In this document: positions 1 to 64,000 of the stretch, one piece after another | Position numbering within the stretch: the first letter of the stretch is position 1 | How the letters are laid out: every line of letters starts with the position of its first letter | Assembly (NCBI GenBank): GCA_965223965.1 | Contig: CBDCXX010000002.1 | Coordinates: 56,132 to 120,131, forward strand | Length of the DNA stretch: 64,000 bases | Direction: 5' to 3' | Source: Phototrophicaceae bacterium | Lineage (GTDB): Bacteria > Chloroflexota > Anaerolineae > Aggregatilineales > Phototrophicaceae | Notes under the pieces: model-generated | What the model was told of the DNA's origin: nothing | The model's input: the letters and a program-made list of their open reading frames with translations, nothing else | Database searches by the model: none | Translations under genes and position numbers: made by a program

Positions 1-423
1 TTGCGACATGGCGATGCGCTGGCCGTAGCCGAGCTCGAGGCCGATCGTGCCATCCGCCACGCCGAGCTGCTCACAGGCGTCATGGATGGCAGTCAGCGGA
101 TCGGGCGCGGCGTCGGCGATGCGCCAGCCACCCCAGGGGCGCACCTCTTCGATCCAGGAGGACTGGTAGGCGACGTCGACGAGACTCTCGGCGATGACGC
201 TGATGACGGGCTTGCTGTTGTCCCGGGGGACGATGATGCCCAGCGGGCGGTGTTTCGAATTCCAGCCGATGGTGCGGATGCCGGAGAAGTAGATGCCATT
301 TTCCTTGGCGGTGATGATGAGTGCGTCCATGCCATGTGCGTCCATACGTTCGCGCGCGCGTTCGACTCGGTTCAGATATTCCCCGGTCGGGAACATGGCG
401 TAGTTTGGTTCACGATGGGACAT
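1..423 (-). CDS. M24-family hydrolase (creatinase/prolidase-like), N-terminal part; 3' end runs off the window
   Basis: Absent from the ORF track because it has no stop inside the window. Hand translation of the reverse strand from ATG 423-421 (AGAGGAG about 8 nt upstream) stays open to base 1: MSHREPNYAMFPTGEYLNRVERARERMDAHGMDALIITAKENGIYFSG... This is the creatinase/prolidase N-terminal domain pattern, also seen at the N-terminus of 8487-9611. Confidence 0.6.
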   Translation of the reverse strand, partial: MSHREPNYAMFPTGEYLNRVERARERMDAHGMDALIITAKENGIYFSGIRTIGWNSKHRPLGIIVPRDNSKPVISVIAESLVDVAYQSSWIEEVRPWGGWRIADAAPDPLTAIHDACEQLGVADGTIGLELGYGQRIAMSQ

Positions 424-453
424 ACAAGATCTCCTCTTTATTGAGCGAACGAA

Positions 454-1761
454 TCAAACCGGAACGAGCTTCGGGCGGTAGCGCTGCCGGAAGCGCCAGC
501 CGGTGAGCAGTGCTCGCACGAGCATCTGCAGGAACATCGCTGACCAGACGCCTTGCAGCCCCCAACCCAGGACGCCCGTGAACAGGACGATCAGCGGCAG
601 GGAGACCAGCCAATGGCCAAAGACCGTCACCCACATCGGGTAGCGTGTATCGCCCGCGCCGCGCAGCGCGCCCGTCAACACCTGATTGATGGCCTCCAGC
701 GGCACCGCGAGCAGCACCAGGCGCAGACCGGGCAGGGCCGCCGCCCGCACCACTTCATCGGCAGAGAATAACCGGGTTACGCCTGGCCATGCAAAGAAGA
801 GCAGCGCCAGCCCGCCCATCACGAACCAGGCCTGACGCTGCAACTGAAAGGCGCTGGCGTAGATGTGCTGCGTCAGGCCGGCGCCGGTCAGCTGGCCGAT
901 CAAGGTGAGCGAGGCCAGCAAAAAACCCAGCCCCAGCATCAGGATGATGGACAGTGTGTGGGAGGTGACGGCATAGGCGGCCAGGGCGGCCACGCCGAGC
1001 TCGGTAACCAGGCGCAGCTGCAGCAAGCGGGCGCCACGAATCGCCAGTTGTTCCAGGCCGACGGGCGTGCCCAGGCGCATCAACCCTTGCATCGCGCGCC
1101 TGGAGGTCTGCCAGCCACGCCAGCGCAACGCGGCCGTGCCGCGCCAGAGCCAGAATCCCAGCAAGAGCAGACCGGCGACGCGGCTGACGAAATTGGCGAG
1201 CGCCAGGCCCATCAGGCCGGCCTCCAGCGCGAAGACCAGCAGCAGGGCCAGGACGACGTGCAAGCCGTTGGCCAGGCCCATCACGAGTAAGGGACGGCGC
1301 GCATCACCCGCGCCGCGCAGGCAGCCATTGGCGCTCAAGAGCAGGAATTGCAGTGGCAGTGCGAGCGATAACGCGCGCATATAAGGAGTGCCCAGTTGCT
1401 CGACCGAACCCGAGACACCCATCAAGGTCATAAGCAGCGGGCTGATCGCCCAGACCAACAGCATCACCGCGAAGCCGACGGCCAGGGAGAGCAGCGAGGC
1501 ACTGCGCAAGGTGAGCTCGGCGTCGGAGCGGTCGCCACGGCCGATCGCCTGGGCCACCAGGATCGAGCCACCGATCGCGGTGACCTGGAAGAGGACGGCG
1601 GTCAGCTCCACCAAACGGGCGACGACGAGCTGGGCGGCGAGCGGGTCAACGCCCAATTGACCGGCCAACACGGCATCGAAGAGGATGACGCCATAAAGCA
1701 GCGTCTGCTCCGCGGCCATCTGCAGCGCGAGCGGCAAAGTATTGCGGTGGCGTATTTTCAC
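454..1761 (-). CDS. MATE family efflux transporter
   Basis: 435-aa polytopic membrane ORF with GTG start. It has about 12 hydrophobic segments and the two-halves organisation and sequence style of MatE exporters. Confidence 0.8.
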   Translation of the reverse strand: MKIRHRNTLPLALQMAAEQTLLYGVILFDAVLAGQLGVDPLAAQLVVARLVELTAVLFQVTAIGGSILVAQAIGRGDRSDAELTLRSASLLSLAVGFAVMLLVWAISPLLMTLMGVSGSVEQLGTPYMRALSLALPLQFLLLSANGCLRGAGDARRPLLVMGLANGLHVVLALLLVFALEAGLMGLALANFVSRVAGLLLLGFWLWRGTAALRWRGWQTSRRAMQGLMRLGTPVGLEQLAIRGARLLQLRLVTELGVAALAAYAVTSHTLSIILMLGLGFLLASLTLIGQLTGAGLTQHIYASAFQLQRQAWFVMGGLALLFFAWPGVTRLFSADEVVRAAALPGLRLVLLAVPLEAINQVLTGALRGAGDTRYPMWVTVFGHWLVSLPLIVLFTGVLGWGLQGVWSAMFLQMLVRALLTGWRFRQRYRPKLVPV

Positions 1762-1788
1762 GATTCGCCGCTACGGAAGTGCGCCACA

Positions 1789-2793
1789 CTAACCAAAGTG
1801 CGGCATTACTTCGCGGGCGATCCGCTCCAGCACCTGGCAATTGCTTTCGGCATCGGCGCCGGTGAGCAGGATGCCGATCTGCCCGACGCCGCGGTCCGCG
1901 AGGCGCTCGCAGGTTTCGCGCACGCGCGCGGCGTTGCCCACAATGGTGAGCATATCGATCTCGCGCCGGGTGACAAGGGGCGCGGCGCCGGCCGGGCCGC
2001 CCGCGGCGTAGGCGCGTTTCAGGTCAACGATCGCCCCTTCTTCCATGCCAATGGCCCGCAAGAGCGAGAGGGGCGCGCCGCCGATGATATGGGCCACGCT
2101 GGGTTTGAGGCGCTCGTGGGCGGCCTCTTCGTCATCGACCACGCGGCAGGTAACCCAGCTGACGATTTCCATTTCGCTCAGGCTGCGGCCGGCGCGTGCC
2201 GCCCCGCGCTCCAACGCTGCGAAGGCGTAATCCAGCCCTTCTTTGGATACGAGCGCGCCAATCGCTGCGCCGTCGGCCAGCTCGCCAGCCGCTTCCAGCA
2301 TGCGCGCGCCGCGGGCGGCAATGTAGATCGGGATGGCCGCGCGCTCCGGTTGCCAGGAAAGCTTAAGGCCTTTGGCGGTTACGTAGCTGGATTCATGTTG
2401 CAAGGTCTCGCCCTGCAGGAGGGCGCGCACCAGGGTAACCATCTCCCGCGTGCGCGGCGCGGCGGCGTCCTGTTCGTAACCCATAGGCAGCAACAGCTCG
2501 CGCCGGTTGCCGCTGCCGATGCCCAGATTGGCGCGGCCAGCGCTGATTTCGTCCACGGTGGCGATGGCCCGCGCGACCTGGGCCGGGTGGCGCGTATAGG
2601 GGTTGGTTACCCCGATCATGAGCTGGATGTTCCCGGTCGCCTGCGCCCAGGCGGCCATAACCAGGAAGGGATCGCGGTAGAAAGTCTGGTCCGGGATCCA
2701 GGCCATCTCGTAGCCGAGGCGCTCGCCGAGTTGGACAACGCGCAGGCCTTCCGCCAGCGGTTGGGTGGGTACGAAACCGAAGCCGAAACGCAT
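1789..2793 (-). CDS. LLM-class (luciferase-like) flavin/F420-dependent oxidoreductase
   Basis: 334 aa. MRFGFGFVP start, LGYEMAWIPDQ and GRANLGIGSG are typical of luciferase-like monooxygenase family proteins. Confidence 0.75.
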   Translation of the reverse strand: MRFGFGFVPTQPLAEGLRVVQLGERLGYEMAWIPDQTFYRDPFLVMAAWAQATGNIQLMIGVTNPYTRHPAQVARAIATVDEISAGRANLGIGSGNRRELLLPMGYEQDAAAPRTREMVTLVRALLQGETLQHESSYVTAKGLKLSWQPERAAIPIYIAARGARMLEAAGELADGAAIGALVSKEGLDYAFAALERGAARAGRSLSEMEIVSWVTCRVVDDEEAAHERLKPSVAHIIGGAPLSLLRAIGMEEGAIVDLKRAYAAGGPAGAAPLVTRREIDMLTIVGNAARVRETCERLADRGVGQIGILLTGADAESNCQVLERIAREVMPHFG

Positions 2794-2826
2794 CTGATGC
2801 TCCTTTCGGGGGCAATCCGGACGGAC

Positions 2827-3957
2827 TCAGTCCGGGTGGACTTCGAAGGAATCGCTCTGGTAACGGACGACCAGGTCGGGATCCAGATCGCCACCGAGGC
2901 CGGGACCATGTGGCACGACAAGGGCGCCGTCCTCGAAGAGGATGGGCTCGGCGCTCAGATCGGCTTCGAGCAGGAATTGGCCGCCCATCTCGCAACCCCA
3001 GGTCACGTTGGGCGTCGAAGCGGCGAAATGCAGGCAGGCGCGTGAGGCGATAGCCCCTTCGAGAGCGCCGCCGACATAGCAACCGATGCCGGCCGGTTCG
3101 GCGACGATGGCCATCTTCTTGGCGTTGATGATACCACCGCCGTTGTTGATGTAGATGCTGATCAGGTCACAGGCGCGCTTCCTGGCGTGCTCAAAAACGT
3201 CGCGCGTTGAGTTGGCACCCTCGTCAGCCATGATGTAGGTGTTGGTGGCGCGGCGCACCTCGGCCATGCCGTCCAGGTCCCAGGCCTTCACCGGTTGCTC
3301 CATGAATTCCAGGCCGCTCTCGGCGAGGGAGTTAATGACGTAGATGGCCGTGTTGACATCCCAGGCCTGGTTGGCGTCGGCGCGCAGGCGGATCGCGTCA
3401 CCGGCGACGGCGCGGACGCGGCGCGTGCGCTCGATATCGTGGTCGGGGTCTTCGTGGCCGGTCTTCATCTTGAGGATGCGGATGCCACGGGAGATGGCCA
3501 TTTCAGCATCTTGTGCGGCATGTTCGTGGTCTGTGATGGGGATGGACCAACTGAGCGGAATATGGTCATGCACGATGCCGCCGAGCAGGTTGTAGACTGG
3601 CGTATTCAGGGCCTTGCCGGCGATGTCATAGAGGGCGATGTTGACAGCGCTCTTGGCGCGTGGGTTCCAGGGCAAGGCGCGCTCCATATCCAGCTGGCGC
3701 GCTTCGATCTGGCGCGGGTCCTTGCCGAAAATGACGGGCAGCAAACGCTCGCGCAGCTGGAGGGCGACGGTCGCCTGCGTCTCCCCGGCGCCGGAAAAGC
3801 CAGCCATATGTGGCGTTTCGCCCAACCCGACGATTCCCTCGTCGGTATGGAGGCGCAGGTAGACGCATTCCTGATGGCGCGTGGTGGCGAAAGACATGCG
3901 GTGCGAGCGCACGGTCGGCACTTTGGTCAGAATCACTTCGGCATTGGTGATTTTCAT
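2827..3957 (-). CDS. Enolase-superfamily enzyme (mandelate racemase/muconate lactonizing enzyme family)
   Basis: 376 aa. Carries KMK (KxK) motif and the metal-ligand contexts ADANQAW, FMEQP and IMADEG. Substrate unknown. Confidence 0.8.
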   Translation of the reverse strand: MKITNAEVILTKVPTVRSHRMSFATTRHQECVYLRLHTDEGIVGLGETPHMAGFSGAGETQATVALQLRERLLPVIFGKDPRQIEARQLDMERALPWNPRAKSAVNIALYDIAGKALNTPVYNLLGGIVHDHIPLSWSIPITDHEHAAQDAEMAISRGIRILKMKTGHEDPDHDIERTRRVRAVAGDAIRLRADANQAWDVNTAIYVINSLAESGLEFMEQPVKAWDLDGMAEVRRATNTYIMADEGANSTRDVFEHARKRACDLISIYINNGGGIINAKKMAIVAEPAGIGCYVGGALEGAIASRACLHFAASTPNVTWGCEMGGQFLLEADLSAEPILFEDGALVVPHGPGLGGDLDPDLVVRYQSDSFEVHPD

Positions 3958-3984
3958 AGCATCCTCTTTCCCGGGTATTCCGGA

Positions 3985-5181
3985 TCAGTCCAGGTGATTG
4001 AGCAGGTTACGCGCGGCCGCACCGCGTTCGCGAATGGGGTGCCCGGCCTCTTCCAGGAAAATTTCCAGCAGAGTTACCAGTGCGAGCAAGAAGGTCGGCT
4101 GGGCAGAATGTCCCAGGATGCCTACGCGCCAGACTCTGCCGCGCAAATCGCCCAGGCCGCCGCCGATATCAATGCGGTAGGGAGCCAGTAGTTGCTGGCG
4201 GATGGCGGCGGCGTCCACCCCGGCCGGCACATTGATGGCGGTTACGGTCGGCAGGCGGAACACTGGCCTGGCATGGACGGAGAGATTCAACGTCTCAAAG
4301 GCGAGGACCAGGGCATCGCGCCGATTGACCATGCGGCTCACGCGATATTCCATGCCCTGCTCGGAAATCAGCTGCAGCAACTCGGTGAGGGCGTAGAGGA
4401 TCGGTGCGGGCATGGTCTGGGCAGCACGTTCGTCTTCGCGGAAGCGGCGCAGCTGTGCCAGATCCAGGGAGGAGCTGAGGACCTGCTGTTGGCGGGCAGC
4501 GTGGACGGCGGCGGCGCGTTCGCTGAAAGTGATCAGGCCCAGGCCGGGGTAGGCGCTGATCGCTTTCTGGCTGCCGGCGACGCCGATATCGATGCCCAGC
4601 TCGTCGTGGGGCACGTCGACGGCGCTGATCGTCCAACGGGAATCGACCAGCAGCAGAGCGCCGTGCGCGTGGGCCAGCTCGCCCAGGCCGGCCAGCGCTT
4701 GCTGGACGCCGGTAGAGCCGTCGCCATGCAGGGTAGCCAGCAGGCGCGTCGGCTGTCTATCGAGGGCATCCCGCAGCGCTTCCCAGGAGACGGCTTCACC
4801 CGCCGGCGCCACGACGCGGATCACATGCGCGCCGCAGCGTTCGGCCGCCTCGGCCAGCCGCTCGCCGAAGAAGCCGCTGATGGCGACGACGGCTGTTTCG
4901 CCCGGTTGCAGCGCGTTCAGCAGGGCTGCTTCCAGGGCGGTTTCTTCGGAGCCGGGGATCAGGTAAGTATCCGCATTGTCGGTGCCCCAGATATGGCACA
5001 GCCGCGCGATGGCTTCCTCCAGCACCGCGAGGAAGCCGGGGTCGTTGGCGCCTTCCAGAACGCCAATTAATCCCTGGCGCGCGCGTGGCGAAGCGTTGCT
5101 GAGGTCCGGTCCAAGGAGGGTGCGTTCCGGCGGGTTGAGGCGTCGGTAAGGGAGGGGTGGGGGAGCGGCGTCGTCGATCAC
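3985..5181 (-). CDS. Class V aminotransferase (serine-pyruvate/alanine-glyoxylate aminotransferase-like)
   Basis: 398 aa PLP fold-type I protein with the GSQKAISA lysine motif. Its start overlaps the upstream stop (ATGA at 5178-5181). Confidence 0.8.
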   Translation of the reverse strand: MIDDAAPPPLPYRRLNPPERTLLGPDLSNASPRARQGLIGVLEGANDPGFLAVLEEAIARLCHIWGTDNADTYLIPGSEETALEAALLNALQPGETAVVAISGFFGERLAEAAERCGAHVIRVVAPAGEAVSWEALRDALDRQPTRLLATLHGDGSTGVQQALAGLGELAHAHGALLLVDSRWTISAVDVPHDELGIDIGVAGSQKAISAYPGLGLITFSERAAAVHAARQQQVLSSSLDLAQLRRFREDERAAQTMPAPILYALTELLQLISEQGMEYRVSRMVNRRDALVLAFETLNLSVHARPVFRLPTVTAINVPAGVDAAAIRQQLLAPYRIDIGGGLGDLRGRVWRVGILGHSAQPTFLLALVTLLEIFLEEAGHPIRERGAAARNLLNHLD

Positions 5182-6200
5182 TGCAGCTCGGGGATCAGGA
5201 ACTGGCCGGCTTCCATGATCTGCAAGTCATCGAGCCAGATGCTCTTGTTGCGGCAGGGGAAATCCATATGCGCTTTGGAGACGTTCTGCCCCTGGAAGAT
5301 GGCCGTATTGGCGCCGAAGGCGATCTGCATGTTGCCGTAGTAGGCTTCCTGGTCCTGCACGGCACCTTCCATCAAATAAGCGCCCATGCGGTTCCAGTCG
5401 GCGCGGTGTTCGCAACCCCAACCGATGTGGGCGATACGGTAGGCTGTCTCGTCGTTGAAGGCGGAGAACCAATCCTCCAGCAAACGTGCATCCAGGCCGC
5501 CCTCGATCTTGACGATCAGGCCATCGCGGATGGTCATCGTCACCGGCGAGGTGACGTAGCGCCCGAGGCGCAGGATCACGTCGTTGATATCGACCACCAG
5601 CGTGCCGTTGGCGCTGAACTCATCCGGGCCGACGGTGACCATGCCACTCGGCCAGTTGTCCCAGCGGCCGGGTTCATCGGCGAGGCTGTAGAGGCCCAAC
5701 ACGACGCGATCTTTGACATTGCAAGTGAGGTCCGTGCCCATGGCGGAGGTGACGCGCATCGTCTCCGCCTTGCGCAGCAGGTCGGCGCCTGCCAACGCGC
5801 GGCGGCGAATGACGGGATCGGGAGCCAGGCGCATCAGGACATCCTGCGGCTGGCCGCAACGGAGGACGCGGCCGCCATTCTCGAGCGCCGCCGCGTTGAG
5901 TAGCGAATAGGCATGGGCGACGGTGCTGACCAGGTCAATCACCATATCGGCACCTGCCCAGATGTCGGCGATGATGCCGCGGTCGTTCTCCGGCACGGTG
6001 GTCGGCACGGTGACCTGGAAGGCCTCCACGCCCAGATCGAGGGCCGCGCCGAGCGCGGCGGCCGGGTAATGCGGCGTCGTATGCGTGTCGCAATAGATGA
6101 GCAACGTCTCCCCTTCGTGCAGGTTGCAGAGCTCGAAAGTGCGCTTGAAGAGTGGAATCAACTCGGTGGATGCGCTGTAATTTAAAGGAAATTTCTTCAC
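5178..6200 (-). CDS. NicX/aminopeptidase T (M29)-like protein, paralogue 1
   Basis: Track ORF 5178-6296 trimmed to GTG 6200, which is preceded by AAAGGAGGG. Shares H(I/V)GWGC, QIAFG and H(I/M)DF motifs with 6308-7354 and 9629-10687. From memory, it resembles the family annotated as 2,5-dihydroxypyridine 5,6-dioxygenase/leucyl aminopeptidase T. Confidence 0.5.
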   Translation of the reverse strand: MKKFPLNYSASTELIPLFKRTFELCNLHEGETLLIYCDTHTTPHYPAAALGAALDLGVEAFQVTVPTTVPENDRGIIADIWAGADMVIDLVSTVAHAYSLLNAAALENGGRVLRCGQPQDVLMRLAPDPVIRRRALAGADLLRKAETMRVTSAMGTDLTCNVKDRVVLGLYSLADEPGRWDNWPSGMVTVGPDEFSANGTLVVDINDVILRLGRYVTSPVTMTIRDGLIVKIEGGLDARLLEDWFSAFNDETAYRIAHIGWGCEHRADWNRMGAYLMEGAVQDQEAYYGNMQIAFGANTAIFQGQNVSKAHMDFPCRNKSIWLDDLQIMEAGQFLIPELQ

Positions 6201-6307
6201 CTTTGTCCCTCCTTTGGCTTGCTCCCGGACAATGACTATACTCAGGAGTAACAGGCGGCTGCAACCGGTACTGTTGGCAGTGAAGCGGGCGGCCACGGGG
6301 AGGATTC

Positions 6308-7354
6308 ATGTTTCACTGGACGTATCGCGATTCCGGCGGGGCGCTGACGGATTTGATCCCGCTTTTCCAACACACGCTCCAGCTGTGCCAGTTGCGCGAG
6401 GGCGAGCAGGTGATGGTCTATGGCGACCACCACACGCCGACGCATTACGCCAAGGCCGCCATGGCCGCGGCGCAGGACGCTGGCGCGCAGGTCTTCCAGC
6501 TGGAGGTGCCGACGGAAGGGGGCGATATCCTCTCCGGGCCGGTCTGGGATATCTGGCACGCGGTAGATCTGGTGGTGGATCTGGAATCAATTGGTACGAG
6601 CATCTACCGGCCCATGCGGGTCCACGCGCTGGAAGCGGGCGTGCGTGTATTGCGGGTAACCCAGCCGGAGGATGTGCTCTCGCGCCTCCGGCCCTTGCCC
6701 GCCTTGCGGGACCGGGTGCGGCGCTGCGAGGCGCTGCTGGCCGCGGCGCGCGAGTTGCGGGCTACCTCGCCGGCCGGGACGGATCTGGTGTTGAATACCG
6801 CGGGCCGCAAGGCCTTCGGGCTCTGGGGCGCAGCTGACCAGCCGGGCAAGTGGGATCACTGGTCGGTGGCGGTAGTCGTCGGCGGCGCCAGCCGCCCGAA
6901 CAGCAACGGCCGGCTCGTCATTGACGTCGGCGACATCATTCTCGGGATGCGGCGCTATGCGACCACGCGCATCGACCTCATCATCGAAGAGGGCATTATT
7001 ACCCGCATCGAAGGTGAAGGTTTGGACGCGCATTTGCTGCGGAACTGGTTCGCCAGCTGGGGTGACGAGCGCGCCTTTCATATCTCGCACGTCGGCTGGG
7101 GTTGCGATGAGCGCGCCGATTGGGGGCGGATGGCCGGGCCGACCGGTGGCATCGGCGACGCGGAATCCTACCCGGGTGTTTTCCAGATCGCCTTCGGGCG
7201 CGATACATCCTGGTATATCGGAGACGGCACGAACGACGTCGTCGCCCATATCGATTTCAACGGGCTGGCGCACAGCATCGCGCTGGATGGCCTGCCGATT
7301 ACGGAAAACGGGCGCTTCGTACACCCGGATTTGGTCAGCGACGCCGTCGGGTAA
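6308..7354 (+). CDS. NicX/aminopeptidase T (M29)-like protein, paralogue 2
   Basis: 348 aa, clearly homologous to 5178-6200 and 9629-10687 along its full length (LCQLREGEQV..., HVGWGCDERADW, FQIAFG, AHIDF). Divergently transcribed from paralogue 1. Confidence 0.5.
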   Translation: MFHWTYRDSGGALTDLIPLFQHTLQLCQLREGEQVMVYGDHHTPTHYAKAAMAAAQDAGAQVFQLEVPTEGGDILSGPVWDIWHAVDLVVDLESIGTSIYRPMRVHALEAGVRVLRVTQPEDVLSRLRPLPALRDRVRRCEALLAAARELRATSPAGTDLVLNTAGRKAFGLWGAADQPGKWDHWSVAVVVGGASRPNSNGRLVIDVGDIILGMRRYATTRIDLIIEEGIITRIEGEGLDAHLLRNWFASWGDERAFHISHVGWGCDERADWGRMAGPTGGIGDAESYPGVFQIAFGRDTSWYIGDGTNDVVAHIDFNGLAHSIALDGLPITENGRFVHPDLVSDAVG

Positions 7355-7395
7355 GGGCGAGCCCTGGAGTGGTCGCTGGCCGCCTGGCGGTCGCG

Positions 7396-8484
7396 CTAGC
7401 TTCGTTCGCCCGTTTCCAGGTAGTGCAGCAATTGCTCGCGATTCATGCCGGCGATGCCCATCGCTTCGGCGTTGCGCCCGGTCGACCAGTAGTCCTCTTC
7501 TTCCGTTACGCAGAAGAGGTGGTTGATGCTGTTATTGACGGGCGTCGGCACGTCGAGCAGGCGGCCCAGCGACGAATAGAGTACCGAGCCATAAGGCACG
7601 TCTTCGGTGATATAGCGGTCCCAGATGCGGTCGCGCAGGTTGAAGGGCTCGCCCTGGACGCGGTAGACATGGGGGCCGCTGCCGGTTTCGCGGTAGAGGT
7701 CATCGATGAAGACGACATCAAGCCCCAACGCGCGCTGCAGGGCCATCTTCTCCTCGTCAACGGCGTCCAGCAGGCGCAACACGCCGGGCGTCATCCCTTC
7801 GTTCATGATGGAGAGGTAGCCATCCTGGCGCTCGACGGCAGCGTAGTTGAGCAGCATCGGCGCGGGATGGATCATGAAATTGGGATTGTTGAGGCCGGGG
7901 TCCAGCACGTTGGGTTTGGGGATGAGGCGCAGCGTATCGCCTATCCGCTCCATCAGCCGCTCGGTATTGCGGCCAGGGAAGGCGGCGCAGCGCAGGTTGG
8001 ACGGCAGACGGATGCGCAGCTTGCCCGGCCCGACCATGCGCGCCGATTGTGGCAGGGTGACCGTTTCTCCCAGCAGAATGTCATCCAGACTGTGCCCGGC
8101 GGCGCGCAGCACCGGCGCCAGCTCCAGCGAGCCGGCCGAACCTGTGAGCAGGAGGATTATCTGGCCGCTGCGCAAGTAGGGCAGGCAGGCCTTCAGCATC
8201 GGTTTTTGCCCGTAGGCGGGCACGGCGATGAGGATCAGATCGACGTTCTCCATGGCCGCGGCGATGTCGGTGGTGATGAGGTCGAGCGGCACCAGCTCTT
8301 CGGCCTGGTCCCCTCCGATCAAATCCCCTTCGATTGCGACGCCACCCTGCTCGAGGATGGCCGCAATACGCTCACCAGTGCGGTTGTAGAGATGGACGCT
8401 ATAGTCGCGGCGGGAGAGGGCGGCCGCCGCCGCCATCCCCCCGGGGCCGCCGCCCATGACAAGGATGCGTTTGATGGCACTCAC
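7396..8484 (-). CDS. NAD(P)-dependent opine (octopine/nopaline) dehydrogenase family protein
   Basis: 362 aa with an N-terminal Rossmann motif (VMGGGPGGMAAA). The remainder matches the opine dehydrogenase family style. Confidence 0.65.
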   Translation of the reverse strand: MSAIKRILVMGGGPGGMAAAAALSRRDYSVHLYNRTGERIAAILEQGGVAIEGDLIGGDQAEELVPLDLITTDIAAAMENVDLILIAVPAYGQKPMLKACLPYLRSGQIILLLTGSAGSLELAPVLRAAGHSLDDILLGETVTLPQSARMVGPGKLRIRLPSNLRCAAFPGRNTERLMERIGDTLRLIPKPNVLDPGLNNPNFMIHPAPMLLNYAAVERQDGYLSIMNEGMTPGVLRLLDAVDEEKMALQRALGLDVVFIDDLYRETGSGPHVYRVQGEPFNLRDRIWDRYITEDVPYGSVLYSSLGRLLDVPTPVNNSINHLFCVTEEEDYWSTGRNAEAMGIAGMNREQLLHYLETGERS

Positions 8485-8486
8485 GA

Positions 8487-9611
8487 TTACAGGACCTGCA
8501 ATTCGTGAGTACTGAAGTTGAAGCGGCGCGCGCCGTTAGCCGTCACGGTAACGATGTCTTCGATACGCACACCGAAGCGCCCTTTCAGGTAGATACCGGG
8601 CTCGATGCTGAAGACCATCCCCTCGCGCAGGATGGTCGTATCGCCGCTTACTATGTACGGTGCTTCGTGGAGATCAAAGCCGAGACCATGGCCGGTGCGG
8701 TGCAGAATGCCCTCACCATAGCCGGCGGCAATGATGTGCCTGCGGGCGACAGCATCGATCGATTCCGCCCTTACGCCGGGTCGGACGGCCTCGAAGGCCA
8801 GCTGGTTGGTTTCGTTGACGACGTCGTAGACGCGTCGATATTCATCCGAAGGCGGACCGACGTGGAAACTGCGGGTCATATCGGACCAGTAGCCATTCAC
8901 GGTGCTGCCGAAATCGACGACGATGGCATCACCCGGCCCGATGCGGCGCGGGCCGACGTGGTGATGCGGCGAAGCACCATTTTCGCCGACGCCGACGATG
9001 GCGCCGGAGGGAGCGCCGGGGTCGTGGCCGTGTTCCGGCAGGAGCGCCATCAGTTGCCGTTTTACCTCCGCCTCGCTCATGCCAATGAGAGCTAGCTCCA
9101 GCAGGGCGAGGTAGCTGCGGTCGGCGGCGCCACCGGCCTGGGTCAGGTATTCCAGTTCGCGCGCTTCCTTGACCATGCGGATGGGGTTGAGCAGGGCGCC
9201 GCCGGGCACAAATTCGGCTTCCGGCGCAGCGGCCTGCAGGCCATACAGGAAGTGAGAGAAGATCTTGTCAGCGACGCCCAGGCGCAGCGGCTGCCCTGTC
9301 GCTGCAGGGGGTAGCGAGGCGGCGAAACGCTCGAAGGGGCTTTCGGTTTCCTCCCAGGGGATGAGATCGAAGAAATGTGCCAGCGGCTCCGCGAGGGCTG
9401 TCTCGAAACCGGGAAGGAGAAGGCGCGGGGCCTCGTCTTCGGAAGCGGGCAGGATGAAGAGCGTCAGGCGCTCGGATTGCGGTCGGTTCAGTCCGATCAG
9501 GTAGAAAAGATCACTGGAAGGGCCGACGAGCAGGGCATCGGTGCCCGCGGCGCGCAGGCCTTCCCGAACCCGCTGGCAGCGCGCCGCGTAATCAAAAGGC
9601 TGGTTATTCAT
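8487..9611 (-). CDS. M24 family metallohydrolase (Xaa-Pro dipeptidase/creatinase-like)
   Basis: 374 aa. Creatinase-type N-domain followed by a pita-bread domain with HRTGHGLG, SIEPGIY and RIED motifs. Confidence 0.8.
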   Translation of the reverse strand: MNNQPFDYAARCQRVREGLRAAGTDALLVGPSSDLFYLIGLNRPQSERLTLFILPASEDEAPRLLLPGFETALAEPLAHFFDLIPWEETESPFERFAASLPPAATGQPLRLGVADKIFSHFLYGLQAAAPEAEFVPGGALLNPIRMVKEARELEYLTQAGGAADRSYLALLELALIGMSEAEVKRQLMALLPEHGHDPGAPSGAIVGVGENGASPHHHVGPRRIGPGDAIVVDFGSTVNGYWSDMTRSFHVGPPSDEYRRVYDVVNETNQLAFEAVRPGVRAESIDAVARRHIIAAGYGEGILHRTGHGLGFDLHEAPYIVSGDTTILREGMVFSIEPGIYLKGRFGVRIEDIVTVTANGARRFNFSTHELQVL

Positions 9612-9628
9612 GGCGATTTTTCAACCTT

Positions 9629-10687
9629 TCAACCGGGCCGGGAGCCGTGGCCGGTCTGCGTGCCGCCGGTTTCCGTGGTGATACCGGCTTCACCTTTGTA
9701 GCGCAGCTCCTCGCGCACAAATTCGCCGTTCTCCATGATGTGGATGTCATCCACCCAGTAGCTGTTGTTGAGGCTGGGGAAATCGATATGCGAATTGGTG
9801 AGGGTGGTAGCGCCCTTGAAGATGCCGATGTTGGAGCCGAAGGCGATCTGCATGTTGGCGTACATGCACTCGTTATCCTGGCCGGGGATGAGCCAGTTGG
9901 CGCGCCGCTCGCAACCCCAACCGACGTGGGCAATGCGGTAGGAATCCTCGGAGTTGAACTGGGCGAACCAGCGCTTCAGCAATTCGGCTTGCATGCCACC
10001 CTTGATACTGGTGATTCGGCCGTCATTCATTTCCAGATAAACATAATCCTGAATATACTGGTTGATCACGAGCATGTAATCGCCCGGGGAAAGCACGAGG
10101 ACACCGCCGCCCTTGTGTTCTTCGGGCGCGCAGCAGACCATCCCGCTCGGCCAGATATCCCAGCGGCCGGGGACATCGGAGACGCTGTAGATACCCATCG
10201 GGTCACGCCCCTCCTTGTAGAAGGTGAGGTCGGTACCGCCAGGGGAAGTGATACGCATGGTGCTGGCGTTCTTCATGAGCTTTTGGCCGGCGAGGACGCG
10301 CTCGCGCAGTTCCTGGGTGGGGAAGAGACGGCGCATGGTGTTGATGGCCACGCCGATGCGTTGCAGGCGCGTGCCGCTATCCATCGATTCGCGCATGATG
10401 TGGCCGTAGGCATGGGGACCGGAGGAGACGTCGACGACCATGTCGGCGCGTTTCCAGGCGTCGATGACCGCTTTTTCTTCACGGTTGGGGTGCACGATCT
10501 GGAAAACATCGGCGCCGAGCTCAATGGCCGCACCCATATAGGCGGCGGCATAATGGGGATAGCTGCCCGGGTCGGTATGGATGAGGAGATGTTCACCCGG
10601 CTGCAACTTGCATAATTCCAGGTGCCTCCGGAACATATCTACCAGTTGGGTACTTGCTGCATAACTCAGAGCCAGCGTTTCGACCAT
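9629..10687 (-). CDS. NicX/aminopeptidase T (M29)-like protein, paralogue 3
   Basis: Track ORF 9629-10711 trimmed to ATG 10687, preceded by CAGGAG. Carries HVGWGCERRANW, NMQIAFG and SHIDF motifs, the same family as the other two paralogues. Confidence 0.5.
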   Translation of the reverse strand: MVETLALSYAASTQLVDMFRRHLELCKLQPGEHLLIHTDPGSYPHYAAAYMGAAIELGADVFQIVHPNREEKAVIDAWKRADMVVDVSSGPHAYGHIMRESMDSGTRLQRIGVAINTMRRLFPTQELRERVLAGQKLMKNASTMRITSPGGTDLTFYKEGRDPMGIYSVSDVPGRWDIWPSGMVCCAPEEHKGGGVLVLSPGDYMLVINQYIQDYVYLEMNDGRITSIKGGMQAELLKRWFAQFNSEDSYRIAHVGWGCERRANWLIPGQDNECMYANMQIAFGSNIGIFKGATTLTNSHIDFPSLNNSYWVDDIHIMENGEFVREELRYKGEAGITTETGGTQTGHGSRPG

Positions 10688-10879
10688 GTTACATCTCCTG
10701 AATGGATCCAATATGTGTCTCGTAAGTTAGCACGAAGCGCGTACGGAATACAAATGAGTTGTGTGGGCCCGGTTGTGACAGCGCTTGCAAAGGGCGTGGA
10801 ATTCGGGCAGGTGGCTACCAGGCCGGCGTCGCGCTGAAGGGCTGCCGCAGGTCAAGCTAGGCCGGGACGACGAGGAGTT

Positions 10880-11383
10880 TCACGGGTCTGTGCTCTCCTC
10901 CCGCACCGGCAGCGAATAGCGAAAGTCGCAGTGGGTCGCACCCTGCATGATGGTCTGCGTGCGCTCCAGCTGGACATCTGCGTTGAAGCCCTCGATGAGC
11001 GCGAAGTCGCGGTTGCAGGAGAGCAGCGCACCCAGTTCCGGGATGCCCAGCGCGTGATAAAGCTCGGCGTAGCGGCAGCGCGTGACGTTGAAGTGGAAGG
11101 CGTTGTCGTCCTGGCGCAGCGTCTCGATGCGCAGCGCGTCATCCTGCTGCCAGGCGGGCAGGGTGTCGGCGAAGGCCTGCATGTCGTCGCTGCCCATCTG
11201 TTGCGCCATGACCGCGCCCTGTTCCTGCGCGATCTTGATGATCGTCTCGCGCAGGACGTTGAGCACACGCTCGCGGCCGAATTCCTCACCCAGCGCCTCG
11301 ATCAGTGGCGCCAGGATGCGCGCCTCGGTTTCGCGGCGCGTGAGCACGCCGATGCGCTGGTTCAGTTCGTCTTCTGCGGGCAT
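10880..11383 (-). CDS. ATC-hydrolase family protein (L-2-amino-thiazoline-4-carboxylic acid hydrolase-like)
   Basis: 167 aa. [11 protein letters not shown] and GATHCDFRY motifs recall the ATC hydrolase family, recognised from memory. Confidence 0.5.
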
Positions 11384-11414
11384 GAGCGGCCTCCGGCAAC
11401 TGGCTCAGGGCCGG

Positions 11415-11423
11415 ATTGTAGCA
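11415..11423 (-). promoter_or_regulatory. Candidate extended -10 promoter element (TGCTACAAT on minus strand)
   Basis: The reverse strand reads cgccgTGcTACAATc about 30 nt upstream of the 10880-11383 start. The same 15-mer recurs at 13834-13848. Confidence 0.35.
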
Positions 11424-11567
11424 CGGCGCGCCCAACGTGGTTTCCCAGGCTGGTGGGCAGGTTGTTGTTGACCTTGAGGTGCCGGGACCGGCTGGCAACG
11501 CAACAGGGCGCCCCGTGAGGAGCGCCCCGGAGAATGCCGCCGCGGGCTGCAGCCCGCCAGCGGGTGC

Positions 11568-13631
11568 CTAGCCCATGGCGGCGGCGAGGCTGCCGCAGGC
11601 GGGGCAATCGCCGCCAGGACGCACGATGGCATAGCCGGCCTGGGGGTCGGAGTCGTAGCGGATGGCGTCGACATTCCAGACGATGAGCAGGCGGACGCGG
11701 CCGCTGCTCCGGGCGAGAGTGACGACGCGCCCGAGCCAGTTGGCCTGGTCGGCGATGGTGACGTTGCCCGCCCAGGCGAAGCCAACGGGGAGAGGTCCGA
11801 AGCCTTCGGAACTGAGATAGCCGAGTTCGGTGAAGCAGAGGGGCTTGCCGGGAAAGGTGGCGGCGTAGGTTTCGAACATGCGCGGGTAGTAGCGGGTGTA
11901 GTGGCCGCTGTTGCCGCGCGGGTCACCGCTGCGGGCGTCCGGGCTGAGGATACCCTCGTTGTAGTGGACGCCGACGCAGTCCATGTAGCTGGCGGCGCCG
12001 GCCGCGGCCATGCCGCGGATGAAGGGCAGGTCATCGCAGCCGGAACCGCCACAGCCACCGCCGAAGAAGCCGGTGGGGGCGGGGGCGCCGCTGATGACCA
12101 TGACGTTGGGGTTGGCGGCCTTGATGGCATTCCAGGCGGCGCTGAGCATGGAGGTATAGGCCCGGGGGCTGATCTGACCGTTGGGCCACTCGCGGCTGAT
12201 GTTCTGTTCGTTCCAGACCTCTATGGCATTGGGGCCGAGAGAGGCGACGCCGCCGAGGAAGTTGACGAAGTCCCGGGTATAGCCGGCGGGGTCGGGGGCC
12301 ATCTGACCGGGCTCGCCGACGATACTGAGGAGGACGCGGAAGCCGGCGCCATGGGCCTGGCCGATGATGCCCCCGACCCTGGCGGCGTCATCGCCGCGGT
12401 GATAGCGGACCTGCCGTTTGACCCAGGTCATGCGCGCGGCGTGCATGTGATTGGGGAAGGCAAAGCTGAGGGCCTGGCCGCCGAGCGCAAAGCTGCCGCC
12501 GATAGCCGGCGCGCTGACCCGGGCCGGTTGCTCTGCCGGGGCCGCCTGTTGTGGACGAGGTTGTGGCGCCGGCGCCACCGTGGCTGGCTCGCTGCGCGAC
12601 AGCAGAGGGGCGTGTACGAAAATCACGTCGTCGTCGTGTTTCACCGCCTGCCAGGTCGCGTCGCCGTTTACGGACTCGCCGGAGACGCGCTGCAGGACGT
12701 CCACCGCCGTGCCGCGCGCGAAGCCGGAGATCACAGCGCAATTCGTGCCCGGGCAAGCGCGCGCGTTGGCGCTCACGGCAGCGACGACGTAGTAGCGGGT
12801 TGTCGCCTGATTGATGTTGACGGACGGCGCAAAGCTGACCACCTCTGTGGCCGTGGTGTCAGTCTGATGCGGCGTCACTGATGATGAGCTCGTTTCGGCA
12901 AGGGAGGCGTGTACGAAGACCTCGCTCCCTGCGTGGCGTACCTTCAGCCAGCGCGCGTCGCCGAGCCAGGCCGTGCCAGCTACATGCCCGGTGACGTCCA
13001 GCGCCTGGCCGCTGCTGAAGCTGGTGACGACTGCGCAACTTGTGGCGGGGCAGACCCGTGCGTTCACCCTGCCGCTGCTGGCGACGACGTACCCGTCACC
13101 GGCAGACATCGTTACGTCAGAAATGCAGCCCGTCAGCACCTCGATGAGCGCATCCACTTCGCGCAGGTCGATGGTCAGGCCGTAAGCCTTCCGCACCCTG
13201 ACGATGGTTTCGGCGAACCAGCAGCGGTTCTGCGGCGGCAGCCAGTCCGTGGCGTCCCCGTCGCCCTTCTGCTCGTGTACCAGTCGGGGATCGGCGACGA
13301 TCAGGTTGCGCAGGTCCGCGGCGAATGCGCTTCTGGTCGCGCTGTCGGCAGCGCAAAGGCCGCTGTCATGCGCCTCGGCGAGAGCGATGACGTGATCGAC
13401 CACCATTTCCTGGTCCGTATTGAAGCATTCGTTGGTGTAGGGACTGCAGATCGTTCCGCCCTGATTGTCGATCACCTGCGACACAATGGAGCGGGGGACG
13501 GGATAGTCCGCAAGGTTGAAAGGCGCGCAGCGCGTTTCAGGGGCGACGGTCAGGTCAAGCCAGCGGTCCTGCGCCTGCAGCGCGCCGGTGCCGGCCAGTG
13601 CCAGCAGCAGGATTGCGAATGAGCGAATCAC
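11568..13631 (-). CDS. Secreted modular protein: DUF1524/HNH-type nuclease domain + 2 SH3b-like modules + clan GH-A-like glycoside hydrolase domain
   Basis: 687 aa. Signal peptide MIRSFAILLLALAGTGALQA. Nuclease-type block DHVIALAEAHDSG...NLIVA...QKGDGDATDWLPPQNRCW. Two NAR(V/A)CP..(S/N)CAV SH3b-like repeats. C-terminal (beta/alpha)8-like domain with EVWNEQN and CFTELGY candidate catalytic glutamates. Confidence 0.6.
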   Translation of the reverse strand: MIRSFAILLLALAGTGALQAQDRWLDLTVAPETRCAPFNLADYPVPRSIVSQVIDNQGGTICSPYTNECFNTDQEMVVDHVIALAEAHDSGLCAADSATRSAFAADLRNLIVADPRLVHEQKGDGDATDWLPPQNRCWFAETIVRVRKAYGLTIDLREVDALIEVLTGCISDVTMSAGDGYVVASSGRVNARVCPATSCAVVTSFSSGQALDVTGHVAGTAWLGDARWLKVRHAGSEVFVHASLAETSSSSVTPHQTDTTATEVVSFAPSVNINQATTRYYVVAAVSANARACPGTNCAVISGFARGTAVDVLQRVSGESVNGDATWQAVKHDDDVIFVHAPLLSRSEPATVAPAPQPRPQQAAPAEQPARVSAPAIGGSFALGGQALSFAFPNHMHAARMTWVKRQVRYHRGDDAARVGGIIGQAHGAGFRVLLSIVGEPGQMAPDPAGYTRDFVNFLGGVASLGPNAIEVWNEQNISREWPNGQISPRAYTSMLSAAWNAIKAANPNVMVISGAPAPTGFFGGGCGGSGCDDLPFIRGMAAAGAASYMDCVGVHYNEGILSPDARSGDPRGNSGHYTRYYPRMFETYAATFPGKPLCFTELGYLSSEGFGPLPVGFAWAGNVTIADQANWLGRVVTLARSSGRVRLLIVWNVDAIRYDSDPQAGYAIVRPGGDCPACGSLAAAMG

Positions 13632-13834
13632 GGAATTCTCCCTGTACCTTGCACCGACAAATGCTGTGCCAGACTGCCCGAAGCGACACCATTGTTTGAG
13701 CGCGAGTTGCTGGTCGGGTGGAGCAGCGGGCGTGGCGGCCGGGGTGCCTCAGATGTCGCGGATTCCCTGCTCCTGTTCATTGGACATGAAGCGGGCTTGC
13801 CACGGTCGGCCTGTGGCAACTGGCGTCCCGCCAG

Positions 13835-13843
13835 ATTGTAGCA
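13835..13843 (-). promoter_or_regulatory. Candidate extended -10 promoter element (TGCTACAAT on minus strand)
   Basis: Identical 15-mer to the one at 11414-11428, about 200 nt upstream of the 11568-13631 start and just downstream of the hairpin at 13847-13872. Confidence 0.35.
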
Positions 13844-13846
13844 CGG

Positions 13847-13872
13847 CGGGAGAGGAGGGGTCTCCTCTCCCG
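13847..13872 (-). terminator. Stem-loop downstream of 13882-14574 (11-bp stem, no U-tract)
   Basis: cgggagaggag/gggt/ctcctctcccg is a perfect inverted repeat, 10 nt after the stop codon of the upstream minus-strand gene. Confidence 0.4.
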
Positions 13873-13881
13873 CGTCAGCAG

Positions 13882-14574
13882 TTACAAATCACAGGCGATT
13901 CCATCCCCGTCGCGGTCCCTGTTCCCGTTGTAGGCAGGATGACCGGGAGTAAAGTTGCCGTCGCCGTACTGTTCACGAATCGCCTTGCAGGACATACCTG
14001 GATAGGCGGACCGGGAATCGGAAGGTGGCTGTACAGGCTGGGGTTGCGCTGCGCCAGACTGTGCGGGTTGTATCGGATGCACCTGCTGCGTCTGTGGACG
14101 GGTTTGGCTGACAAGTGAACTGTGAATGAAGGCGTCTTGGCCGCTCAACTGGATTCGCGTCCAGTTGCTGCTGCCCAGGACGAACTCCCCTTCAACCTGG
14201 CCAGTGGTACTGATCACGTCGCCGCGTACGAAACTGCGCACGATGGCACAGCTGGTTTGCGGGCAGGAACGCGCGTTGGCAGTGTCTGAGGCTGCGATGT
14301 ACTGGTTTGTAGTTACCCTAGTTTGTGAGCGAGAGTCTGCAGTTGTAGCAGCTGGCCGAACAGTGACTGGTTCACGGCGGACTGTGACTGGTATTGATAC
14401 TGGACGTGAAGAGGAGACCGGTGCAGTTACTGGCGCCCGCTGCAATGTCATAGTCTGCGAAGACCGTGCCGAGAAAACGAGGTATAGAGCAATCAGCAGG
14501 ATGCCTGTGGCGATGAGCGTCAAACATCCGCACCCAGCGATGATCACCAAAGCTCGTCTTGAGATGTGCATCAC
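13882..14574 (-). CDS. Membrane-anchored SH3b + Excalibur domain protein
   Basis: 230 aa. N-terminal TM segment, one SH3b-like module (NARSCPQTSCAIV...), Pro/Gln-rich linker, C-terminal Excalibur-type Ca-binding motif NRDRDGDGIACDL. Confidence 0.6.
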   Translation of the reverse strand: MMHISRRALVIIAGCGCLTLIATGILLIALYLVFSARSSQTMTLQRAPVTAPVSSSRPVSIPVTVRREPVTVRPAATTADSRSQTRVTTNQYIAASDTANARSCPQTSCAIVRSFVRGDVISTTGQVEGEFVLGSSNWTRIQLSGQDAFIHSSLVSQTRPQTQQVHPIQPAQSGAAQPQPVQPPSDSRSAYPGMSCKAIREQYGDGNFTPGHPAYNGNRDRDGDGIACDL

Positions 14575-14598
14575 AAGTATCTCCTCTTTCGAACCAAC

Positions 14599-15942
14599 TC
14601 AGCCGCCCGGGCAGATGCTTTCGCAGGGCACGCCGTCGCTGTCTGAGTCTCGACGTGAGCAGCCGCACTGGTTCAACTGGAAACGGGCTTCTGCGCAGGA
14701 GGCCATGGCGCCGCAGGTCTTTGAGCAGTTGCAACTGAACTGCGGGCCGGGCACGGTGGTCGGCGGTACGCTGACCTGGGCTGGCTGTTGCTGCTGTTGC
14801 TGTGGCGCCGGTTGCTGCGAACGCGTTACCGGCTGCGGCGCCGGCGTGCTGGTCGGGCGCGGCCGGGTCTGGGAGAGCAGGGGCGCGTGGATGTAGACGG
14901 CGGCGTTGTTGTGCTTCACCGCTTGCCAGCTCGAATTGCCGCTGACTGAATCGCCAGTGACGCGCTGCAGCACATTGACCGCCGCGCCGCGCGCGAAGCT
15001 GGTGACCACGTTGCAGGTGGTGCGCGGGCAACTGCGCGCGTTGGCGCTGACCGACGCGATCACGTAGTAAGTGGTCGTCGCCTGATTGATGTTGACCGTT
15101 GGCGCGCTGCCGCTCGCAGGCGTGGAGGTTGGTACAGGCGTCGGCGTTGGCGTGACCATGCCCGCGAGTGATACGTGGACAAATACTTCAGCGTCCCCAT
15201 GGCGGACCTTCAGCCAGCGCGTGTCGTCGCGCCAGGCCGCGCCCTCCACCTGCTCCATCACGTCCAGCGCTTGGCCACTGCTGAAGGTGGTGACGACGGC
15301 GCAGGTCGTGTCCGCGCAGGCGCGCGCGTTCACCGTGCCGCTGTGGGTGACGACCCAGACCGTTGCGGTCGGCTGATCCACAGTCGTATCCGCGGGAACA
15401 GTCACATCGCAGGTGGCGAGTACGCGGTCAAGCGCATTGGCTTCGCGCCGGTCGATGGTCAGGTTGTAGGCGCGGCGCACGGTGATGATCTGGTTTGCGA
15501 ACCAGCAGCGATTCTGCGCGGGCATCCAGTCGGCCGCGTCCTTGGCCCGTTTCTGGTTGCGGTTCAAACCGGGCGAAGCCAGGGTCAGGTTGCGCAGGTC
15601 GGAGGAGAACTGCCGCTTGATGGCGTTGCTGACAGCGCAGAGGCCGCTGTCGTGCGCTTCCGACACGGCGACGATGTGCTCAATATCCGTGTCAAATCGT
15701 GACTCAAAGCACTCGTTGGTATAGGGGCTGCAGATGTTGCCGCCCTCGCGCGCGATGATGGCCAGCTCGACGGACTGGGAGTAGGGGTAGTCATCGCGGT
15801 CGTAGAGAGCGCAGCGGTTCTCGGCCGCCACGCGAATGCCACGCCACTCCTCCTGTGCCAGTGAAGCGTTCGGCGTGCCCGTGACGTGCAGGACAGCAGC
15901 AGCCAGGGCGACCAGCAGCGTGGCATACAGAAAACGACTCAT
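14599..15942 (-). CDS. Secreted DUF1524/HNH-type nuclease + 2 SH3b-like modules + Excalibur domain protein
   Basis: 447 aa. Signal peptide; DIEHIVAVSEAHDSG...NLTLA...NQKRAKDAADWMPAQNRCW, paralogous to the N-terminus of 11568-13631. Two SH3b-like repeats. Cys-rich C-terminus with RRDSDSDGVPCE. Confidence 0.6.
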   Translation of the reverse strand: MSRFLYATLLVALAAAVLHVTGTPNASLAQEEWRGIRVAAENRCALYDRDDYPYSQSVELAIIAREGGNICSPYTNECFESRFDTDIEHIVAVSEAHDSGLCAVSNAIKRQFSSDLRNLTLASPGLNRNQKRAKDAADWMPAQNRCWFANQIITVRRAYNLTIDRREANALDRVLATCDVTVPADTTVDQPTATVWVVTHSGTVNARACADTTCAVVTTFSSGQALDVMEQVEGAAWRDDTRWLKVRHGDAEVFVHVSLAGMVTPTPTPVPTSTPASGSAPTVNINQATTTYYVIASVSANARSCPRTTCNVVTSFARGAAVNVLQRVTGDSVSGNSSWQAVKHNNAAVYIHAPLLSQTRPRPTSTPAPQPVTRSQQPAPQQQQQQPAQVSVPPTTVPGPQFSCNCSKTCGAMASCAEARFQLNQCGCSRRDSDSDGVPCESICPGG

Positions 15943-15948
15943 GGATTA

Positions 15949-16006
15949 GCCTCCTCGCGAAGCAAAAAAACGCCCGCTGGACGCGGTATCGGGGGTGCGA
16001 GGAGGC
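15949..16006 (-). promoter_or_regulatory. RBS-sequestering helix in the 5' leader of 14599-15942
   Basis: On the mRNA strand, GCCUCCUCGC (16006-15997) is perfectly complementary to GCGAGGAGGC (15958-15949). The latter contains the GGAGG Shine-Dalgarno 6 nt before the ATG. A U7 run (15970-15964) lies inside the loop. Confidence 0.4.
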
Positions 16007-16369
16007 CACAATGATGAAACCACGCCCCGAAGGGCGACCTTAACACTGGGTCAAGGCAGGCGGCCAGTGTACATCAACACTGTGTTCTATGGCAGTCATG
16101 CATTTGGCCTGTGGTAGCGGTCACAGCGCAGCAGCCCTGGCGCGCGCCTGCTCAGCGCAATTTCGCTGAATTACTGCCTGGATTCAGGTCTCCGCATCCA
16201 TGGTTGCCATGCAGCCAGGCAGGTCAGGTACAGAGTAGGCGATTTTGGATCGATGCGAACAAAAGCGGGACATAGTGTTAGCAAGCGCTTGTTGGTCAAG
16301 CAAGGGGCAACACCATCGCACGGCGACGGCGAAGCTGTCTCAATGCTGTGTAACGGGTTTGGGCTGGCC

Positions 16370-17968
16370 TTAGCCGAAGAGGCGTAGCTGTTTGAGCGCG
16401 AGCTGCAGGTTGAGCCGGGCGGCGGGCTCGCTGAGCGGGTCGCCGCAGATGCTGCGGATACGTTGCAGGCGATAGTTGAGCGTGCTCCGGTGGATGTGCA
16501 GCGCGCGAGCCGTGCGGGCGCCATTGCCGCCGGCGTCCAGCCAGGTCTCGAGCGTGCGGAACAGGTCCGCCTGTTCCTCCTGCTGCAGCTGGCGCAGCGC
16601 CTCCTGATGCGGGCTGTGCGCCAGTTCCTGGGGCCCGGCCTGCCACAACGTGAGCAGGTAGCCGAGGCCCGCGTATTCCGTCACCGGGGGTAGCTCCAGG
16701 CGGCGCGCGATCTGCAGCGCCTGCTGACACTGGCTGTAGGCGAGCGGCACGTTGGCGGCGTCGCGCTGCGGCGGGCTGATGCAGATGCGCAGGCCCCTGC
16801 CCAGGCGCAGACGGCGCAACTGCGCGCTGATGTCCTCATGCGGCCTGTCCGCCGGGGTCAGCAGCAGCACCTGGCCGGCGAACTGGCCTACGACCGCCTG
16901 CCATGCTTCGCGCGCCGCCAGCTGATGGATGCGGCGCTGCACACGTAGCAGCTGCTGACGTTCCGGCGGCGCCACCAGCAAGAGGCGCCAGGGCGCGGCG
17001 AGGTCGATGCCGAAGCGCAGGGCCTGATCGGCCAGCAGGGCATTCTGTCCGTCGCCGCCCTCGATCAGGCGCGCGAAGAAACTGCCCTTCAATGACATCT
17101 CGGCGCCTTGCACGGCTTCCTGGTGCAACATCATCAGGGCGGCGATGGTGGCGCCGCTTTCGATGGCCATGTGGTCGATGTCGGTCAGCGGGCGGTCGTC
17201 GGCGATGATCCAGACGTAGCCGTAGATGTCGCCATGGACGACGACGGGCGCGAGGATACGCTCCATCTCGAGGCCGACTGCGGGCAGCGCCGGCAGCGCC
17301 AGCGGGCGCAGCGTGCTGCGGATGGTGGCCAGGTCGCCGCGTTCGCGCAGGGCGCGCACGAGGCGCGGGTCGGTGCGCCCTTCGCGCAGGGTGTAGCGGC
17401 GCGCCTCGTCGAAAATGCTGATGTTGGCGCTGGCGAGCGCCTCGAAGCGCTCGTTCTCGATGCTGACCGACTGATCGATGAGGCCGGCGAGGGTGTTGGC
17501 CAGCTGCTGCAGGTCACCGCCATCCAGCACCAGCTGCGTCAGCACGCGCTGGATGTTAAGCGCGCGCTCCAGCAGCGCCATGTGCTGCTGGGCGATGAGT
17601 TCGTTGGCGCTGCGGGTGATATCAACGAAGCGCAGGCGCGAGGGCAACTCGATGAGCGGGAAGCAGTGATGCTCCGCGGCTGCGCGCAAGGCCTCGGGCG
17701 CGCAGTCGATGGTGCTGCCGACGGCCAGGCCCATGCCGGCCACGCCCTTGTCCACGAGGGCCTTCAGCCAGGCGCGTTGAGCGTCAGCGTCGGCCGGCAG
17801 GTTGATGGCGGTGGTCAGGATGAGCTCGCCGCCGTTGAGCCAGTTGGCGGCATCCGGCACGCTGACCGGGTGCACCTGGCGGATGGGACGGTGGCTGCCC
17901 GCCGCGCCGGCGACCAGTCTGGCGCCAGCGAAGGCCGGCAATTGCAAGGCGTCAGCTACCGTGAGCAC
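16370..17968 (-). CDS. PucR family transcriptional regulator
   Basis: 532 aa. N-terminal purine-catabolism-regulator-like domain and C-terminal PucR HTH (ARTARALHIHRSTLNYRLQRI). Confidence 0.8.
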   Translation of the reverse strand: MLTVADALQLPAFAGARLVAGAAGSHRPIRQVHPVSVPDAANWLNGGELILTTAINLPADADAQRAWLKALVDKGVAGMGLAVGSTIDCAPEALRAAAEHHCFPLIELPSRLRFVDITRSANELIAQQHMALLERALNIQRVLTQLVLDGGDLQQLANTLAGLIDQSVSIENERFEALASANISIFDEARRYTLREGRTDPRLVRALRERGDLATIRSTLRPLALPALPAVGLEMERILAPVVVHGDIYGYVWIIADDRPLTDIDHMAIESGATIAALMMLHQEAVQGAEMSLKGSFFARLIEGGDGQNALLADQALRFGIDLAAPWRLLLVAPPERQQLLRVQRRIHQLAAREAWQAVVGQFAGQVLLLTPADRPHEDISAQLRRLRLGRGLRICISPPQRDAANVPLAYSQCQQALQIARRLELPPVTEYAGLGYLLTLWQAGPQELAHSPHQEALRQLQQEEQADLFRTLETWLDAGGNGARTARALHIHRSTLNYRLQRIRSICGDPLSEPAARLNLQLALKQLRLFG

Positions 17969-18015
17969 GGGCGCTCAGGACCATATGGTGGTTATGGAGT
18001 TGGGGCCGGCATGGC

Positions 18016-18636
18016 TCATGGTTCGCGATCCGCGCCGGGCGCTGCGGAAGGGGCCCGCTCCAGCAGTTGACGCAGGGCTGCCATGCGCGGGTCCAGGTCC
18101 TCGTTGTCGCAGTTACAGTCCGTCTGGTTGCGGTTGGCACCACAGTCGAGACAGAGGCCGCGGCAATCTGCCTTGCAGAGCAGGCCCTGCTCGCTGGCGA
18201 TGAGCACCTCGGCGCGCAGCAGCGGCGCCAGGTCGAGCATGCCGTCCTCGCCAATGCTGAACTCCACGCTGGTGGCGACCGGGTAGCTGTAGAGTTCCTC
18301 CAGCTGCAGCGAAAGTTGCGCCATGGTCGGCGTCAGACAGCGGTCGCAATCGCTGCTCAGGCCGGCCTGCAACTGCCCCTGGAGCAACACGCCTTCGCGC
18401 GTGCGGCTGAGGCGAAAGGGGCCGCGCAGGTATTCCAGCGCCAGGTCTGGGGCGACGCGCAGGGCAGGAAGGTCCAGCGTCGCGTCCTGGCTGTAGCCGG
18501 GCCCGGCGCCGGTGATGTCACCGACGTTGAGCCGTAACACGCGTTTGTTGAGGAAGTGTGTCGATGCGCTCATGGGAATTGTTGTCACAGGATCGGCTGT
18601 GTTGTGATGATAGGAGAGAGTCGCGCGCACTGTCAA
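18016..18636 (-). CDS. DUF177 (YceD-like) protein
   Basis: CDRCLTP ... CKADCRGLCLDCGANRNQTDCNC ... DPRMAALRQLL is the DUF177 cysteine pattern. The track start is TTG 18636; ATG 18573 is an alternative start. Confidence 0.75.
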   Translation of the reverse strand: MTVRATLSYHHNTADPVTTIPMSASTHFLNKRVLRLNVGDITGAGPGYSQDATLDLPALRVAPDLALEYLRGPFRLSRTREGVLLQGQLQAGLSSDCDRCLTPTMAQLSLQLEELYSYPVATSVEFSIGEDGMLDLAPLLRAEVLIASEQGLLCKADCRGLCLDCGANRNQTDCNCDNEDLDPRMAALRQLLERAPSAAPGADREP

Positions 18637-19796
18637 GCGCGCGGCGCCGCCAGCACCCGGTCGAGCGTAGTTTCAAAATGACGCGCGCAGGCGGCAGCAG
18701 TGAAGTTGCGCAGGACGTGTTTGCGGCCGGCGGCGCCCATGCGCTGGCGCAGGGCCGGATCGCGCAGCAGCTGCAGCACGCGCTCGGCGAGGGCGGCCGG
18801 GTCGCCTGGTGGGACGAGAAAGCCGGTCTCGCCATCCAGCACGGTTTCAGACGGGCCGCCGCGGTTGGTGCTGACCACCGGCCGGGCGCTGGCCATGGCC
18901 TCCAGATTGACCATCCCGAAGCTTTCGAAGTGCGAACTGCAGACGACAACGTCGGCGGCTGCAAGGATGCGCTCGCTGTCCGCGCGGAAGCCGAGATAGC
19001 GCAGGCGCTCGCGCAGCAACGGGTCGGCGTGCGCGCTTTTCAGGATGCGTTCGCGATAGCGCACGTCGGCGCGCGTGTGCGGATTGTCGCCGGCGACAAG
19101 GAAGCGCGCCTCTGGCAGGGCCTGGGCGACGCGACGCGCCATAACCTGGAAGATGTCGTGCCCCTTCACGTTCTGGAAGCGCGCGAGCAGGACGACCAGC
19201 GGCGTCTCGGGCGCGAGCTCCAGATCGCTGCGCAGCAGCGCGACATCCGCACGCGGTCGAAAGCGCTCGCAGTCCACGCCGAGGTAGAGCAATTCGATTT
19301 CCTGTGACGGCATGAAGGGTGGCTGGCCGAGAAAGCCGTCGCGGATCGCGCGCGACGAGGCGAAGGTAGCCGCCGGGCGCCGGAAGAAACTGTGCTGCCA
19401 GGGACGCGGCCGGAACCACCAGCCCGAGCAGGTCCACAGGACCGGGACGTTGACGCGCTCGGCCGCTGGCAGCAGCAGGGGCAGGCTGTGATACTCGCAG
19501 TGCGCCGCTACAAAGTTCGCCGAGCGCAGCACGCGTTCCATGCGCCGCGAGCCAGGCAGCCGCGCCCACAGCGATGGCAGGAAGTAGACGTTGGCGCCGC
19601 GCCAGGGCGCGACGTGTACTGGCCAGCCCTGTGCCTCCCAGGCAGCGCTGAGCTGGCCCGCGCCCGGCACCAGCAGATGCGGCCGCCAGCGCGCCGTGTC
19701 GAGCTGCTGCGCCAGCGCGAGCAAGGTGGTCTCGCCGCCGCCGAGGTCCCTGTAGCTACTGACGAAGAGCAGATCGCGGGGCATGGGCTGCATCAT
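18633..19796 (-). CDS. Glycosyltransferase family 4
   Basis: C-terminal ESFGMVNLEAMASARPVVSTNRGGPSETV..GETGFLV (EX7E) motif. The track ORF extends to 19925, but ATG 19796/19784 (MMQPMPRDLLFVSS) fits the family N-terminus. Confidence 0.75.
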   Translation of the reverse strand: MMQPMPRDLLFVSSYRDLGGGETTLLALAQQLDTARWRPHLLVPGAGQLSAAWEAQGWPVHVAPWRGANVYFLPSLWARLPGSRRMERVLRSANFVAAHCEYHSLPLLLPAAERVNVPVLWTCSGWWFRPRPWQHSFFRRPAATFASSRAIRDGFLGQPPFMPSQEIELLYLGVDCERFRPRADVALLRSDLELAPETPLVVLLARFQNVKGHDIFQVMARRVAQALPEARFLVAGDNPHTRADVRYRERILKSAHADPLLRERLRYLGFRADSERILAAADVVVCSSHFESFGMVNLEAMASARPVVSTNRGGPSETVLDGETGFLVPPGDPAALAERVLQLLRDPALRQRMGAAGRKHVLRNFTAAACARHFETTLDRVLAAPRA

Positions 19797-19892
19797 TGCA
19801 TGGAAGCTGGCGGCAATTATGCGGGCTGGCAACGCTGAATGCGAACTGGCGTCTGATGTTGTGGCGAATGCTGCTGTGCTATACTGGCGCGC

Positions 19893-20126
19893 ATGACCGG
19901 GCAGGACTGGATACGCGAGTTGCAAGCGCGCGGTCTGGGTGGCCCGCTGCGGCTTCTGCTGGACGTCATCGAGCCGTTGGGCGTTCCAGGGGCGCAGTTG
20001 CTGTGGGTCGCGCAGCCACTATTTGGCCTGTTCGGCGCGGCAGCGGTGGCAGGACGCCTGGCCGCGTTGTTGCAGGAACCGGACGGCATCGCGCGCCTGC
20101 GCGAAATGCTGGAAAGCGACTGCTGA
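19893..20126 (+). CDS. Small hypothetical protein, first gene of a coupled four-gene operon
   Basis: 77 aa. Its stop overlaps the next start (TGATG at 20124-20128). No family recognised. Confidence 0.45.
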   Translation: MTGQDWIRELQARGLGGPLRLLLDVIEPLGVPGAQLLWVAQPLFGLFGAAAVAGRLAALLQEPDGIARLREMLESDC

Positions 20127-20905
20127 TGGCCTTGCTCGAACCCCTGCTGATCTGGCTGGAACAAAACGGCAGTCTGGTTCTGCCCCTGCTGGTCGCGCTC
20201 GGCTTTGGCATGTCATCATTTGCTGTCAGCCGCCGCGGCGCGCGCAGCCTGCGCCTCATTGCCGCCTGGGAGGCCTTGCCCTACATGCTGGAGGAGAGCG
20301 CCGGGCAGGGGCGTCCGGTGCATCTGTCTACTGGCGGCGCCGGTTTGCAGGGCAGCGATACCCTGCTGGCGCTGGCGGGCGCGGAAGCCGTTTACCAGGC
20401 TGCGCGCCAGGCGCAGGGTCCGGTCATCCTGACCACCAGCGCCACCACGATGATCCCGCTCGGCTACGAAACCTTGCGTCGGGCCCAACGGGCGCGCGGT
20501 TTCGCCGGAAGCATGTTGCCCGGCACCCTGCGCTGGTTCCCGGACGGGCCGCGCTCGCTGGCCTGGGCCGGCGCGACGAGTGTGCTGATGGGCAGTGAGA
20601 ATGTCGGCACCAACCTGCTGGTTGGCGCGTTCGGACCAGAGCTGGCGCTGGTCAGCCAGGCGGCCGCGCGGCACGGCCAGCATTTTCTGGCCGCCAGCGA
20701 CCAGCTGGATGGCCAGGCGGTGGCCTGGGCGACCGGCACCGAACCCCTCATCGGCGAGGAAATCTTCTTCGCCGGCGCTTACCTGAACCCGACGCCGGGC
20801 AACCAGGCGGCGCTGGTCATGCAGGACACGCTGCGCTGGCTGCTGATTGCGGCGCTGGTCGCGCTGGCGTTCCTCGCCTACACAGAAGGGGCCAGCCCGG
20901 CATGA
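20126..20905 (+). CDS. Hypothetical membrane-associated protein
   Basis: In-frame ATG 20126 within track ORF 19796-20905 (MALLEPLLIWLEQNGSLVLPLLVALGFG...). Coupled to both neighbours by overlapping stop/start codons. Confidence 0.5.
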   Translation: MALLEPLLIWLEQNGSLVLPLLVALGFGMSSFAVSRRGARSLRLIAAWEALPYMLEESAGQGRPVHLSTGGAGLQGSDTLLALAGAEAVYQAARQAQGPVILTTSATTMIPLGYETLRRAQRARGFAGSMLPGTLRWFPDGPRSLAWAGATSVLMGSENVGTNLLVGAFGPELALVSQAAARHGQHFLAASDQLDGQAVAWATGTEPLIGEEIFFAGAYLNPTPGNQAALVMQDTLRWLLIAALVALAFLAYTEGASPA

Positions 20906-21588
20906 CGCGCGGCTTCTTCACAATGATCGCGGTGCTGGTCGCGCTGGCCACCGCGCTGCTCACGCTGACCGGCCTGTTGCTGGAACAGCAGCCGCTGGTG
21001 CTCGGCGGCGCGCTGGCAACCTGGGAGCCGCTCATCCTTGAGTGGAGCGCCACGCTGCTGCAAGTATTCTCGATCAGCGTCGCCGTGACCATCATCATCG
21101 GAATCTTCAATCTCTTGCTGGTGCATTCGCGGCGCGCCGGTCGGCGCGAAGCGGGCTGCGGCTACAGCTTCATCCTTTTCCTCAGCGCTGCGACAGTCAT
21201 CGCGCTGACCTACCTGGAGCGCGAGAATCTGATCAGCACCGGGGCGGAATGGCGCGACCTGTTGCTGGAGCAGGTGCAGGTCACGGTCGAATCCTCGCTG
21301 GCCGGGCTATTACTGTTCGCGCTGGTGTATGGCGCCTCGCGCGTGATGTCCCTGCGCACCAGCGGCTGGGGCGCGCTCTTCGTGGGCACCGTGCTGGTTG
21401 TGCTGGCGGCTTCGTTGCCGCTGCCGCTACTGGCGGTGCTGATCCCGGTGCGCGACTGGCTGCTGGCGGTGCCGGTCAATGCGGGCGCGCGCGGCATCCT
21501 GCTGGGCATCGCGCTGGCCACCATCGTTGCCGGCGCCCGCGTCCTCATCGGTCAGGATCGCAGCCTGCGGGGCGAGCGCGATGACTGA
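20902..21588 (+). CDS. Hypothetical polytopic membrane protein
   Basis: 228 aa with about 6 hydrophobic segments. Start overlaps the previous stop (20902-20905) and stop overlaps the next start (21581-21588). Confidence 0.55.
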   Translation: MTRGFFTMIAVLVALATALLTLTGLLLEQQPLVLGGALATWEPLILEWSATLLQVFSISVAVTIIIGIFNLLLVHSRRAGRREAGCGYSFILFLSAATVIALTYLERENLISTGAEWRDLLLEQVQVTVESSLAGLLLFALVYGASRVMSLRTSGWGALFVGTVLVVLAASLPLPLLAVLIPVRDWLLAVPVNAGARGILLGIALATIVAGARVLIGQDRSLRGERDD

Positions 21589-23116
21589 CGCTTATGGTCA
21601 GGGCTCGGGCGACGATGCCTGGCCGCCAGGCGGCGGAGACCCCCCCCTGGCCTGGTCCGGAGACCCTTCCACCTCCCCCTTGCACGCCCTGCTCGGCCAG
21701 CTGAGCGACCGCCCGCTTGGTCGTCTGACCAGGCGGCTGCGCCGGCTGCGCAGGCGCAGCGAACAGCTGGCCCGCCGCGATCCTTCGTCCGTGCCCAACG
21801 TCTTCGCGCCCGAGGTCGGGGCCGTCGCCAGCAGCGCGCCGGGCCGTCGGCGGCGGCGACGACGCCTGAGCCTGAGTGGCGACCGCTTCCTCATTTCGCT
21901 GGTGCTGGCGGGCGGCATGCTGTTGCCCTTCTACAGCGCGCAGACGCGCCTGGGCGAGAGCGCCCCGCTCGAATTCGCTGCTGACAGCCCGCAGCAGACG
22001 CTCTACGAGGCGCTTGATGCGCTGCAACCTGGCGACCTGGTGCTGGTCGGGATGGAATACGGCCCGACTGCCGCCGGCGAGCTGGACACGGTCGCCAGCG
22101 TGCTCTTGCGCCACATCCTGCTGCGGCGCGCGCTGCCGGTCGTCGTCAGCCGCTACCCGGTCACGCTCCTGCGCGCGGAGCATATGTTGCTGGAGCTGGG
22201 CGCCGCCGCTGCGCCGCTGCTGCAGCTGCTGGAACGCGAGGACCCCCTGCTCGCCAACGGGGACTGGTTTGTGACGCGCTTCCTGGCAGGCGACATGGCG
22301 GGCCTGCGCTCGCTGACGATGAATATTGAAAAGCAGCTGGCCAAAGACCTGCGCGGCGCCCCGACCGGCCTGACGGTGGATGAACTGGAGGACTTTGCGC
22401 GCGTCCTCGTCGTCGCCGAGCGGCCCGGAGATCTGCGGCAATGGGCGGAGCAGATCGCCCCGCTGGCCGATAGTAATTTGCTGGGCGCCGTGGGTCAGGC
22501 CGCTGCGCCGTTGACCCGACCCTGGCTGGAGGTGGCGCTGGCGGGCATGATAACCGGCTTCCGCGATGCGCTGACCTATGACTCGCAGCTGCAGGGCCTT
22601 GAGGTGATTGTCGGGCCGCCCTCAGCGCCCAGGAATGTTATGGCGCTGAGTCGCGATGAAAGCATCGCGTTGACCTGGGACCCGCCCCTGTCCGACGGCG
22701 GCGCGTCAATCACCGGCTATTCCATACGCCGCCAGTCTACGCCCTACCTGACGTGGGTGGAAGTCGCCGCTACGGGCACAAGTCACACGCTGACGTCTCT
22801 CGATAACGGCACGTCCTACGACATCCAGGTGCGCGCCAGCAACAGCGAGGGCGACAGCGGCTGGAGTGAACAGATAACCGCCACACCGCGGACGGTGCCA
22901 TCGCAGCCCCGCTCGCTTGACCTGACTGCTGGCGACACGAGCGTGGCGGCCAGCTGGCAAGAGCCCGCCGCCGACGGCGGATCGGTCGTGACCGGGTATC
23001 GGCTGCGCTGGCGCACAGGCAGCGAGGACTGGCTTGGCGCAAACACGACCGAAACGGAATTCACTGCGGCGGGACTCACGAACGGCGATACTTACGAGTT
23101 CCAGGTGCGCGCCAGT
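21581..23116 (+). CDS. Hypothetical protein with two C-terminal fibronectin type III modules, truncated at the 23.11-kb breakpoint
   Basis: ATG 21581 within track ORF 21479-23356. Arg-rich segment, TM segment, then PSAPRNV..LTWDPPLSDGGASITGY...YDIQVRASNSEGDSGWS and PSQPRSL...GGSVVTGY...YEFQVRAS (FN3). The second module lacks its last strand. Confidence 0.6.
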
Positions 23117-23356
23117 GTCTATCTGGGCATGGCGCGCGACATGGCGCGCAGGCTTGCCTTGCAGACCGTTCTGGGCAGCGCTCAGCTTGTGCAGGAGACC
23201 GGGCGGCATCCGGCCGAACTTAAGGATATGGTAACCTCGCCGGGAGGTACGACGATAGCGGCGCTTCGAGCGATGGAGAGCGGCGGTTTCCGCGCTGCCA
23301 TATTTGATGGCGTTATCGCGGCATTCGACAAGTCGGAAGAACTAGGGAAGAAGTAA
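23117..23356 (+). CDS. proC: Pyrroline-5-carboxylate reductase, C-terminal fragment only (about 79 aa)
   Basis: VYLGMARDMARRLALQTVLGSAQLVQETGRHPAELKDMVTSPGGTTIAALRAMESGGFRAAI is the conserved ProC dimerisation domain. The Rossmann domain is absent. It sits in frame with the preceding FN3 ORF and is followed by yggT. Confidence 0.8.
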   Translation, partial: VYLGMARDMARRLALQTVLGSAQLVQETGRHPAELKDMVTSPGGTTIAALRAMESGGFRAAIFDGVIAAFDKSEELGKK

Positions 23357-23619
23357 TGACGCAGTATCTGGGTACATTCATTAACGTTCTGTTCTATGTG
23401 CTTTGGGCGGCGATACTGGGGCGCGTTATTCTCTCGTGGCTTAACCTGTCTCCTGAGAATCCTATTGTCGTGCTAATCTATGGGATAACGGAGCCTATCC
23501 TGAAGCCGATACGCCGTGTGCTGCCGTCGATGGGTATGATTGACCTGTCGCCGATGGTGGCGCTTATCGTGATGATGATTCTCCAGCGTGTGTTGCAGAG
23601 TTTGGTCAAGGGTTCTTGA
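23356..23619 (+). CDS. yggT: YggT family membrane protein
   Basis: 87 aa with two TM segments and the typical ILSW...PIV.....TEP.L.P.RR..P motif. Start overlaps the proC stop (TAATG). Confidence 0.85.
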   Translation: MTQYLGTFINVLFYVLWAAILGRVILSWLNLSPENPIVVLIYGITEPILKPIRRVLPSMGMIDLSPMVALIVMMILQRVLQSLVKGS

Positions 23620-23649
23620 AGCGCCTGCCGAGTTCGATTTTGCTCGGCT

Positions 23650-23853
23650 TCAGCCGCCGAACAGGTTGCTCGCCCAAACGGATGCAATCGTTGCGATGCC
23701 GATGCCGAGAATCAGGTAGAACAGGCGGTCAACGCGCTCCGACAGGTGATTGACCGCATTTTCGAGGCCATCCATCCTACCTTCCAGCCGCCCAATTGCG
23801 CGCCACACTTCGGCGGCGTCAATCTGCTGACCTTGCTGCGTTTCAGTAGTCAT
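23650..23853 (-). CDS. Small coiled-coil protein with C-terminal TM anchor (DUF1640-like architecture)
   Basis: 67 aa. N-terminal heptad-like segment (IGRLEGRMDGLENAVNHLSERVDRL), then LFYLILGIGIATIASVW. Same architecture as 34303-34515 and 59081-59281. Confidence 0.5.
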   Translation of the reverse strand: MTTETQQGQQIDAAEVWRAIGRLEGRMDGLENAVNHLSERVDRLFYLILGIGIATIASVWASNLFGG

Positions 23854-23902
23854 AGCAATTCCTTGACCGTTTTACTGTCTATCTTAGTCCGATTATACAC
23901 AA

Positions 23903-24166
23903 TTAGTAGAGTTCTGTCTGAAGGGCTTTCAGCACTTCCGATGCCGACATTCCATCTATGCGAATGCGCTTGTCACGCGACTTGTGACCACGCGCGATTT
24001 GCGCGCTTCGCTTGGGAACGCCAAGACGCTTCGCCAGCAGCGACGCCACCGCATCGTTTGCCTTGCCGGATTCCGGCGCCGCAGTGACGCGCACCGTTAT
24101 GCGCTCGCCGTCAATCTCCACTGCATTGCGGCTTGCGCGGGACTGTACGCGAATGTCGAGTTCCAT
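23903..24166 (-). CDS. DUF167 (YggU-like) protein
   Basis: 87 aa. RVTAAPESGKANDAVASLLAKRLGVPKRSAQIARGHKSRDKRIRI matches the DUF167 signature. Confidence 0.85.
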   Translation of the reverse strand: MELDIRVQSRASRNAVEIDGERITVRVTAAPESGKANDAVASLLAKRLGVPKRSAQIARGHKSRDKRIRIDGMSASEVLKALQTELY

Positions 24167-24173
24167 GTGGATG

Positions 24174-24932
24174 CTACGCGTGCGCCAGCGCGCCGCCGTC
24201 TATGAAGATTGTCTGCCCCGTAACGAAGTCGCAGGAGTCCGACGCCAGATAGACGAGCAGTCCGCACAGGTCGGTCGGATGTCCTTTGCGGCGAGCGGGC
24301 AGGTAGCGCACGAGAAGTTCGCGCTGCGACTCTTCGGTCGGCTCTTCGGTCGTAATCCAGCCTGCGCCGATGCCGTTGACGCGGATGCCGCGCCGCGACC
24401 ATTCCAGCGCGAGCGCCATTGTAATCTGATGAACCGCGCCTGCGGCGGCGCATGCAGCCACGGAGTTCCACAGCCCGCGCACCGCAAGGCCGGAGCCGAT
24501 ATTCACGATGTGTCCGCTTTCCTGCGCCAGCATCCGCCTGCCGACAGCCTGACTACACAGGTACATGGACTTCACATTGAAGTCCATCAGCGTCTGCCAC
24601 TCGGATTCAAGCACATCCTCGAAGGGCTTGCCGAACACTGCGCTCGCGTTATTGACCAGAATGTCCACCTTGCCGAACTCGTCCACGACGCGCTGCGTCA
24701 TAGCCTCCACATCGTCGGCGTCTGTAATGTCGGTTGTGATGTTAAGCGCGCGGCGTCCCTGTTCCTCGACGGCTTTGGCGGCGTCTGCTGCGTCGGAGCG
24801 CGCCGAGCCTGCGATTGCGACATCGGCGCCTGCTTCGGCGAGCGCAGCCGCGAGAAAGGGCGTCCAGCCGCGCCGGTCGGCAGTGATGATTGCGGACTTG
24901 CCGCTCAGGTTCCATTCTTCAGGTATGGGCAA
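24174..24932 (-). CDS. SDR-fold protein lacking the cofactor and catalytic motifs (probable non-catalytic paralogue)
   Basis: 252 aa with SDR architecture (NNAS, IVNIGSG, FIDGG). The TGxxxGxG position reads TADRRGWT, and the YxxxK position reads AACAAAGAV, with no Tyr or Lys. Confidence 0.6.
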   Translation of the reverse strand: MPIPEEWNLSGKSAIITADRRGWTPFLAAALAEAGADVAIAGSARSDAADAAKAVEEQGRRALNITTDITDADDVEAMTQRVVDEFGKVDILVNNASAVFGKPFEDVLESEWQTLMDFNVKSMYLCSQAVGRRMLAQESGHIVNIGSGLAVRGLWNSVAACAAAGAVHQITMALALEWSRRGIRVNGIGAGWITTEEPTEESQRELLVRYLPARRKGHPTDLCGLLVYLASDSCDFVTGQTIFIDGGALAHA

Positions 24933-24957
24933 TTCTTTCTCCTTTAGTCGTAAGTTT

Positions 24958-25054
24958 TCAGTTATCAGTGTTCAGTCCACCTAATCGCGTCAGTTGCCAT
25001 AGTTACGCACCGCAGTTTGCAGGTACGAACTGACAACTGAGCACTGACAACTGA
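24958..25054. repeat. Imperfect inverted repeat between the two SDR genes
   Basis: tcagttatcagtgttcagt (24958-24976) versus the reverse complement of actgagcactgacaactga (25036-25054) gives 17/19 matches. The right arm is itself tandemly duplicated (ctgacaactgagc x2). Confidence 0.6.
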
Positions 25055-25057
25055 GCG

Positions 25058-25861
25058 CTACACCTCCAACGGTATCTCGGGCGCGTAGCCTGTGGGCGCG
25101 TAGCCGCCTGCCAGTCCGCCGCCGTCGATGACGAACATCTCGCCGTTCATGTAGTCGGAGGCGTCGGAAGCGAGATACACGGCGAGCGGTCCCATCTCAT
25201 GGGGTCTGCCAACACGCCCCATCGGGATGAAGCCTCCACGAGGCAGCGTATCGTTCGATTCGGCCGTGCCCTCGGTCGGGATGTAGCCCGGCACGATGCA
25301 GGTGCAAGTGATACCGAAGCGGCTCATGCTCGTGGTGATGGTGCGGGTGAGCTGCGCGATGCCGCCCTTGCCGCAGGTGTACATATAATTGTCGCGCCCG
25401 CCTCGAAATCCGAAGCCAGACGACACATTCACAATCTTGCCGCCGCCGCGCTCAATCATGTGCTTTGCGATTGCGCGCGAGCAGTAGAATGCGCCGGTGA
25501 GGTTCGTGTCGATGCCGATGCGCCACTCCTCGTCGCTGATGTCCCATATCGGGATGGAGCCTTGACCGCGCACGATGCCCGCGTTGTTGAAGAGCGCGTC
25601 AACCTTGCCGAACTCATCGATTGCGCGCTCGAAGAGTTGGTTGACCTGCGCCGAGTCGGTGACATCGGTGGATACGGCGATGGCGCGCCTGCCGACCTCG
25701 CGCACTGCTTCGGCGGTCTCCTCGATTGGCCCCATGCGTCGCGAGGCAATCACCATGTCCGCGCCCGCCTTCGCCATCGCAACCGACATCTCGCGTCCCA
25801 GCCCCGTGCCGCCGCCCGTGATAACGATGGTCTTGCCGTCCAGACTGAGTTTTTCAAGCAT
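25058..25861 (-). CDS. SDR family oxidoreductase (canonical)
   Basis: 267 aa with TGGGTGLG cofactor motif, NNAG, and the S...YTCGK catalytic tetrad context. Confidence 0.85.
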   Translation of the reverse strand: MLEKLSLDGKTIVITGGGTGLGREMSVAMAKAGADMVIASRRMGPIEETAEAVREVGRRAIAVSTDVTDSAQVNQLFERAIDEFGKVDALFNNAGIVRGQGSIPIWDISDEEWRIGIDTNLTGAFYCSRAIAKHMIERGGGKIVNVSSGFGFRGGRDNYMYTCGKGGIAQLTRTITTSMSRFGITCTCIVPGYIPTEGTAESNDTLPRGGFIPMGRVGRPHEMGPLAVYLASDASDYMNGEMFVIDGGGLAGGYAPTGYAPEIPLEV

Positions 25862-25895
25862 CTTGTGTTCTCCTTGGGTTTGGAAGGGGTATTTC

Positions 25896-26369
25896 TTATG
25901 AGTTCATATAGTCATTTAAGAAGTCGTCTCTGTGAATGACTTGGACTTCTTGTCGGGATTCAAAGGCTTCAAGCAAGCCTTTGTCGGTGGTAATCAGCAG
26001 GTCCGCGCCCGCTGAGTAATATGTCTGGATCAGATATACATCCTCTTCGGGAGCGGCGGCGATTGCGTCTTGGGGCGTGGCGTCCGTAACATCGTCGGGT
26101 TGCAGAATTACGCACTTGCTCGGGTCAATTATCAAGCTCCGTACAAGCTTGCTTAACCGCCGTATATCAGGGGCGCTATGTGTCATGAGTTCATAAGCTT
26201 TTGTCATCCATGGTTTGCCGTTCAGGGCGGCTAACTTGTCTCGCCCTTGCGCGAACTGGGTAAGGAATCTGGCAGTTTCCTGTCTCTTGGGTTGACCGTT
26301 CTCACCTTTAATGTCTTGAAACAACCACTCGTTTATGACCAGCAGTTTAGTAGGCGAGTCATCCAACAT
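25896..26369 (-). CDS. Hypothetical protein, possibly PIN-like nuclease fold; partner of the upstream ATPase
   Basis: 157 aa. Its ATG abuts the stop of 26370-27653. N-terminal LLVINEWLF and C-terminal GADLLITTDKGLL resemble first and last PIN strands, which is weak evidence. Visibly AT-richer than its surroundings. Confidence 0.35.
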   Translation of the reverse strand: MLDDSPTKLLVINEWLFQDIKGENGQPKRQETARFLTQFAQGRDKLAALNGKPWMTKAYELMTHSAPDIRRLSKLVRSLIIDPSKCVILQPDDVTDATPQDAIAAAPEEDVYLIQTYYSAGADLLITTDKGLLEAFESRQEVQVIHRDDFLNDYMNS

Positions 26370-27653
26370 CTACACTCCAAGAAAAGCTTTCATATCTTCA
26401 AGCTCGCCCTCTATGAAGCTTGCAAGGCCGCCTTCGACTTGCCCGTTTTCGTTCACTTGCTGACGCTGGAACTTGGACTCTTTTCCTTCCTTGGTAACCA
26501 GATACATGGCCAAGTCGTCCGGGGAGTGTATGCCCTCGGCAACAAGCGCCAATAGAGACATGACGAACTGCTCGCTGTGGGTCGAGATTATCAGGCGCTT
26601 GTCGCCATTTTCTCCCACTATATCTGCCAACGCCCGCGCCAGCCTCCGAATGGCAGAGGGGTGAAGATGGATTTCCGGCTCTTCGATGCACACGACGCCT
26701 GCATCGGGGTGAAGCGCCTTCGCAAGCATATACACCAGTTGGTTGACGCCAAAACCTTCGTTCACTAGCGACGCGCCTAGCCCAGTCTTTCTGTCTATCG
26801 AGTCCAGGGAAAATTGATTGGAGCTTGAACCTATATCTGCCCTGATATGAAAATTCCTGTTCAGTATCATTTCCATGTGCTGGTTAACTGCATATTCAAG
26901 ATGCCTATTAGTAGCAAGCAGGTCGGTTACTTCTCGTTCGATAGGAGGGGTATATTCGCCATGCCCCTGATTACCCAGAGAGTACCAAGGTTGAAAAAAT
27001 CCCCTACCTAGTGGAACAAAACTTACCCCTCGTAACTCTGCTGAGGGCAGGTTCAGCATTTCGATTGCTGTCTCTGATACATACTCTAGGTCAGGCGGTA
27101 GCCGTGCCTCATCATCATAAGGCGAGGGTGTAATGTCTTCGGTACTTATGCCGTTCCATTGGAAGATTTTATCGGACTGACTCACGCCAAATAATTCGTG
27201 ATTTCTTCTTTTGTCAAGGTAGTTGACTGGCAGCATCGCCCTCAGCATATCTTTACTGAACTCAGGAACATCTCGGTTCTCTTCTGTGATTCCGATTCGA
27301 AAAGAGCCAGAAGCATCGTTCAGACAAGCAATCCTATAGTCTATCTCCGTCTCAATAACAAAGCCATTGGTGCCTGAATTCTCATTAGGAGATTCTATTG
27401 TTATGCCTAACTCCAATTCATTGTTCGTATTGTGGTCGAAGACAACCTCTTCAAACGCCCCCAAACTGGTAAATCCATAGTTGAAGAACTCTTGAATATG
27501 TTGAATAGGATTGTTAACTATATTCTTCAGCGTCAGCGGCGCATATAGCGCGCTGGACTTGCCTGTGCCGTTATGACCGTATAGCACGGTGATAGGCGCA
27601 AGTTCCAGGTCCAACTGCTTTATGGAGCGGAAGTTCTTGATGTGGAGTTTCAT
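26370..27653 (-). CDS. ABC/SMC-like AAA ATPase (AAA_21-type, defence-associated style)
   Basis: ATG 27653 inside track ORF 26370-27773 (MKLHIKNFRSIKQLDLEL). Walker A GHNGTGKSS, signature-like NEGFGVNQL, Walker B VVCIEEPEIHLHP, H-loop STHS. Confidence 0.7.
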   Translation of the reverse strand: MKLHIKNFRSIKQLDLELAPITVLYGHNGTGKSSALYAPLTLKNIVNNPIQHIQEFFNYGFTSLGAFEEVVFDHNTNNELELGITIESPNENSGTNGFVIETEIDYRIACLNDASGSFRIGITEENRDVPEFSKDMLRAMLPVNYLDKRRNHELFGVSQSDKIFQWNGISTEDITPSPYDDEARLPPDLEYVSETAIEMLNLPSAELRGVSFVPLGRGFFQPWYSLGNQGHGEYTPPIEREVTDLLATNRHLEYAVNQHMEMILNRNFHIRADIGSSSNQFSLDSIDRKTGLGASLVNEGFGVNQLVYMLAKALHPDAGVVCIEEPEIHLHPSAIRRLARALADIVGENGDKRLIISTHSEQFVMSLLALVAEGIHSPDDLAMYLVTKEGKESKFQRQQVNENGQVEGGLASFIEGELEDMKAFLGV

Positions 27654-27750
27654 TGCGGGGCCCCTCATACACGGCTTGTCGCCACCACTTTGTCCGGGCA
27701 GGCGCTTAAAGCCAACCTCATCTAGCATATCACCTGGCATTGGAACTCGC

Positions 27751-28545
27751 TCACACCTGCGATGTGACCTCACCCGCCGTGGCGGTGTGCAGGCTGCCGT
27801 CTGACAGGCGCACCAGCAGGTTGCCCTGCTCGTCCACGGACTCTGCGACGCCTTCGATGACCTCGTGCTGCGAGCGCAGGCTTATCGCGCGGCCCAGCGT
27901 GTCCAGCATTTCCGACCAGTCGGTGGTCAGAGACATACCTGAACGAACTGCTGTGTAAGCGTCATCGAAGTGTTCCAGCAATGTCTGGAGCACCGGCGTT
28001 CGGTTGCGACGCTGCCCGGTTTCACGGTAGAGGCTGGTCGAGATGCCGGCGATCTCGGCGTAGAGTGAGGGATCGAAGTTGACATTGACGCCGATGCCTA
28101 TGATGGCGCAAACGGAGTCCTCGTCCTCGATGGCAGTCTCGATGAGGATGCCTGATATCTTCAGCCCGCCCACGCGCACGTCGTTGGGCCACTTGATGGT
28201 GGGCTTCAGATCCGCAGTGTCGGCAACCGTGCGCGCAACGGCAAGCGTCGCGGCCATATTCATGTACGGCAACTGCTTCGCAGTAGGAGTCAGAATGACC
28301 GAGAAGGACAGGTTTTCGCCGCGCGGCGACACCCATGGGCGGTTGAAGCGCCCCCTGCCTGCCGTCTGCTCCTCGGCGATGACCACCGTGCCTTCCGGCA
28401 TGCCCTCTGCCGCAAGCCGCCGCGCCTCGTCCATCGTAGAGCCGATGATGTCGTAGTGATGGATACGACGGCCGATGATGCGGCGCGAGAGCGCGCTTTC
28501 AAGCGCGGGGATGTCTAGGTCTGATGCGTGGGCGGCGTCTGGCAT
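27751..28545 (-). CDS. birA: Biotin--[acetyl-CoA-carboxylase] ligase (no N-terminal HTH)
   Basis: 264 aa. GRGRFNRPWVSPRGENLSFS and KWPNDV motifs, C-terminal SH3-like domain. Confidence 0.85.
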   Translation of the reverse strand: MPDAAHASDLDIPALESALSRRIIGRRIHHYDIIGSTMDEARRLAAEGMPEGTVVIAEEQTAGRGRFNRPWVSPRGENLSFSVILTPTAKQLPYMNMAATLAVARTVADTADLKPTIKWPNDVRVGGLKISGILIETAIEDEDSVCAIIGIGVNVNFDPSLYAEIAGISTSLYRETGQRRNRTPVLQTLLEHFDDAYTAVRSGMSLTTDWSEMLDTLGRAISLRSQHEVIEGVAESVDEQGNLLVRLSDGSLHTATAGEVTSQV

Positions 28546-28601
28546 GCGCAGGATGATACTTGCGGCTTTCGCGGCGTGTCAAGCGGGGTTTGGCGAGGGC
28601 T

Positions 28602-29819
28602 TCAGCGTCTTCCTAGCAGTCGGCGCAGTTCAGCCATCGCCGGATGAGTAGTTGATACCGCGGACGGCATTTTCTCGTAGCGTTCGAGCAATTCCGACTC
28701 TGAGAATCGCTGCGGCCAGTCTAGGTTGAGTGTGAAGTTTCCCTGGTCATCAATGAGGATAGCCCCTAGTTCCGATAACCCAAGTACATCTCTAAACGCC
28801 GCTCTCTCAGGATATTTGAGGTCTTTATAATGTGGAAACAAAGTCGCATATGTAATCGAACCACCGTCTATTAAAATATCCAAGATTTGAAGCTGTCGTT
28901 CTACTAAAACCCGGCGGCGCGGACTACGCAACTGGCCGAAAAGTGACCGAGCGAACTCGCGGAACAAGATGCGACGATGGTTTTCAGCGATTTCATCAGT
29001 CAGCGAGTTGCATCTGTCGATTATTGCTCTGAGCGCAAACAACAAAAACGGCGTGATATTATGCCCGTTCTGCCGCGACTGATATAGCGATGCCAGATAC
29101 TCGTCCTTATGTTCGTAGTAATAGTTCGAGAGGCTGACCATAACCACATCGTTGACATCAGCGCGCCGTAGCATAAATGCCTCAAGCGCGCGCGCAGTGC
29201 GACCGTTGCCATTTCCGAAAGGATGCATTGCGCCGATGTGGTAATGTACAGCAACGGCTTGGATAATCGGGTCGTGCTGGCCGAATGAGCCTGCAATAGC
29301 CAAACATAAGCCGTGGAAGGCAGTCTGGCACTCGCTGCCACCTCCAGCGCCCCGACAAGTTGGCGTTCCGAATGTTACATTCCATCCGTCGGGACGCAAT
29401 GCCCCTGGTTCACAGTGGTCATCGTCGCAGCCGGCTACAATTCGTTGATGGATCTCCCTGATGAACTCGGAAGTTACAGGGCGTTCCGCAGGTTGCGTTT
29501 GCAACCAGCGATAGGTGGCATCAGCACATTTCAACTGTCGCTGGGAATGGGTAAGACCAGATTGCTGGGGTGATGCCGAGGAAAATACCTCGTCCTGTTC
29601 GCGTTGAGTGAACTCAGCGCCTTCTATGCGCGAAGTTCCCGCTGCTTCCAGCCGCAGTTGTTCCTCGTGAGCTTGCTCAATCCATTGGTGCAAGTAAGGC
29701 ATTTGCCGCAGGACGGCTGCGGCAGTTTTCGCCTCAACTAGAAGATTGAACACAGCTGATGGATCGTAGCGTATCCAGTGGTGAGGGATGATGTATCGCC
29801 TGACATTTTCGGATGTCAT
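28602..29819 (-). CDS. Fic family protein with an N-terminal auto-inhibitory motif (class II-like)
   Basis: 405 aa. Fic motif HPFGNGNGRTAR. TSRIEG matches the (S/T)xxxE(G/N) inhibitory helix and lies N-terminal to the core. Confidence 0.85.
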   Translation of the reverse strand: MTSENVRRYIIPHHWIRYDPSAVFNLLVEAKTAAAVLRQMPYLHQWIEQAHEEQLRLEAAGTSRIEGAEFTQREQDEVFSSASPQQSGLTHSQRQLKCADATYRWLQTQPAERPVTSEFIREIHQRIVAGCDDDHCEPGALRPDGWNVTFGTPTCRGAGGGSECQTAFHGLCLAIAGSFGQHDPIIQAVAVHYHIGAMHPFGNGNGRTARALEAFMLRRADVNDVVMVSLSNYYYEHKDEYLASLYQSRQNGHNITPFLLFALRAIIDRCNSLTDEIAENHRRILFREFARSLFGQLRSPRRRVLVERQLQILDILIDGGSITYATLFPHYKDLKYPERAAFRDVLGLSELGAILIDDQGNFTLNLDWPQRFSESELLERYEKMPSAVSTTHPAMAELRRLLGRR

Positions 29820-29855
29820 TTCAAGTTCATTTCGGCTTCATTTCTGGCTCATTTC
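29816..29855 (-). promoter_or_regulatory. Four 11-nt phased GAAATGA repeats abutting the fic start codon
   Basis: TCATTTC (plus strand) at 29816, 29827, 29838 and 29849. More copies lie at 29899-29920, and an inverted copy at 29946-29952. Confidence 0.5.
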
Positions 29856-29955
29856 ACAAATTCGTACTTGAATTGTACATTTTCGCGGGTTTTATTTCCA
29901 TTTCATTTCGCGTTCATTTCGTTTTTGTTTCCTGTTGAATTCACCGAAATGAGCA

Positions 29956-30906
29956 CTACGCCTCCAGCGCGTCCGCGTCCGGCTTGGCTATCCGCACCTC
30001 TACATTGCCGGCGCGTTCTTCTTGCAGGCGCATCGCCACGCGGGAGTCCAGGTCTGCCCAGCCGCGGTTGAGGGCTGCGGTCAGCTCTTGGTGCGCGATG
30101 TTGCCGACGCTCATGGGAACGCCGTACTCGCGGCCGAGTTCAAGCGCAAGGCTGACGTCCTTGTGTGCGAGACGCAGCGCGAAGCTGGGCGGGTCAAAGT
30201 TGCCCGCGAGGAATGTGTTCGGGTATGTGTTTGCGAACGAGCTGCCGCGACCGACCGAGCCGTTGGAGATTGCCTCAAAGAGCGGCTCCGGGTCCACGCC
30301 CGCCTTGACGCCGAGCGTGAGGCATTCGGCTACGATGGTCTGCAAGCCGTAGCCGATGCAGTTGTGCATCAGCTTGGCGATGCTGCCGGAACCTATGGGC
30401 CCGATGTAGCTAACCTTGTCGCCAATGGCGTCAAGCGCGGGCTTGACTCGCTCGTACACTTCACGGTCGCCACCGACCATAACCGCAAGCCTGCCGGTGC
30501 GGGCGCCGACCGGCCCGCCGCTCACAGGCGCGTCCAGGACGCTGACGCCTTTCGCCGCGAATTCATCAGCGATGCTGCGAATGAGCGTGGGCGAGCTTGT
30601 GCTGAGGTCGATATAGACCTTGCCTTCCGTGCCGCTCTCCCCCATGCCCTCGCCCATGCCTTCTAAAATACCGCCCTCTCCGAGCGCGATTGCTTCGACT
30701 TCGCGTGGACCCGGCAGCGATGTGAGCACGATGTCGCAAGCGGCGGCGAGTTCTGCGGGCGTGTCTGCCCACGATGCGCCCGCCTCCAGCAGCGGAGTCG
30801 CCGCCTCGCGCCGCAGGTCATGCACTGTCAGGTCATGTCCGGCTCGCAGAACATTCGCCGCCATGCCGCCGCCCATGTTGCCAAGTCCGATGAATCCGAT
30901 GTTCAT
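29956..30906 (-). CDS. NAD(P)-dependent 3-hydroxyisobutyrate dehydrogenase family oxidoreductase
   Basis: 316 aa. MNIGFIGLGNMGGGMA Rossmann start and the family-typical DAPVSGG. Contains a GMGEGMGE duplication. Confidence 0.8.
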   Translation of the reverse strand: MNIGFIGLGNMGGGMAANVLRAGHDLTVHDLRREAATPLLEAGASWADTPAELAAACDIVLTSLPGPREVEAIALGEGGILEGMGEGMGESGTEGKVYIDLSTSSPTLIRSIADEFAAKGVSVLDAPVSGGPVGARTGRLAVMVGGDREVYERVKPALDAIGDKVSYIGPIGSGSIAKLMHNCIGYGLQTIVAECLTLGVKAGVDPEPLFEAISNGSVGRGSSFANTYPNTFLAGNFDPPSFALRLAHKDVSLALELGREYGVPMSVGNIAHQELTAALNRGWADLDSRVAMRLQEERAGNVEVRIAKPDADALEA

Positions 30907-30978
30907 TCCACTCTCCTTGTTGATCCGATTTCAGAGATATAGCCACGATAGGCACACAGAATATGTTAGATTAGGGCT

Positions 30979-31689
30979 ATGGTAGAGCCTGTGGTGTTGT
31001 ACAGCAAGAGCGGCGCGGTGGCGCATATTGTGCTGAACCGTCCGAGGGTGATGAACGCCTACAATGTGCAGATGCGCGATGAACTGTTCTTCACGCTGGA
31101 GGCGGTGCGCGACGACCCGGATGTGCGCGTGGCGGTGATTAGCGGCGCGGGCGCACGCGCGTTCTGCGCCGGCGCGGACCTGACGGAGTTCGGCGCTGCG
31201 CCCTCGCAGGTCATCGCGCGGCAGGTGCGGTGGGAGCGCGATATATGGGGCCTGTTTCTGTCGCTGCGAAAACCTCTGATTGCCGCGATGCGCGGCTATG
31301 TAATCGGCTCCGGGGTGGAGATTGCCTGCCTCTGCGACATCAGGATTGCCGCCGATGACGCGCAGTTCGCCATGCCGGAAGTTGCGCTTGGCATGATACC
31401 CGCCGCGGGCGGAACGCAGACGCTGCGCCGCGTCGTTGGCGCGAGCAGGGCACTTGAAATGGCGCTGTCCAACAGGCGCGTCGGAGCGGAGGAGGCGAGG
31501 CGCATAGGACTGGCGCATAATGTTGTGCCAGCCGATGCGCTGATGAATGAGGCGGATAAGGTCGCTCATCGTCTTGCCGCTCTCAATCCCACTGCGCTCG
31601 CGCTCGCCAAGCGCGCCATCCTTGAGGGCATGGACATGCCGCTTGCAGCCGGGCTGGAACTAGAGCGCCGACTTGCCGCTCAGGTGTAG
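30979..31689 (+). CDS. Enoyl-CoA hydratase/isomerase (crotonase) family protein
   Basis: 236 aa. AFCAGADLTEF and GSGVEIACLCDIRIA oxyanion-hole motifs. Confidence 0.8.
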   Translation: MVEPVVLYSKSGAVAHIVLNRPRVMNAYNVQMRDELFFTLEAVRDDPDVRVAVISGAGARAFCAGADLTEFGAAPSQVIARQVRWERDIWGLFLSLRKPLIAAMRGYVIGSGVEIACLCDIRIAADDAQFAMPEVALGMIPAAGGTQTLRRVVGASRALEMALSNRRVGAEEARRIGLAHNVVPADALMNEADKVAHRLAALNPTALALAKRAILEGMDMPLAAGLELERRLAAQV

Positions 31690-31772
31690 GCCGTCGGCGC
31701 TTAAAAGTCAGTAGAATGGAAAATTCGGACGGGTTATTGACTGACATGCCGAAATGCTGACATACTGACACC

Positions 31773-32468
31773 ATGACTACCGTGCTTGTCGTTGAGGACG
31801 AAGAGAACCTGCTTGAAGCGCTCAGATATAGTTTGGAGCGCGAGGGCTACGCTGTGGAAACGGCGATTGACGGCGAACAGGCTCTTAATGCGGCGCGCTC
31901 CACACGTCCTGATCTAGTGATTCTCGATGTGATGCTGCCGCAGCTTGACGGCTTCGAGGTGTGCCGCATCCTTCGCCGTGAAAGCGATGTGCCCATCATG
32001 ATGCTCACGGCGCGCGGCGAGGAGATTGACCGCGTCGTGGGACTGGAACTAGGCGCGGACGACTATGTTACCAAGCCGTTCAGCATCCGCGAACTGATGG
32101 CGCGCGCGCGCAACATGCTGCGCCGCTCCGCGCGCTCCGCATCCTCGGGCGGAGACGCCGTCGATGTGGACATCCTGCGCGCAGGCGACCTCGAAATCGA
32201 CAGCACCAGCCACATGGTGCGACGAGGCGGCTTGCGGCTGGAACTCAAGCCGCGAGAGTTCGACCTGCTTACGTTGCTCGCCAAGAATCGCGCACGCGCC
32301 TTCACCCGCGATCAGATTCTCGAACGCCTCTGGGGGCACGACTACTATGGCGACAGCCGCACCGTTGATGTGCATATCCGCTGGCTGCGCGAGAAGATAG
32401 AGCCTGAACCGAGCAAGCCCGTCAGAATCGTTACGATCCGCGGCGTAGGATACCGCTTCGACGGATGA
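31773..32468 (+). CDS. OmpR/PhoB-type response regulator
   Basis: 231 aa. Receiver domain (VLVVEDE, DLVILDVMLP) plus winged-helix output (RTVDVHIRWLREKIE, IRGVGYRF). Overlaps the kinase gene. Confidence 0.9.
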   Translation: MTTVLVVEDEENLLEALRYSLEREGYAVETAIDGEQALNAARSTRPDLVILDVMLPQLDGFEVCRILRRESDVPIMMLTARGEEIDRVVGLELGADDYVTKPFSIRELMARARNMLRRSARSASSGGDAVDVDILRAGDLEIDSTSHMVRRGGLRLELKPREFDLLTLLAKNRARAFTRDQILERLWGHDYYGDSRTVDVHIRWLREKIEPEPSKPVRIVTIRGVGYRFDG

Positions 32469-34255
32469 GGCTGCCCCGATCGCTCCACTGGCGCATCGCC
32501 CTAGCTTATACTGCGCTTATTTTCCTGAGCCTGGGCATCGTAAGCCTGTATCTCGTAAGTTTCGTGCGCGATACATACATCGCCAACTTGCAAGCCAGCC
32601 TGGACAAACAGGCTCGCTTAGTGAGCGACAGTGTGAGCGAGAAAGGGACCATTATTCCAATTGCTTTCACCGAGCAGGCGGAAGTCGAATTGCAAGCCTT
32701 TATATCGAGTATCGGGCAGATTGCGAGCGCGAGAGTTACCCTCATAGGGGCCGATGGCAGAGTTGTCGCGGACAGCCTGCAATCGCCTTCGCAACTTCCA
32801 TCACAGCTTGGACGCAGCGAGGTGCGCGCCGTACTATCACAGGACAGCGCCAGCAGTGTTGGCATCGGCTCGCCCCTTGACGGTAGCTTCGACGAAGAAA
32901 TGTTGTATGCCGTAGTGCCGATTGCAACCTCAGTAGGCACAGGCGGCGTTGTCGGCGCGGCGCGGGTTGCAGTTCCGTCCTCGCAAGTGCAGCCCGACAT
33001 CAACCGCATCATCGTCAGCATAGCCGTTGCCGCAGCGCTAGTAGGCCTGCTGTCCGTCGGCGCCGGATACTTCCTGTTTCGCCGCACATCACGCTCCGTG
33101 CGCGCTGTGGCAGAGGGAGCGAATCGGTTCGCGCAAGGAGACCTCGGACATCGTGTAGCTGCTGCGTCCTCCGATGAGACGCAGGAACTCGCTGTGGCGT
33201 TCAACAGCATGGCAGACACCATTCGGAGTATGCTGAGCGACATGTCGGCGGAAAGCAGCAAGCTGACGGCGATGCTGGATACAATGGAAGACGGTGTGAT
33301 GGTGATAGAGGCGGACGGCAGGATTACATTGATGAACAGCGCCGCAGAGTGGATGCTGGGAGTGGGCGCCGGAGATGCAGTAGGCGCGCGTCTCGTCGAG
33401 GCGCTGCGCGACCACGAGATTCAGCAAGTGGCCGCCTTGTCGCTTAGCTCCGGACGATTGCAACAGGCTGAGGTCGAACTGCTGACGCAGCGACGCTTCC
33501 TGAATGCCATAGCGACCCCACTCGGTGGTGGGGGTACCAGCGGTATCCTGCTTACATTGCACGACCTGACTACCGACCGGCAAGTGGAAAATACCTTGCG
33601 CGAATTTGTCACAAATGTCTCCCATGAGCTTCGCAGCCCTCTGGCGTCAGTGAAGGCTATGGTAGAGACTCTGGATGACGGCGCGCTGGATGACGGACGC
33701 GCGGCGCGCGACTTCCTGAGCCGCATCAACCGCGAGGTTGACCGAATGAATGCTATGGTCGAGGACCTTCTGGAACTCTCGCGCCTTGAGAGCGGACAGC
33801 AACAGCCCAGCCTGACGCCGCTCAACCTGTCTGAGCTGGTGTCCGAGGTCGTGTCTGAGTATCGAGACAGGGCGAACGGCGTGGATTTTCGCGCCTTTTT
33901 GCCACAGTCGCCGGCAATCGCGCTGGGGGATTACGGCAAGCTGCGGCAGGCGCTGGTGAATCTGCTGGACAACGCGCTGAAAAACACGGAAGCGGGCAGC
34001 GTCGAAGTGTCCATCGAAGCAGGAGAAGGCATGCACTATGTGCGTGTGCGGGACACCGGCGCGGGCATAGCGCATGAGCACCTGCCGCATGTGTTCGAGC
34101 GTTTCTACAAGGTTGACCGCGCGCGCCGCGACGGGGGCAGCGGATTGGGGCTTGCGATAGTGCGGCAGATTGTGCAGGCGCACGGAGGCGAAGTCAGCGT
34201 GGAGAGCGAGGAGGGCAGGGGCAGCGCCTTCAGTTTCAGCGTGCTGCGGCACTAA
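32465..34255 (+). CDS. Sensor histidine kinase (extracytoplasmic domain, HAMP, PAS, HisKA, HATPase_c), PhoR-like
   Basis: 596 aa with two TM segments. H-box SHELRSPL, N-box LLDNALKNT, G-boxes RDTGAGI and GSGLGL. Pho assignment is inferred from the pstCAB-phoU neighbourhood. Confidence 0.85.
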   Translation: MRLPRSLHWRIALAYTALIFLSLGIVSLYLVSFVRDTYIANLQASLDKQARLVSDSVSEKGTIIPIAFTEQAEVELQAFISSIGQIASARVTLIGADGRVVADSLQSPSQLPSQLGRSEVRAVLSQDSASSVGIGSPLDGSFDEEMLYAVVPIATSVGTGGVVGAARVAVPSSQVQPDINRIIVSIAVAAALVGLLSVGAGYFLFRRTSRSVRAVAEGANRFAQGDLGHRVAAASSDETQELAVAFNSMADTIRSMLSDMSAESSKLTAMLDTMEDGVMVIEADGRITLMNSAAEWMLGVGAGDAVGARLVEALRDHEIQQVAALSLSSGRLQQAEVELLTQRRFLNAIATPLGGGGTSGILLTLHDLTTDRQVENTLREFVTNVSHELRSPLASVKAMVETLDDGALDDGRAARDFLSRINREVDRMNAMVEDLLELSRLESGQQQPSLTPLNLSELVSEVVSEYRDRANGVDFRAFLPQSPAIALGDYGKLRQALVNLLDNALKNTEAGSVEVSIEAGEGMHYVRVRDTGAGIAHEHLPHVFERFYKVDRARRDGGSGLGLAIVRQIVQAHGGEVSVESEEGRGSAFSFSVLRH

Positions 34256-34302
34256 GCCTTCCGAAATATATTTGAGCGGTCCGAGAACGGCTTTGAAGGC
34301 GA

Positions 34303-34515
34303 TTAGAACAACTCGCGCGCAATGCCTATCACCAAGGCTGTTAAGATTGCGCCTCCGACGCCCAAGATTGCGTAGAGTACAAGGTCAATCTTGGCGCTCA
34401 TGGCGCGCGCGTCTTGACGCATGTCGATCTGCCCTTGTGTAAGGTATTCGATTGCGGTTTCTACGCTTGAGATTCGTTCTTGTTCGCTTGCCATCAAATC
34501 TTCCCTAACACTCAC
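34303..34515 (-). CDS. Small coiled-coil protein with C-terminal TM anchor
   Basis: 70 aa. Polar or helical N-terminus, then LVLYAILGVGGAILTALVIGI. Same architecture as 23650-23853 and 59081-59281. Confidence 0.45.
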   Translation of the reverse strand: MSVREDLMASEQERISSVETAIEYLTQGQIDMRQDARAMSAKIDLVLYAILGVGGAILTALVIGIARELF

Positions 34516-34676
34516 TGAGGTATTTCGAGTGTATTTTCATTATCGGTATGATAGAGCGCCTTTGTCAACGCCCCTTGAATAGTGGCATTCTCAATGTGTG
34601 TTGGTATTTGGAAACCAGCATAGTCAGCGAGCGCGGGAATGACGATTTGGAAACCAACGCATACTGAGAATACCGG

Positions 34677-35136
34677 CTAGAGGTTCTCTCCAAGCGCCAC
34701 AGAATTTCCCCATTCCGCTACATCGGAAGGGTCCAGCCGAGTAATCCCCGGCAGTCTGTCGAAGTCAGTATCCGCGGATATAATGCAGTTCTGCCCCCAA
34801 TCGCTGCATTACTGCTGCATGCACGAGGTCTCGTGTGCTGACGTGAGGGTGATGGTCTGCCAGGCGCACCGCGAGAAGTATGTCCTCCTCGTAGATGGGT
34901 TCGATGCGGTCATGCATGACCTCTGCGAAGGAGCGAACCACATGCCTGCCAAGCTCCCATCGCCTTGAAGTAAGGTAGTGATGCACAAGTTCCTGTAGAA
35001 CTTCGACATTAGTCACGAACGCGAACGGCGACTCGGCGACAATTGTCAGAACACGAGCGCAGGGTTCTTTGTAGAGATGTTCTCTGCCGGAGGCGTAGAT
35101 GGGAATGTTAGTATCAATGAATACCGCCGGGCTCAT
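34677..35136 (-). pseudogene. vapC: VapC-type PIN toxin, interrupted by a +1 frameshift in a G5 run
   Basis: ATG 35136 (MSPAVFIDTNIPIY...). The frame stops at 34765 after ...MQRLGAELHYIRGY. The next frame reads QNCIISADTDFDRLPGITRLDP..., the conserved VapC C-terminus, down to TAG 34679-34677. The shift is at C5/G5 34794-34798. Confidence 0.7.
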
Positions 35137-35195
35137 GTGCCTTCTCCAACTCACGCGAGAGCGTGGCAGCATCTGGAAGATGTTCTACATTCAGA

Positions 35196-35363
35196 TTAGA
35201 CCAATCTTTCGACGGCTTCCATACGACGCCTACGCATGACATCTTCATAGGCGTCATCTATCAATCGGCGCACTACCTCGGAGATTGGCATACCCCGCTC
35301 TGCGACAAGTTCTTCTAGCCGTCGCCTCCGCTCAGCATCAAGTCGTACATCCAGTCTAGGCAT
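35196..35363 (-). CDS. Ribbon-helix-helix (CopG-like) antitoxin, VapB
   Basis: 55 aa, below the track cutoff, hand-translated: MPRLDVRLDAERRRRLEELVAERGMPISEVVRRLIDDAYEDVMRRRRMEAVERLV. A second frame continues LNVEHLPDAATLSRELEKAHEPGGIH to 35114, overlapping the vapC start, so this gene may also carry a frameshift. Confidence 0.55.
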   Translation of the reverse strand: MPRLDVRLDAERRRRLEELVAERGMPISEVVRRLIDDAYEDVMRRRRMEAVERLV

Positions 35364-35505
35364 ATCCCTTCCTCATTGCGCGGATAAGTTTGTACGGATA
35401 TAATCATACAGCACAATGTATTTCTCATCAACCACCCCACGCGTCGTAGCCAATTGCATCGATTCCTGCCCCTGTCTTCAGAGGGGTGACAACGAACCGC
35501 CTTCA

Positions 35506-35544
35506 TTAATGGAATGTTAAAAATCCGTTCACTGATGCTTAAAC
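35506..35544 (+). promoter_or_regulatory. Candidate Pho box: four TT(A/C)A-type hexamers at exact 11-nt phasing upstream of pstC
   Basis: TTAATG 35506, TTAAAA 35517, TTCACT 35528, TTAAAC 35539. The last ends 25 nt before ATG 35569. OmpR-family regulators bind direct repeats with about 11-bp periodicity. Confidence 0.4.
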
Positions 35545-35568
35545 ATTGCGGAGTATCGTTGTTCGTGT

Positions 35569-36531
35569 ATGGAAAGAACAATAGGTCAGCCCCAAGAGAG
35601 TGTGGAAGCTGCCTCGTCATCCCGCGTGGAGTTGCCGCGCATGCGGCGTAGGAGAGGCAATTCCCTTGAAGGCAGAATAGTACGCTGGATATTCTTCGGC
35701 TGCGCTCTGATTTCTATCCTCACTACTCTCGGCATCATCTTCACACTGGTGTCGCAGGCGCTCGGCTTCTTCATGGAGGTCTCGGTATGGGACTTCCTCA
35801 CCGGAACCCGCTGGACGCCGATACTGAAGCCCCGCGCCTATGGTGTGCTGCCGCTGGTCGGGGGCACGCTGCTCATTGCGGCAATTGCGGCGATGGTCGC
35901 GCTTCCCATCGGTTTGGCGGCGGCGATCTTCCTGTCAGAGTACGCGCCGAACAAGGTGCGCCGCATCGTGAAGCCTGTCCTTGAAATCCTGGCGGGCATT
36001 CCCACTGTCGTGTACGGCTACTTCGCGCTCACTTTCGTAACCCCACTGCTGAAGATCTTATTCCCCGAGATGCTGGTGTTCAACGCACTGAGCGCCGGAA
36101 TCGTGATGGGCGTTATGATAATCCCGATGGTGTCGTCGCTGAGCGAGGACGCTATGAGCGCGGTGCCTAACTCACTGCGTAACGGCGCTTATGCGCTCGG
36201 CGCGACTCGCGTTGAAGTGAGCCTGCGCGTGGTGCTGCCTGCCGCGCTGTCCGGTATCGTCGCGTCTTTCATTATTGCCATATCTCGCGCCATTGGCGAA
36301 ACGATGCTCGTCACTATCGCTGCGGGCGCGACGCCGAACCTAACGCTCAATCCACTCGAAAGCATACAGACGATGACCGCATTCATCGTGCAGCTCAGCC
36401 TCGGCGAAACGCCGCGCGGCTCACTTGAGTACAACACCATCTTCGCGGTGGGTCTGCTTCTGTTCTTGATTACGCTGGCGATGAATCTGATGGGCCACTT
36501 CATCGTCAAGCGATGGCGGGAGAAATACTAA
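35569..36531 (+). CDS. pstC: Phosphate ABC transporter permease PstC
   Basis: 320 aa; conserved PstC blocks ([41 protein letters not shown]). The start could instead be ATG 35641. Confidence 0.9.
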
Positions 36532-37418
36532 TGCAGCAACCGGCAGCCTTGTTCAAGCCACGCCTGTCTATGCGCAAGAACATGGGTAATGCAATCTATG
36601 TTCTGTTCCTGCTCGCTACAATGGCGGGCATTGTCGGGTTGTTGGCGCTGCTGACTCAGATAATCGCCGAGGCCGCGCCTTGGCTCAACTGGAACTTCCT
36701 GAATTCGTACCCTTCGCGCCACCCCGAAGAGGCAGGCCTGAAGTCTGCCCTATGGGGCAGCGTGTGGCTGATGGGACTGACGGGTATGTTCGCCATTCCT
36801 ATCGGAGTGGGCGCAGCCATTTACCTTGAGGAGTACGCGGTGCAGAGCCGCCTGACCGGCTTCATCGAAATCAATCTATCCAATCTCGCAGGCGTGCCGT
36901 CAATCGTCTATGGACTGCTGGGACTGACGCTCTTCGTACAGTGGATGTTCCAAGGGGAGCGGGTGCTGCTGGCGGGCGCGATGACGATGGCTCTGCTTGT
37001 GATGCCAATTGTGATATTAGCGTCGCGCGAAGCGATTCGCGCTGTGCCTGACACCTACAGGCAAGCGGGCTACGCGCTCGGCGCGGAGAAGTGGCAGGTA
37101 GTAAAGGGCATCGTGCTGCCCCAGGCGCTTCCGGGCATTCTCACCGGCACGATACTGGCAATGTCCCGCGCTCTCGGCGAAGCGGCGCCGGTCATCGCCA
37201 TCAGCGCGCTGGTCTATCTGACATTCGTTCCTGTGCATCCCATGGAACAATTCACTGTGCTGCCGATACAGATATTCAACTGGACATCGCGACCGCAGGA
37301 CGAGTTCCGCGGCATAGCGGCGGCGGCAATCGTCGTGCTGCTAGTTGTGCTACTCTCTATGAACGCGGTGGCAATAATCGTGAGAGACCGTCATCAGGTG
37401 AGATCGGATGGTTCATAA
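36531..37418 (+). CDS. pstA: Phosphate ABC transporter permease PstA
   Basis: ATG 36531 overlaps the pstC stop (TAATG); the track gives an in-frame start at 36513. Typical PstA blocks (GI..A..GS, IYLEEYA, PSIVYGL, REA...VP...R.A..ALGA..W). Confidence 0.9.
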
Positions 37419-38214
37419 CATGAACGGCAGCAATGCCGATAACGCCAACGGCAATATAGTCCTGCATTCCGAGGATGTGAGCGTCAACTACGGCGACTTC
37501 CGCGCGCTGCGCGACATCAATATGGACATCAAGCGCCGTGAAGTTACCGCGCTCATCGGTCCGTCCGGGTGCGGCAAAAGCACGATGCTGCGCTGCTTCA
37601 ACCGCATGAACGATCTCGTGCCGGGCGCGGAAATCGGCGGGCGGATACTATTCGAAGGCTACGACCTGTACGGCGCGGATGTTGACCCGACCGAGATACG
37701 CTCGCGCATCGGCATGGTCTTCCAGAGGCCGAACCCCTTCCCAAAGTCGATCTATGACAATGTGGCGTTTGGACTGAGGATCAACGGCTACCAGGGGAAC
37801 TACGACGAGGCAATCGAACAGTCCCTGCGCCAAGCTGCGCTGTGGGACGAGGTCAAAGACCGCCTGAACACGAGCGCCCTAGACCTCTCCGGCGGTCAGC
37901 AGCAGCGCCTCTGCATTGCCCGCGCCATCGCAGTAGAGCCGGAAGTGGTGCTTATGGATGAGCCCGCATCGGCGCTCGACCCCATCGCAACGCTCGCCAT
38001 CGAGGAGCTCATCCGCGAGTTGAAGGTCAACTATACGATCATTATAGTAACGCACAATATGCAGCAGGCGGCGCGGGTATCCGACGATACGGCATTCCTG
38101 ATGGTTGATGAAGATCGCTGCGGATACATGGTAGAGTTCGCCCCCACCCAGCAGATGTTCACCAACCCCACAGACGAGCGAACAGAAGCATATATTACTG
38201 GACGGTTTAGCTAG
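37408..38214 (+). CDS. pstB: Phosphate ABC transporter ATP-binding protein PstB
   Basis: 268 aa. Walker [10 protein letters not shown], signature LSGGQQQRL, Walker B VVLMDEP, plus PstB-typical [15 protein letters not shown]. Confidence 0.95.
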
Positions 38215-38277
38215 GCGGACGCTTCAGCAAGGTAGCCGCCCAAGAGGATGCGAACCGTCCTCACAAGGATTGACGCG

Positions 38278-38946
38278 ATGCCGAGAGCAGAATTTCACCA
38301 CGACCTTCAGGCGCTTCAAGATGACCTGCTCGTGCTGGGCAGCATGGTGGAAAAGGCGATTCAGCGCTCACTTGTCGCGCTCAGGAATCGCGATCGCATC
38401 ATGGCCGAGGAAGTTGTACGCGACGATGACATCATCGACGACAAGCAGGAAGAGATAGAAGAGCGCTGCATCGACCTGATAGCCACGCAGCAACCTATGG
38501 CGGTTGACCTGCGTGTGCTCGTAACAGTGATTCACCTCGGCATCGAGCTTGAGCGCATGGGCGACTACGCCGAAGGCATCGCCAAGATATCCTTGATGAT
38601 GGGCGACGAGCCTCCGCTCAAGCCACTCATAGACATCCCGCGAATGGCGGATATGGCGTCAGATATGCTGCGGCGCAGCCTTGATGCCTTCGTCGACCGG
38701 GATGTCGACTCCTCGATGATGGTGCGCCAGGACGACGACGTAATAGACGCGCTCTACGAGCAAGTCTATCGCGAACTGCTGACATTCATGCTTGGCGACC
38801 CAACAGTAATTCGCCGCGCGACCTACCTGCTTTGGGCGGCGCACAACATCGAGCGCATCGCAGACCGCACCACGAACATCGCGGAGAGCGTCATCTACAT
38901 GGTGACCGGCGCGCGCACCGACGAGGTTCCCGTTCGGGCCAATTAA
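38278..38946 (+). CDS. phoU: Phosphate signalling regulator PhoU
   Basis: Two PhoU repeats (E..ID, D..VN..YE...). The track ORF starts at 38248, but ATG 38278 (MPRAEFHHDLQAL) fits the family N-terminus better. Confidence 0.9.
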   Translation: MPRAEFHHDLQALQDDLLVLGSMVEKAIQRSLVALRNRDRIMAEEVVRDDDIIDDKQEEIEERCIDLIATQQPMAVDLRVLVTVIHLGIELERMGDYAEGIAKISLMMGDEPPLKPLIDIPRMADMASDMLRRSLDAFVDRDVDSSMMVRQDDDVIDALYEQVYRELLTFMLGDPTVIRRATYLLWAAHNIERIADRTTNIAESVIYMVTGARTDEVPVRAN

Positions 38947-38963
38947 AAGCCGATTTTCACGCA

Positions 38964-39010
38964 AGGGACGGACAGGATATTATTCCCCTATTTTATCCTG
39001 CGCCGTCCCT
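38964..39010. terminator. Long hairpin between convergent phoU and the nucleoside hydrolase gene
   Basis: agggacgg (38964-38971) pairs with ccgtccct (39003-39010). An inner helix caggat/atcctg and an AT-rich loop follow. Confidence 0.5.
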
Positions 39011-39028
39011 GCCTATTGTGCGAGGAGA

Positions 39029-39955
39029 TCAAGCAAGGCGATGCAACTTCTCGAAGAAGTCGCTGAAGATTGCGTCCCTGTTCAGCCAGTCAACGATTCG
39101 CATAGGATGGCGGCCCGCGTCCCGGCTGTATCCCAAGTGGTCGTTCAGCATCGGAGCTCCCTCTATGTGGGTCTTCAGCCAGTCCGAGTTCAGCAGCCAC
39201 GCTCCCGGAGCCAAGTCCCAGATGGGCTTGCTGCGGCCCGCGAAGTCCTGCACAAAGTCCTCGTATAGTTGGAACAGGTAGTCGCCGATCCTGCCGCGCC
39301 CCTTGACCTGCTGCGCCATCTCCCAGCGCGTCGTGCGAAGCAGCTCGGACACGCCGAAGCCGGTTACATGCACCATCGCGACTCCGCTGTCGAAGACCGC
39401 CTGCGCCGCCTTGATGTCCTGGATGAAGTTGAAGTCGTGGAAGCCCGCGACGTGGTACGGCCAGCCGCCCAGCGCGACCACGCAGATGCGCTCGCGGATG
39501 CGCGGCTCCATCAGAACTGCGGATGCCACATTCGTCAGAGAGCCAAGGGCGAGCACATACAGCGTTTCGTCGCGGTCCTGCATCGCCCGGCTGACGATGT
39601 TGTCGGCGGCATCGCTGGGCGCCGGCTCGCCGCCAGTGGCGGTCATCGTCTGCCGCGAGCCGTAAAGCACGGGCCCGTCGTAGCTCACCGGCGAGAGTTC
39701 CAGAACGCGCTGAATCTCCTCGTAGCTCAGCTCCATGCCGTGCTCGAAGCTATTGGTGTTTCGTGCGGCAGCGTGAAAGCCCGCCGCCTGAATTGTCTCG
39801 ATGCGCAGCTCCGGCGACATCAGCGCATGAATGATGGCGAACTGGTCGTCAACCTCGTTCCATGCGTCGGTGTCGATAATGACGCTGCATCCGCCGCTCG
39901 GCGGCTCCAGCAGTCTAACAGTGGTGGCGTGGTCGATAGGTGATAGTGTTGTCAT
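39029..39955 (-). CDS. Nucleoside hydrolase (inosine-uridine preferring family)
   Basis: 308 aa. N-terminal VIIDTDAWNEVDDQFAI aspartate cluster is typical of IUNH-family hydrolases. Confidence 0.8.
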   Translation of the reverse strand: MTTLSPIDHATTVRLLEPPSGGCSVIIDTDAWNEVDDQFAIIHALMSPELRIETIQAAGFHAAARNTNSFEHGMELSYEEIQRVLELSPVSYDGPVLYGSRQTMTATGGEPAPSDAADNIVSRAMQDRDETLYVLALGSLTNVASAVLMEPRIRERICVVALGGWPYHVAGFHDFNFIQDIKAAQAVFDSGVAMVHVTGFGVSELLRTTRWEMAQQVKGRGRIGDYLFQLYEDFVQDFAGRSKPIWDLAPGAWLLNSDWLKTHIEGAPMLNDHLGYSRDAGRHPMRIVDWLNRDAIFSDFFEKLHRLA

Positions 39956-40030
39956 GCGGTCAGTATATCATGGGGGGATCTGGAGACTGGATGGGACGAA
40001 TTTGTTGGGTAGTGCGTCAGTACGAAATTT

Positions 40031-40067
40031 ATTCGCAAAAGAAATAGCCCCCGATAGTCGGGGGCTA
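40031..40067 (-). terminator. Rho-independent-type terminator for the minus-strand TA operon
   Basis: On the minus strand, UAGCCCCC/GACUAUC/GGGGGCUA (40067-40045) is followed by UUUCUUUUG. Confidence 0.5.
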
Positions 40068-40070
40068 TGA

Positions 40071-40225
40071 TTAGGTTCTGTTGACATTTCTGATTTCCAG
40101 CCCGTCATTCCCGCGCAGGCGGGAATCCAGAGAGCTTGGGCCGTGCAGGTGTCGCTGGACGCACCGATTTTCAGTGCTAACCTTCGGCAAACCGCTTCGA
40201 AATTCAGAATGTCCACACACCCTAG
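40071..40225. mobile_element. MITE-like element (about 155 nt) with imperfect terminal inverted repeats and an internal REP hairpin
   Basis: Left end ttaggttctgttgacattt; right end gaatgtccacacaccctag, whose reverse complement is ctagggtgtgtggacattc. Internal attcccgc-gcag-gcgggaat hairpin at 40107-40126. Related ends occur at 61815, 62232 and in the 115-nt tandem array. Confidence 0.6.
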
Positions 40226-40226
40226 T

Positions 40227-40523
40227 TTACGGTTGATAGAGATTTGACTTGAGATATAAGCGGGATACGGATATGACTTGATCATTTTCGATCATGTATG
40301 CCATGCGCCAATATCGATTGTTGGTGAGTATGACTCCCGACCTATTAGGGAAATAATCTGCGCGAAATTTAGTTTGCTCATCTGGTTCAGGGTTGCGCAG
40401 TATTTCAGCAAATAAGTCTATGGCGGCTTCTAATTCATATCTGTTCGCTTTTTCAAGTTCCGTCAGTGCCGATTCTGATAGACGGAGTCTATTCGATGGT
40501 TCGGAACGTCTTGGTATTCTCAT
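40227..40523 (-). CDS. RelE/ParE-superfamily-like toxin (pair 1)
   Basis: 98 aa. C-terminal ...YWRMAYMIENDQVISVSRLYL fits the RelE/ParE last-strands pattern. Paralogous to 43222-43512. Overlaps its upstream partner. Confidence 0.5.
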   Translation of the reverse strand: MRIPRRSEPSNRLRLSESALTELEKANRYELEAAIDLFAEILRNPEPDEQTKFRADYFPNRSGVILTNNRYWRMAYMIENDQVISVSRLYLKSNLYQP

Positions 40524-40710
40524 CTATCTCTATTGTTCGATACTCTCCTCGCTCAATCTCCCTGAAGCCCTCCTCAATGTCCGCAGTGAACCAATCGGAG
40601 CGAAGTTTGGCAAGTTCATCTCTTGTTTGCTCCAGTGATTGCTCTTCCCTCTCTTTAGTGGCCAATTCCCGCCTCCCATGGTGGCTTTGGGTTACCCTGA
40701 ACCACGACAT
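40489..40710 (-). CDS. Putative antitoxin (pair 1)
   Basis: 73 aa. LAKLRSDWFTADIEEGFREIERGEYRTIEID is paralogous to LDQLRPEWLAEDVAEGLKEIERDEVVEIEID of 43059-43235. Overlaps the toxin by 35 nt. Confidence 0.5.
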   Translation of the reverse strand: MSWFRVTQSHHGRRELATKEREEQSLEQTRDELAKLRSDWFTADIEEGFREIERGEYRTIEIDENTKTFRTIE

Positions 40711-40794
40711 CAGATGTTGAATTACTGATGTTGGAACATCGTAGGAAAGTTCTTGCGAATTGTCAATTTTGTAATGGGTCTCTTACTGTTACTG

Positions 40795-41249
40795 TGGTAT
40801 TCTCAACATGCGTTGGTGTTCATACTCGTCATTCCCGCGCAGGCGGGAATCCACGCGGTCGCTGACTATGCTGGTTTCCAATGCCAACACGCATTGAGAT
40901 TACCGCCTACTAGGTTCTGTTGACATTTCTGATTCCCAGCCCGTCATTCCCGCGCAGGCGGGAATCCACGCGGTCGCTGGCTATGCTGGTTTCCAATGCC
41001 AACACACATTGAGATTACCGCCTACTAGGTTCTGTTGACATTTCTGATTCCCAGCCCGTCATTCCCGCGCAGGCGGGAATCCACGCGGTCGCTGACTATG
41101 CTGGTTTCCAATGCCAACACACATTGAGAATACCGCCTACTAGGTTCTGTTGACATTTCTGATTCCCAGCCCGTCATTCCCGCGCAGGCGGGAATCCACG
41201 CGGTCGCTGGCTATGCTGGTTTCCAATGCCAACACACATTGAGAATACC
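40795..41249. repeat. Tandem array of a 115-nt unit (about 3.7 copies) upstream of rtcB
   Basis: Unit starts (taggttctgttgacattt) at 40911, 41026 and 41141. Each unit holds the MITE left end, the REP hairpin gtcattcccgcgcaggcgggaatcca and ...ggtttccaatgccaacacacattgaga(a/t)taccgcct. The array is bounded by inverted copies of ccaacacacattgagaatacc. Confidence 0.9.
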
Positions 41250-41378
41250 ATTACTGTTCTTGTATTGCCTTGGTCGATTAGGCGTGCCCGAAATTTATGC
41301 TACGATGAAGTATTGCTATCGCGAATACGAAGCGCGAATACGAGAACTGTAAGAACTGGAATTGGGAGAGGACGCGCT

Positions 41379-42560
41379 ATGCCACCACATTCACTAAGCC
41401 CCAATGCGCTTTCCTGGGTGCCACAGGAGCAGATCGAGGAAGCGGCGCTGCAACAGATACACAACCTGTCCGAGATGCCGTTCATCTTCAAGCATGTGGC
41501 TGTGATGCCCGATTGCCACTTTGGGTTGGGCGCGACGGTGGGTTCGTGCATCCCCACGCTGAGAGCGATCATCCCGGCTGCTGTGGGCGTGGACATAGGC
41601 TGCGGCATGATTGCAGTGAAGACGAGCATGAGCCGATCCGACCTGCCAGATGACCTATCCGACATTCGCAAGGCGATCGAGAGCCAGATACCGCTCAGCG
41701 CCGGGCGCTACAATGCCAGCGTCAAGAAGACCGCAAAGCCGCGCATCAAGCAGCTGGAAGGCAGAGCGGAAGAACTGGGGCGGCTGGATTTCTACGACAA
41801 GACGGGCCGCAACTGGCGCAAGCAGCTTGGCTCGCTCGGCTCGGGCAACCACTTCATCGAGATTGTGCTCGACGAAGAGGATGGCGTCTGGGCGTTCCTG
41901 CACTCCGGCTCGCGCGGCGTCGGCAACCGCCTGGCAACGCATCACATCAGGGTAGCGAAGGGGCTTATGGAGCGCGATGGCGTCGAGCTGCCGGATGCCG
42001 ACCTCGCCTACCTGCAGGAAGGCGCGCCTGAATTCGACGCCTACATCACAGATCTGGAGTGGGCGCAGGAGTTCGCGCTGCTGAACCGTGAGGAGATGAT
42101 GGAGCGCGTCATCAGGCTGCTGCAGTATCGCTGCGGCGACTTCGAGGTTGTCGAGCGTATCCAGTGCCACCACAACTTCACGCAGCGCGAGAATCACTTC
42201 GGCGAGGACATACTGGTGTCGCGCAAGGGCGCGATCGAGGCGCGCGAGGGGCAGCTCGGGCTGATACCGGGTTCGATGGGCACGCGCAGCTACGTGGTGC
42301 GCGGGAAGGGCAACGCGCAGGCGTTCAACACCGCGCCGCATGGAGCGGGTCGCCGCATGAGCCGCCGCAAGGCGCGCGACTCGTTCACCATGGACGACTT
42401 CGACCGACTGATGACGGGCATCGAGGTCAACCGCTCCGAAGCGTTCCTCGACGAACTGCCGGGCGCGTACAAGGACATCGACCTCGTGATGGAGCAGTCT
42501 AAGGACCTCGTCGAAGTCATCCACGCCTTCCGCCAGATAGTCAATGTGAAGGGCGCGTAG
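41379..42560 (+). CDS. rtcB: RNA 3'-phosphate ligase RtcB
   Basis: ATG 41379 (GGGAGAGG upstream) within track ORF 41226-42560; 393 aa. Motifs PDCHFGLGATVG, GSGNHFIE, HSGSRGVGN, CHHNF, GSMG and APHGAGR. Confidence 0.9.
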   Translation: MPPHSLSPNALSWVPQEQIEEAALQQIHNLSEMPFIFKHVAVMPDCHFGLGATVGSCIPTLRAIIPAAVGVDIGCGMIAVKTSMSRSDLPDDLSDIRKAIESQIPLSAGRYNASVKKTAKPRIKQLEGRAEELGRLDFYDKTGRNWRKQLGSLGSGNHFIEIVLDEEDGVWAFLHSGSRGVGNRLATHHIRVAKGLMERDGVELPDADLAYLQEGAPEFDAYITDLEWAQEFALLNREEMMERVIRLLQYRCGDFEVVERIQCHHNFTQRENHFGEDILVSRKGAIEAREGQLGLIPGSMGTRSYVVRGKGNAQAFNTAPHGAGRRMSRRKARDSFTMDDFDRLMTGIEVNRSEAFLDELPGAYKDIDLVMEQSKDLVEVIHAFRQIVNVKGA

Positions 42561-43058
42561 GCTGCGCAAGTGAGGGTTCAACCGCATAACGGAAGCAGAA
42601 CGTGAGTCAGAGCGACGGGGTTACGTCGCAGAGACCGGAGTCAGCCCCGAGATACCGTGCAAGCCCTTGAAACTACCAGTTTCGAGTGTACTCCCCCGCT
42701 TTGACCCTAGCGGAGGCGATTGGTAAGATGTTGCCAAAGACTTAGTTCTTCGCTTAGTATGTGTAACCGGAGCGAGACAACACACATAACAGATGGCGCG
42801 AACACACAGCAGCGCAAGGAGGTGAAGGATGGCAATTTCAGCAACTAGGTGTAGCAAGAGACCCAGGCTAGGCGCACGACGTTGCGTCTAGCTGGATTCA
42901 TTTGCAAGGGGATGCGGTGAACGGTGCGCGCGAGGCCCAGACCTCGAAAATGAACACACCTCTTGCGTTTCTCAAGTTACCCACCCTGTTTGGAGTAAGC
43001 GGAGGAGCGGACGACAGTACAGACCGCTACGGCCCGTTCATAAAAGCAGGGAGAAGAC

Positions 43059-43235
43059 ATGACAACTAAGGCAAGGAGAAAGCCGAGATTCAAGACGAAG
43101 GAAGAATTAGACCAGTTACGACCCGAATGGCTGGCTGAGGATGTTGCGGAGGGTCTGAAGGAGATCGAGCGAGACGAGGTGGTGGAAATCGAAATCGACG
43201 CGGAACGCGGAGAGTATCGATTTGTTCAGGGTTAG
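43059..43235 (+). CDS. Putative antitoxin (pair 2)
   Basis: 58 aa, below the track cutoff, hand-translated: MTTKARRKPRFKTKEELDQLRPEWLAEDVAEGLKEIERDEVVEIEIDAERGEYRFVQG. Overlaps the toxin start by 14 nt. Paralogue of 40489-40710. Confidence 0.5.
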   Translation: MTTKARRKPRFKTKEELDQLRPEWLAEDVAEGLKEIERDEVVEIEIDAERGEYRFVQG

Positions 43236-43512
43236 TCTGGGAATTAACGCTCGAAGGGCATTAGACAGTGCGACCGAGTCAGAGGTGGAGTCCGCAGTAG
43301 AATTATTTGCTGCTTTGCTAGATGACCCTTTCCCAGACGAAGTTACCAAGTTTTCGGTCAATTATTTTCCGAATCAATCGGGAGTAGTGGAAGTAGGTAA
43401 CGACGTTTGGTATGCGGGTTATGTTGTAGAGGGTCAGGATATACTGATTGCAAGGCTCTACTTATGGTCTAAATTGACGGATGACCCTATGCAGTACGGG
43501 GTTGAATTGTAA
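43222..43512 (+). CDS. RelE/ParE-superfamily-like toxin (pair 2)
   Basis: 96 aa with TTG start. FSVNYFPNQSGVVEVGNDVWYAGYVVEGQDILIARLYL is colinear with FRADYFPNRSGVILTNNRYWRMAYMIENDQVISVSRLYL of 40227-40523. Confidence 0.5.
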   Translation: MFRVSLGINARRALDSATESEVESAVELFAALLDDPFPDEVTKFSVNYFPNQSGVVEVGNDVWYAGYVVEGQDILIARLYLWSKLTDDPMQYGVEL

Positions 43513-43724
43513 GATAAAATAGATGAGGGTGGGTACACCTGCGAGGGATGGGTTGTTAAACCCATCCCTCCTTTATATGTCTTATCATATCGTGTTCAGA
43601 TTTGGAGATCTGGAAGAAAGGGAGCTACTACTTTAATTCAACCCTCGTAATATTTTCTGGTGCATGGCTCTCGTCAGAAAAAGGACAGGAAACTATTGTA
43701 TTGCCTTGCACTCGTACCTTTCCC

Positions 43725-43753
43725 TTGACATAGACGAACATACAATCTATATT
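43725..43753 (+). promoter_or_regulatory. Near-consensus sigma70-type promoter
   Basis: TTGACA (43725-43730), a 17-nt spacer, then TATATT (43748-43753). Confidence 0.55.
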
Positions 43754-43764
43754 GGATCCAGCAA

Positions 43765-43801
43765 GGGACAGACCCGATTGATTTGGGTCTGTCCCTTTTT
43801 T
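43765..43801 (+). terminator. Intrinsic terminator immediately downstream of the promoter
   Basis: gggacagaccc (43765-43775) pairs with gggtctgtccc (43785-43795), followed by T6 (43796-43801). Confidence 0.65.
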
Positions 43802-43844
43802 GTTGGCGATTGTTGAGTCGTATCGGATGCGTGGGAGGTTTGGG

Positions 43845-44273
43845 ATGGCGTTCACGGATGGGCAGAGGTCGCGCTTTCGCATTGCGGACACGGATGGCGT
43901 GATGCGCGACCTGTCGGCGTACATCACGGAAGTGAGCGGGCTGCCGGGCGGGCGAACACTGAACGAAGTAACGGCTCTTGGCAACTTGGGAGCGCGCTTC
44001 AAGCCGGGCGCGGAGGCGGTGCAGTTCACGCTGCGTGGACTGTTCGACGACACGCCGGACGCGGGCGCGGATGCGGTGTTGGGAGCGCTGCGATGCCACG
44101 CCGCTGCTACTGCCTTCGAGTATGCGCCGGCAGGTTTGGCAGGCGACAGCGTGCGTTACACGGGCGATTGCTGGGTGAGGTCCTACGAACTGCTCAGTCG
44201 CAGTGGGGAGATCGTGTCCTGGCGGGCGACGCTGCAAGTTGAGGGTGTTGCCAACAGGACGGACGGGGTGTAG
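43845..44273 (+). CDS. Phage major tail (tube)-like protein
   Basis: ATG 43845 (GGGAGG 6 nt upstream) in track ORF 43800-44273; 142 aa. MAFTDGQRSRFRIADTDGVMRDLSAYITEVSGLPGGRTLNEVTALG... has the style of siphophage/GTA-type tail tube proteins, recognised from memory. Confidence 0.45.
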   Translation: MAFTDGQRSRFRIADTDGVMRDLSAYITEVSGLPGGRTLNEVTALGNLGARFKPGAEAVQFTLRGLFDDTPDAGADAVLGALRCHAAATAFEYAPAGLAGDSVRYTGDCWVRSYELLSRSGEIVSWRATLQVEGVANRTDGV

Positions 44274-44295
44274 AGGATACAAGGGGATGTGAATT

Positions 44296-46269
44296 ATGAC
44301 CGATGCGAAGTGGAAGCTAATGGTGGACTGGCAGGGCGATGGAGAGTTCGCGGGCGCTGACGACGATATTGCGCCCGCAGCGCTAGGTCTGTCGCTGCGG
44401 CACATGCGAGATCTGAGAAGCGAGTATATTGATCCGGCGCGGCTGCACATTCGGCTGGCGAACTTCGACCACAAGTACAGTCCGCCCAACACGGCATCGC
44501 CTCTGTTCGGCGCGCTCAAGCCGGGACGCAAGGTGTGGCTGCGCGCCGCGTTCCCGTGCGATGAGTTCGGCGATATGGCGGGCGCAAGACTCGCTGACCA
44601 CGCGCCCGAATGCGGCGCGGCGTATCGCTGGACTGATGCCAACCATGACTTTCGCATTGCTGCCGGCGGCGCACAGATTAACGGCGCGCAGACGGATGGC
44701 GCTCGCTCCGGACGACGCATCGCAACGATGAACTTCGGCCTTGCGGATGTGTCGTTCGGCTGCGATTTCACGCGCGGAAGCAATGCGACGCGGCATGGCG
44801 GGCTCACCCTGCGATATGCGGACGCCGACAACTTTCTGTATGTGCGTGCTATGCCCAACGCGGTGCAGGTTCGCAGAGTAGAGCAAGGAAGCGATGCACT
44901 GGTGGCTGAGTCGGCTCTGCAATGGAACGCGGGAGACAAGAAGTTCATTCAGGCGGAGTTGCACGGCGACTCTATTCGAGTGTTTGTTGATGAGAAGCAA
45001 GTGATAGCGGCGCGCTCAGGGTTCAACCGCAACGCAACGCGGCACGGCTTGCACTGCGATGGCGCAGCCGATCACCTGTGGCAGCAGTTCGGAGGCTGGG
45101 TATCGCTCTTCTACGGCGATGTCGAGAGCATCGACCCGCAGCCCGGATCGGGTCCCGGATCGGGGCAATGTCGCATACGCGCTTACGACGAAATGCGTCG
45201 CCTCGAGAGCGTAACGCTGTACATGTACGCAACATCCTCATTTCCTCAAACATCCGATGAAATCCTCAGAGACATACTGGACTATGCGAGCGTTGACGCA
45301 AGCATTCGCAGGCTGGATGCGGGCACAGAACTTGTGCCGCAGTTATGGAGTCCGCCGCTCTGGGGAGTGCAGGCTGCGGATGAGATTCGGCGCCTGCAGG
45401 ATGAAGAGGACGGCTTCATCTATGTGGACGGGCATGGCTTCTGGCGCATGGAGAGTCGCGGTCACCGTGAAGCGGCGCCGCACTCGGCGGCAAGAGCGAC
45501 GCTGAGGGCGCGCAATGACGGCGCAGATGCCTACTTCTCCGCCCTGGAGTGGAGCGACGGTGTGGGCAACATCGAAAACAAGGTCTTCATGCGAGTCCGC
45601 GACGCCGCGAACCACGGACATCGCACGGCCTGGACGCTTGGCGAGACGCCGCGCTTCGACGTGGGCGAGACGCGCGAGTTCCTCGCCGAAAGCAAGGACT
45701 TCGATGTCGTTGGTGGACAGCTCAGTCCGCAGGCGAGCACCGACTATGCGGCAAACACGCAACCCGACGGCACGGGCGCTGACATCACAGCGCAGCTCAC
45801 CGTTACATATTCCGCGACGAGGCTATTCAACGGCAAGGGCGCCCTGATACGCGTGCGCTTCGGCGCAACGGCAGGCTACCTGACACGGCTGGGGATGCGC
45901 ACCGTTAACGCTTTGACCTTCAATGCGCCGGTGCTGGTGACCGCAGAGGACACGAACAGCCAGAACACTTATGGGCAGCGCATTCGCAGCATAGACGCTC
46001 GCTGGACGCGCGAGGCGCAGTCGGCGCAGGCAACAATCGCGCGGCGATTGGCTCGCAAGTCTTCGCCCCGCACCGCGCTCAGTGTGACTCTGCCCAACGG
46101 CTCGGATGCCAATCTGCTTCTGATGCTGCAAACGAAGTTGTCAGATCGGCTCGCCGTGCATTACGAGGACATGGGCGTGGACGGCGACTTCTTCGTGGAA
46201 GGCTACACGCTCGAAGTGGGGCAATCGGGAAAACATCTGGAGCGGACGCTGCTATTGCAGCAGGCATGA
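44296..46269 (+). CDS. Phage distal-tail (Dit)-like protein with an inserted lectin/LamG-like module
   Basis: 657 aa. N-terminus (WKLMVDWQGDGEF...RLHIRLANFDHKYSPPNTASPLFGALKPGRKVWL) resembles phage tail family proteins. The middle segment (GGLTLRYADADNFLYVRA...IQAELHGDSIRVFVDEKQV) looks like a concanavalin/LamG-type jelly roll. Confidence 0.45.
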   Translation: MTDAKWKLMVDWQGDGEFAGADDDIAPAALGLSLRHMRDLRSEYIDPARLHIRLANFDHKYSPPNTASPLFGALKPGRKVWLRAAFPCDEFGDMAGARLADHAPECGAAYRWTDANHDFRIAAGGAQINGAQTDGARSGRRIATMNFGLADVSFGCDFTRGSNATRHGGLTLRYADADNFLYVRAMPNAVQVRRVEQGSDALVAESALQWNAGDKKFIQAELHGDSIRVFVDEKQVIAARSGFNRNATRHGLHCDGAADHLWQQFGGWVSLFYGDVESIDPQPGSGPGSGQCRIRAYDEMRRLESVTLYMYATSSFPQTSDEILRDILDYASVDASIRRLDAGTELVPQLWSPPLWGVQAADEIRRLQDEEDGFIYVDGHGFWRMESRGHREAAPHSAARATLRARNDGADAYFSALEWSDGVGNIENKVFMRVRDAANHGHRTAWTLGETPRFDVGETREFLAESKDFDVVGGQLSPQASTDYAANTQPDGTGADITAQLTVTYSATRLFNGKGALIRVRFGATAGYLTRLGMRTVNALTFNAPVLVTAEDTNSQNTYGQRIRSIDARWTREAQSAQATIARRLARKSSPRTALSVTLPNGSDANLLLMLQTKLSDRLAVHYEDMGVDGDFFVEGYTLEVGQSGKHLERTLLLQQA

Positions 46270-46346
46270 TTTGCGTTCTCAATCAGACTTAGGAACCCCT
46301 ACCCTCTCTGAGGGGAAGGGAAGGTTAGGGGAAAGGAGACTGAAAG

Positions 46347-46559
46347 TTGGTTAGCGACTTGATTCAGTTCATCAACATAGGATTGGCGGGCGTGCTGCTT
46401 ATGTGGTTCATGTTCCGGCTGGAGCGCATGCTCGTGCGCCTCGACAAGACCCTGCAGCTAATGGCGCGCGCCACGCTGAGGATGCTCGACCGCCGCGACC
46501 CCAAGACGGCAACAGACCTCAGCAAGGAGCTGTATCGTATGAGCGGGGATGAGGATTAG
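46347..46559 (+). CDS. Small membrane protein (N-terminal TM, C-terminal helical tail), holin-like size
   Basis: 70 aa with TTG start and AAGGAG 8 nt upstream. INIGLAGVLLMWFMF TM segment. Confidence 0.4.
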   Translation: MVSDLIQFINIGLAGVLLMWFMFRLERMLVRLDKTLQLMARATLRMLDRRDPKTATDLSKELYRMSGDED

Positions 46560-47290
46560 GATTGCCGACCGCGCAATTCGGCTTCCAACTCACGGATGTG
46601 CGCCTGGGCTGCGGCAAGGTCGTCTTGGGCTGCAGCAAGGCTGCGGACATAATTGCCTATTTCGGGATCGTAGAATAGCAGCCTGTCCATGCGAACACTG
46701 TCGGCGATCGGATGCATGCCTTCTTGCGCGCACAGACTCAGTCCCAATAGCGCGCTGTAACCGCTCACCAAACCGTCGGAGTTGACTTCCAGCTCAATTG
46801 GCTCGTATGCGCCGCCAACCAGTATGTCGCCTGCAAGCGACGCGTCGTAGTAATTGCCGCCGCTCGGATCGAAACGCCAATATTCCTTGACGCCGATGCG
46901 TTCGTACAGGTCTCGCTTGTCTGTGAGGTCCCGCCGCGCCGTTGACGGAGAGGCTATCTCCAGTGCGAAGTCCGGCGCTTTGCCCACTTGCCATATCAGA
47001 TAGCCGTTCTGCGCGAATATGGCTCCGGCGTCCACACCGAAGGCGACATAGCAGTCTGGGAAAACCCTGTCGTTAAGGTTGTCGGGATTGTAGCAGACTA
47101 CGGTGTTTCCGTCGACGAACACGGTCGGATCGTCTTTATAATAGTTTTCCAAGATAGTCAAAGCGTCAGTGAAGTTCGGTCTCTGGAACATAGCATCCGG
47201 CATCTGATTGAGTTCACCGGGCAAGTCGCGCGGGTCTATAATGGGAAGGGCGTTCGTCATAGCATGCAACGGTATGGACTTTGTAGTCAT
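46556..47290 (-). CDS. Uma2 family (DUF820) endonuclease
   Basis: ATG 47290 (GGAGGCGAGGTGAT upstream). PDFALEIASPSTARRDLTDKRDLYERIGVKEYWRFDP is the Uma2 PD-(D/E)xK core. Confidence 0.8.
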   Translation of the reverse strand: MTTKSIPLHAMTNALPIIDPRDLPGELNQMPDAMFQRPNFTDALTILENYYKDDPTVFVDGNTVVCYNPDNLNDRVFPDCYVAFGVDAGAIFAQNGYLIWQVGKAPDFALEIASPSTARRDLTDKRDLYERIGVKEYWRFDPSGGNYYDASLAGDILVGGAYEPIELEVNSDGLVSGYSALLGLSLCAQEGMHPIADSVRMDRLLFYDPEIGNYVRSLAAAQDDLAAAQAHIRELEAELRGRQS

Positions 47291-47330
47291 ATCACCTCGC
47301 CTCCGTCTCATTCGTCCATGTCAATGCCCG

Positions 47331-48353
47331 TCAATCCCGTTGATACACCTGTATGCGGTGCCGCGACGACTCCGTCACATACATCCGCCCCTCGCTGTCG
47401 AAGTTCACGGACGCCGGTCCCCAGAAGTACGGCTCGATTTGCGAAGAGATCAGGTGCCGCGTGTTGAAGTGAGGAGGCAGTTCCGGCGTTAGGTTGGAAA
47501 TCTTGCGCGTCTCAACCTCGTCCGGGTTGGCGGCGAGGAAGTCATACGCCCACTTGGAGAGCGTAGCCTCGCCTAGAAGCGTCATCAGGTGGCTGCCGTC
47601 CCCGGCTAGTACCTGCACGCGCTCGTTGCCCCAGTCCGCGACATAGATGTTGCCGTCCGCGTCAACCGCCACGCCTGCCGGGCGTGTGAACTGGCCGTCG
47701 CCGTAGCCTGATTCGCCGAACTTCGCTATGAACTCGCCGTCCGCGCTGAATTGCTGGATGCGGTCATTGCGCCAGTCCGCCACGAAGATGCTGCCGTCCG
47801 GCGCGACGCAGATGCCCCAGGGCATGTTCATCTCGCCATCGCCGCTGCCCTCGCTGCCGAAGCTGATGAGGTGGCGACCCTCGGGCGTGAACTTCTGCGC
47901 GCGATGGTTGTTCTGGTCAGTGATGTACAGGTTGTCCTCGGCGTCAACTGCGATGCCGGATGGACCGTTGAGCTCCCCCGGCTCGCTGCCCAGAGCGCCC
48001 CAAGCCCTTACGAAGTCGCCGCTGTCCGCGTCAAAGGCGCTGATGCGATGGTTGTACTCGTCCGAGACATAGACACTGCTGCCGTCGTTGCTCAGCGCGA
48101 TGCCTGCCGCGAGCCTCAACTGGCCCTCCCCGTTTCCGTGCGAAGAGAACTCGTACAGATAGTCGTCGGTCATGTTAGTGACGCCGATGCGCGTGAACAC
48201 GGGCGCGCCGCGATTCAGCACGAAGATGCGCCCATCCGCGTGTACCGCGAGGTCAACCGGATTGGCGAAACCGCGCCCCACCGGAGCGTTGTTCACGATT
48301 CCTATCGTCTTCACATATTCGAGCTTCAGCGTCTTTGCGGCGGAAGTGGTCAT
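47331..48353 (-). CDS. NHL-repeat beta-propeller protein
   Basis: Six repeats of the G.F..P.G(I/V)AVD.(D/E)G.(I/L)YV(A/S/T)D..N.R(I/V)Q.F type. ATG 48353 is preferred over the track start 48419. Confidence 0.75.
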   Translation of the reverse strand: MTTSAAKTLKLEYVKTIGIVNNAPVGRGFANPVDLAVHADGRIFVLNRGAPVFTRIGVTNMTDDYLYEFSSHGNGEGQLRLAAGIALSNDGSSVYVSDEYNHRISAFDADSGDFVRAWGALGSEPGELNGPSGIAVDAEDNLYITDQNNHRAQKFTPEGRHLISFGSEGSGDGEMNMPWGICVAPDGSIFVADWRNDRIQQFSADGEFIAKFGESGYGDGQFTRPAGVAVDADGNIYVADWGNERVQVLAGDGSHLMTLLGEATLSKWAYDFLAANPDEVETRKISNLTPELPPHFNTRHLISSQIEPYFWGPASVNFDSEGRMYVTESSRHRIQVYQRD

Positions 48354-48429
48354 TGATGCACCTTTTTTCTTATCCGTATATGATGCGAGCAGATAAGTCG
48401 TGATTTCGTTGACAGTCATTGATTGGTGT

Positions 48430-48750
48430 TTATGCTTGTCTTTCTATGATGGCTATGTGTTCCGGCATACGATTAAGCCAATCGCGGATACAGGATTCAT
48501 CCTCTGGGCTTATGTCGCGCCTTTGAACGTATTCTGTGAGCGCTAATTGCAGATCATCTTTGTCAATTGGAGTAACAACGTGGGGGCTAAGCACATCAGC
48601 GCATATAACGTTGAGCTCATTGCTGTGTGCAAACTTATACACCACGTCTTCATCTTTTCTATCGGGTCGGAAGTAATCGTATTGAATTACATCAACGAGC
48701 GCGCTCTTATTCTCTCGCTGTGTCATATTACGTATATCACCCTCCGTCAC
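48430..48750 (-). CDS. Hypothetical acidic protein, translationally coupled to the PLD nuclease gene
   Basis: 106 aa. ATG overlaps the upstream stop (ATGA at 48747-48750). No family recognised. AT-rich. Confidence 0.45.
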   Translation of the reverse strand: MTEGDIRNMTQRENKSALVDVIQYDYFRPDRKDEDVVYKFAHSNELNVICADVLSPHVVTPIDKDDLQLALTEYVQRRDISPEDESCIRDWLNRMPEHIAIIERQA

Positions 48751-49637
48751 TTCAACTTCCAGCGTTCATTCTCTAATATGATAACGCCTCGTTGTTTCAA
48801 AATTTGCTGAGCATTGCGCATGCTATGCTTCCAATGATTGTCGCCAAGAAAAGTTTCCCCCTTAATGATAAGGTCAACGTTATCGTCGCACCACTCAGGC
48901 ATCAACTCTTGAACCAGCGGATATATTTCGATAGTGGACAAGGCGCCGCGCCGACGCAGGACATATTTTAACGCATCTGTAAACTTGGCAGTAATAGTTG
49001 CCTCTGGGTTAACAAGGAACTCTTCAGTAGCGTTTCGCAGCTCCCTTAGCTTGGCATCAATGTTGTTGAGTAGATGGTCGTATTCTGCGCCAGTGTCTGA
49101 CATTATATCGTCTATGTCAGACTTAGTTTGCCGTGCCTTATCCGCCAAGTCGTCCAGATCAGCCAGAGAGTCGGCTGGAACCGATATACCGAAACTGCCG
49201 TATTCGCGCAAATCATTGGATATGTCGCTAACCGCTTGAGGGTCAGTAATCGCAACGCCCAGTTCGTAATTTCGCCAAATCCCACCAGCAGTGAGATTTG
49301 CAGATGTAACAATGGCGGTGTGCCTGTCAGCGACATAGGCTTTGGCGTGAAGATAACGGAGATGGCGCACGGCAGCGCCTGGTACTTGCTCGCATAACCA
49401 AGAAAGCGCTCCCGCATCCACTGAACCGTCACGGAGGCTATCCCTGTTCAAATTAGTCAATATGTCTAATTGTACCGACTGTGGAAACCGCAAGCCGCTT
49501 TCTAATCGCTCTACAGGTTCTCTTGTGATGAAAGGCGCTGCGATAATAGCCGAATGTTGAATCGAATCAATAAATTGGTCGAAGGTGGTTTGCCAAGGTG
49601 ACTTGATGGACAGCAATTTCGGCATCCCATCCACCAA
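48747..49637 (-). CDS. Phospholipase D-family (single HKD) nuclease with a C-terminal winged-helix (Mrr_N-like) domain
   Basis: 296 aa. HKD motif LHAKAYVADRHTAIVTSANLT. The C-terminal ...ALKYVLRRRG.LSTIEIYPLV...WKHSMRNAQQILKQRGVI...RWKL resembles restriction-system wHTH domains. Confidence 0.65.
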   Translation of the reverse strand: MVDGMPKLLSIKSPWQTTFDQFIDSIQHSAIIAAPFITREPVERLESGLRFPQSVQLDILTNLNRDSLRDGSVDAGALSWLCEQVPGAAVRHLRYLHAKAYVADRHTAIVTSANLTAGGIWRNYELGVAITDPQAVSDISNDLREYGSFGISVPADSLADLDDLADKARQTKSDIDDIMSDTGAEYDHLLNNIDAKLRELRNATEEFLVNPEATITAKFTDALKYVLRRRGALSTIEIYPLVQELMPEWCDDNVDLIIKGETFLGDNHWKHSMRNAQQILKQRGVIILENERWKLK

Positions 49638-49710
49638 TCAGTAATTGGTGGAAATGAAACGGATGGGCAGGACGCAACGATGAATCGTCTCGCCCATCCG
49701 TATGTATTTA

Positions 49711-51165
49711 TTATACTAGCTGGTACTCCGTGGTCGATGCGATGAGGCCAAGCAACTCGCAGATACGCCGCTCACACTTGCCTCCCTTCTCCCCGCCCGT
49801 AAGCGAAATATCGCCCTGCATGCCCACATGCGCGATGAGCGCCGCGCGCAACTCAATATCCATCTCGGCGGTGCCCATGATGTCGAGGCAGGCGTCCACA
49901 ATCTCAGACGGCGCGTACTCGCCACCGTTTTGCTCTGCCAGTCTGTCGAGCAATAGCCGCACGCCCGGCGCGTTGATGTCGCTAATCTCCTTGGCGGCGA
50001 AGTTGACGCGCTCCACCAGCGCGCCGCTGTTGATCCACTCCGTGCCCTCATGCCAGCCCTCCACCGACGGAGGGTTGAGCAGCGTCTGCCCCATGAAGCC
50101 GGAAAGGTCCGAAGTCGGGAGGATGCCCATGTCCGGGCGTGTAACGCTGCCGCTGAGCCGCATCGTGCCCGCGACCAGCTCTGCCGGACACTTGACACGC
50201 GCGTACTGCGCCTCTTTGAAGAAGTCGGAGTTGAAGAGCACGCGCAGCATGTGGCGAATCTCGTGGTTGCCGTCGAAATATGCCTGCGACAGTTCGTCGA
50301 TGGCATCGGGGTCGCGCGGCGCGGTGTACGGCCACTGCGAAACCGGCTCTTCGTCAGCTACGAAGAAGTCGTACAGATGTCGGGCGATGAAGCGAGCCGT
50401 CGCGGGCTGCTTGCAAACAATGCGCACAATGTCGTCGCCGTTGAAGTTGCCTGTCTCGCCGAGGAACTGCTTCTCGCCGTCATCATGGTCGCCATCGCGG
50501 AAGTTGAAGTGCCACGCGATTCTGCCATAAGGCCAGATGGAGTCCTTCGATGCGCGCACCGCCATGTACTCCGCGTTGCCCAGCGTCCAGCCGGTGAATG
50601 CGCGGGAGGCTTCCTTGATGTCGTCCTCGGTGTAGTTGCCTATGCCCATGCTGAAGAGTTCCAGCAGCTCGCGGCCCCAGTTCTCGTTGATGGCGCCGTC
50701 GTGATTCTCCTGGTTGTCCAGCCAGATAATCATCGACGGGTCCTTGGCGAGGTCGATCAGCAGGTCGTCGAGCTTGCCAAGTCCCAGCCTGCGGAACATG
50801 TCGATCTGGTTCAGCAGCGAGCGCGCCTGGTTCGTCTTTGCGTAGCCGGTGGCGAATACGCCGTGCCAGAAGAGCGCAACCTTCTCCTCCGTCGGCGCCT
50901 TCGTGGTCACCATTCGGTAGAGCCAGTAGGCGGAGGCGGAGTTGCCATAGCGCAGTTCGTGCATGTCGGTGTGATAGCGCTTGATGATGTCGTCCGGCAT
51001 ATTCTGCGCGTCGCCGGGATGAAGCAGCTCCTCGACCGCAGCCTCATAGCCCAGTTCCTCGTAATGATCAAGCTCGACCGGCGTAGCGCCGAATGAAGCG
51101 CGCCGCAGCAAGTGCTTGATAAGTCCAACATCCGATTTCGTTGCAGTGGTCATATTCGCCTCCAA
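49711..51165 (-). CDS. DUF1800 domain protein
   Basis: 484 aa. LLRRASFGATP, ALFWHGVF, REL.ELFSMG and similar blocks are characteristic of DUF1800. Usually paired with DUF1501. Confidence 0.75.
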   Translation of the reverse strand: MEANMTTATKSDVGLIKHLLRRASFGATPVELDHYEELGYEAAVEELLHPGDAQNMPDDIIKRYHTDMHELRYGNSASAYWLYRMVTTKAPTEEKVALFWHGVFATGYAKTNQARSLLNQIDMFRRLGLGKLDDLLIDLAKDPSMIIWLDNQENHDGAINENWGRELLELFSMGIGNYTEDDIKEASRAFTGWTLGNAEYMAVRASKDSIWPYGRIAWHFNFRDGDHDDGEKQFLGETGNFNGDDIVRIVCKQPATARFIARHLYDFFVADEEPVSQWPYTAPRDPDAIDELSQAYFDGNHEIRHMLRVLFNSDFFKEAQYARVKCPAELVAGTMRLSGSVTRPDMGILPTSDLSGFMGQTLLNPPSVEGWHEGTEWINSGALVERVNFAAKEISDINAPGVRLLLDRLAEQNGGEYAPSEIVDACLDIMGTAEMDIELRAALIAHVGMQGDISLTGGEKGGKCERRICELLGLIASTTEYQLV

Positions 51166-51207
51166 GTTGGGGGTGTTGATTATATTTTCGTTCCTAGATG
51201 TGGAAAC

Positions 51208-51579
51208 TCAAAGTAGGAAAGCTTCACCTGGCACCAGACGCCTGTTATATGGGTCAACTGCTAAACGTAAGCCTTCAAGTGCATATGCGCCCAGTAAGGG
51301 CATCGAATCATCGTCGCCAAAGACTACAATTGTTATGGCCTGTTTGCCCCGGGCTCGTATCCAAGTCTGTCCAATATCAAGGTCAATTCGGCCTCCACCC
51401 GCCAAGGTGAACTCCACCGTTTCCATTGGCTCGACTTCGAGACGCTCAAGCAGCGATGTGGGCATGAAGCTATATGTCGCGCCCGTGTCCACCATCGGAT
51501 TCACAAGCTCAAACTGCGTTCCCGAAGGATTGCCAAGTTCGACGGGATATCGGAATGTTCCCACTCTGGTAACCCTCAT
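51208..51579 (-). CDS. Retropepsin-like (clan AA) aspartic protease
   Basis: 123 aa. VDTGAT active-site motif and GAYALEGL flap/dimer context. Sits between the DUF1501 and DUF1800 genes. Confidence 0.6.
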   Translation of the reverse strand: MRVTRVGTFRYPVELGNPSGTQFELVNPMVDTGATYSFMPTSLLERLEVEPMETVEFTLAGGGRIDLDIGQTWIRARGKQAITIVVFGDDDSMPLLGAYALEGLRLAVDPYNRRLVPGEAFLL

Positions 51580-51651
51580 TGCTATGCAGCTTAAAGTATA
51601 TGTACCTCGGTCAATCTCTTGGCGATTGGCTGGGGGACAAGATCGTAATCC

Positions 51652-52791
51652 CTACTTCTTGATGAACTCCAGCTTCTCGAAAGATCCATTCACGATCGGC
51701 TTGGCGTCCACGCCCATCCAGTCCTCCAGCAGCGTCGTGTACGCGCCGCGGAAGTCGTTGTTGAAGTGCATGTCGCCTTCGAGCTGGTCCTCGGGCGCGA
51801 GCGACGGGAAGTCGCCGTACAGGCCTCCCTTGACGCCGCCGCCTATGACGAACGCCACGCCTCCTGAGCCGTGGTCGGTGCCGGAACCGTTGTCCTTGAT
51901 GCGCCGCCCGAACTCGGAGAAGATGACGATTGCCGTGTCGTTTTCATAGCCATGCTCTTCCACATCATCCCAGAAGTCGCCGACCGCGTTGGACAGCTCG
52001 CCGATGAGCTTCGCATGCATGGGAACTTCGCCCGCATGCGTATCGTAGCTGCCCTGACCCGTGTAGAAGATGCGTGTGCCGATGTCCCCGAACATCACCT
52101 GCGCGGCATCCCGCAAGCTCTGCGCTATCGAAGTGTCGGCATACTCGATGCTCGACGAGTAGTTGCGCGGAGCGGTGCCCAGCGTATCGGCGCCCTGCAT
52201 CACGCCACGCCCCGTCTGCTGGATGAACTCTTTGACAGCATCCTTGCCCGAGCCGCCATACATCTGCGAGAACATATCCAGCGTCTGGTTGCGGATAGCC
52301 TCGTCGCGGATGTCCGGATACAGCCCGTATGTTGCGAGATCGCCGACCGACGCCACTGGAACGCCCTGCGCCGAAAGAACGCGAGGCAGGCCGCGACCGA
52401 AGTTGACGGCCGTCAGCACATTCTCGCCCTGCGGATCGAGGTCGCGCGTGAGCTGACCCAGCCAGCCTTCTGTGGCGACCTTCGTCGGCTCGGCGGTGTG
52501 CCAGATGTCCATCGAGCGGAAGTGAGAGCGGTTCGGGTTCGGGTAGCCGATGCCGTTGATGACGGCGACCTTGCCCTCGTCCCACAGCCTCTTGATTGCA
52601 GTCATATTCGGGTTCAACCCGATGTTGCCGTCCAGCTCCAGCAGCTCTTCGGGCTGAAACTGCACCGCAGGACGGAAATTGTAATAGTGCTCATCGTTAA
52701 TGGGAACGACCGTATTAAGCGCGTCGTTGCCTCCTGTGAGCTGTACAAACACCAAAGATTTGCTATGCCCGTTGCTGCCATTGGAACCCAT
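51652..52791 (-). CDS. DUF1501 domain protein (sulfatase/phosphatase-like fold)
   Basis: 379 aa. GGND.LN.VVP, RSHF.S.DIW and SEFGRR...NGSGTDHG blocks are typical of DUF1501. No obvious Tat signal in this ORF. Confidence 0.75.
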   Translation of the reverse strand: MGSNGSNGHSKSLVFVQLTGGNDALNTVVPINDEHYYNFRPAVQFQPEELLELDGNIGLNPNMTAIKRLWDEGKVAVINGIGYPNPNRSHFRSMDIWHTAEPTKVATEGWLGQLTRDLDPQGENVLTAVNFGRGLPRVLSAQGVPVASVGDLATYGLYPDIRDEAIRNQTLDMFSQMYGGSGKDAVKEFIQQTGRGVMQGADTLGTAPRNYSSSIEYADTSIAQSLRDAAQVMFGDIGTRIFYTGQGSYDTHAGEVPMHAKLIGELSNAVGDFWDDVEEHGYENDTAIVIFSEFGRRIKDNGSGTDHGSGGVAFVIGGGVKGGLYGDFPSLAPEDQLEGDMHFNNDFRGAYTTLLEDWMGVDAKPIVNGSFEKLEFIKK

Positions 52792-53073
52792 TATCTCGCT
52801 CCTCTCCTAACGCCTGTGCGTACTGTTCTGCCTTGTATCATTCACATCTTCATGATGCAACAAACAGCCTGAACACCTAGTGTATCAGGCCATCAGGCAC
52901 ACCTATGCATTATACGCTTGTAATTGTGCGCTTTTCATGGAAATTGGTCAAGTCCCAATCAGTGCAAAAGGCGCAATATCGCCCGCTATCAGCATTCGGT
53001 TTTCTCCGCTGACGGCAACTGAGTATATTCAAGTAAATCCTTCAGCGAACCATTCGCTGAAGGGGTACTCTCA

Positions 53074-54036
53074 TTACTCACGGCTGCCCCTGAGACGAGG
53101 GTCTAGCAAGTCTCTCAACGCATCTCCAAACATGTTCACGCCATATATGACAATTACGAGGGCAAGTCCCGGCAAGAGTGCCAATGCTGGCTTCACCTCC
53201 ATGTGCCGGCGTCCTTCACCACTCAGCATGCCTCCCCAACTAGGAACGTCGGGAGGGAGGCCGAACCCAAGAAAGCTGAGACCGGCCTCAGCCAAGATCG
53301 CCCATCCTACGCTCACACTGTATATCACGATAGTCGGAGCCATGATATTGGGGAGCACGTGTCGCCTGAGTGTCATGATCGTAGGACTGCCTATTGCTTC
53401 GGCAGCTATAAAGTAGTCATTTACCTTGATTCCGATAACCGCGCTTCTTACTACCCGTGACCAACCAATGCCGCTGAGTATGCCTATAACTAAGACTATC
53501 TGTAACATGCCACGGCCAACTATCGACATTATTGTTAACAGGATAAGCAACGACGGGAACGACAACCAAGCGTCGACAAATCGCTGCATTGTGATGTCGA
53601 ACTTTCCGCCGAAGTACCCAGATGGGATACCAATCATTCCGGCGCACACCACCGTGACACTCGTTGCCCCAAGTCCAACTATCATGGAAACACGCGCCCC
53701 GTAAATTAGCCTGGTGAGGATATCTCTTCCTGCCTGGTCCGCGCCCAGCAGGTGTTTCCAAGATAGTGGGTCAAATCTATCGACTATGTTGATTTCGTTC
53801 ATGGCATAGGGAGACAGAACGTCGGCGAAAGTGCCGCAGAACAGCAACAGCGCTACTATCACACCGCCCACTACCCCCAACGGCTTCTCGCGTGCCAACC
53901 TACCTAAGAAGGCGCGGAGCCGGTTGGATCCCCTGACTTCGTCTCCTATTTCCGAGGTGTCTATTTGCTGTTTCATTTCCTCGATTCCATTACCTATAGC
54001 GGATTCTGGGGTCCAAGTAGGCGTACGAGATATCAA
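53074..54036 (-). CDS. ABC transporter permease (DppC/OppC-like)
   Basis: 320 aa. BPD_transp_1 core (EAEGLSFLGFG-type loop: LAEAGLSFLGFGLPPDVPSWG). The start may be ATG 53976. Confidence 0.85.
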   Translation of the reverse strand: MISRTPTWTPESAIGNGIEEMKQQIDTSEIGDEVRGSNRLRAFLGRLAREKPLGVVGGVIVALLLFCGTFADVLSPYAMNEINIVDRFDPLSWKHLLGADQAGRDILTRLIYGARVSMIVGLGATSVTVVCAGMIGIPSGYFGGKFDITMQRFVDAWLSFPSLLILLTIMSIVGRGMLQIVLVIGILSGIGWSRVVRSAVIGIKVNDYFIAAEAIGSPTIMTLRRHVLPNIMAPTIVIYSVSVGWAILAEAGLSFLGFGLPPDVPSWGGMLSGEGRRHMEVKPALALLPGLALVIVIYGVNMFGDALRDLLDPRLRGSRE

Positions 54037-54976
54037 TCAGGAGATTTGCTCCGATTACCGCGCCCGCAAAGATCAGGTTGATGCCGGAGATTAGAGCGTA
54101 GTCCCTTCGACCCAACGCATCGACCATCAGACGTCCTGTGCCGGGCAAGGAGAAAATCTGCTCTATGATGACTGCACCGCCGATGAGCACGGGTAACTCC
54201 GCTCCAGCTATTGTCACCACCGGAATCAGCGCGTTCTTGAGAGCATGCCTTATGATGACAACATTTTCTCTCAAGCCCTTTGAATAGGCAGTCCTGATAA
54301 AGTCCTGCCGTAACACCTCAAGCATCATAGTGCGAGTCATCCGCATAGTCGTACCAGCCATAGCCATGCCTAGAATGAACGCCGGGATGATATACACCTT
54401 TAGATTAGCCAGTGGGTCTTCAACGAATGAGACCAGCTCTATGGGAGGCGACCAACCCCACCAGATGGAGGGATATATCAGTATGAGCGTCGCCACCCAA
54501 AAACTCGGCGCAGCTATAAGGACAATCGATAGACTACGCCCTACATAGTCACCTACGGTGTCCTGTCTGATTGCCGAGAATATGCCTATTGGCAGGCTGA
54601 TCGCCACTGCGATTACCAAGGCGATGATGCCAAGTTCAAGAGTCACTCCGAGTCTCTCGAAGATCGTCTTCGTGACGGGTACTCCGGTCTGCAGGGACTC
54701 GCCTAAGCTACCGTGCAGAACCAATTCATTGATCGAGCGTAGGTATTGAATGTGTACGGGGGCGTCCAATCCGAGGAAGCGTTCCATGGCCTCGCGGTCG
54801 ATTTCCCCTCCGGATCTCTGAGCCCGCTGTATCATTGAGTCTATGATGTCGCCTGGCAACAGGTGAGTCATAGCAAAGACAATAGTGTACACCATCAAAA
54901 TCGTGGGTATGATCAATAGAAATCTTCTGATCAGATAGTTACCCAAATGAGCCTCCGCCAATGGTGCAATCAACAC
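53990..54976 (-). CDS. ABC transporter permease (DppB/OppB-like)
   Basis: 328 aa. YLIRRFLL..P start and the RTAYSKGL conserved loop. Confidence 0.85.
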   Translation of the reverse strand: MLIAPLAEAHLGNYLIRRFLLIIPTILMVYTIVFAMTHLLPGDIIDSMIQRAQRSGGEIDREAMERFLGLDAPVHIQYLRSINELVLHGSLGESLQTGVPVTKTIFERLGVTLELGIIALVIAVAISLPIGIFSAIRQDTVGDYVGRSLSIVLIAAPSFWVATLILIYPSIWWGWSPPIELVSFVEDPLANLKVYIIPAFILGMAMAGTTMRMTRTMMLEVLRQDFIRTAYSKGLRENVVIIRHALKNALIPVVTIAGAELPVLIGGAVIIEQIFSLPGTGRLMVDALGRRDYALISGINLIFAGAVIGANLLIDISYAYLDPRIRYR

Positions 54977-55189
54977 CGCCTACCGCAGTCTGGCACACCT
55001 CAATATGGCTTTGTACGAGCCGCCTGACTTCGACTGTCAACCACTCCCCGATAGTGATGCAATCGCCTATGCTCAGAGACCATCCTCCACTTGAGGGACG
55101 ACCGCCCCAAGAGAAAAAGCGCCTGGCATGGACCACTGAGGTTCGGTCCATTTACACCAGGCGCCCTATTCACTCAGCACTTGGTAAGG

Positions 55190-57415
55190 TTAGTCATGCC
55201 CCAAATCATTTTGCAGTTTCAGGTCGATCCAAGTGTACTTCAGATGGGTCATCCAGCCCTCATCGCCGCCGCCATCTTCGCCCCTGTAACCTTTCAGCCA
55301 CGGCTGAACCAGCATGTATTGAGGGGTTACAGGAAGCCAGACCGTCCACATTTCCTTAACAAAGTAATCGTCCATCTGAGTCGCTAGCCTGAGCAGCTCT
55401 GCCTGATCACTTGTCGACTGTGCCTCATCGATTATGGCTTGATAAACGGGATCATTGATCCCAGTATTCAACCACGTCTGCGGCACGCCAAACCGACCAA
55501 CATTAGAAACCATTGGGTTAAAGTTCTTGTGACGGCAGCCGCAACTGGTCATTCCACCGTACTCCGCGTTAGTCCTTCTCTCTGACATCTCGGAGTCTTC
55601 CGCAACCTGCGTGATAGTAACCTTAACGCCGACCTTCTCCCAATAGCTTGCGACTATCAATGAAAGGTCAATGTCATGTCCCCAGGGAGGGAATACGTCC
55701 CAGTTCGTCTCAAACCTTATTCCGTCACCGTCACGAGGATACCCGGCTGCGTCAAGAAGCCTCTCTGCCTCCGTAGGGTCATATTCGAAGAGTTGCTTGA
55801 CGTCGTCTGGCAATTGCTCGAAGGGAGTGTAGTAGCCGATTGCTGGCGACGGAGCAAAGCCCCAAGGGGTGGGGTCCGCATCGCCGTTATAGTAGGACTC
55901 GATTATTTCAGGGACGTTGATGGCCTTCTGCATAGCCCAGCGCACATTCCTGTCGTTAAACGGCGCATCTCCTATATAAAAGGCGGGATCAGACTTGGAG
56001 GTGCCGGTTATCTTCACCACTGCCAGTTCAGGATTGGTCTTTCTAAGGCTATTCACCTGGTCGAGGTTTAGGTGCTGTCCGCCCTGCATTACCGTCTTGC
56101 CTGTGCGCAATGCTGCCACTCTCGCGGCAGCGTCCGGTATTACGTGGATCTTGATCTCGTCAGCGTAAGGCAACTGGTTTTCCAGGTCCGGAAAGACAGG
56201 GTCCGTCTGGAAGTAGCTGGGATTCTTAGTCAACTCAATTAGCGACAATGGCACGAAGTCCGTAATCTCATAAGGACCTGTCCCAACGACAGTTTCCCAA
56301 TTTTTCATGTCGCCGTGCTGTTCAATGACTTCCGGTGGCACAAAGGTGTTAGTCCAAGGCCCACCAATACCGCAAAGTCGCCCAATATTCTCAAGGCTAC
56401 CGACTTCTGCATTGACGACGACCGTCTGAGCGTCGACGGATTCTATAGAAGTGACGGACAGCGTGTTGAGGAGCCAGTCATGCGGGCTGGGTCCTGCTTC
56501 GGCAAATTGCTCGAGACCCAGGACTCGGTCCCAGCTGTATTTAACATCATCCGCTGTGAATAGGCGCCCGTCGAGCGGTGCTTTATCGTGCCAAAGGACA
56601 TCATCGCGTAGGTTGAACGTATACTTGAGAAGGTCTGGGGAAATGTCCCAACTTGTAGCTAAGTGACCTGTGTAAAAGCCCATGTCCTTATACCCGGCGG
56701 TGAAGTCACGTTCACTACGGGGTATTGACCAGTCCATCACACAGAGGTCGTCCCAGATGTATTCGCCGTAAACGCTGATCCAGTCGCCGAACCAAGGGTC
56801 AAATATCTCTGGAGCGACGTTTGTTGCAATCGGAATAGACCCACCATACCGGGGCTTCTCGACTAATTGGCCCCAAACATCGTTCACCATCTCTGCACCG
56901 GGTGAAGGCGCGGCAGGCGCGGCGGGAGCAGGTGCTGCTGCCGGTATCCCTTTGATGGCGTCTGAAACGATCTTCTCTACTTCAGAAGCCGAAACACCAG
57001 ATTGACTCTGAGCCGATTCAGCTACTGCTTTGGCGACAATATCCTCAATGTCCGCTTTCGACGCGCCGGGTTGGGCTGCCGGCTGCGCCGCTGCCGTTAC
57101 CGCCTGCCGCACCATCGCGCTGATTTCTTCGGCGCTCGCGCCCTCGGGTGCCGCAGCGGTCACTGCCGCCTCCACCATGCTCTGGATTTCCTGCGCAGAT
57201 ACCGGCGCAGGGACTTCGGGCTGCTCCGGTACGGACTGCTTCACAGCGTCCTGCACAAGTTTGCTCAGCTCAGCAGGATCAATAGCGGGCTGAGCAGGGG
57301 CTGGCGCGGGCGCGGCCGGTTGGCTGCCGCACGCTATTGCCGCCATTGCGAACGCGACGATTACAAATACGAACAACGACGCTTTGACATTAAACAGTCT
57401 GCAAAACATGCTCAC
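55190..57415 (-). CDS. Family 5 (peptide/nickel-type) ABC substrate-binding lipoprotein with a long repeat-containing N-terminal extension
   Basis: 741 aa. Lipobox AAIACGS. About 150 residues of Ala/Pro-rich linker carry five xxE(I/V)xxxVxxAVxxx helical repeats, then a typical SBP_bac_5 body. Confidence 0.8.
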   Translation of the reverse strand: MSMFCRLFNVKASLFVFVIVAFAMAAIACGSQPAAPAPAPAQPAIDPAELSKLVQDAVKQSVPEQPEVPAPVSAQEIQSMVEAAVTAAAPEGASAEEISAMVRQAVTAAAQPAAQPGASKADIEDIVAKAVAESAQSQSGVSASEVEKIVSDAIKGIPAAAPAPAAPAAPSPGAEMVNDVWGQLVEKPRYGGSIPIATNVAPEIFDPWFGDWISVYGEYIWDDLCVMDWSIPRSERDFTAGYKDMGFYTGHLATSWDISPDLLKYTFNLRDDVLWHDKAPLDGRLFTADDVKYSWDRVLGLEQFAEAGPSPHDWLLNTLSVTSIESVDAQTVVVNAEVGSLENIGRLCGIGGPWTNTFVPPEVIEQHGDMKNWETVVGTGPYEITDFVPLSLIELTKNPSYFQTDPVFPDLENQLPYADEIKIHVIPDAAARVAALRTGKTVMQGGQHLNLDQVNSLRKTNPELAVVKITGTSKSDPAFYIGDAPFNDRNVRWAMQKAINVPEIIESYYNGDADPTPWGFAPSPAIGYYTPFEQLPDDVKQLFEYDPTEAERLLDAAGYPRDGDGIRFETNWDVFPPWGHDIDLSLIVASYWEKVGVKVTITQVAEDSEMSERRTNAEYGGMTSCGCRHKNFNPMVSNVGRFGVPQTWLNTGINDPVYQAIIDEAQSTSDQAELLRLATQMDDYFVKEMWTVWLPVTPQYMLVQPWLKGYRGEDGGGDEGWMTHLKYTWIDLKLQNDLGHD

Positions 57416-57643
57416 CTCTTAGTGCTCGCTAGGAAGAATCTGACGAAAGCCTAATTGTGGAGTATATTGCCAAGTTGGCATGGATTAAACCACTAGATAT
57501 ACTTCTTATGTCAACTTCAAATAAATTTGGGCGAATGTCCTCCTGCGCGGCGTAATAGACTACAACTGCAGTTGAACGCATCGGTTCTTATAACCCAGTC
57601 CTCGTTAGCTTACCAGCCAGTTGGTCTGACCCGAGTAGCGTCA

Positions 57644-58777
57644 TCAGGCCAGCAGCACCTCGCTCAGCCGCCGTATCACAATCTCCAGCTCTTCGTCGTC
57701 CAGGTTGAGTGGATCAACAGCCAGCTCGTCCGGATCGAATATGTCGTGCAGATATATCGGCGGATCCCCCGCGATCATCGACTGATACACCTCGTTGCGC
57801 CCCGGCCCGCGCCAGTCCCTCGTGAAGCGCATCACCGCGTGCGGGATGAGATAGTTATGCTCGTCGTGCTCCAGCGAAACGCGCAGCCCGTCAACCTCCG
57901 CGAGCGCGTCAACAACCTGCTGCGCCTTGCGCCGGTACATCGCCATCTCCGCATCCTCGTCCTCGTCCACAAAAATCTGGATGGCGCGCATCAGCCCGAT
58001 AATCTCTTCTTTGGCGACTTTCATGCCGCGCCCAATGAACTGGTGCGGCGCGGCATTGGCGAATGCAGCGTCTATCAGGTCGGCGCGACCGCACAAGATG
58101 CCCGTGCCCTGCGGTCCTCGAACCGCCTTGCCTCCGCTGTATATCACCATGTCCGCGCCCTCGGCGGTGAAGCGGCGCAGATTGGAGCGTGGCGGCAGCA
58201 TCGACGCCGCGTCAACGATGACCGGAACGCCGTGGCTGTGCGCTATCTCGCAGACCTCCGGGAACGGAATGGAACGCCGTGTGATGAACGGCGAGAACAG
58301 GTACGCGACTGCCGCCGTGTTCTCGGTGAACGCCGCCTCAAGCTGCCACGGCTGGCAGCGCCTGCCGTCGCCAATTTCCACAAACTTCGCGCCGACAGAG
58401 GTGTAGCACTGGTCGTAAGGGAAACGATGGCTCTTGTGGATGATAATCTCGTTTTTCATGCCGCTGCTGTCCGGCAGCCTGTCCATCTTCGCCGGGTCCG
58501 AGCCGGCGATGACCGCGGCCGCTTGCAGTACGAGTCCGCCCGCCGCGCCGCTCGATACGAAGCCCGCCTCCGCGCCCGTCGCATCCGCAATTATGCTGCT
58601 TGCTGCGCGGTTCAGCTCGTCCAGACTCACCATCATCCCGGACGCCTTGTTCATCGCCTCCAGAATCTCGCGCCTTGTCTTGCTGCCGCCGTAAGCGGTC
58701 GTGCTGCCAGACGCCGCGATAATGCGCTTCACGCCAAGCGCGCTGTAAATGCCGTCAGGGTCGCCGCTCCATGCCAT
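57644..58777 (-). CDS. SelA-like / DgaE-like PLP-dependent enzyme
   Basis: ATG 58777 within the track ORF. DAASMLPP and YSGGKAVRGPQGTGIL (PLP lysine) resemble the L-seryl-tRNA(Sec) selenium transferase-related family. Confidence 0.55.
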   Translation of the reverse strand: MAWSGDPDGIYSALGVKRIIAASGSTTAYGGSKTRREILEAMNKASGMMVSLDELNRAASSIIADATGAEAGFVSSGAAGGLVLQAAAVIAGSDPAKMDRLPDSSGMKNEIIIHKSHRFPYDQCYTSVGAKFVEIGDGRRCQPWQLEAAFTENTAAVAYLFSPFITRRSIPFPEVCEIAHSHGVPVIVDAASMLPPRSNLRRFTAEGADMVIYSGGKAVRGPQGTGILCGRADLIDAAFANAAPHQFIGRGMKVAKEEIIGLMRAIQIFVDEDEDAEMAMYRRKAQQVVDALAEVDGLRVSLEHDEHNYLIPHAVMRFTRDWRGPGRNEVYQSMIAGDPPIYLHDIFDPDELAVDPLNLDDEELEIVIRRLSEVLLA

Positions 58778-59080
58778 ATCGCACCTCCGATTAGACATCA
58801 GTTTTCAGGGATTGGAAGTCAGTCATGTCTGTCTGTCACAGCCGAATGTGGCGATTATATCACTGAACTCCGCCTGCATACTCGACGATGTTCCCTCAAC
58901 TGCGATCCGCCTGGAAACCGTCGCCCTCAACCTGACGCTTCCGGCTGACGCTTCTGGCAGCCCACGGCAAATATGATACAATGCTTATCGTTACAGAAGT
59001 AAATGCGTAGTTCTGAAAATATCATGAAATAGACTTGTTACTCATCGCATCTTGTTACTCATCGCATAAAGGTTAGACGC

Positions 59081-59281
59081 ATGACCACATCTGAAAATCG
59101 ATTCATCACCTACGAAGAAGCGCGCGACATATTCGCAACCAAGGCCGACATCGCCAAGATGGAGGCTCGCCTCGCTGAGATGGAGACTCGCCTTGTAAAG
59201 TGGATGGTCGGAATGATGCTCGGCGGCATGGCCACGGCGGCTACTCTTGCTTTGGTCGTAGAGCGCATACTTGGACGCTAG
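59081..59281 (+). CDS. Small DUF1640-like coiled-coil protein with C-terminal TM anchor
   Basis: 66 aa. FATKADIAKMEARLAEMETRLVKWMVGMMLGGMATAATLAL recalls DUF1640 family proteins. Confidence 0.55.
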   Translation: MTTSENRFITYEEARDIFATKADIAKMEARLAEMETRLVKWMVGMMLGGMATAATLALVVERILGR

Positions 59282-59307
59282 GCATGCTAATTCATTAAGT
59301 GCGCTTC

Positions 59308-61811
59308 CTACCGCTCCGTGCGTACCCACAGCCTCTCCCCGTCACTGATGAACTCAACCGTCCCGCGCTCCGCCGTCTGAAACAGCATGCCATCAGCCAC
59401 ATGCTCCCGCAGCCTCTCCATCACATTCGCATGCGGATGACCGTATGAATTGCCTTCACCCACTGAAATCACCGCCGCGGCGGGGCTTACCGCGCTCAGA
59501 AAGTCCCGCGTCGAACTGCTATCGCTCCCATGATGCGGCACCTTCAATACATCGCTGTCCAGCGCCGCGCCGCTCGCCAATAGCGCCCGTTCCGCCTCGG
59601 AGAAGATGTCTCCCGTCAGAAGTATGCTGACTTCCCCATACACCAGCCGCAGAACCAGCGATGCATTGTCGGCGTCCGATTCCGTGCCGCTCAACAATTC
59701 ACTCGGCGGCCACAGCGCCTCAATCCGCACGTCGCCGTCCAGCGTAATGACCTGCCCCGCGCTCGCCTCAATTACCCGCGCCCCTTTTGCCTCCTCCGCA
59801 TCCACCAATCTCGCCCATGCCTCGTATGCGCCGCTTTCATACTCGATACGCCGCTCCAGCGCCGCGCCCACATCGTATCGCTCCAACACCTGCGCCAACC
59901 CGCCTATGTGGTCGCTGTTCGGGTGTGTTGCGGCCACGATGTCGATGTGCCTGTCGTTGAACCGCATGCGCTCGCCCAGCAGCCGCGTCATCAGCAAAGG
60001 GTCGGAGCCGCCGTCAACGACCACCTGCCTGCCGCCCGGTGTCTCGATGAATATCGCATCGCCTTGACCGACATCGAAGAACATCACATGCAGGCGGTCG
60101 TCGTTCGTAAGCGCCTGCGACCACGCCAGCGACGCCGCAAATGCGGCGGGCGCTATCAGCCACATGGCGATGCGCCCGAAACGGGACATTTTCGCAACTT
60201 GCTGAGAACTCCCAACCGCTCGTGGTGAGCTTGTCGGACTACGCCTGATGGACATGCCCCTCAAGAACCCGCGCACCGTACCTGGGAACATCACTTTCGC
60301 GCCGTAAGCCAGAATTAGTACGCCATAGAAGGCAATGACGACCGGCAGCCCAACGATGCCAATATCCACCGAAGCGCCAGGCAGTCCTGCCAAAAGCCTG
60401 ACCACTCCTGATAGGTACGCGCCCGCCCCCCATGCCACCCAGCCGAACGGCAGCGCAAGCGTTGTGCTTGCCAGCCCGACCAGCGCCGCGCCCGCGCTTC
60501 CAACTATGAGAAACGGTAGCACGGGCAGCGTCAGCACGGACGCCGGTATTCCCAGCGTGGACACTCGCTCGAAGTGAAAAGCAATCAATGGCAGCGTGGT
60601 GATGGTTGCGGCAAGAGACACGGTCAGCATATTTGCTGCTGCAATGAACGGTGTGTACAGCGTGGAACGCCACCCAATTCGGTGCTCGATGGGCACGCTG
60701 AGTCCGCGCCCGAATACATCCGAAAACGCCGCTATGCCTGCTATCGCCGCGAAACTTAGCTGAAACGATATGCTGTACAAGATGGATGGCGACGCGGCGA
60801 CCATCAGCGCGGCAGCGACGCCAATTGGCGCAAGCGACCCGCGCTGCCTGCCGAATGCCAGCGAAGCAAGATAGACGCTGCCCATGATGCAAGCCCGCGT
60901 CGCCGATGGGGACATGCCCGCCAGCAAGCCATATACAGCCAGATGACTAGCAGCGGCGCAATCAGGTGAAGATGATGCTTCCTGCCAAGAAGCGCGGCAG
61001 ACCCGGCAAGGCTGATGCCGAGCAGTATGCCCACATGCAGCCCAGATATCGCCAGCAGATGCGCTGCTCCCGTGCGCCGGAATGCCTCATTCAGGTCTTG
61101 CGGGATGTTCCGCCGCAGTCCAAGCAGCGTCGCCTGACCGAGCGCCGCCTGTGGCTCCGGCACAACGGCAGCAATGGACGCAGCAAGCCGCCGCCTGAAC
61201 CCGAACAGCGAGCGATAGAACGCGCTGCCCTCGCCCTCGCGGATCAGCGTAACTCTGCGCGCATCCAGAACCTCAACGATGCCCTGTCGCGCCAGATATG
61301 CCGCGTAGTCGAACCCGTCCAGTTCTGGCGGTTCGCTAATGCGCCCTTCAACTCGCAGTTTATCGCCATAGCGGAAGTACGGCGCTTGCCGCTTTTGCGC
61401 TATCTCAGATGTGGCGCGCGCCGATACAAGCAACACGCCATCAGCCGGCATCCACTCGCCGCCGCCCGCGCGTATGCGCTCTAAGCCCAGTCGAAAACGC
61501 GCAAAGTCGCCCAGAGCCTCCACATCGCTCAGCACAACGCCGTCAACCTGTTGCGAACGCGGACTTGCGTACATTGGCCCGTACATTGGCATCCGCGCGT
61601 CGCCGATCAGCGCCACCCGCATGACTCCGAGTATGAAGGCGAGCGCGATCAGCGCGGGCAAGGGCGACCGCCGCATGCTTGCGAACAACAATGCGCCGAG
61701 CAGCGCCGCGAGGGCGAACAGGATTAGCGCGCTTAACGGCGCTTTGCCGCCAAACTCGGGCGCAAGAAGCGTTCCGCCCACGAACGCGATGGCAGCGACA
61801 AGTAGTTTCAT
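59308..61811 (-). pseudogene. comEC: DNA internalisation competence protein ComEC/Rec2, split by a 2-nt frameshift
   Basis: 60804-61811 encodes the DUF4131 and first competence-domain helices. 59308-60927 continues LLAGMSPSATRACIMG... and ends with the metallo-beta-lactamase domain (VGQGDAIFIE, ATHPNSDHIGG). The frames meet at ctgtatATggc, around 60931-60934. Confidence 0.8.
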
Positions 61812-61814
61812 GGG

Positions 61815-62235
61815 CTAGGTTCTATTGACATTTGATACACAAAGCGTTTTGGACCCGAAAAGTAGCTTAATTCTGTCATTCCGAACGCAGCACCTTCACC
61901 CCCTGTCATTCTGAACACAGCGCCCCTTACCTGTCATTCTGAACACAGCACCTTCACCCCCTGTCATTCTGAACACAGCGCCCCTTACCTGTCATTCTGA
62001 ACACAGCGCCTTCACCCCCTGTCATTCTGAACACAGCACCTTCACCCCCTGTCATTCTGAACACAGCGCCCCTTACCTGTCATTCTGAACACAGCGCCCC
62101 TTACCTGTCATTCTGAACGCAGCGCAGCGGAGTGAAGAATCTTAAATCGTCGCACACACGCCATTCACAGACTTCAGATTTCTCGCTTCGCTCGGAATGA
62201 CAGGGAACAAAAGGGGAAATGTCCACACACCCTAG
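61815..62235. mobile_element. MITE-like unit 1 containing a 28/30-nt minisatellite
   Basis: Bounded by ctaggttctattgacattt and gaaatgtccacacaccctag (15/19 match as inverted repeats). Inside, eight tandem tgtcattctgaacacagc(gccccttacc/accttcaccccc) units lie at 61874-62142. Starts 4 nt from the comEC start codon. Confidence 0.7.
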
Positions 62236-62559
62236 GTTCTGTTGACATTTGATACACAAGGCGTTTTGGATCCGAAAAGTAGGTTTGTTCTGTCATTCTG
62301 AACACAGCGCCTCTTACCTGTCATTCTGAACACAGCGCCTCTTACCTGTCATTCTGAACACAGCGCCCCTTACCTGTCATTCTGAACGCAGCGCCCCTTA
62401 CCTGTCATTCTGAACGCAGCGCCCCTTACCTGTCATTCTGAACGCAGCGCAGCGGAGTGAAGAATCTTAAATCGTCGCACACACGCCATTCACAGACTTC
62501 AGATTTCTCGCTTCGCTCGGAATGACATTGGACAAATGGGAAATGTCAACACAACCTAG
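62232..62559. mobile_element. MITE-like unit 2 containing a 28-nt minisatellite
   Basis: Ends are ctaggttctgttgacattt and aaatgtcaacacaacctag (18/19 match as inverted repeats). Five tandem 28-nt units lie at 62291-62467. Shares the CTAG with unit 1. Confidence 0.7.
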
Positions 62560-62793
62560 AATATATCGCAGTTTCCAACAAGTTGCCGCTTACCCTGCTC
62601 ACCGATGTTTCCAATCTGCCTTGAAAACCCTGAACTCCGCGACTACACGCTCCCATCCTCGCCTTCCTGTCCATCCATGTCTGTTCTCCACTCGCCCTGA
62701 ACCTGTCGAAGGTCACTGACAGACTGACGAACTGAAAAACTGACCGACTTTCTCTCTTGACAGCCCAAACATTTGTGCTATCATGGCTTCACT

Positions 62794-63744
62794 ATGGTCA
62801 CTCAACTGCACCAGGCTACACCAGAGCAAGACGCCCACCAGAGGCTGCGGGAGTCCGTACAGCGCATCGTCCTTGAGGAAACTCAGGGCGGCAGGCGCAT
62901 CGTCCGCAGCGTCGTCTCCATCATGGAGGGCGACGCGCCCGGCAGCTCCCCTTGGCACCAGCTCGAAGCCGCTAAGCTCCTGCTGAAGCTCGGCTTCGAG
63001 GACGCCCGCGCCACGCTCGGCAGCATCCACAAGCAGAGCAGAAAAACTCCTCCCGCTTCTCAGTCCGTCATTCCCGCGCAGGCGGGAATCCAGGGGTGGA
63101 GTGGTGCGCCAGGTGAGAGTGACTCACAGCAATCCCACATCAACCCCGAGCAGCTAAAACTCAACAAGAAGCTCGTCCGCCAGATCCGCGTGGACACCGG
63201 CGACGGCGCTTCTATGGTCAAGTTCCTCATAGATGTCGTAGAAGGCAACGAGCCTGACGCAAAGGTCAAGGACAGGATAGGAGCTGCCAAGGTATTGCTG
63301 CATCTCTGCTTCGACAACCCCGCCCAGCCCGACCCTGAGTTCATGATGCACTACGCGCCCTGCCACCCCGACTGCCTCTGCGTCTGCAAGGACCTCCCCG
63401 AAGACCACCCGGAGGTAGTCAAGGCGCACACCCCTCCCACCGACGAGCAGCGCGAGCAGTGGGCAAGGGAGGCGGAGATGACCGAGCGCGCAGCGGAATC
63501 GGCGGAGCTCAAAGCAGCACAGAAAGCCAGGGCAGACAAGGACTGGAAGCTCCAGCAGTACCACTCCCCCGACACTGTAGTCGAGAGGCGTCTCGAAAGA
63601 GAAGAACTCCGCACAAAGCGCGAACACAAGCGAGAACTTGAACAGGAGCGCGAACGAGAGCGCAAGAGAGAAATAGACCGCGAGAACAGGCAAGACCTGC
63701 AACAACAGCGCATCCGAGAACCGGAGCGCATCCGCAGCCCATAG
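62794..63744 (+). CDS. Hypothetical protein with an internal duplication, an in-frame REP insertion and a highly charged C-terminal tail
   Basis: ATG 62794 in track ORF 62773-63744. Two homologous modules (...VVSIMEGDAP...LEAAKLLLKLGFED / ...LIDVVEGNEP...IGAAKVLLHLCFDN) are separated by QSVIPAQAGIQGW, which is encoded by the REP hairpin. The tail is E/R/K-rich. Confidence 0.55.
   Translation: MVTQLHQATPEQDAHQRLRESVQRIVLEETQGGRRIVRSVVSIMEGDAPGSSPWHQLEAAKLLLKLGFEDARATLGSIHKQSRKTPPASQSVIPAQAGIQGWSGAPGESDSQQSHINPEQLKLNKKLVRQIRVDTGDGASMVKFLIDVVEGNEPDAKVKDRIGAAKVLLHLCFDNPAQPDPEFMMHYAPCHPDCLCVCKDLPEDHPEVVKAHTPPTDEQREQWAREAEMTERAAESAELKAAQKARADKDWKLQQYHSPDTVVERRLEREELRTKREHKRELEQERERERKREIDRENRQDLQQQRIREPERIRSP
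63066..63092. repeat. REP-type palindrome inside a CDS
   Basis: gtcattcccgc-gcag-gcgggaatcca is identical to the copies at 40103-40129 and in each 115-nt tandem unit. Confidence 0.85.
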
Positions 63745-63762
63745 CCACTACCTTAACTCGTC

Positions 63763-63782
63763 ATTCCTGCGAAGGCAGGAAT
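63763..63782. repeat. REP-type palindrome, variant with a compensatory base-pair change
   Basis: attcctgc-gaag-gcaggaat versus the canonical attcccgc-gcag-gcgggaat. The C-G pair is replaced by T-A on both arms. Confidence 0.8.
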
Positions 63783-63875
63783 CCAGAGGGGAAGGGTTGG
63801 GCGCATCTGTCCATCCATGTCGGTTAAGACCCCTTTCGTGGCAAGCCTGTCGAACCACACTCTTTCCCGAGTTTG

Positions 63876-64000
63876 TGTCAAACCACTCTCTTTCCTACTG
63901 TCAAACCACTCTCTTTCCTACTGTCATTCCGATCTCTTTCCCACTGTCATTCCGATCTCTTTCCCACTGTCAAACCACTCTCTTTCCTACTGTCATTCCG
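63876..64000. repeat. 23-nt minisatellite running off the window end
   Basis: Units tgtcaaaccactctctttcctac and tgtcattccgatctctttcccac alternate in the order A A B B A, followed by a sixth unit cut after 10 nt at the window end. Period is exactly 23 nt starting at 63876. Confidence 0.85.

Follow-up and report, generated by a model that had tools for sequence, protein, structure and literature searches.

Single-HKD PLD domains of the kind found in Nuc and BfiI function in pairs, two of them building a single active site that needs no metal and proceeds by way of a phospho-histidine intermediate. In BfiI the PLD dimer is joined to a C-terminal DNA-recognition domain (B3-like) and the enzyme has cognate methyltransferases; Nuc is periplasmic and has no DNA-recognition domain. 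The type IV restriction endonuclease Mrr combines an Mrr_N winged helix with a PD-(D/E)xK catalytic domain (Mrr_cat), and further PLD nucleases, DrmC of DISARM, MkoB of Mokosh and DpdK, operate within multi-gene defence systems. More recently the PLD-wH fusion endonucleases Aba4572I and CbaI have been put forward as candidate methylation-dependent type IV restriction enzymes (Helbrecht et al. 2024, PMC11037411). Fusions of the PLD-DpnI_C type are reported to be candidates for 6mA-dependent type IV enzymes; alone in E. coli they were toxic and could not be expressed. Among winged-helix restriction nucleases the PLD-wH fusions are the only class to have resisted expression and purification (PMC11037411).

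The closest known relatives of a cassette of two genes from a sponge/marine Chloroflexi genome are among these fusions, the comparison with Aba4572I and CbaI being made from their published descriptions. It lies in the stretch of 64,000 nucleotides analysed here (the window), and every feature described below is on the minus strand. Shared with the Helbrecht enzymes are an N-terminal single PLD domain followed by a C-terminal winged helix in about 280-295 aa, occurrence in Chloroflexi and the usual absence of an adjacent methyltransferase; the published examples also have a "hypothetical protein" directly downstream, as the small gene is here. The cassette is a variant of this recently described and poorly characterised type of restriction enzyme. 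Its reader is Mrr_N-like, unlike the DpnI/HhiV4I-type 6mA reader of those fusions, and in contrast to them it comes with a dedicated, conserved small partner from a new family. The sequence-only reading could match the cassette to no named defence system, which is true for PADLOC, but the architecture itself had been described as PLD-wH fusions (PMC11037411).

The nuclease gene and its domains

The PLD-wH nuclease gene (48747..49625) encodes 292 aa followed by a TGA stop. Its frame is open up to a TTG at 49637, from which the open reading frame list (48747..49637) counts the 296 aa first attributed to the protein, but the likely start is the ATG at 49625, in agreement with the database gene call and with all homologues: more than 200 full-length PLD-wH proteins of 52-81% identity begin at the equivalent Met. 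The source genome holds a single copy.

Residues 1-150 (49176..49625) form a single-HKD, Nuc-like nuclease domain by Pfam PLDc_2, RE_NgoFVII and Foldseek. There is one PLDc_2 match (E = 3.8e-11), and the restriction-type RE_NgoFVII domain is matched by 11 of the 22 family members. The N-terminal domain of the AlphaFold model (pLDDT 84) finds Nuc (1byr) as its best Foldseek match, with E = 1.8e-6, a TM score on the target of 0.78 and an rmsd of 2.9, followed by NucT (6ehi) and Zucchini (4ggj), and SauUSI is matched too; a PDB sequence search with the nuclease returned PLD-domain matches only. The catalytic motif LHAKAYVADRHTAIVTSANLT (49290..49352), read directly from the sequence, supplies H93, K95, D100 and N110. 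As HxK(x)4D(x)6GSxN it occurs once per chain in the form LHAKAYVADRHTAIVTSAN, with TS in place of GS. Its H, K, S and N are conserved in 36 of 36 intact homologues and its Asp in 35, the lone exception being a distant homologue (L055) that has Asn. The identity of the domain and the intactness of its motif are thereby established computationally, and the initial assignment of one HKD motif of Nuc/BfiI type stands. As in BfiI and Nuc there is one HKD per chain, which implies a dimer with a single active site. Chloroflexota PLD-DpnI_C fusions have a homologous PLD domain, with 31% identity across 122 aa and an hhalign value of 98.6%.

Beyond generic PLD and DrmC-motif matches, PADLOC, NCBIfam and PHROGs place the protein in no system or family. 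The likeness to DrmC is restricted to the surroundings of the HKD motif, the PADLOC DrmC models matching residues 94-145 only (1e-8 to 1e-15). Membership of DISARM was rejected, as the NCBIfam equivalog model scores 54.6 bits where its cut-off is 133 and the neighbours are DUF1800 and NHL genes; no partner genes of DISARM, Mokosh or DpdK systems occur near the cassette.

An acidic linker (residues 151-205, 49011..49175, pI 4.1), with two long helices at 151-173 and 178-198 in the AlphaFold2 secondary structure, leads to the C-terminal domain (residues 206-292, 48750..49010). These last 87 aa fold as a helix-helix-hairpin-helix-hairpin unit. When their profile is compared with one built from 19 bona fide Mrr_N domains, hhalign gives a probability of 89.5% (E = 2e-6, 73 of 88 columns), against 0.2% for two controls taken from the same PLD protein and 0.1-0.5% for nine against unrelated proteins or alignments. 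The resemblance to Mrr_N proposed at the outset is borne out by this comparison, while the Pfam Mrr_N model (PF14338) stays below its gathering threshold, two of 22 family members reaching only E of about 0.04, and a genome-wide search with it at E <= 10 finds only the canonical Mrr_N gene of the genome, which lies elsewhere. Against the DpnI_C profile the same domain reaches only 8.3% in hhalign, the DpnI_C HMM (PF17726) has no match in the source genome, and a PDB sequence search with the domain yields weak matches (phage tail adaptor, calmodulin) for which homology is unsupported. The description of the protein as a single-HKD Nuc-type nuclease carrying an Mrr_N-like winged helix is thus supported. 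Since the winged helix is Mrr_N-like and not DpnI_C-like, the 6mA/GATC specificity is not transferable to this protein; the source genome contains seven adenine/N4-type methyltransferase genes. The order of parts, catalytic N-terminus and DNA-binding C-terminus, is that of BfiI, although a winged helix takes the place of the B3-like domain. Like Mrr, the protein combines an Mrr_N-type winged helix with a nuclease and is encoded by a stand-alone gene with no methyltransferase, but the winged helix is C-terminal, so that the order is reversed, and the nuclease fold is PLD and not PD-(D/E)xK.

The small acidic partner and its pairing with the nuclease

The second gene (48430..48726, 98 aa and a TAA stop) most likely begins at the ATG at 48726, giving MTQRE... 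like the MTQRD... of its homologues. This start sits 20 nt past the PLD stop, and a ribosome-binding site, GGAGGGTGAT, lies within the spacer (48736..48745). The sequence-only reading had a 106-aa acidic, unassignable protein overlapping the nuclease gene by an ATGA at 48747-48750. The acidity and the want of a family hold, but the length does not, and the overlap falls, for bases 48750-48747 read GTGA. Genuine ATGA overlaps are present at the homologous loci L007, L010 and L020, and so tight coupling is a trait of the family even though the source copy has no overlap.

The small protein has a pI of 4.7 and a net charge of -8, the charge ranging from -2 to -16 in 19 members of its family. A word search with the single sequence is misleading, finding only two relatives; about 26 representatives occur among 1.8 billion proteins, and tblastn on the fetched loci together with profile searching brings the family to about 74 clusters, confined to sponge and marine Chloroflexota. 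Its dN/dS is 0.07-0.20, and purifying selection acts on both genes of the cassette, which are real and conserved. Pfam, NCBIfam, PADLOC and PHROGs give no family for the small protein, a PDB sequence search with the family gave none, and it contains no recognisable DNA-binding module (HTH, RHH or AbrB). The AlphaFold2 model (pLDDT 84) is alpha/beta, and fold searches of PDB and BFVD reach at best E 0.7-1.7, that is, no match. The protein founds a new family and, judged by its model, is well folded and structurally unmatched. Only aromatic, Pro, Cys and Glu residues are invariant across the whole family, a pattern which suggests a binding protein rather than an enzyme.

The pairing of the two genes is conserved. 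Small-family genes of known context adjoin a PLD-wH gene in 25 of 25 cases and are never seen apart from one, and 24 of the 29 PLD genes of the clade have a family member adjacent, so the co-occurrence in other genomes that had been suggested as a check is found. In 17 other loci a small gene of about 55% identity stands directly downstream of PLD, one of them frameshifted, and the junction in 18 loci is either a 4-nt overlap or a spacer of 0-20 nt. Adjacency and coupling are in this way established by computation, as is purifying selection.

Genes so adjacent and coupled are what a classical type II toxin-antitoxin module has, in which the PLD protein would be a growth-arresting toxin and the small protein a labile and essential antitoxin encoded second. 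Toxin-first gene order is known in higBA and mqsRA. The genes here are small, tightly coupled and co-directional and have a promoter-like element of their own, the published PLD-wH enzymes are toxic in E. coli, and at other loci the pair is found among HigB and PD-Lambda-2_B-like genes, in toxin-antitoxin hot spots beside HigB-type pairs. The partner is also kept intact next to broken PLD genes (L019, L023, L024). However, four complete genomes (L016, L004, L021, L025) have an intact PLD-wH gene with an intact HKD motif and not one copy of the small family, a fifth case (L018) has a frameshifted partner next to an intact PLD gene, and ten more distant PLD-wH genes are without a small partner. 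Within the PLD tree the partner-less cases nest as losses of the partner, and none of the HTH, RHH and AbrB modules is recognised in the small protein. Because solo intact PLD genes exist the strict toxin-antitoxin reading is rejected, and the classical module as a whole seems unlikely. The likeness to nuclease/immunity pairs noted at first therefore survives as a repeated pairing, but its strict version is contradicted by these partner-less nucleases. They further indicate that an inhibitory role of the partner is either dispensable or absent, and the partner probably acts as a regulator or inhibitor rather than as an essential antitoxin.

The small family has two branches, one downstream of PLD-wH and the other (c82) located upstream, at a distance of about 100 nt from the PLD gene, in eight loci. 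In six of these eight c82 itself follows c155, a different, unrelated protein of about 199 aa, while still standing ahead of PLD-wH. This arrangement, and the strong purifying selection on the small protein that persists even where PLD is broken, would suit a two-component defence whose conserved part, the small protein, serves as sensor or activator, with the nuclease as a swappable effector. But neither a nuclease domain nor any other is detectable in c155 (Pfam, PADLOC, PDB sequences and JGI metagenomes gave no match), and PLD-wH has a sensor-like winged helix of its own and functions solo in most lineages. Moreover all 8 c82 genes have a PLD-wH gene next to them on the downstream side, so that the presence of c155 may be incidental. 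A sensor role for the small protein we also regard as improbable, to about the degree of the antitoxin role.

Other downstream genes (c126, L076ds, L078ds) were considered as remote small-family homologues and rejected by profile comparisons, and an Agrobacterium plasmid PLD protein with its small neighbour shares nothing with the pair beyond the PLD domain.

Setting, composition and movement of the cassette

The cassette has a GC content of 0.473 against 0.60 for the window, and its GC3 of 0.44-0.50 contrasts with 0.81 in the flanking genes, in keeping with the AT-richness noted from the start. It is compositionally foreign and horizontally acquired, and it keeps company with toxin-antitoxin and defence genes. 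Upstream is a DUF1800 gene (49711..51165; Pfam, 2.9e-96) and downstream an NHL-repeat propeller gene (47331..48353; Pfam NHL, 8e-43), whose likely start is MTTSAAK at 48353 and not 48419, the N-termini of orthologues beginning MTT.... In L004 and L007 only 14-119 nt separate DUF1800 from NHL, with no cassette between them. Gene order in related genomes, where the two are neighbours, thus indicates that the cassette was inserted between them. NHL is accordingly a conserved neighbour of DUF1800 and not, as had been supposed, a gene of an accessory island.

A strong hairpin (inverted repeat I4, 49659..49701) follows the DUF1800 stop and marks the upstream boundary of the insertion, and RNAfold gives -42.9 kcal/mol for the 112-nt stretch containing it. 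A palindrome, CCACCAAT-tactg-ATTGGTGG (49631..49651), lies directly 5' of the PLD start over its likely ribosome-binding site; in L001, the closest relative, both arms have changed in concert (CTAAT/ATTAG), and the palindrome is a possible operator or translational hairpin. A promoter-like TTGCGC-N17/18-AATAAT is conserved upstream of PLD. Of the repeats at the cassette edges, neither the inverted ones of 16 nt (48413-48428 and 49632-49647) nor a direct one of 37 nt are strong enough to be taken as transposon ends, and an Rfam scan of 46000-52000 gave no match.

Among 301 genomes of the class PLD-wH occurs in 14, which are dispersed across families. The PLD/small pair has travelled together between two chromosomal contexts, the second being the site between DUF1800 and NHL. 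Like the foreign composition, this patchy distribution and joint movement are computationally established. Searches for carriage by phages or plasmids gave no phage match, none in IMG/VR, and plasmid matches to the PLD domain only. Candidatus Entotheonella carries a PLD gene remnant, a hint that sponge symbionts exchange genes with one another.

The setting also bears on whether the two genes belong together at all. The interval between a luciferase-like monooxygenase and a methylmalonyl-CoA mutase accumulates many unrelated small genes, and the small gene could be a passenger of such a hot spot, its adjacency a coincidence; or PLD-wH could supply the restriction half of a type II restriction-modification system whose methyltransferase is unlinked, the small gene being a controller-like regulator. 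A complete N6/N4 methyltransferase is convergent with the PLD gene at L064 and a methyltransferase remnant lies beside PLD at L055. Against chance stand the 25 of 25 contexts with their short overlaps or spacers and the joint relocation to the DUF1800/NHL site. Against a restriction-modification half, the cassette of the window has no methyltransferase next to it, a complete adjacent one occurs in 1 of about 31 clade loci, and the methyltransferase of L064 has no orthologue in the four other PLD-bearing genomes in which it was sought; the small protein, being acidic and alpha/beta, is not a helix-turn-helix controller of the Xre type. We rate this pair of readings lower than either the antitoxin or the sensor role.

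A proposed mechanism and its consequences

The explanation we consider somewhat more probable to be right than wrong is that the cassette is an autonomous, acquired two-gene unit, made of a type IV-like PLD-wH endonuclease and a co-translated partner that restrains or tunes it. By analogy with Nuc and BfiI, the PLD domains of two chains would pair into one metal-independent active site and cleave DNA via a phospho-histidine intermediate. The Mrr_N-like winged helix, held at the end of the long helical linker, would select the DNA to be cut, most likely DNA that carries modifications or is foreign in some other way, so that PLD-wH may act as a type IV-like restriction enzyme that has no methyltransferase. 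The small gene would be translated from the PLD mRNA to give a non-enzymatic, acidic product of 98 aa, which would most likely act by binding the nuclease and holding it back or tuning it, serving as a safety catch, and possibly as a DNA mimic, rather than as an indispensable antidote. More tentatively, and with rather less chance of being correct than the two-gene unit itself, the small family may be one of nuclease "safety-catch" proteins, perhaps DNA mimics, that hold PLD-wH inactive until a trigger arrives, giving sponge symbionts a gated, abortive-infection-like two-component defence.

If true, the safety-catch reading explains why PLD-wH enzymes have resisted solo expression, and a dedicated co-translated partner suggests co-expression as a practical route to those PLD-wH enzymes that resist expression and purification. 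The exchange of a DpnI-like reader for an Mrr_N-like one shows that DNA-sensing domains are swapped in a modular way on one nuclease chassis, and the partner may represent a new layer of regulation for restriction enzymes that have no methyltransferase.

A tightly coupled gene pair and its genomic sites

The cassette consists of two consecutive minus-strand open reading frames, a large one (48747..49637) for a PLD nuclease domain fused to a C-terminal winged helix (PLD-wH) and a small one (48430..48750) for an acidic partner. The sequence-only reading of it holds in its essentials, save for where the small gene starts and how the two overlap. Homologues and the database gene call agree on the ATG at 49625 as the PLD-wH start, giving 292 aa. 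The junction with the small frame is AAG TTG AAG TGA and it is a GTG that overlaps the stop, and so GTGA stands where ATGA was claimed. The small protein, taken before to have 106 aa, has 98, because the N-termini of its homologues all read MTQRD/E and correspond to the ATG at 48726, which lies 20 nt past the PLD stop and is preceded by GGAGGGTGAT. In homologous loci from other genomes (L-numbers) the two genes overlap by ATGA (L007, L010, L020) or GTGA (L022), or are spaced by 5-20 nt, which makes tight coupling a trait of the family. The cassette is indeed AT-rich: its GC is 0.473, compared with 0.60 for the window, and its GC3 is 0.44-0.50, where the flanking DUF1800 and NHL genes have 0.81.

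The site of the pair in most genomes is a variable islet flanked by a luciferase-like monooxygenase gene and a methylmalonyl-CoA mutase gene. The islet also holds a HigB toxin gene, a PD-Lambda-2_B-like gene and other small gene pairs, and has the look of a hot spot for toxin-antitoxin and defence genes. HigB and, after it, a 130-aa protein (L005:5136-5821, with equivalents in about 16 loci) lie just 5' of the PLD pair in most genomes, the 130-aa protein matching the N-terminus of PADLOC PD-Lambda-2_B (E = 4e-17), and a further pair of unassigned proteins, c40 and c78 (172 and 129 aa), is variably present downstream. A promoter-like TTGCGC-N17/18-AATAAT is conserved upstream of the PLD gene in the islet loci. 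The pair sits instead between DUF1800 and NHL in three cases: the window, its closest relative L001, and L002, where it is tandemly duplicated. In L004 and L007 a gap of 14-119 nt separates DUF1800 from NHL. Given these two sites, the pair has moved as a unit. Full-length PLD-wH was found on no plasmid, and PLD-wH on no phage or IMG/VR contig.

The accessory island in which the cassette, NHL and a Uma2 endonuclease gene were grouped holds only in part. NHL does not belong to such an island, since its place next to DUF1800 is conserved, and the Uma2 gene (46556-47311, beside NHL; a match to PADLOC candidate family PDC-S03, E = 3e-12) is absent at the equivalent position in L001 and seems to have been inserted separately. 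For the NHL gene the most likely start is MTTSAAK (48353), in agreement with its orthologues, and not the longest-ORF ATG at 48419. Immediately 5' of the PLD start, over the likely ribosome-binding site, is a palindrome, CCACCAAT-tactg-ATTGGTGG (49631-49651). Its two arms change together in L001 (CTAAT/ATTAG), and loci of the other genomic context lack the palindrome and share the TTGCGC-N17/18-AATAAT element instead. Imperfect 16-nt inverted repeats (13/16; 48413-48428 and 49632-49647) lie exactly at both cassette edges, and a 37-nt direct repeat (70%; 48349-48385 and 48415-48451) duplicates sequence around the NHL start (ATCAATGAC). These repeats could be traces of insertion or chance.

A PLD nuclease with an Mrr_N-like winged helix

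That the large protein is a single-HKD nuclease is borne out by its one motif, LHAKAYVADRHTAIVTSANLT, by a Pfam PLDc_2 match (E = 3.8e-11) and by Nuc as the best fold match. The whole architecture is conserved across more than 200 full-length homologues (52-81% identity). The AlphaFold2 model (pLDDT 84) has three parts, an N-terminal alpha/beta domain with Nuc (1byr, TM 0.78), Zucchini, NucT and the SauUSI nuclease domain as best structural matches, two long helices at residues 151-198, and a C-terminal helix-helix-hairpin-helix-hairpin unit. Half of the family members also match the NgoFVII restriction-enzyme PLD model. Membership of DrmC was rejected, the models aligning only around the HKD motif with a score far under the cut-off.

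The proposed Mrr_N-type identity of the C-terminus stands as remote homology and not as Pfam membership. The Pfam Mrr_N HMM is sub-threshold on PLD-wH (2 of 22 members, E ~0.04) and a genome-wide search with it did not find the C-terminal domain, and a profile was therefore built from 19 bona fide Mrr_N domains of Chloroflexota genomes. Against this the C-terminal profile gives an hhalign probability of 89.5% (E = 2e-6, 73 columns), compared to 0.2% for two controls from the same protein and 0.1-0.5% in nine comparisons with unrelated proteins or alignments, which supports the likeness. A canonical Mrr_N protein is encoded elsewhere in the window's genome (G000:C6:636940-637191, a 532-aa open frame, 100 bits).

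The best-supported reading is of a type IV-like PLD-wH endonuclease without a methyltransferase, together with a co-translated acidic partner. By analogy with Nuc and BfiI two HKD domains would pair to make one active site, the Mrr_N-like winged helices would pick the DNA to be cut, and the partner would bind PLD-wH and tune or restrain it. The methyltransferase genes of the window's genome are six of N6/N4 type and one of D12 type; the D12-class match lies ~12 kb before the window start.

The small partner and the limits of its pairing

Members of the small-protein family carry a net charge of -2 to -16 (19 members), and the predicted fold is beta-alpha-alpha-beta-alpha-alpha-beta (pLDDT 84), with no significant match in the PDB or among viral predicted structures and none in sequence-family searches. 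The family is very small, with 74 clusters when grouped at 90% identity and, among 1.84 billion proteins, 26 representatives when grouped at 50%, and the convincing full-length members among these 26 are stand-alone proteins of about 90-100 aa. Its dN/dS is 0.07-0.20; the invariant Tyr, Phe, Cys, two Pro, Trp and Glu make, as judged from sequence, a structural pattern rather than a catalytic one.

Co-occurrence was surveyed by tblastn on 26 genomic loci, taken from metagenome-assembled genomes of Dehalococcoidia, many from sponges. In 17 other loci a homologue of the small protein (~55% identity) comes directly after the PLD gene, frameshifted in one of them, and a divergent paralogue, c82 (22-32% identical), lies ~100 nt upstream of the PLD gene in eight. 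Mere remnants excluded, a small-family member adjoins 24 of the 29 PLD genes of the window's clade, and all small-family genes seen in context (25/25) adjoin a PLD-wH gene. The partner-bearing PLDs form one clade in the maximum-likelihood tree (100/100 support), and pairing is conserved within that clade. Among 301 evenly chosen genomes of the class PLD-wH occurs in 14, scattered over about nine families, and in none of eight from the window's own family; the small protein is limited in this sample to the window's genome. Ten more distant PLD-wH genes have unrelated contexts without it.

Partner-less cases are nested inside the partner-bearing clade: L016 stands alone, the PLD genes of L004 and L021 adjoin other genes, an unrelated acidic protein of about 145 aa (c126) follows L025 and the second PLD copy of L002, and in L018 the partner is frameshifted. 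No small-family member exists anywhere in the complete genomes to which L016, L004, L021 and L025 belong, and the HKD motifs there are intact. Broken PLD genes stand beside an intact partner in L019 (in-frame stop) and in L023 and L024 (frameshifts). The earlier idea of a defence-like nuclease and partner is thus supported in part: adjacency within the clade is upheld, and the intact partner-less nucleases of four complete genomes speak against a strict nuclease and immunity pair. Because intact PLD-wH stands alone, the partner is not an indispensable antidote, and a classical toxin-antitoxin system, in which it would be one, is rather unlikely. That the partner is a sensor or activator is less likely than that it tunes or restrains the nuclease, but is made somewhat more plausible by c82 usually coming after a different protein, c155.

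In some genomes c155 and c82 form a second conserved pair just 5' of the PLD gene (L007:4790-5899, L012:4980-5899, L064:3344-4306, L066:1-827). At about 199 aa and 63-88% identical between loci, c155 has no match in Pfam, PADLOC or the PDB; from an E...D...SVK motif it is suspected to be a candidate PD-(D/E)xK nuclease. The c126 protein (L002:6889-7335, L025:6878-7306; 142-148 aa, with a CPxC motif) is the downstream partner of two PLD genes in the subclade nearest the window, the order in L002 being a tandem PLD-small98-PLD-c126. In L064 a complete N6_N4 DNA methyltransferase gene (5282-6124), convergent with PLD-wH and overlapping its 3' end by 9 nt, occupies the usual place of the partner; four other PLD-bearing genomes yielded no orthologue, and L055 has a truncated SPPY methyltransferase at the equivalent position. 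A truncated PLD remnant, 63% identical over residues 6-119, is present on a Candidatus Entotheonella chromosome (L027:5995-6330), a sponge symbiont of a different phylum, which suggests gene exchange among sponge symbionts.

Relation to described PLD-wH enzymes

Two PLD-wH fusions, Aba4572I (Anaerolineaceae) and CbaI (Chloroflexi), were cloned by Helbrecht et al. 2024 (PMC11037411). Neither could be over-expressed or purified, Aba4572I was an outlier in being toxic also in Dam- cells, and a hypothetical protein lies downstream of each; 87% of all the winged-helix fusions in that study had no methyltransferase close by, a point in favour of type IV restriction (PMC11037411). Chloroflexota genomes encode PLD proteins whose winged helix is of the Pfam DpnI_C type (L076, L078, L079), and these share a homologous PLD domain with the window's protein (31% identity over 122 aa, hhalign 98.6%). 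In contrast, the window's C-terminal domain is not DpnI_C-like (hhalign 8%, against 89.5% for Mrr_N), and a DpnI_C HMM search of the window's genome gave no match. Downstream of these fusions are an unrelated 101-aa ORF 12 nt away (L076), an unrelated 80-aa ORF (L078) and a 493-aa ORF (L079), the last a possible methyltransferase going by a motif. The window cassette is a variant of a recently described, biochemically uncharacterised enzyme class, and what is new here is that its reader domain is Mrr_N-like and that it has a dedicated family of small proteins to which no known fold could be matched.
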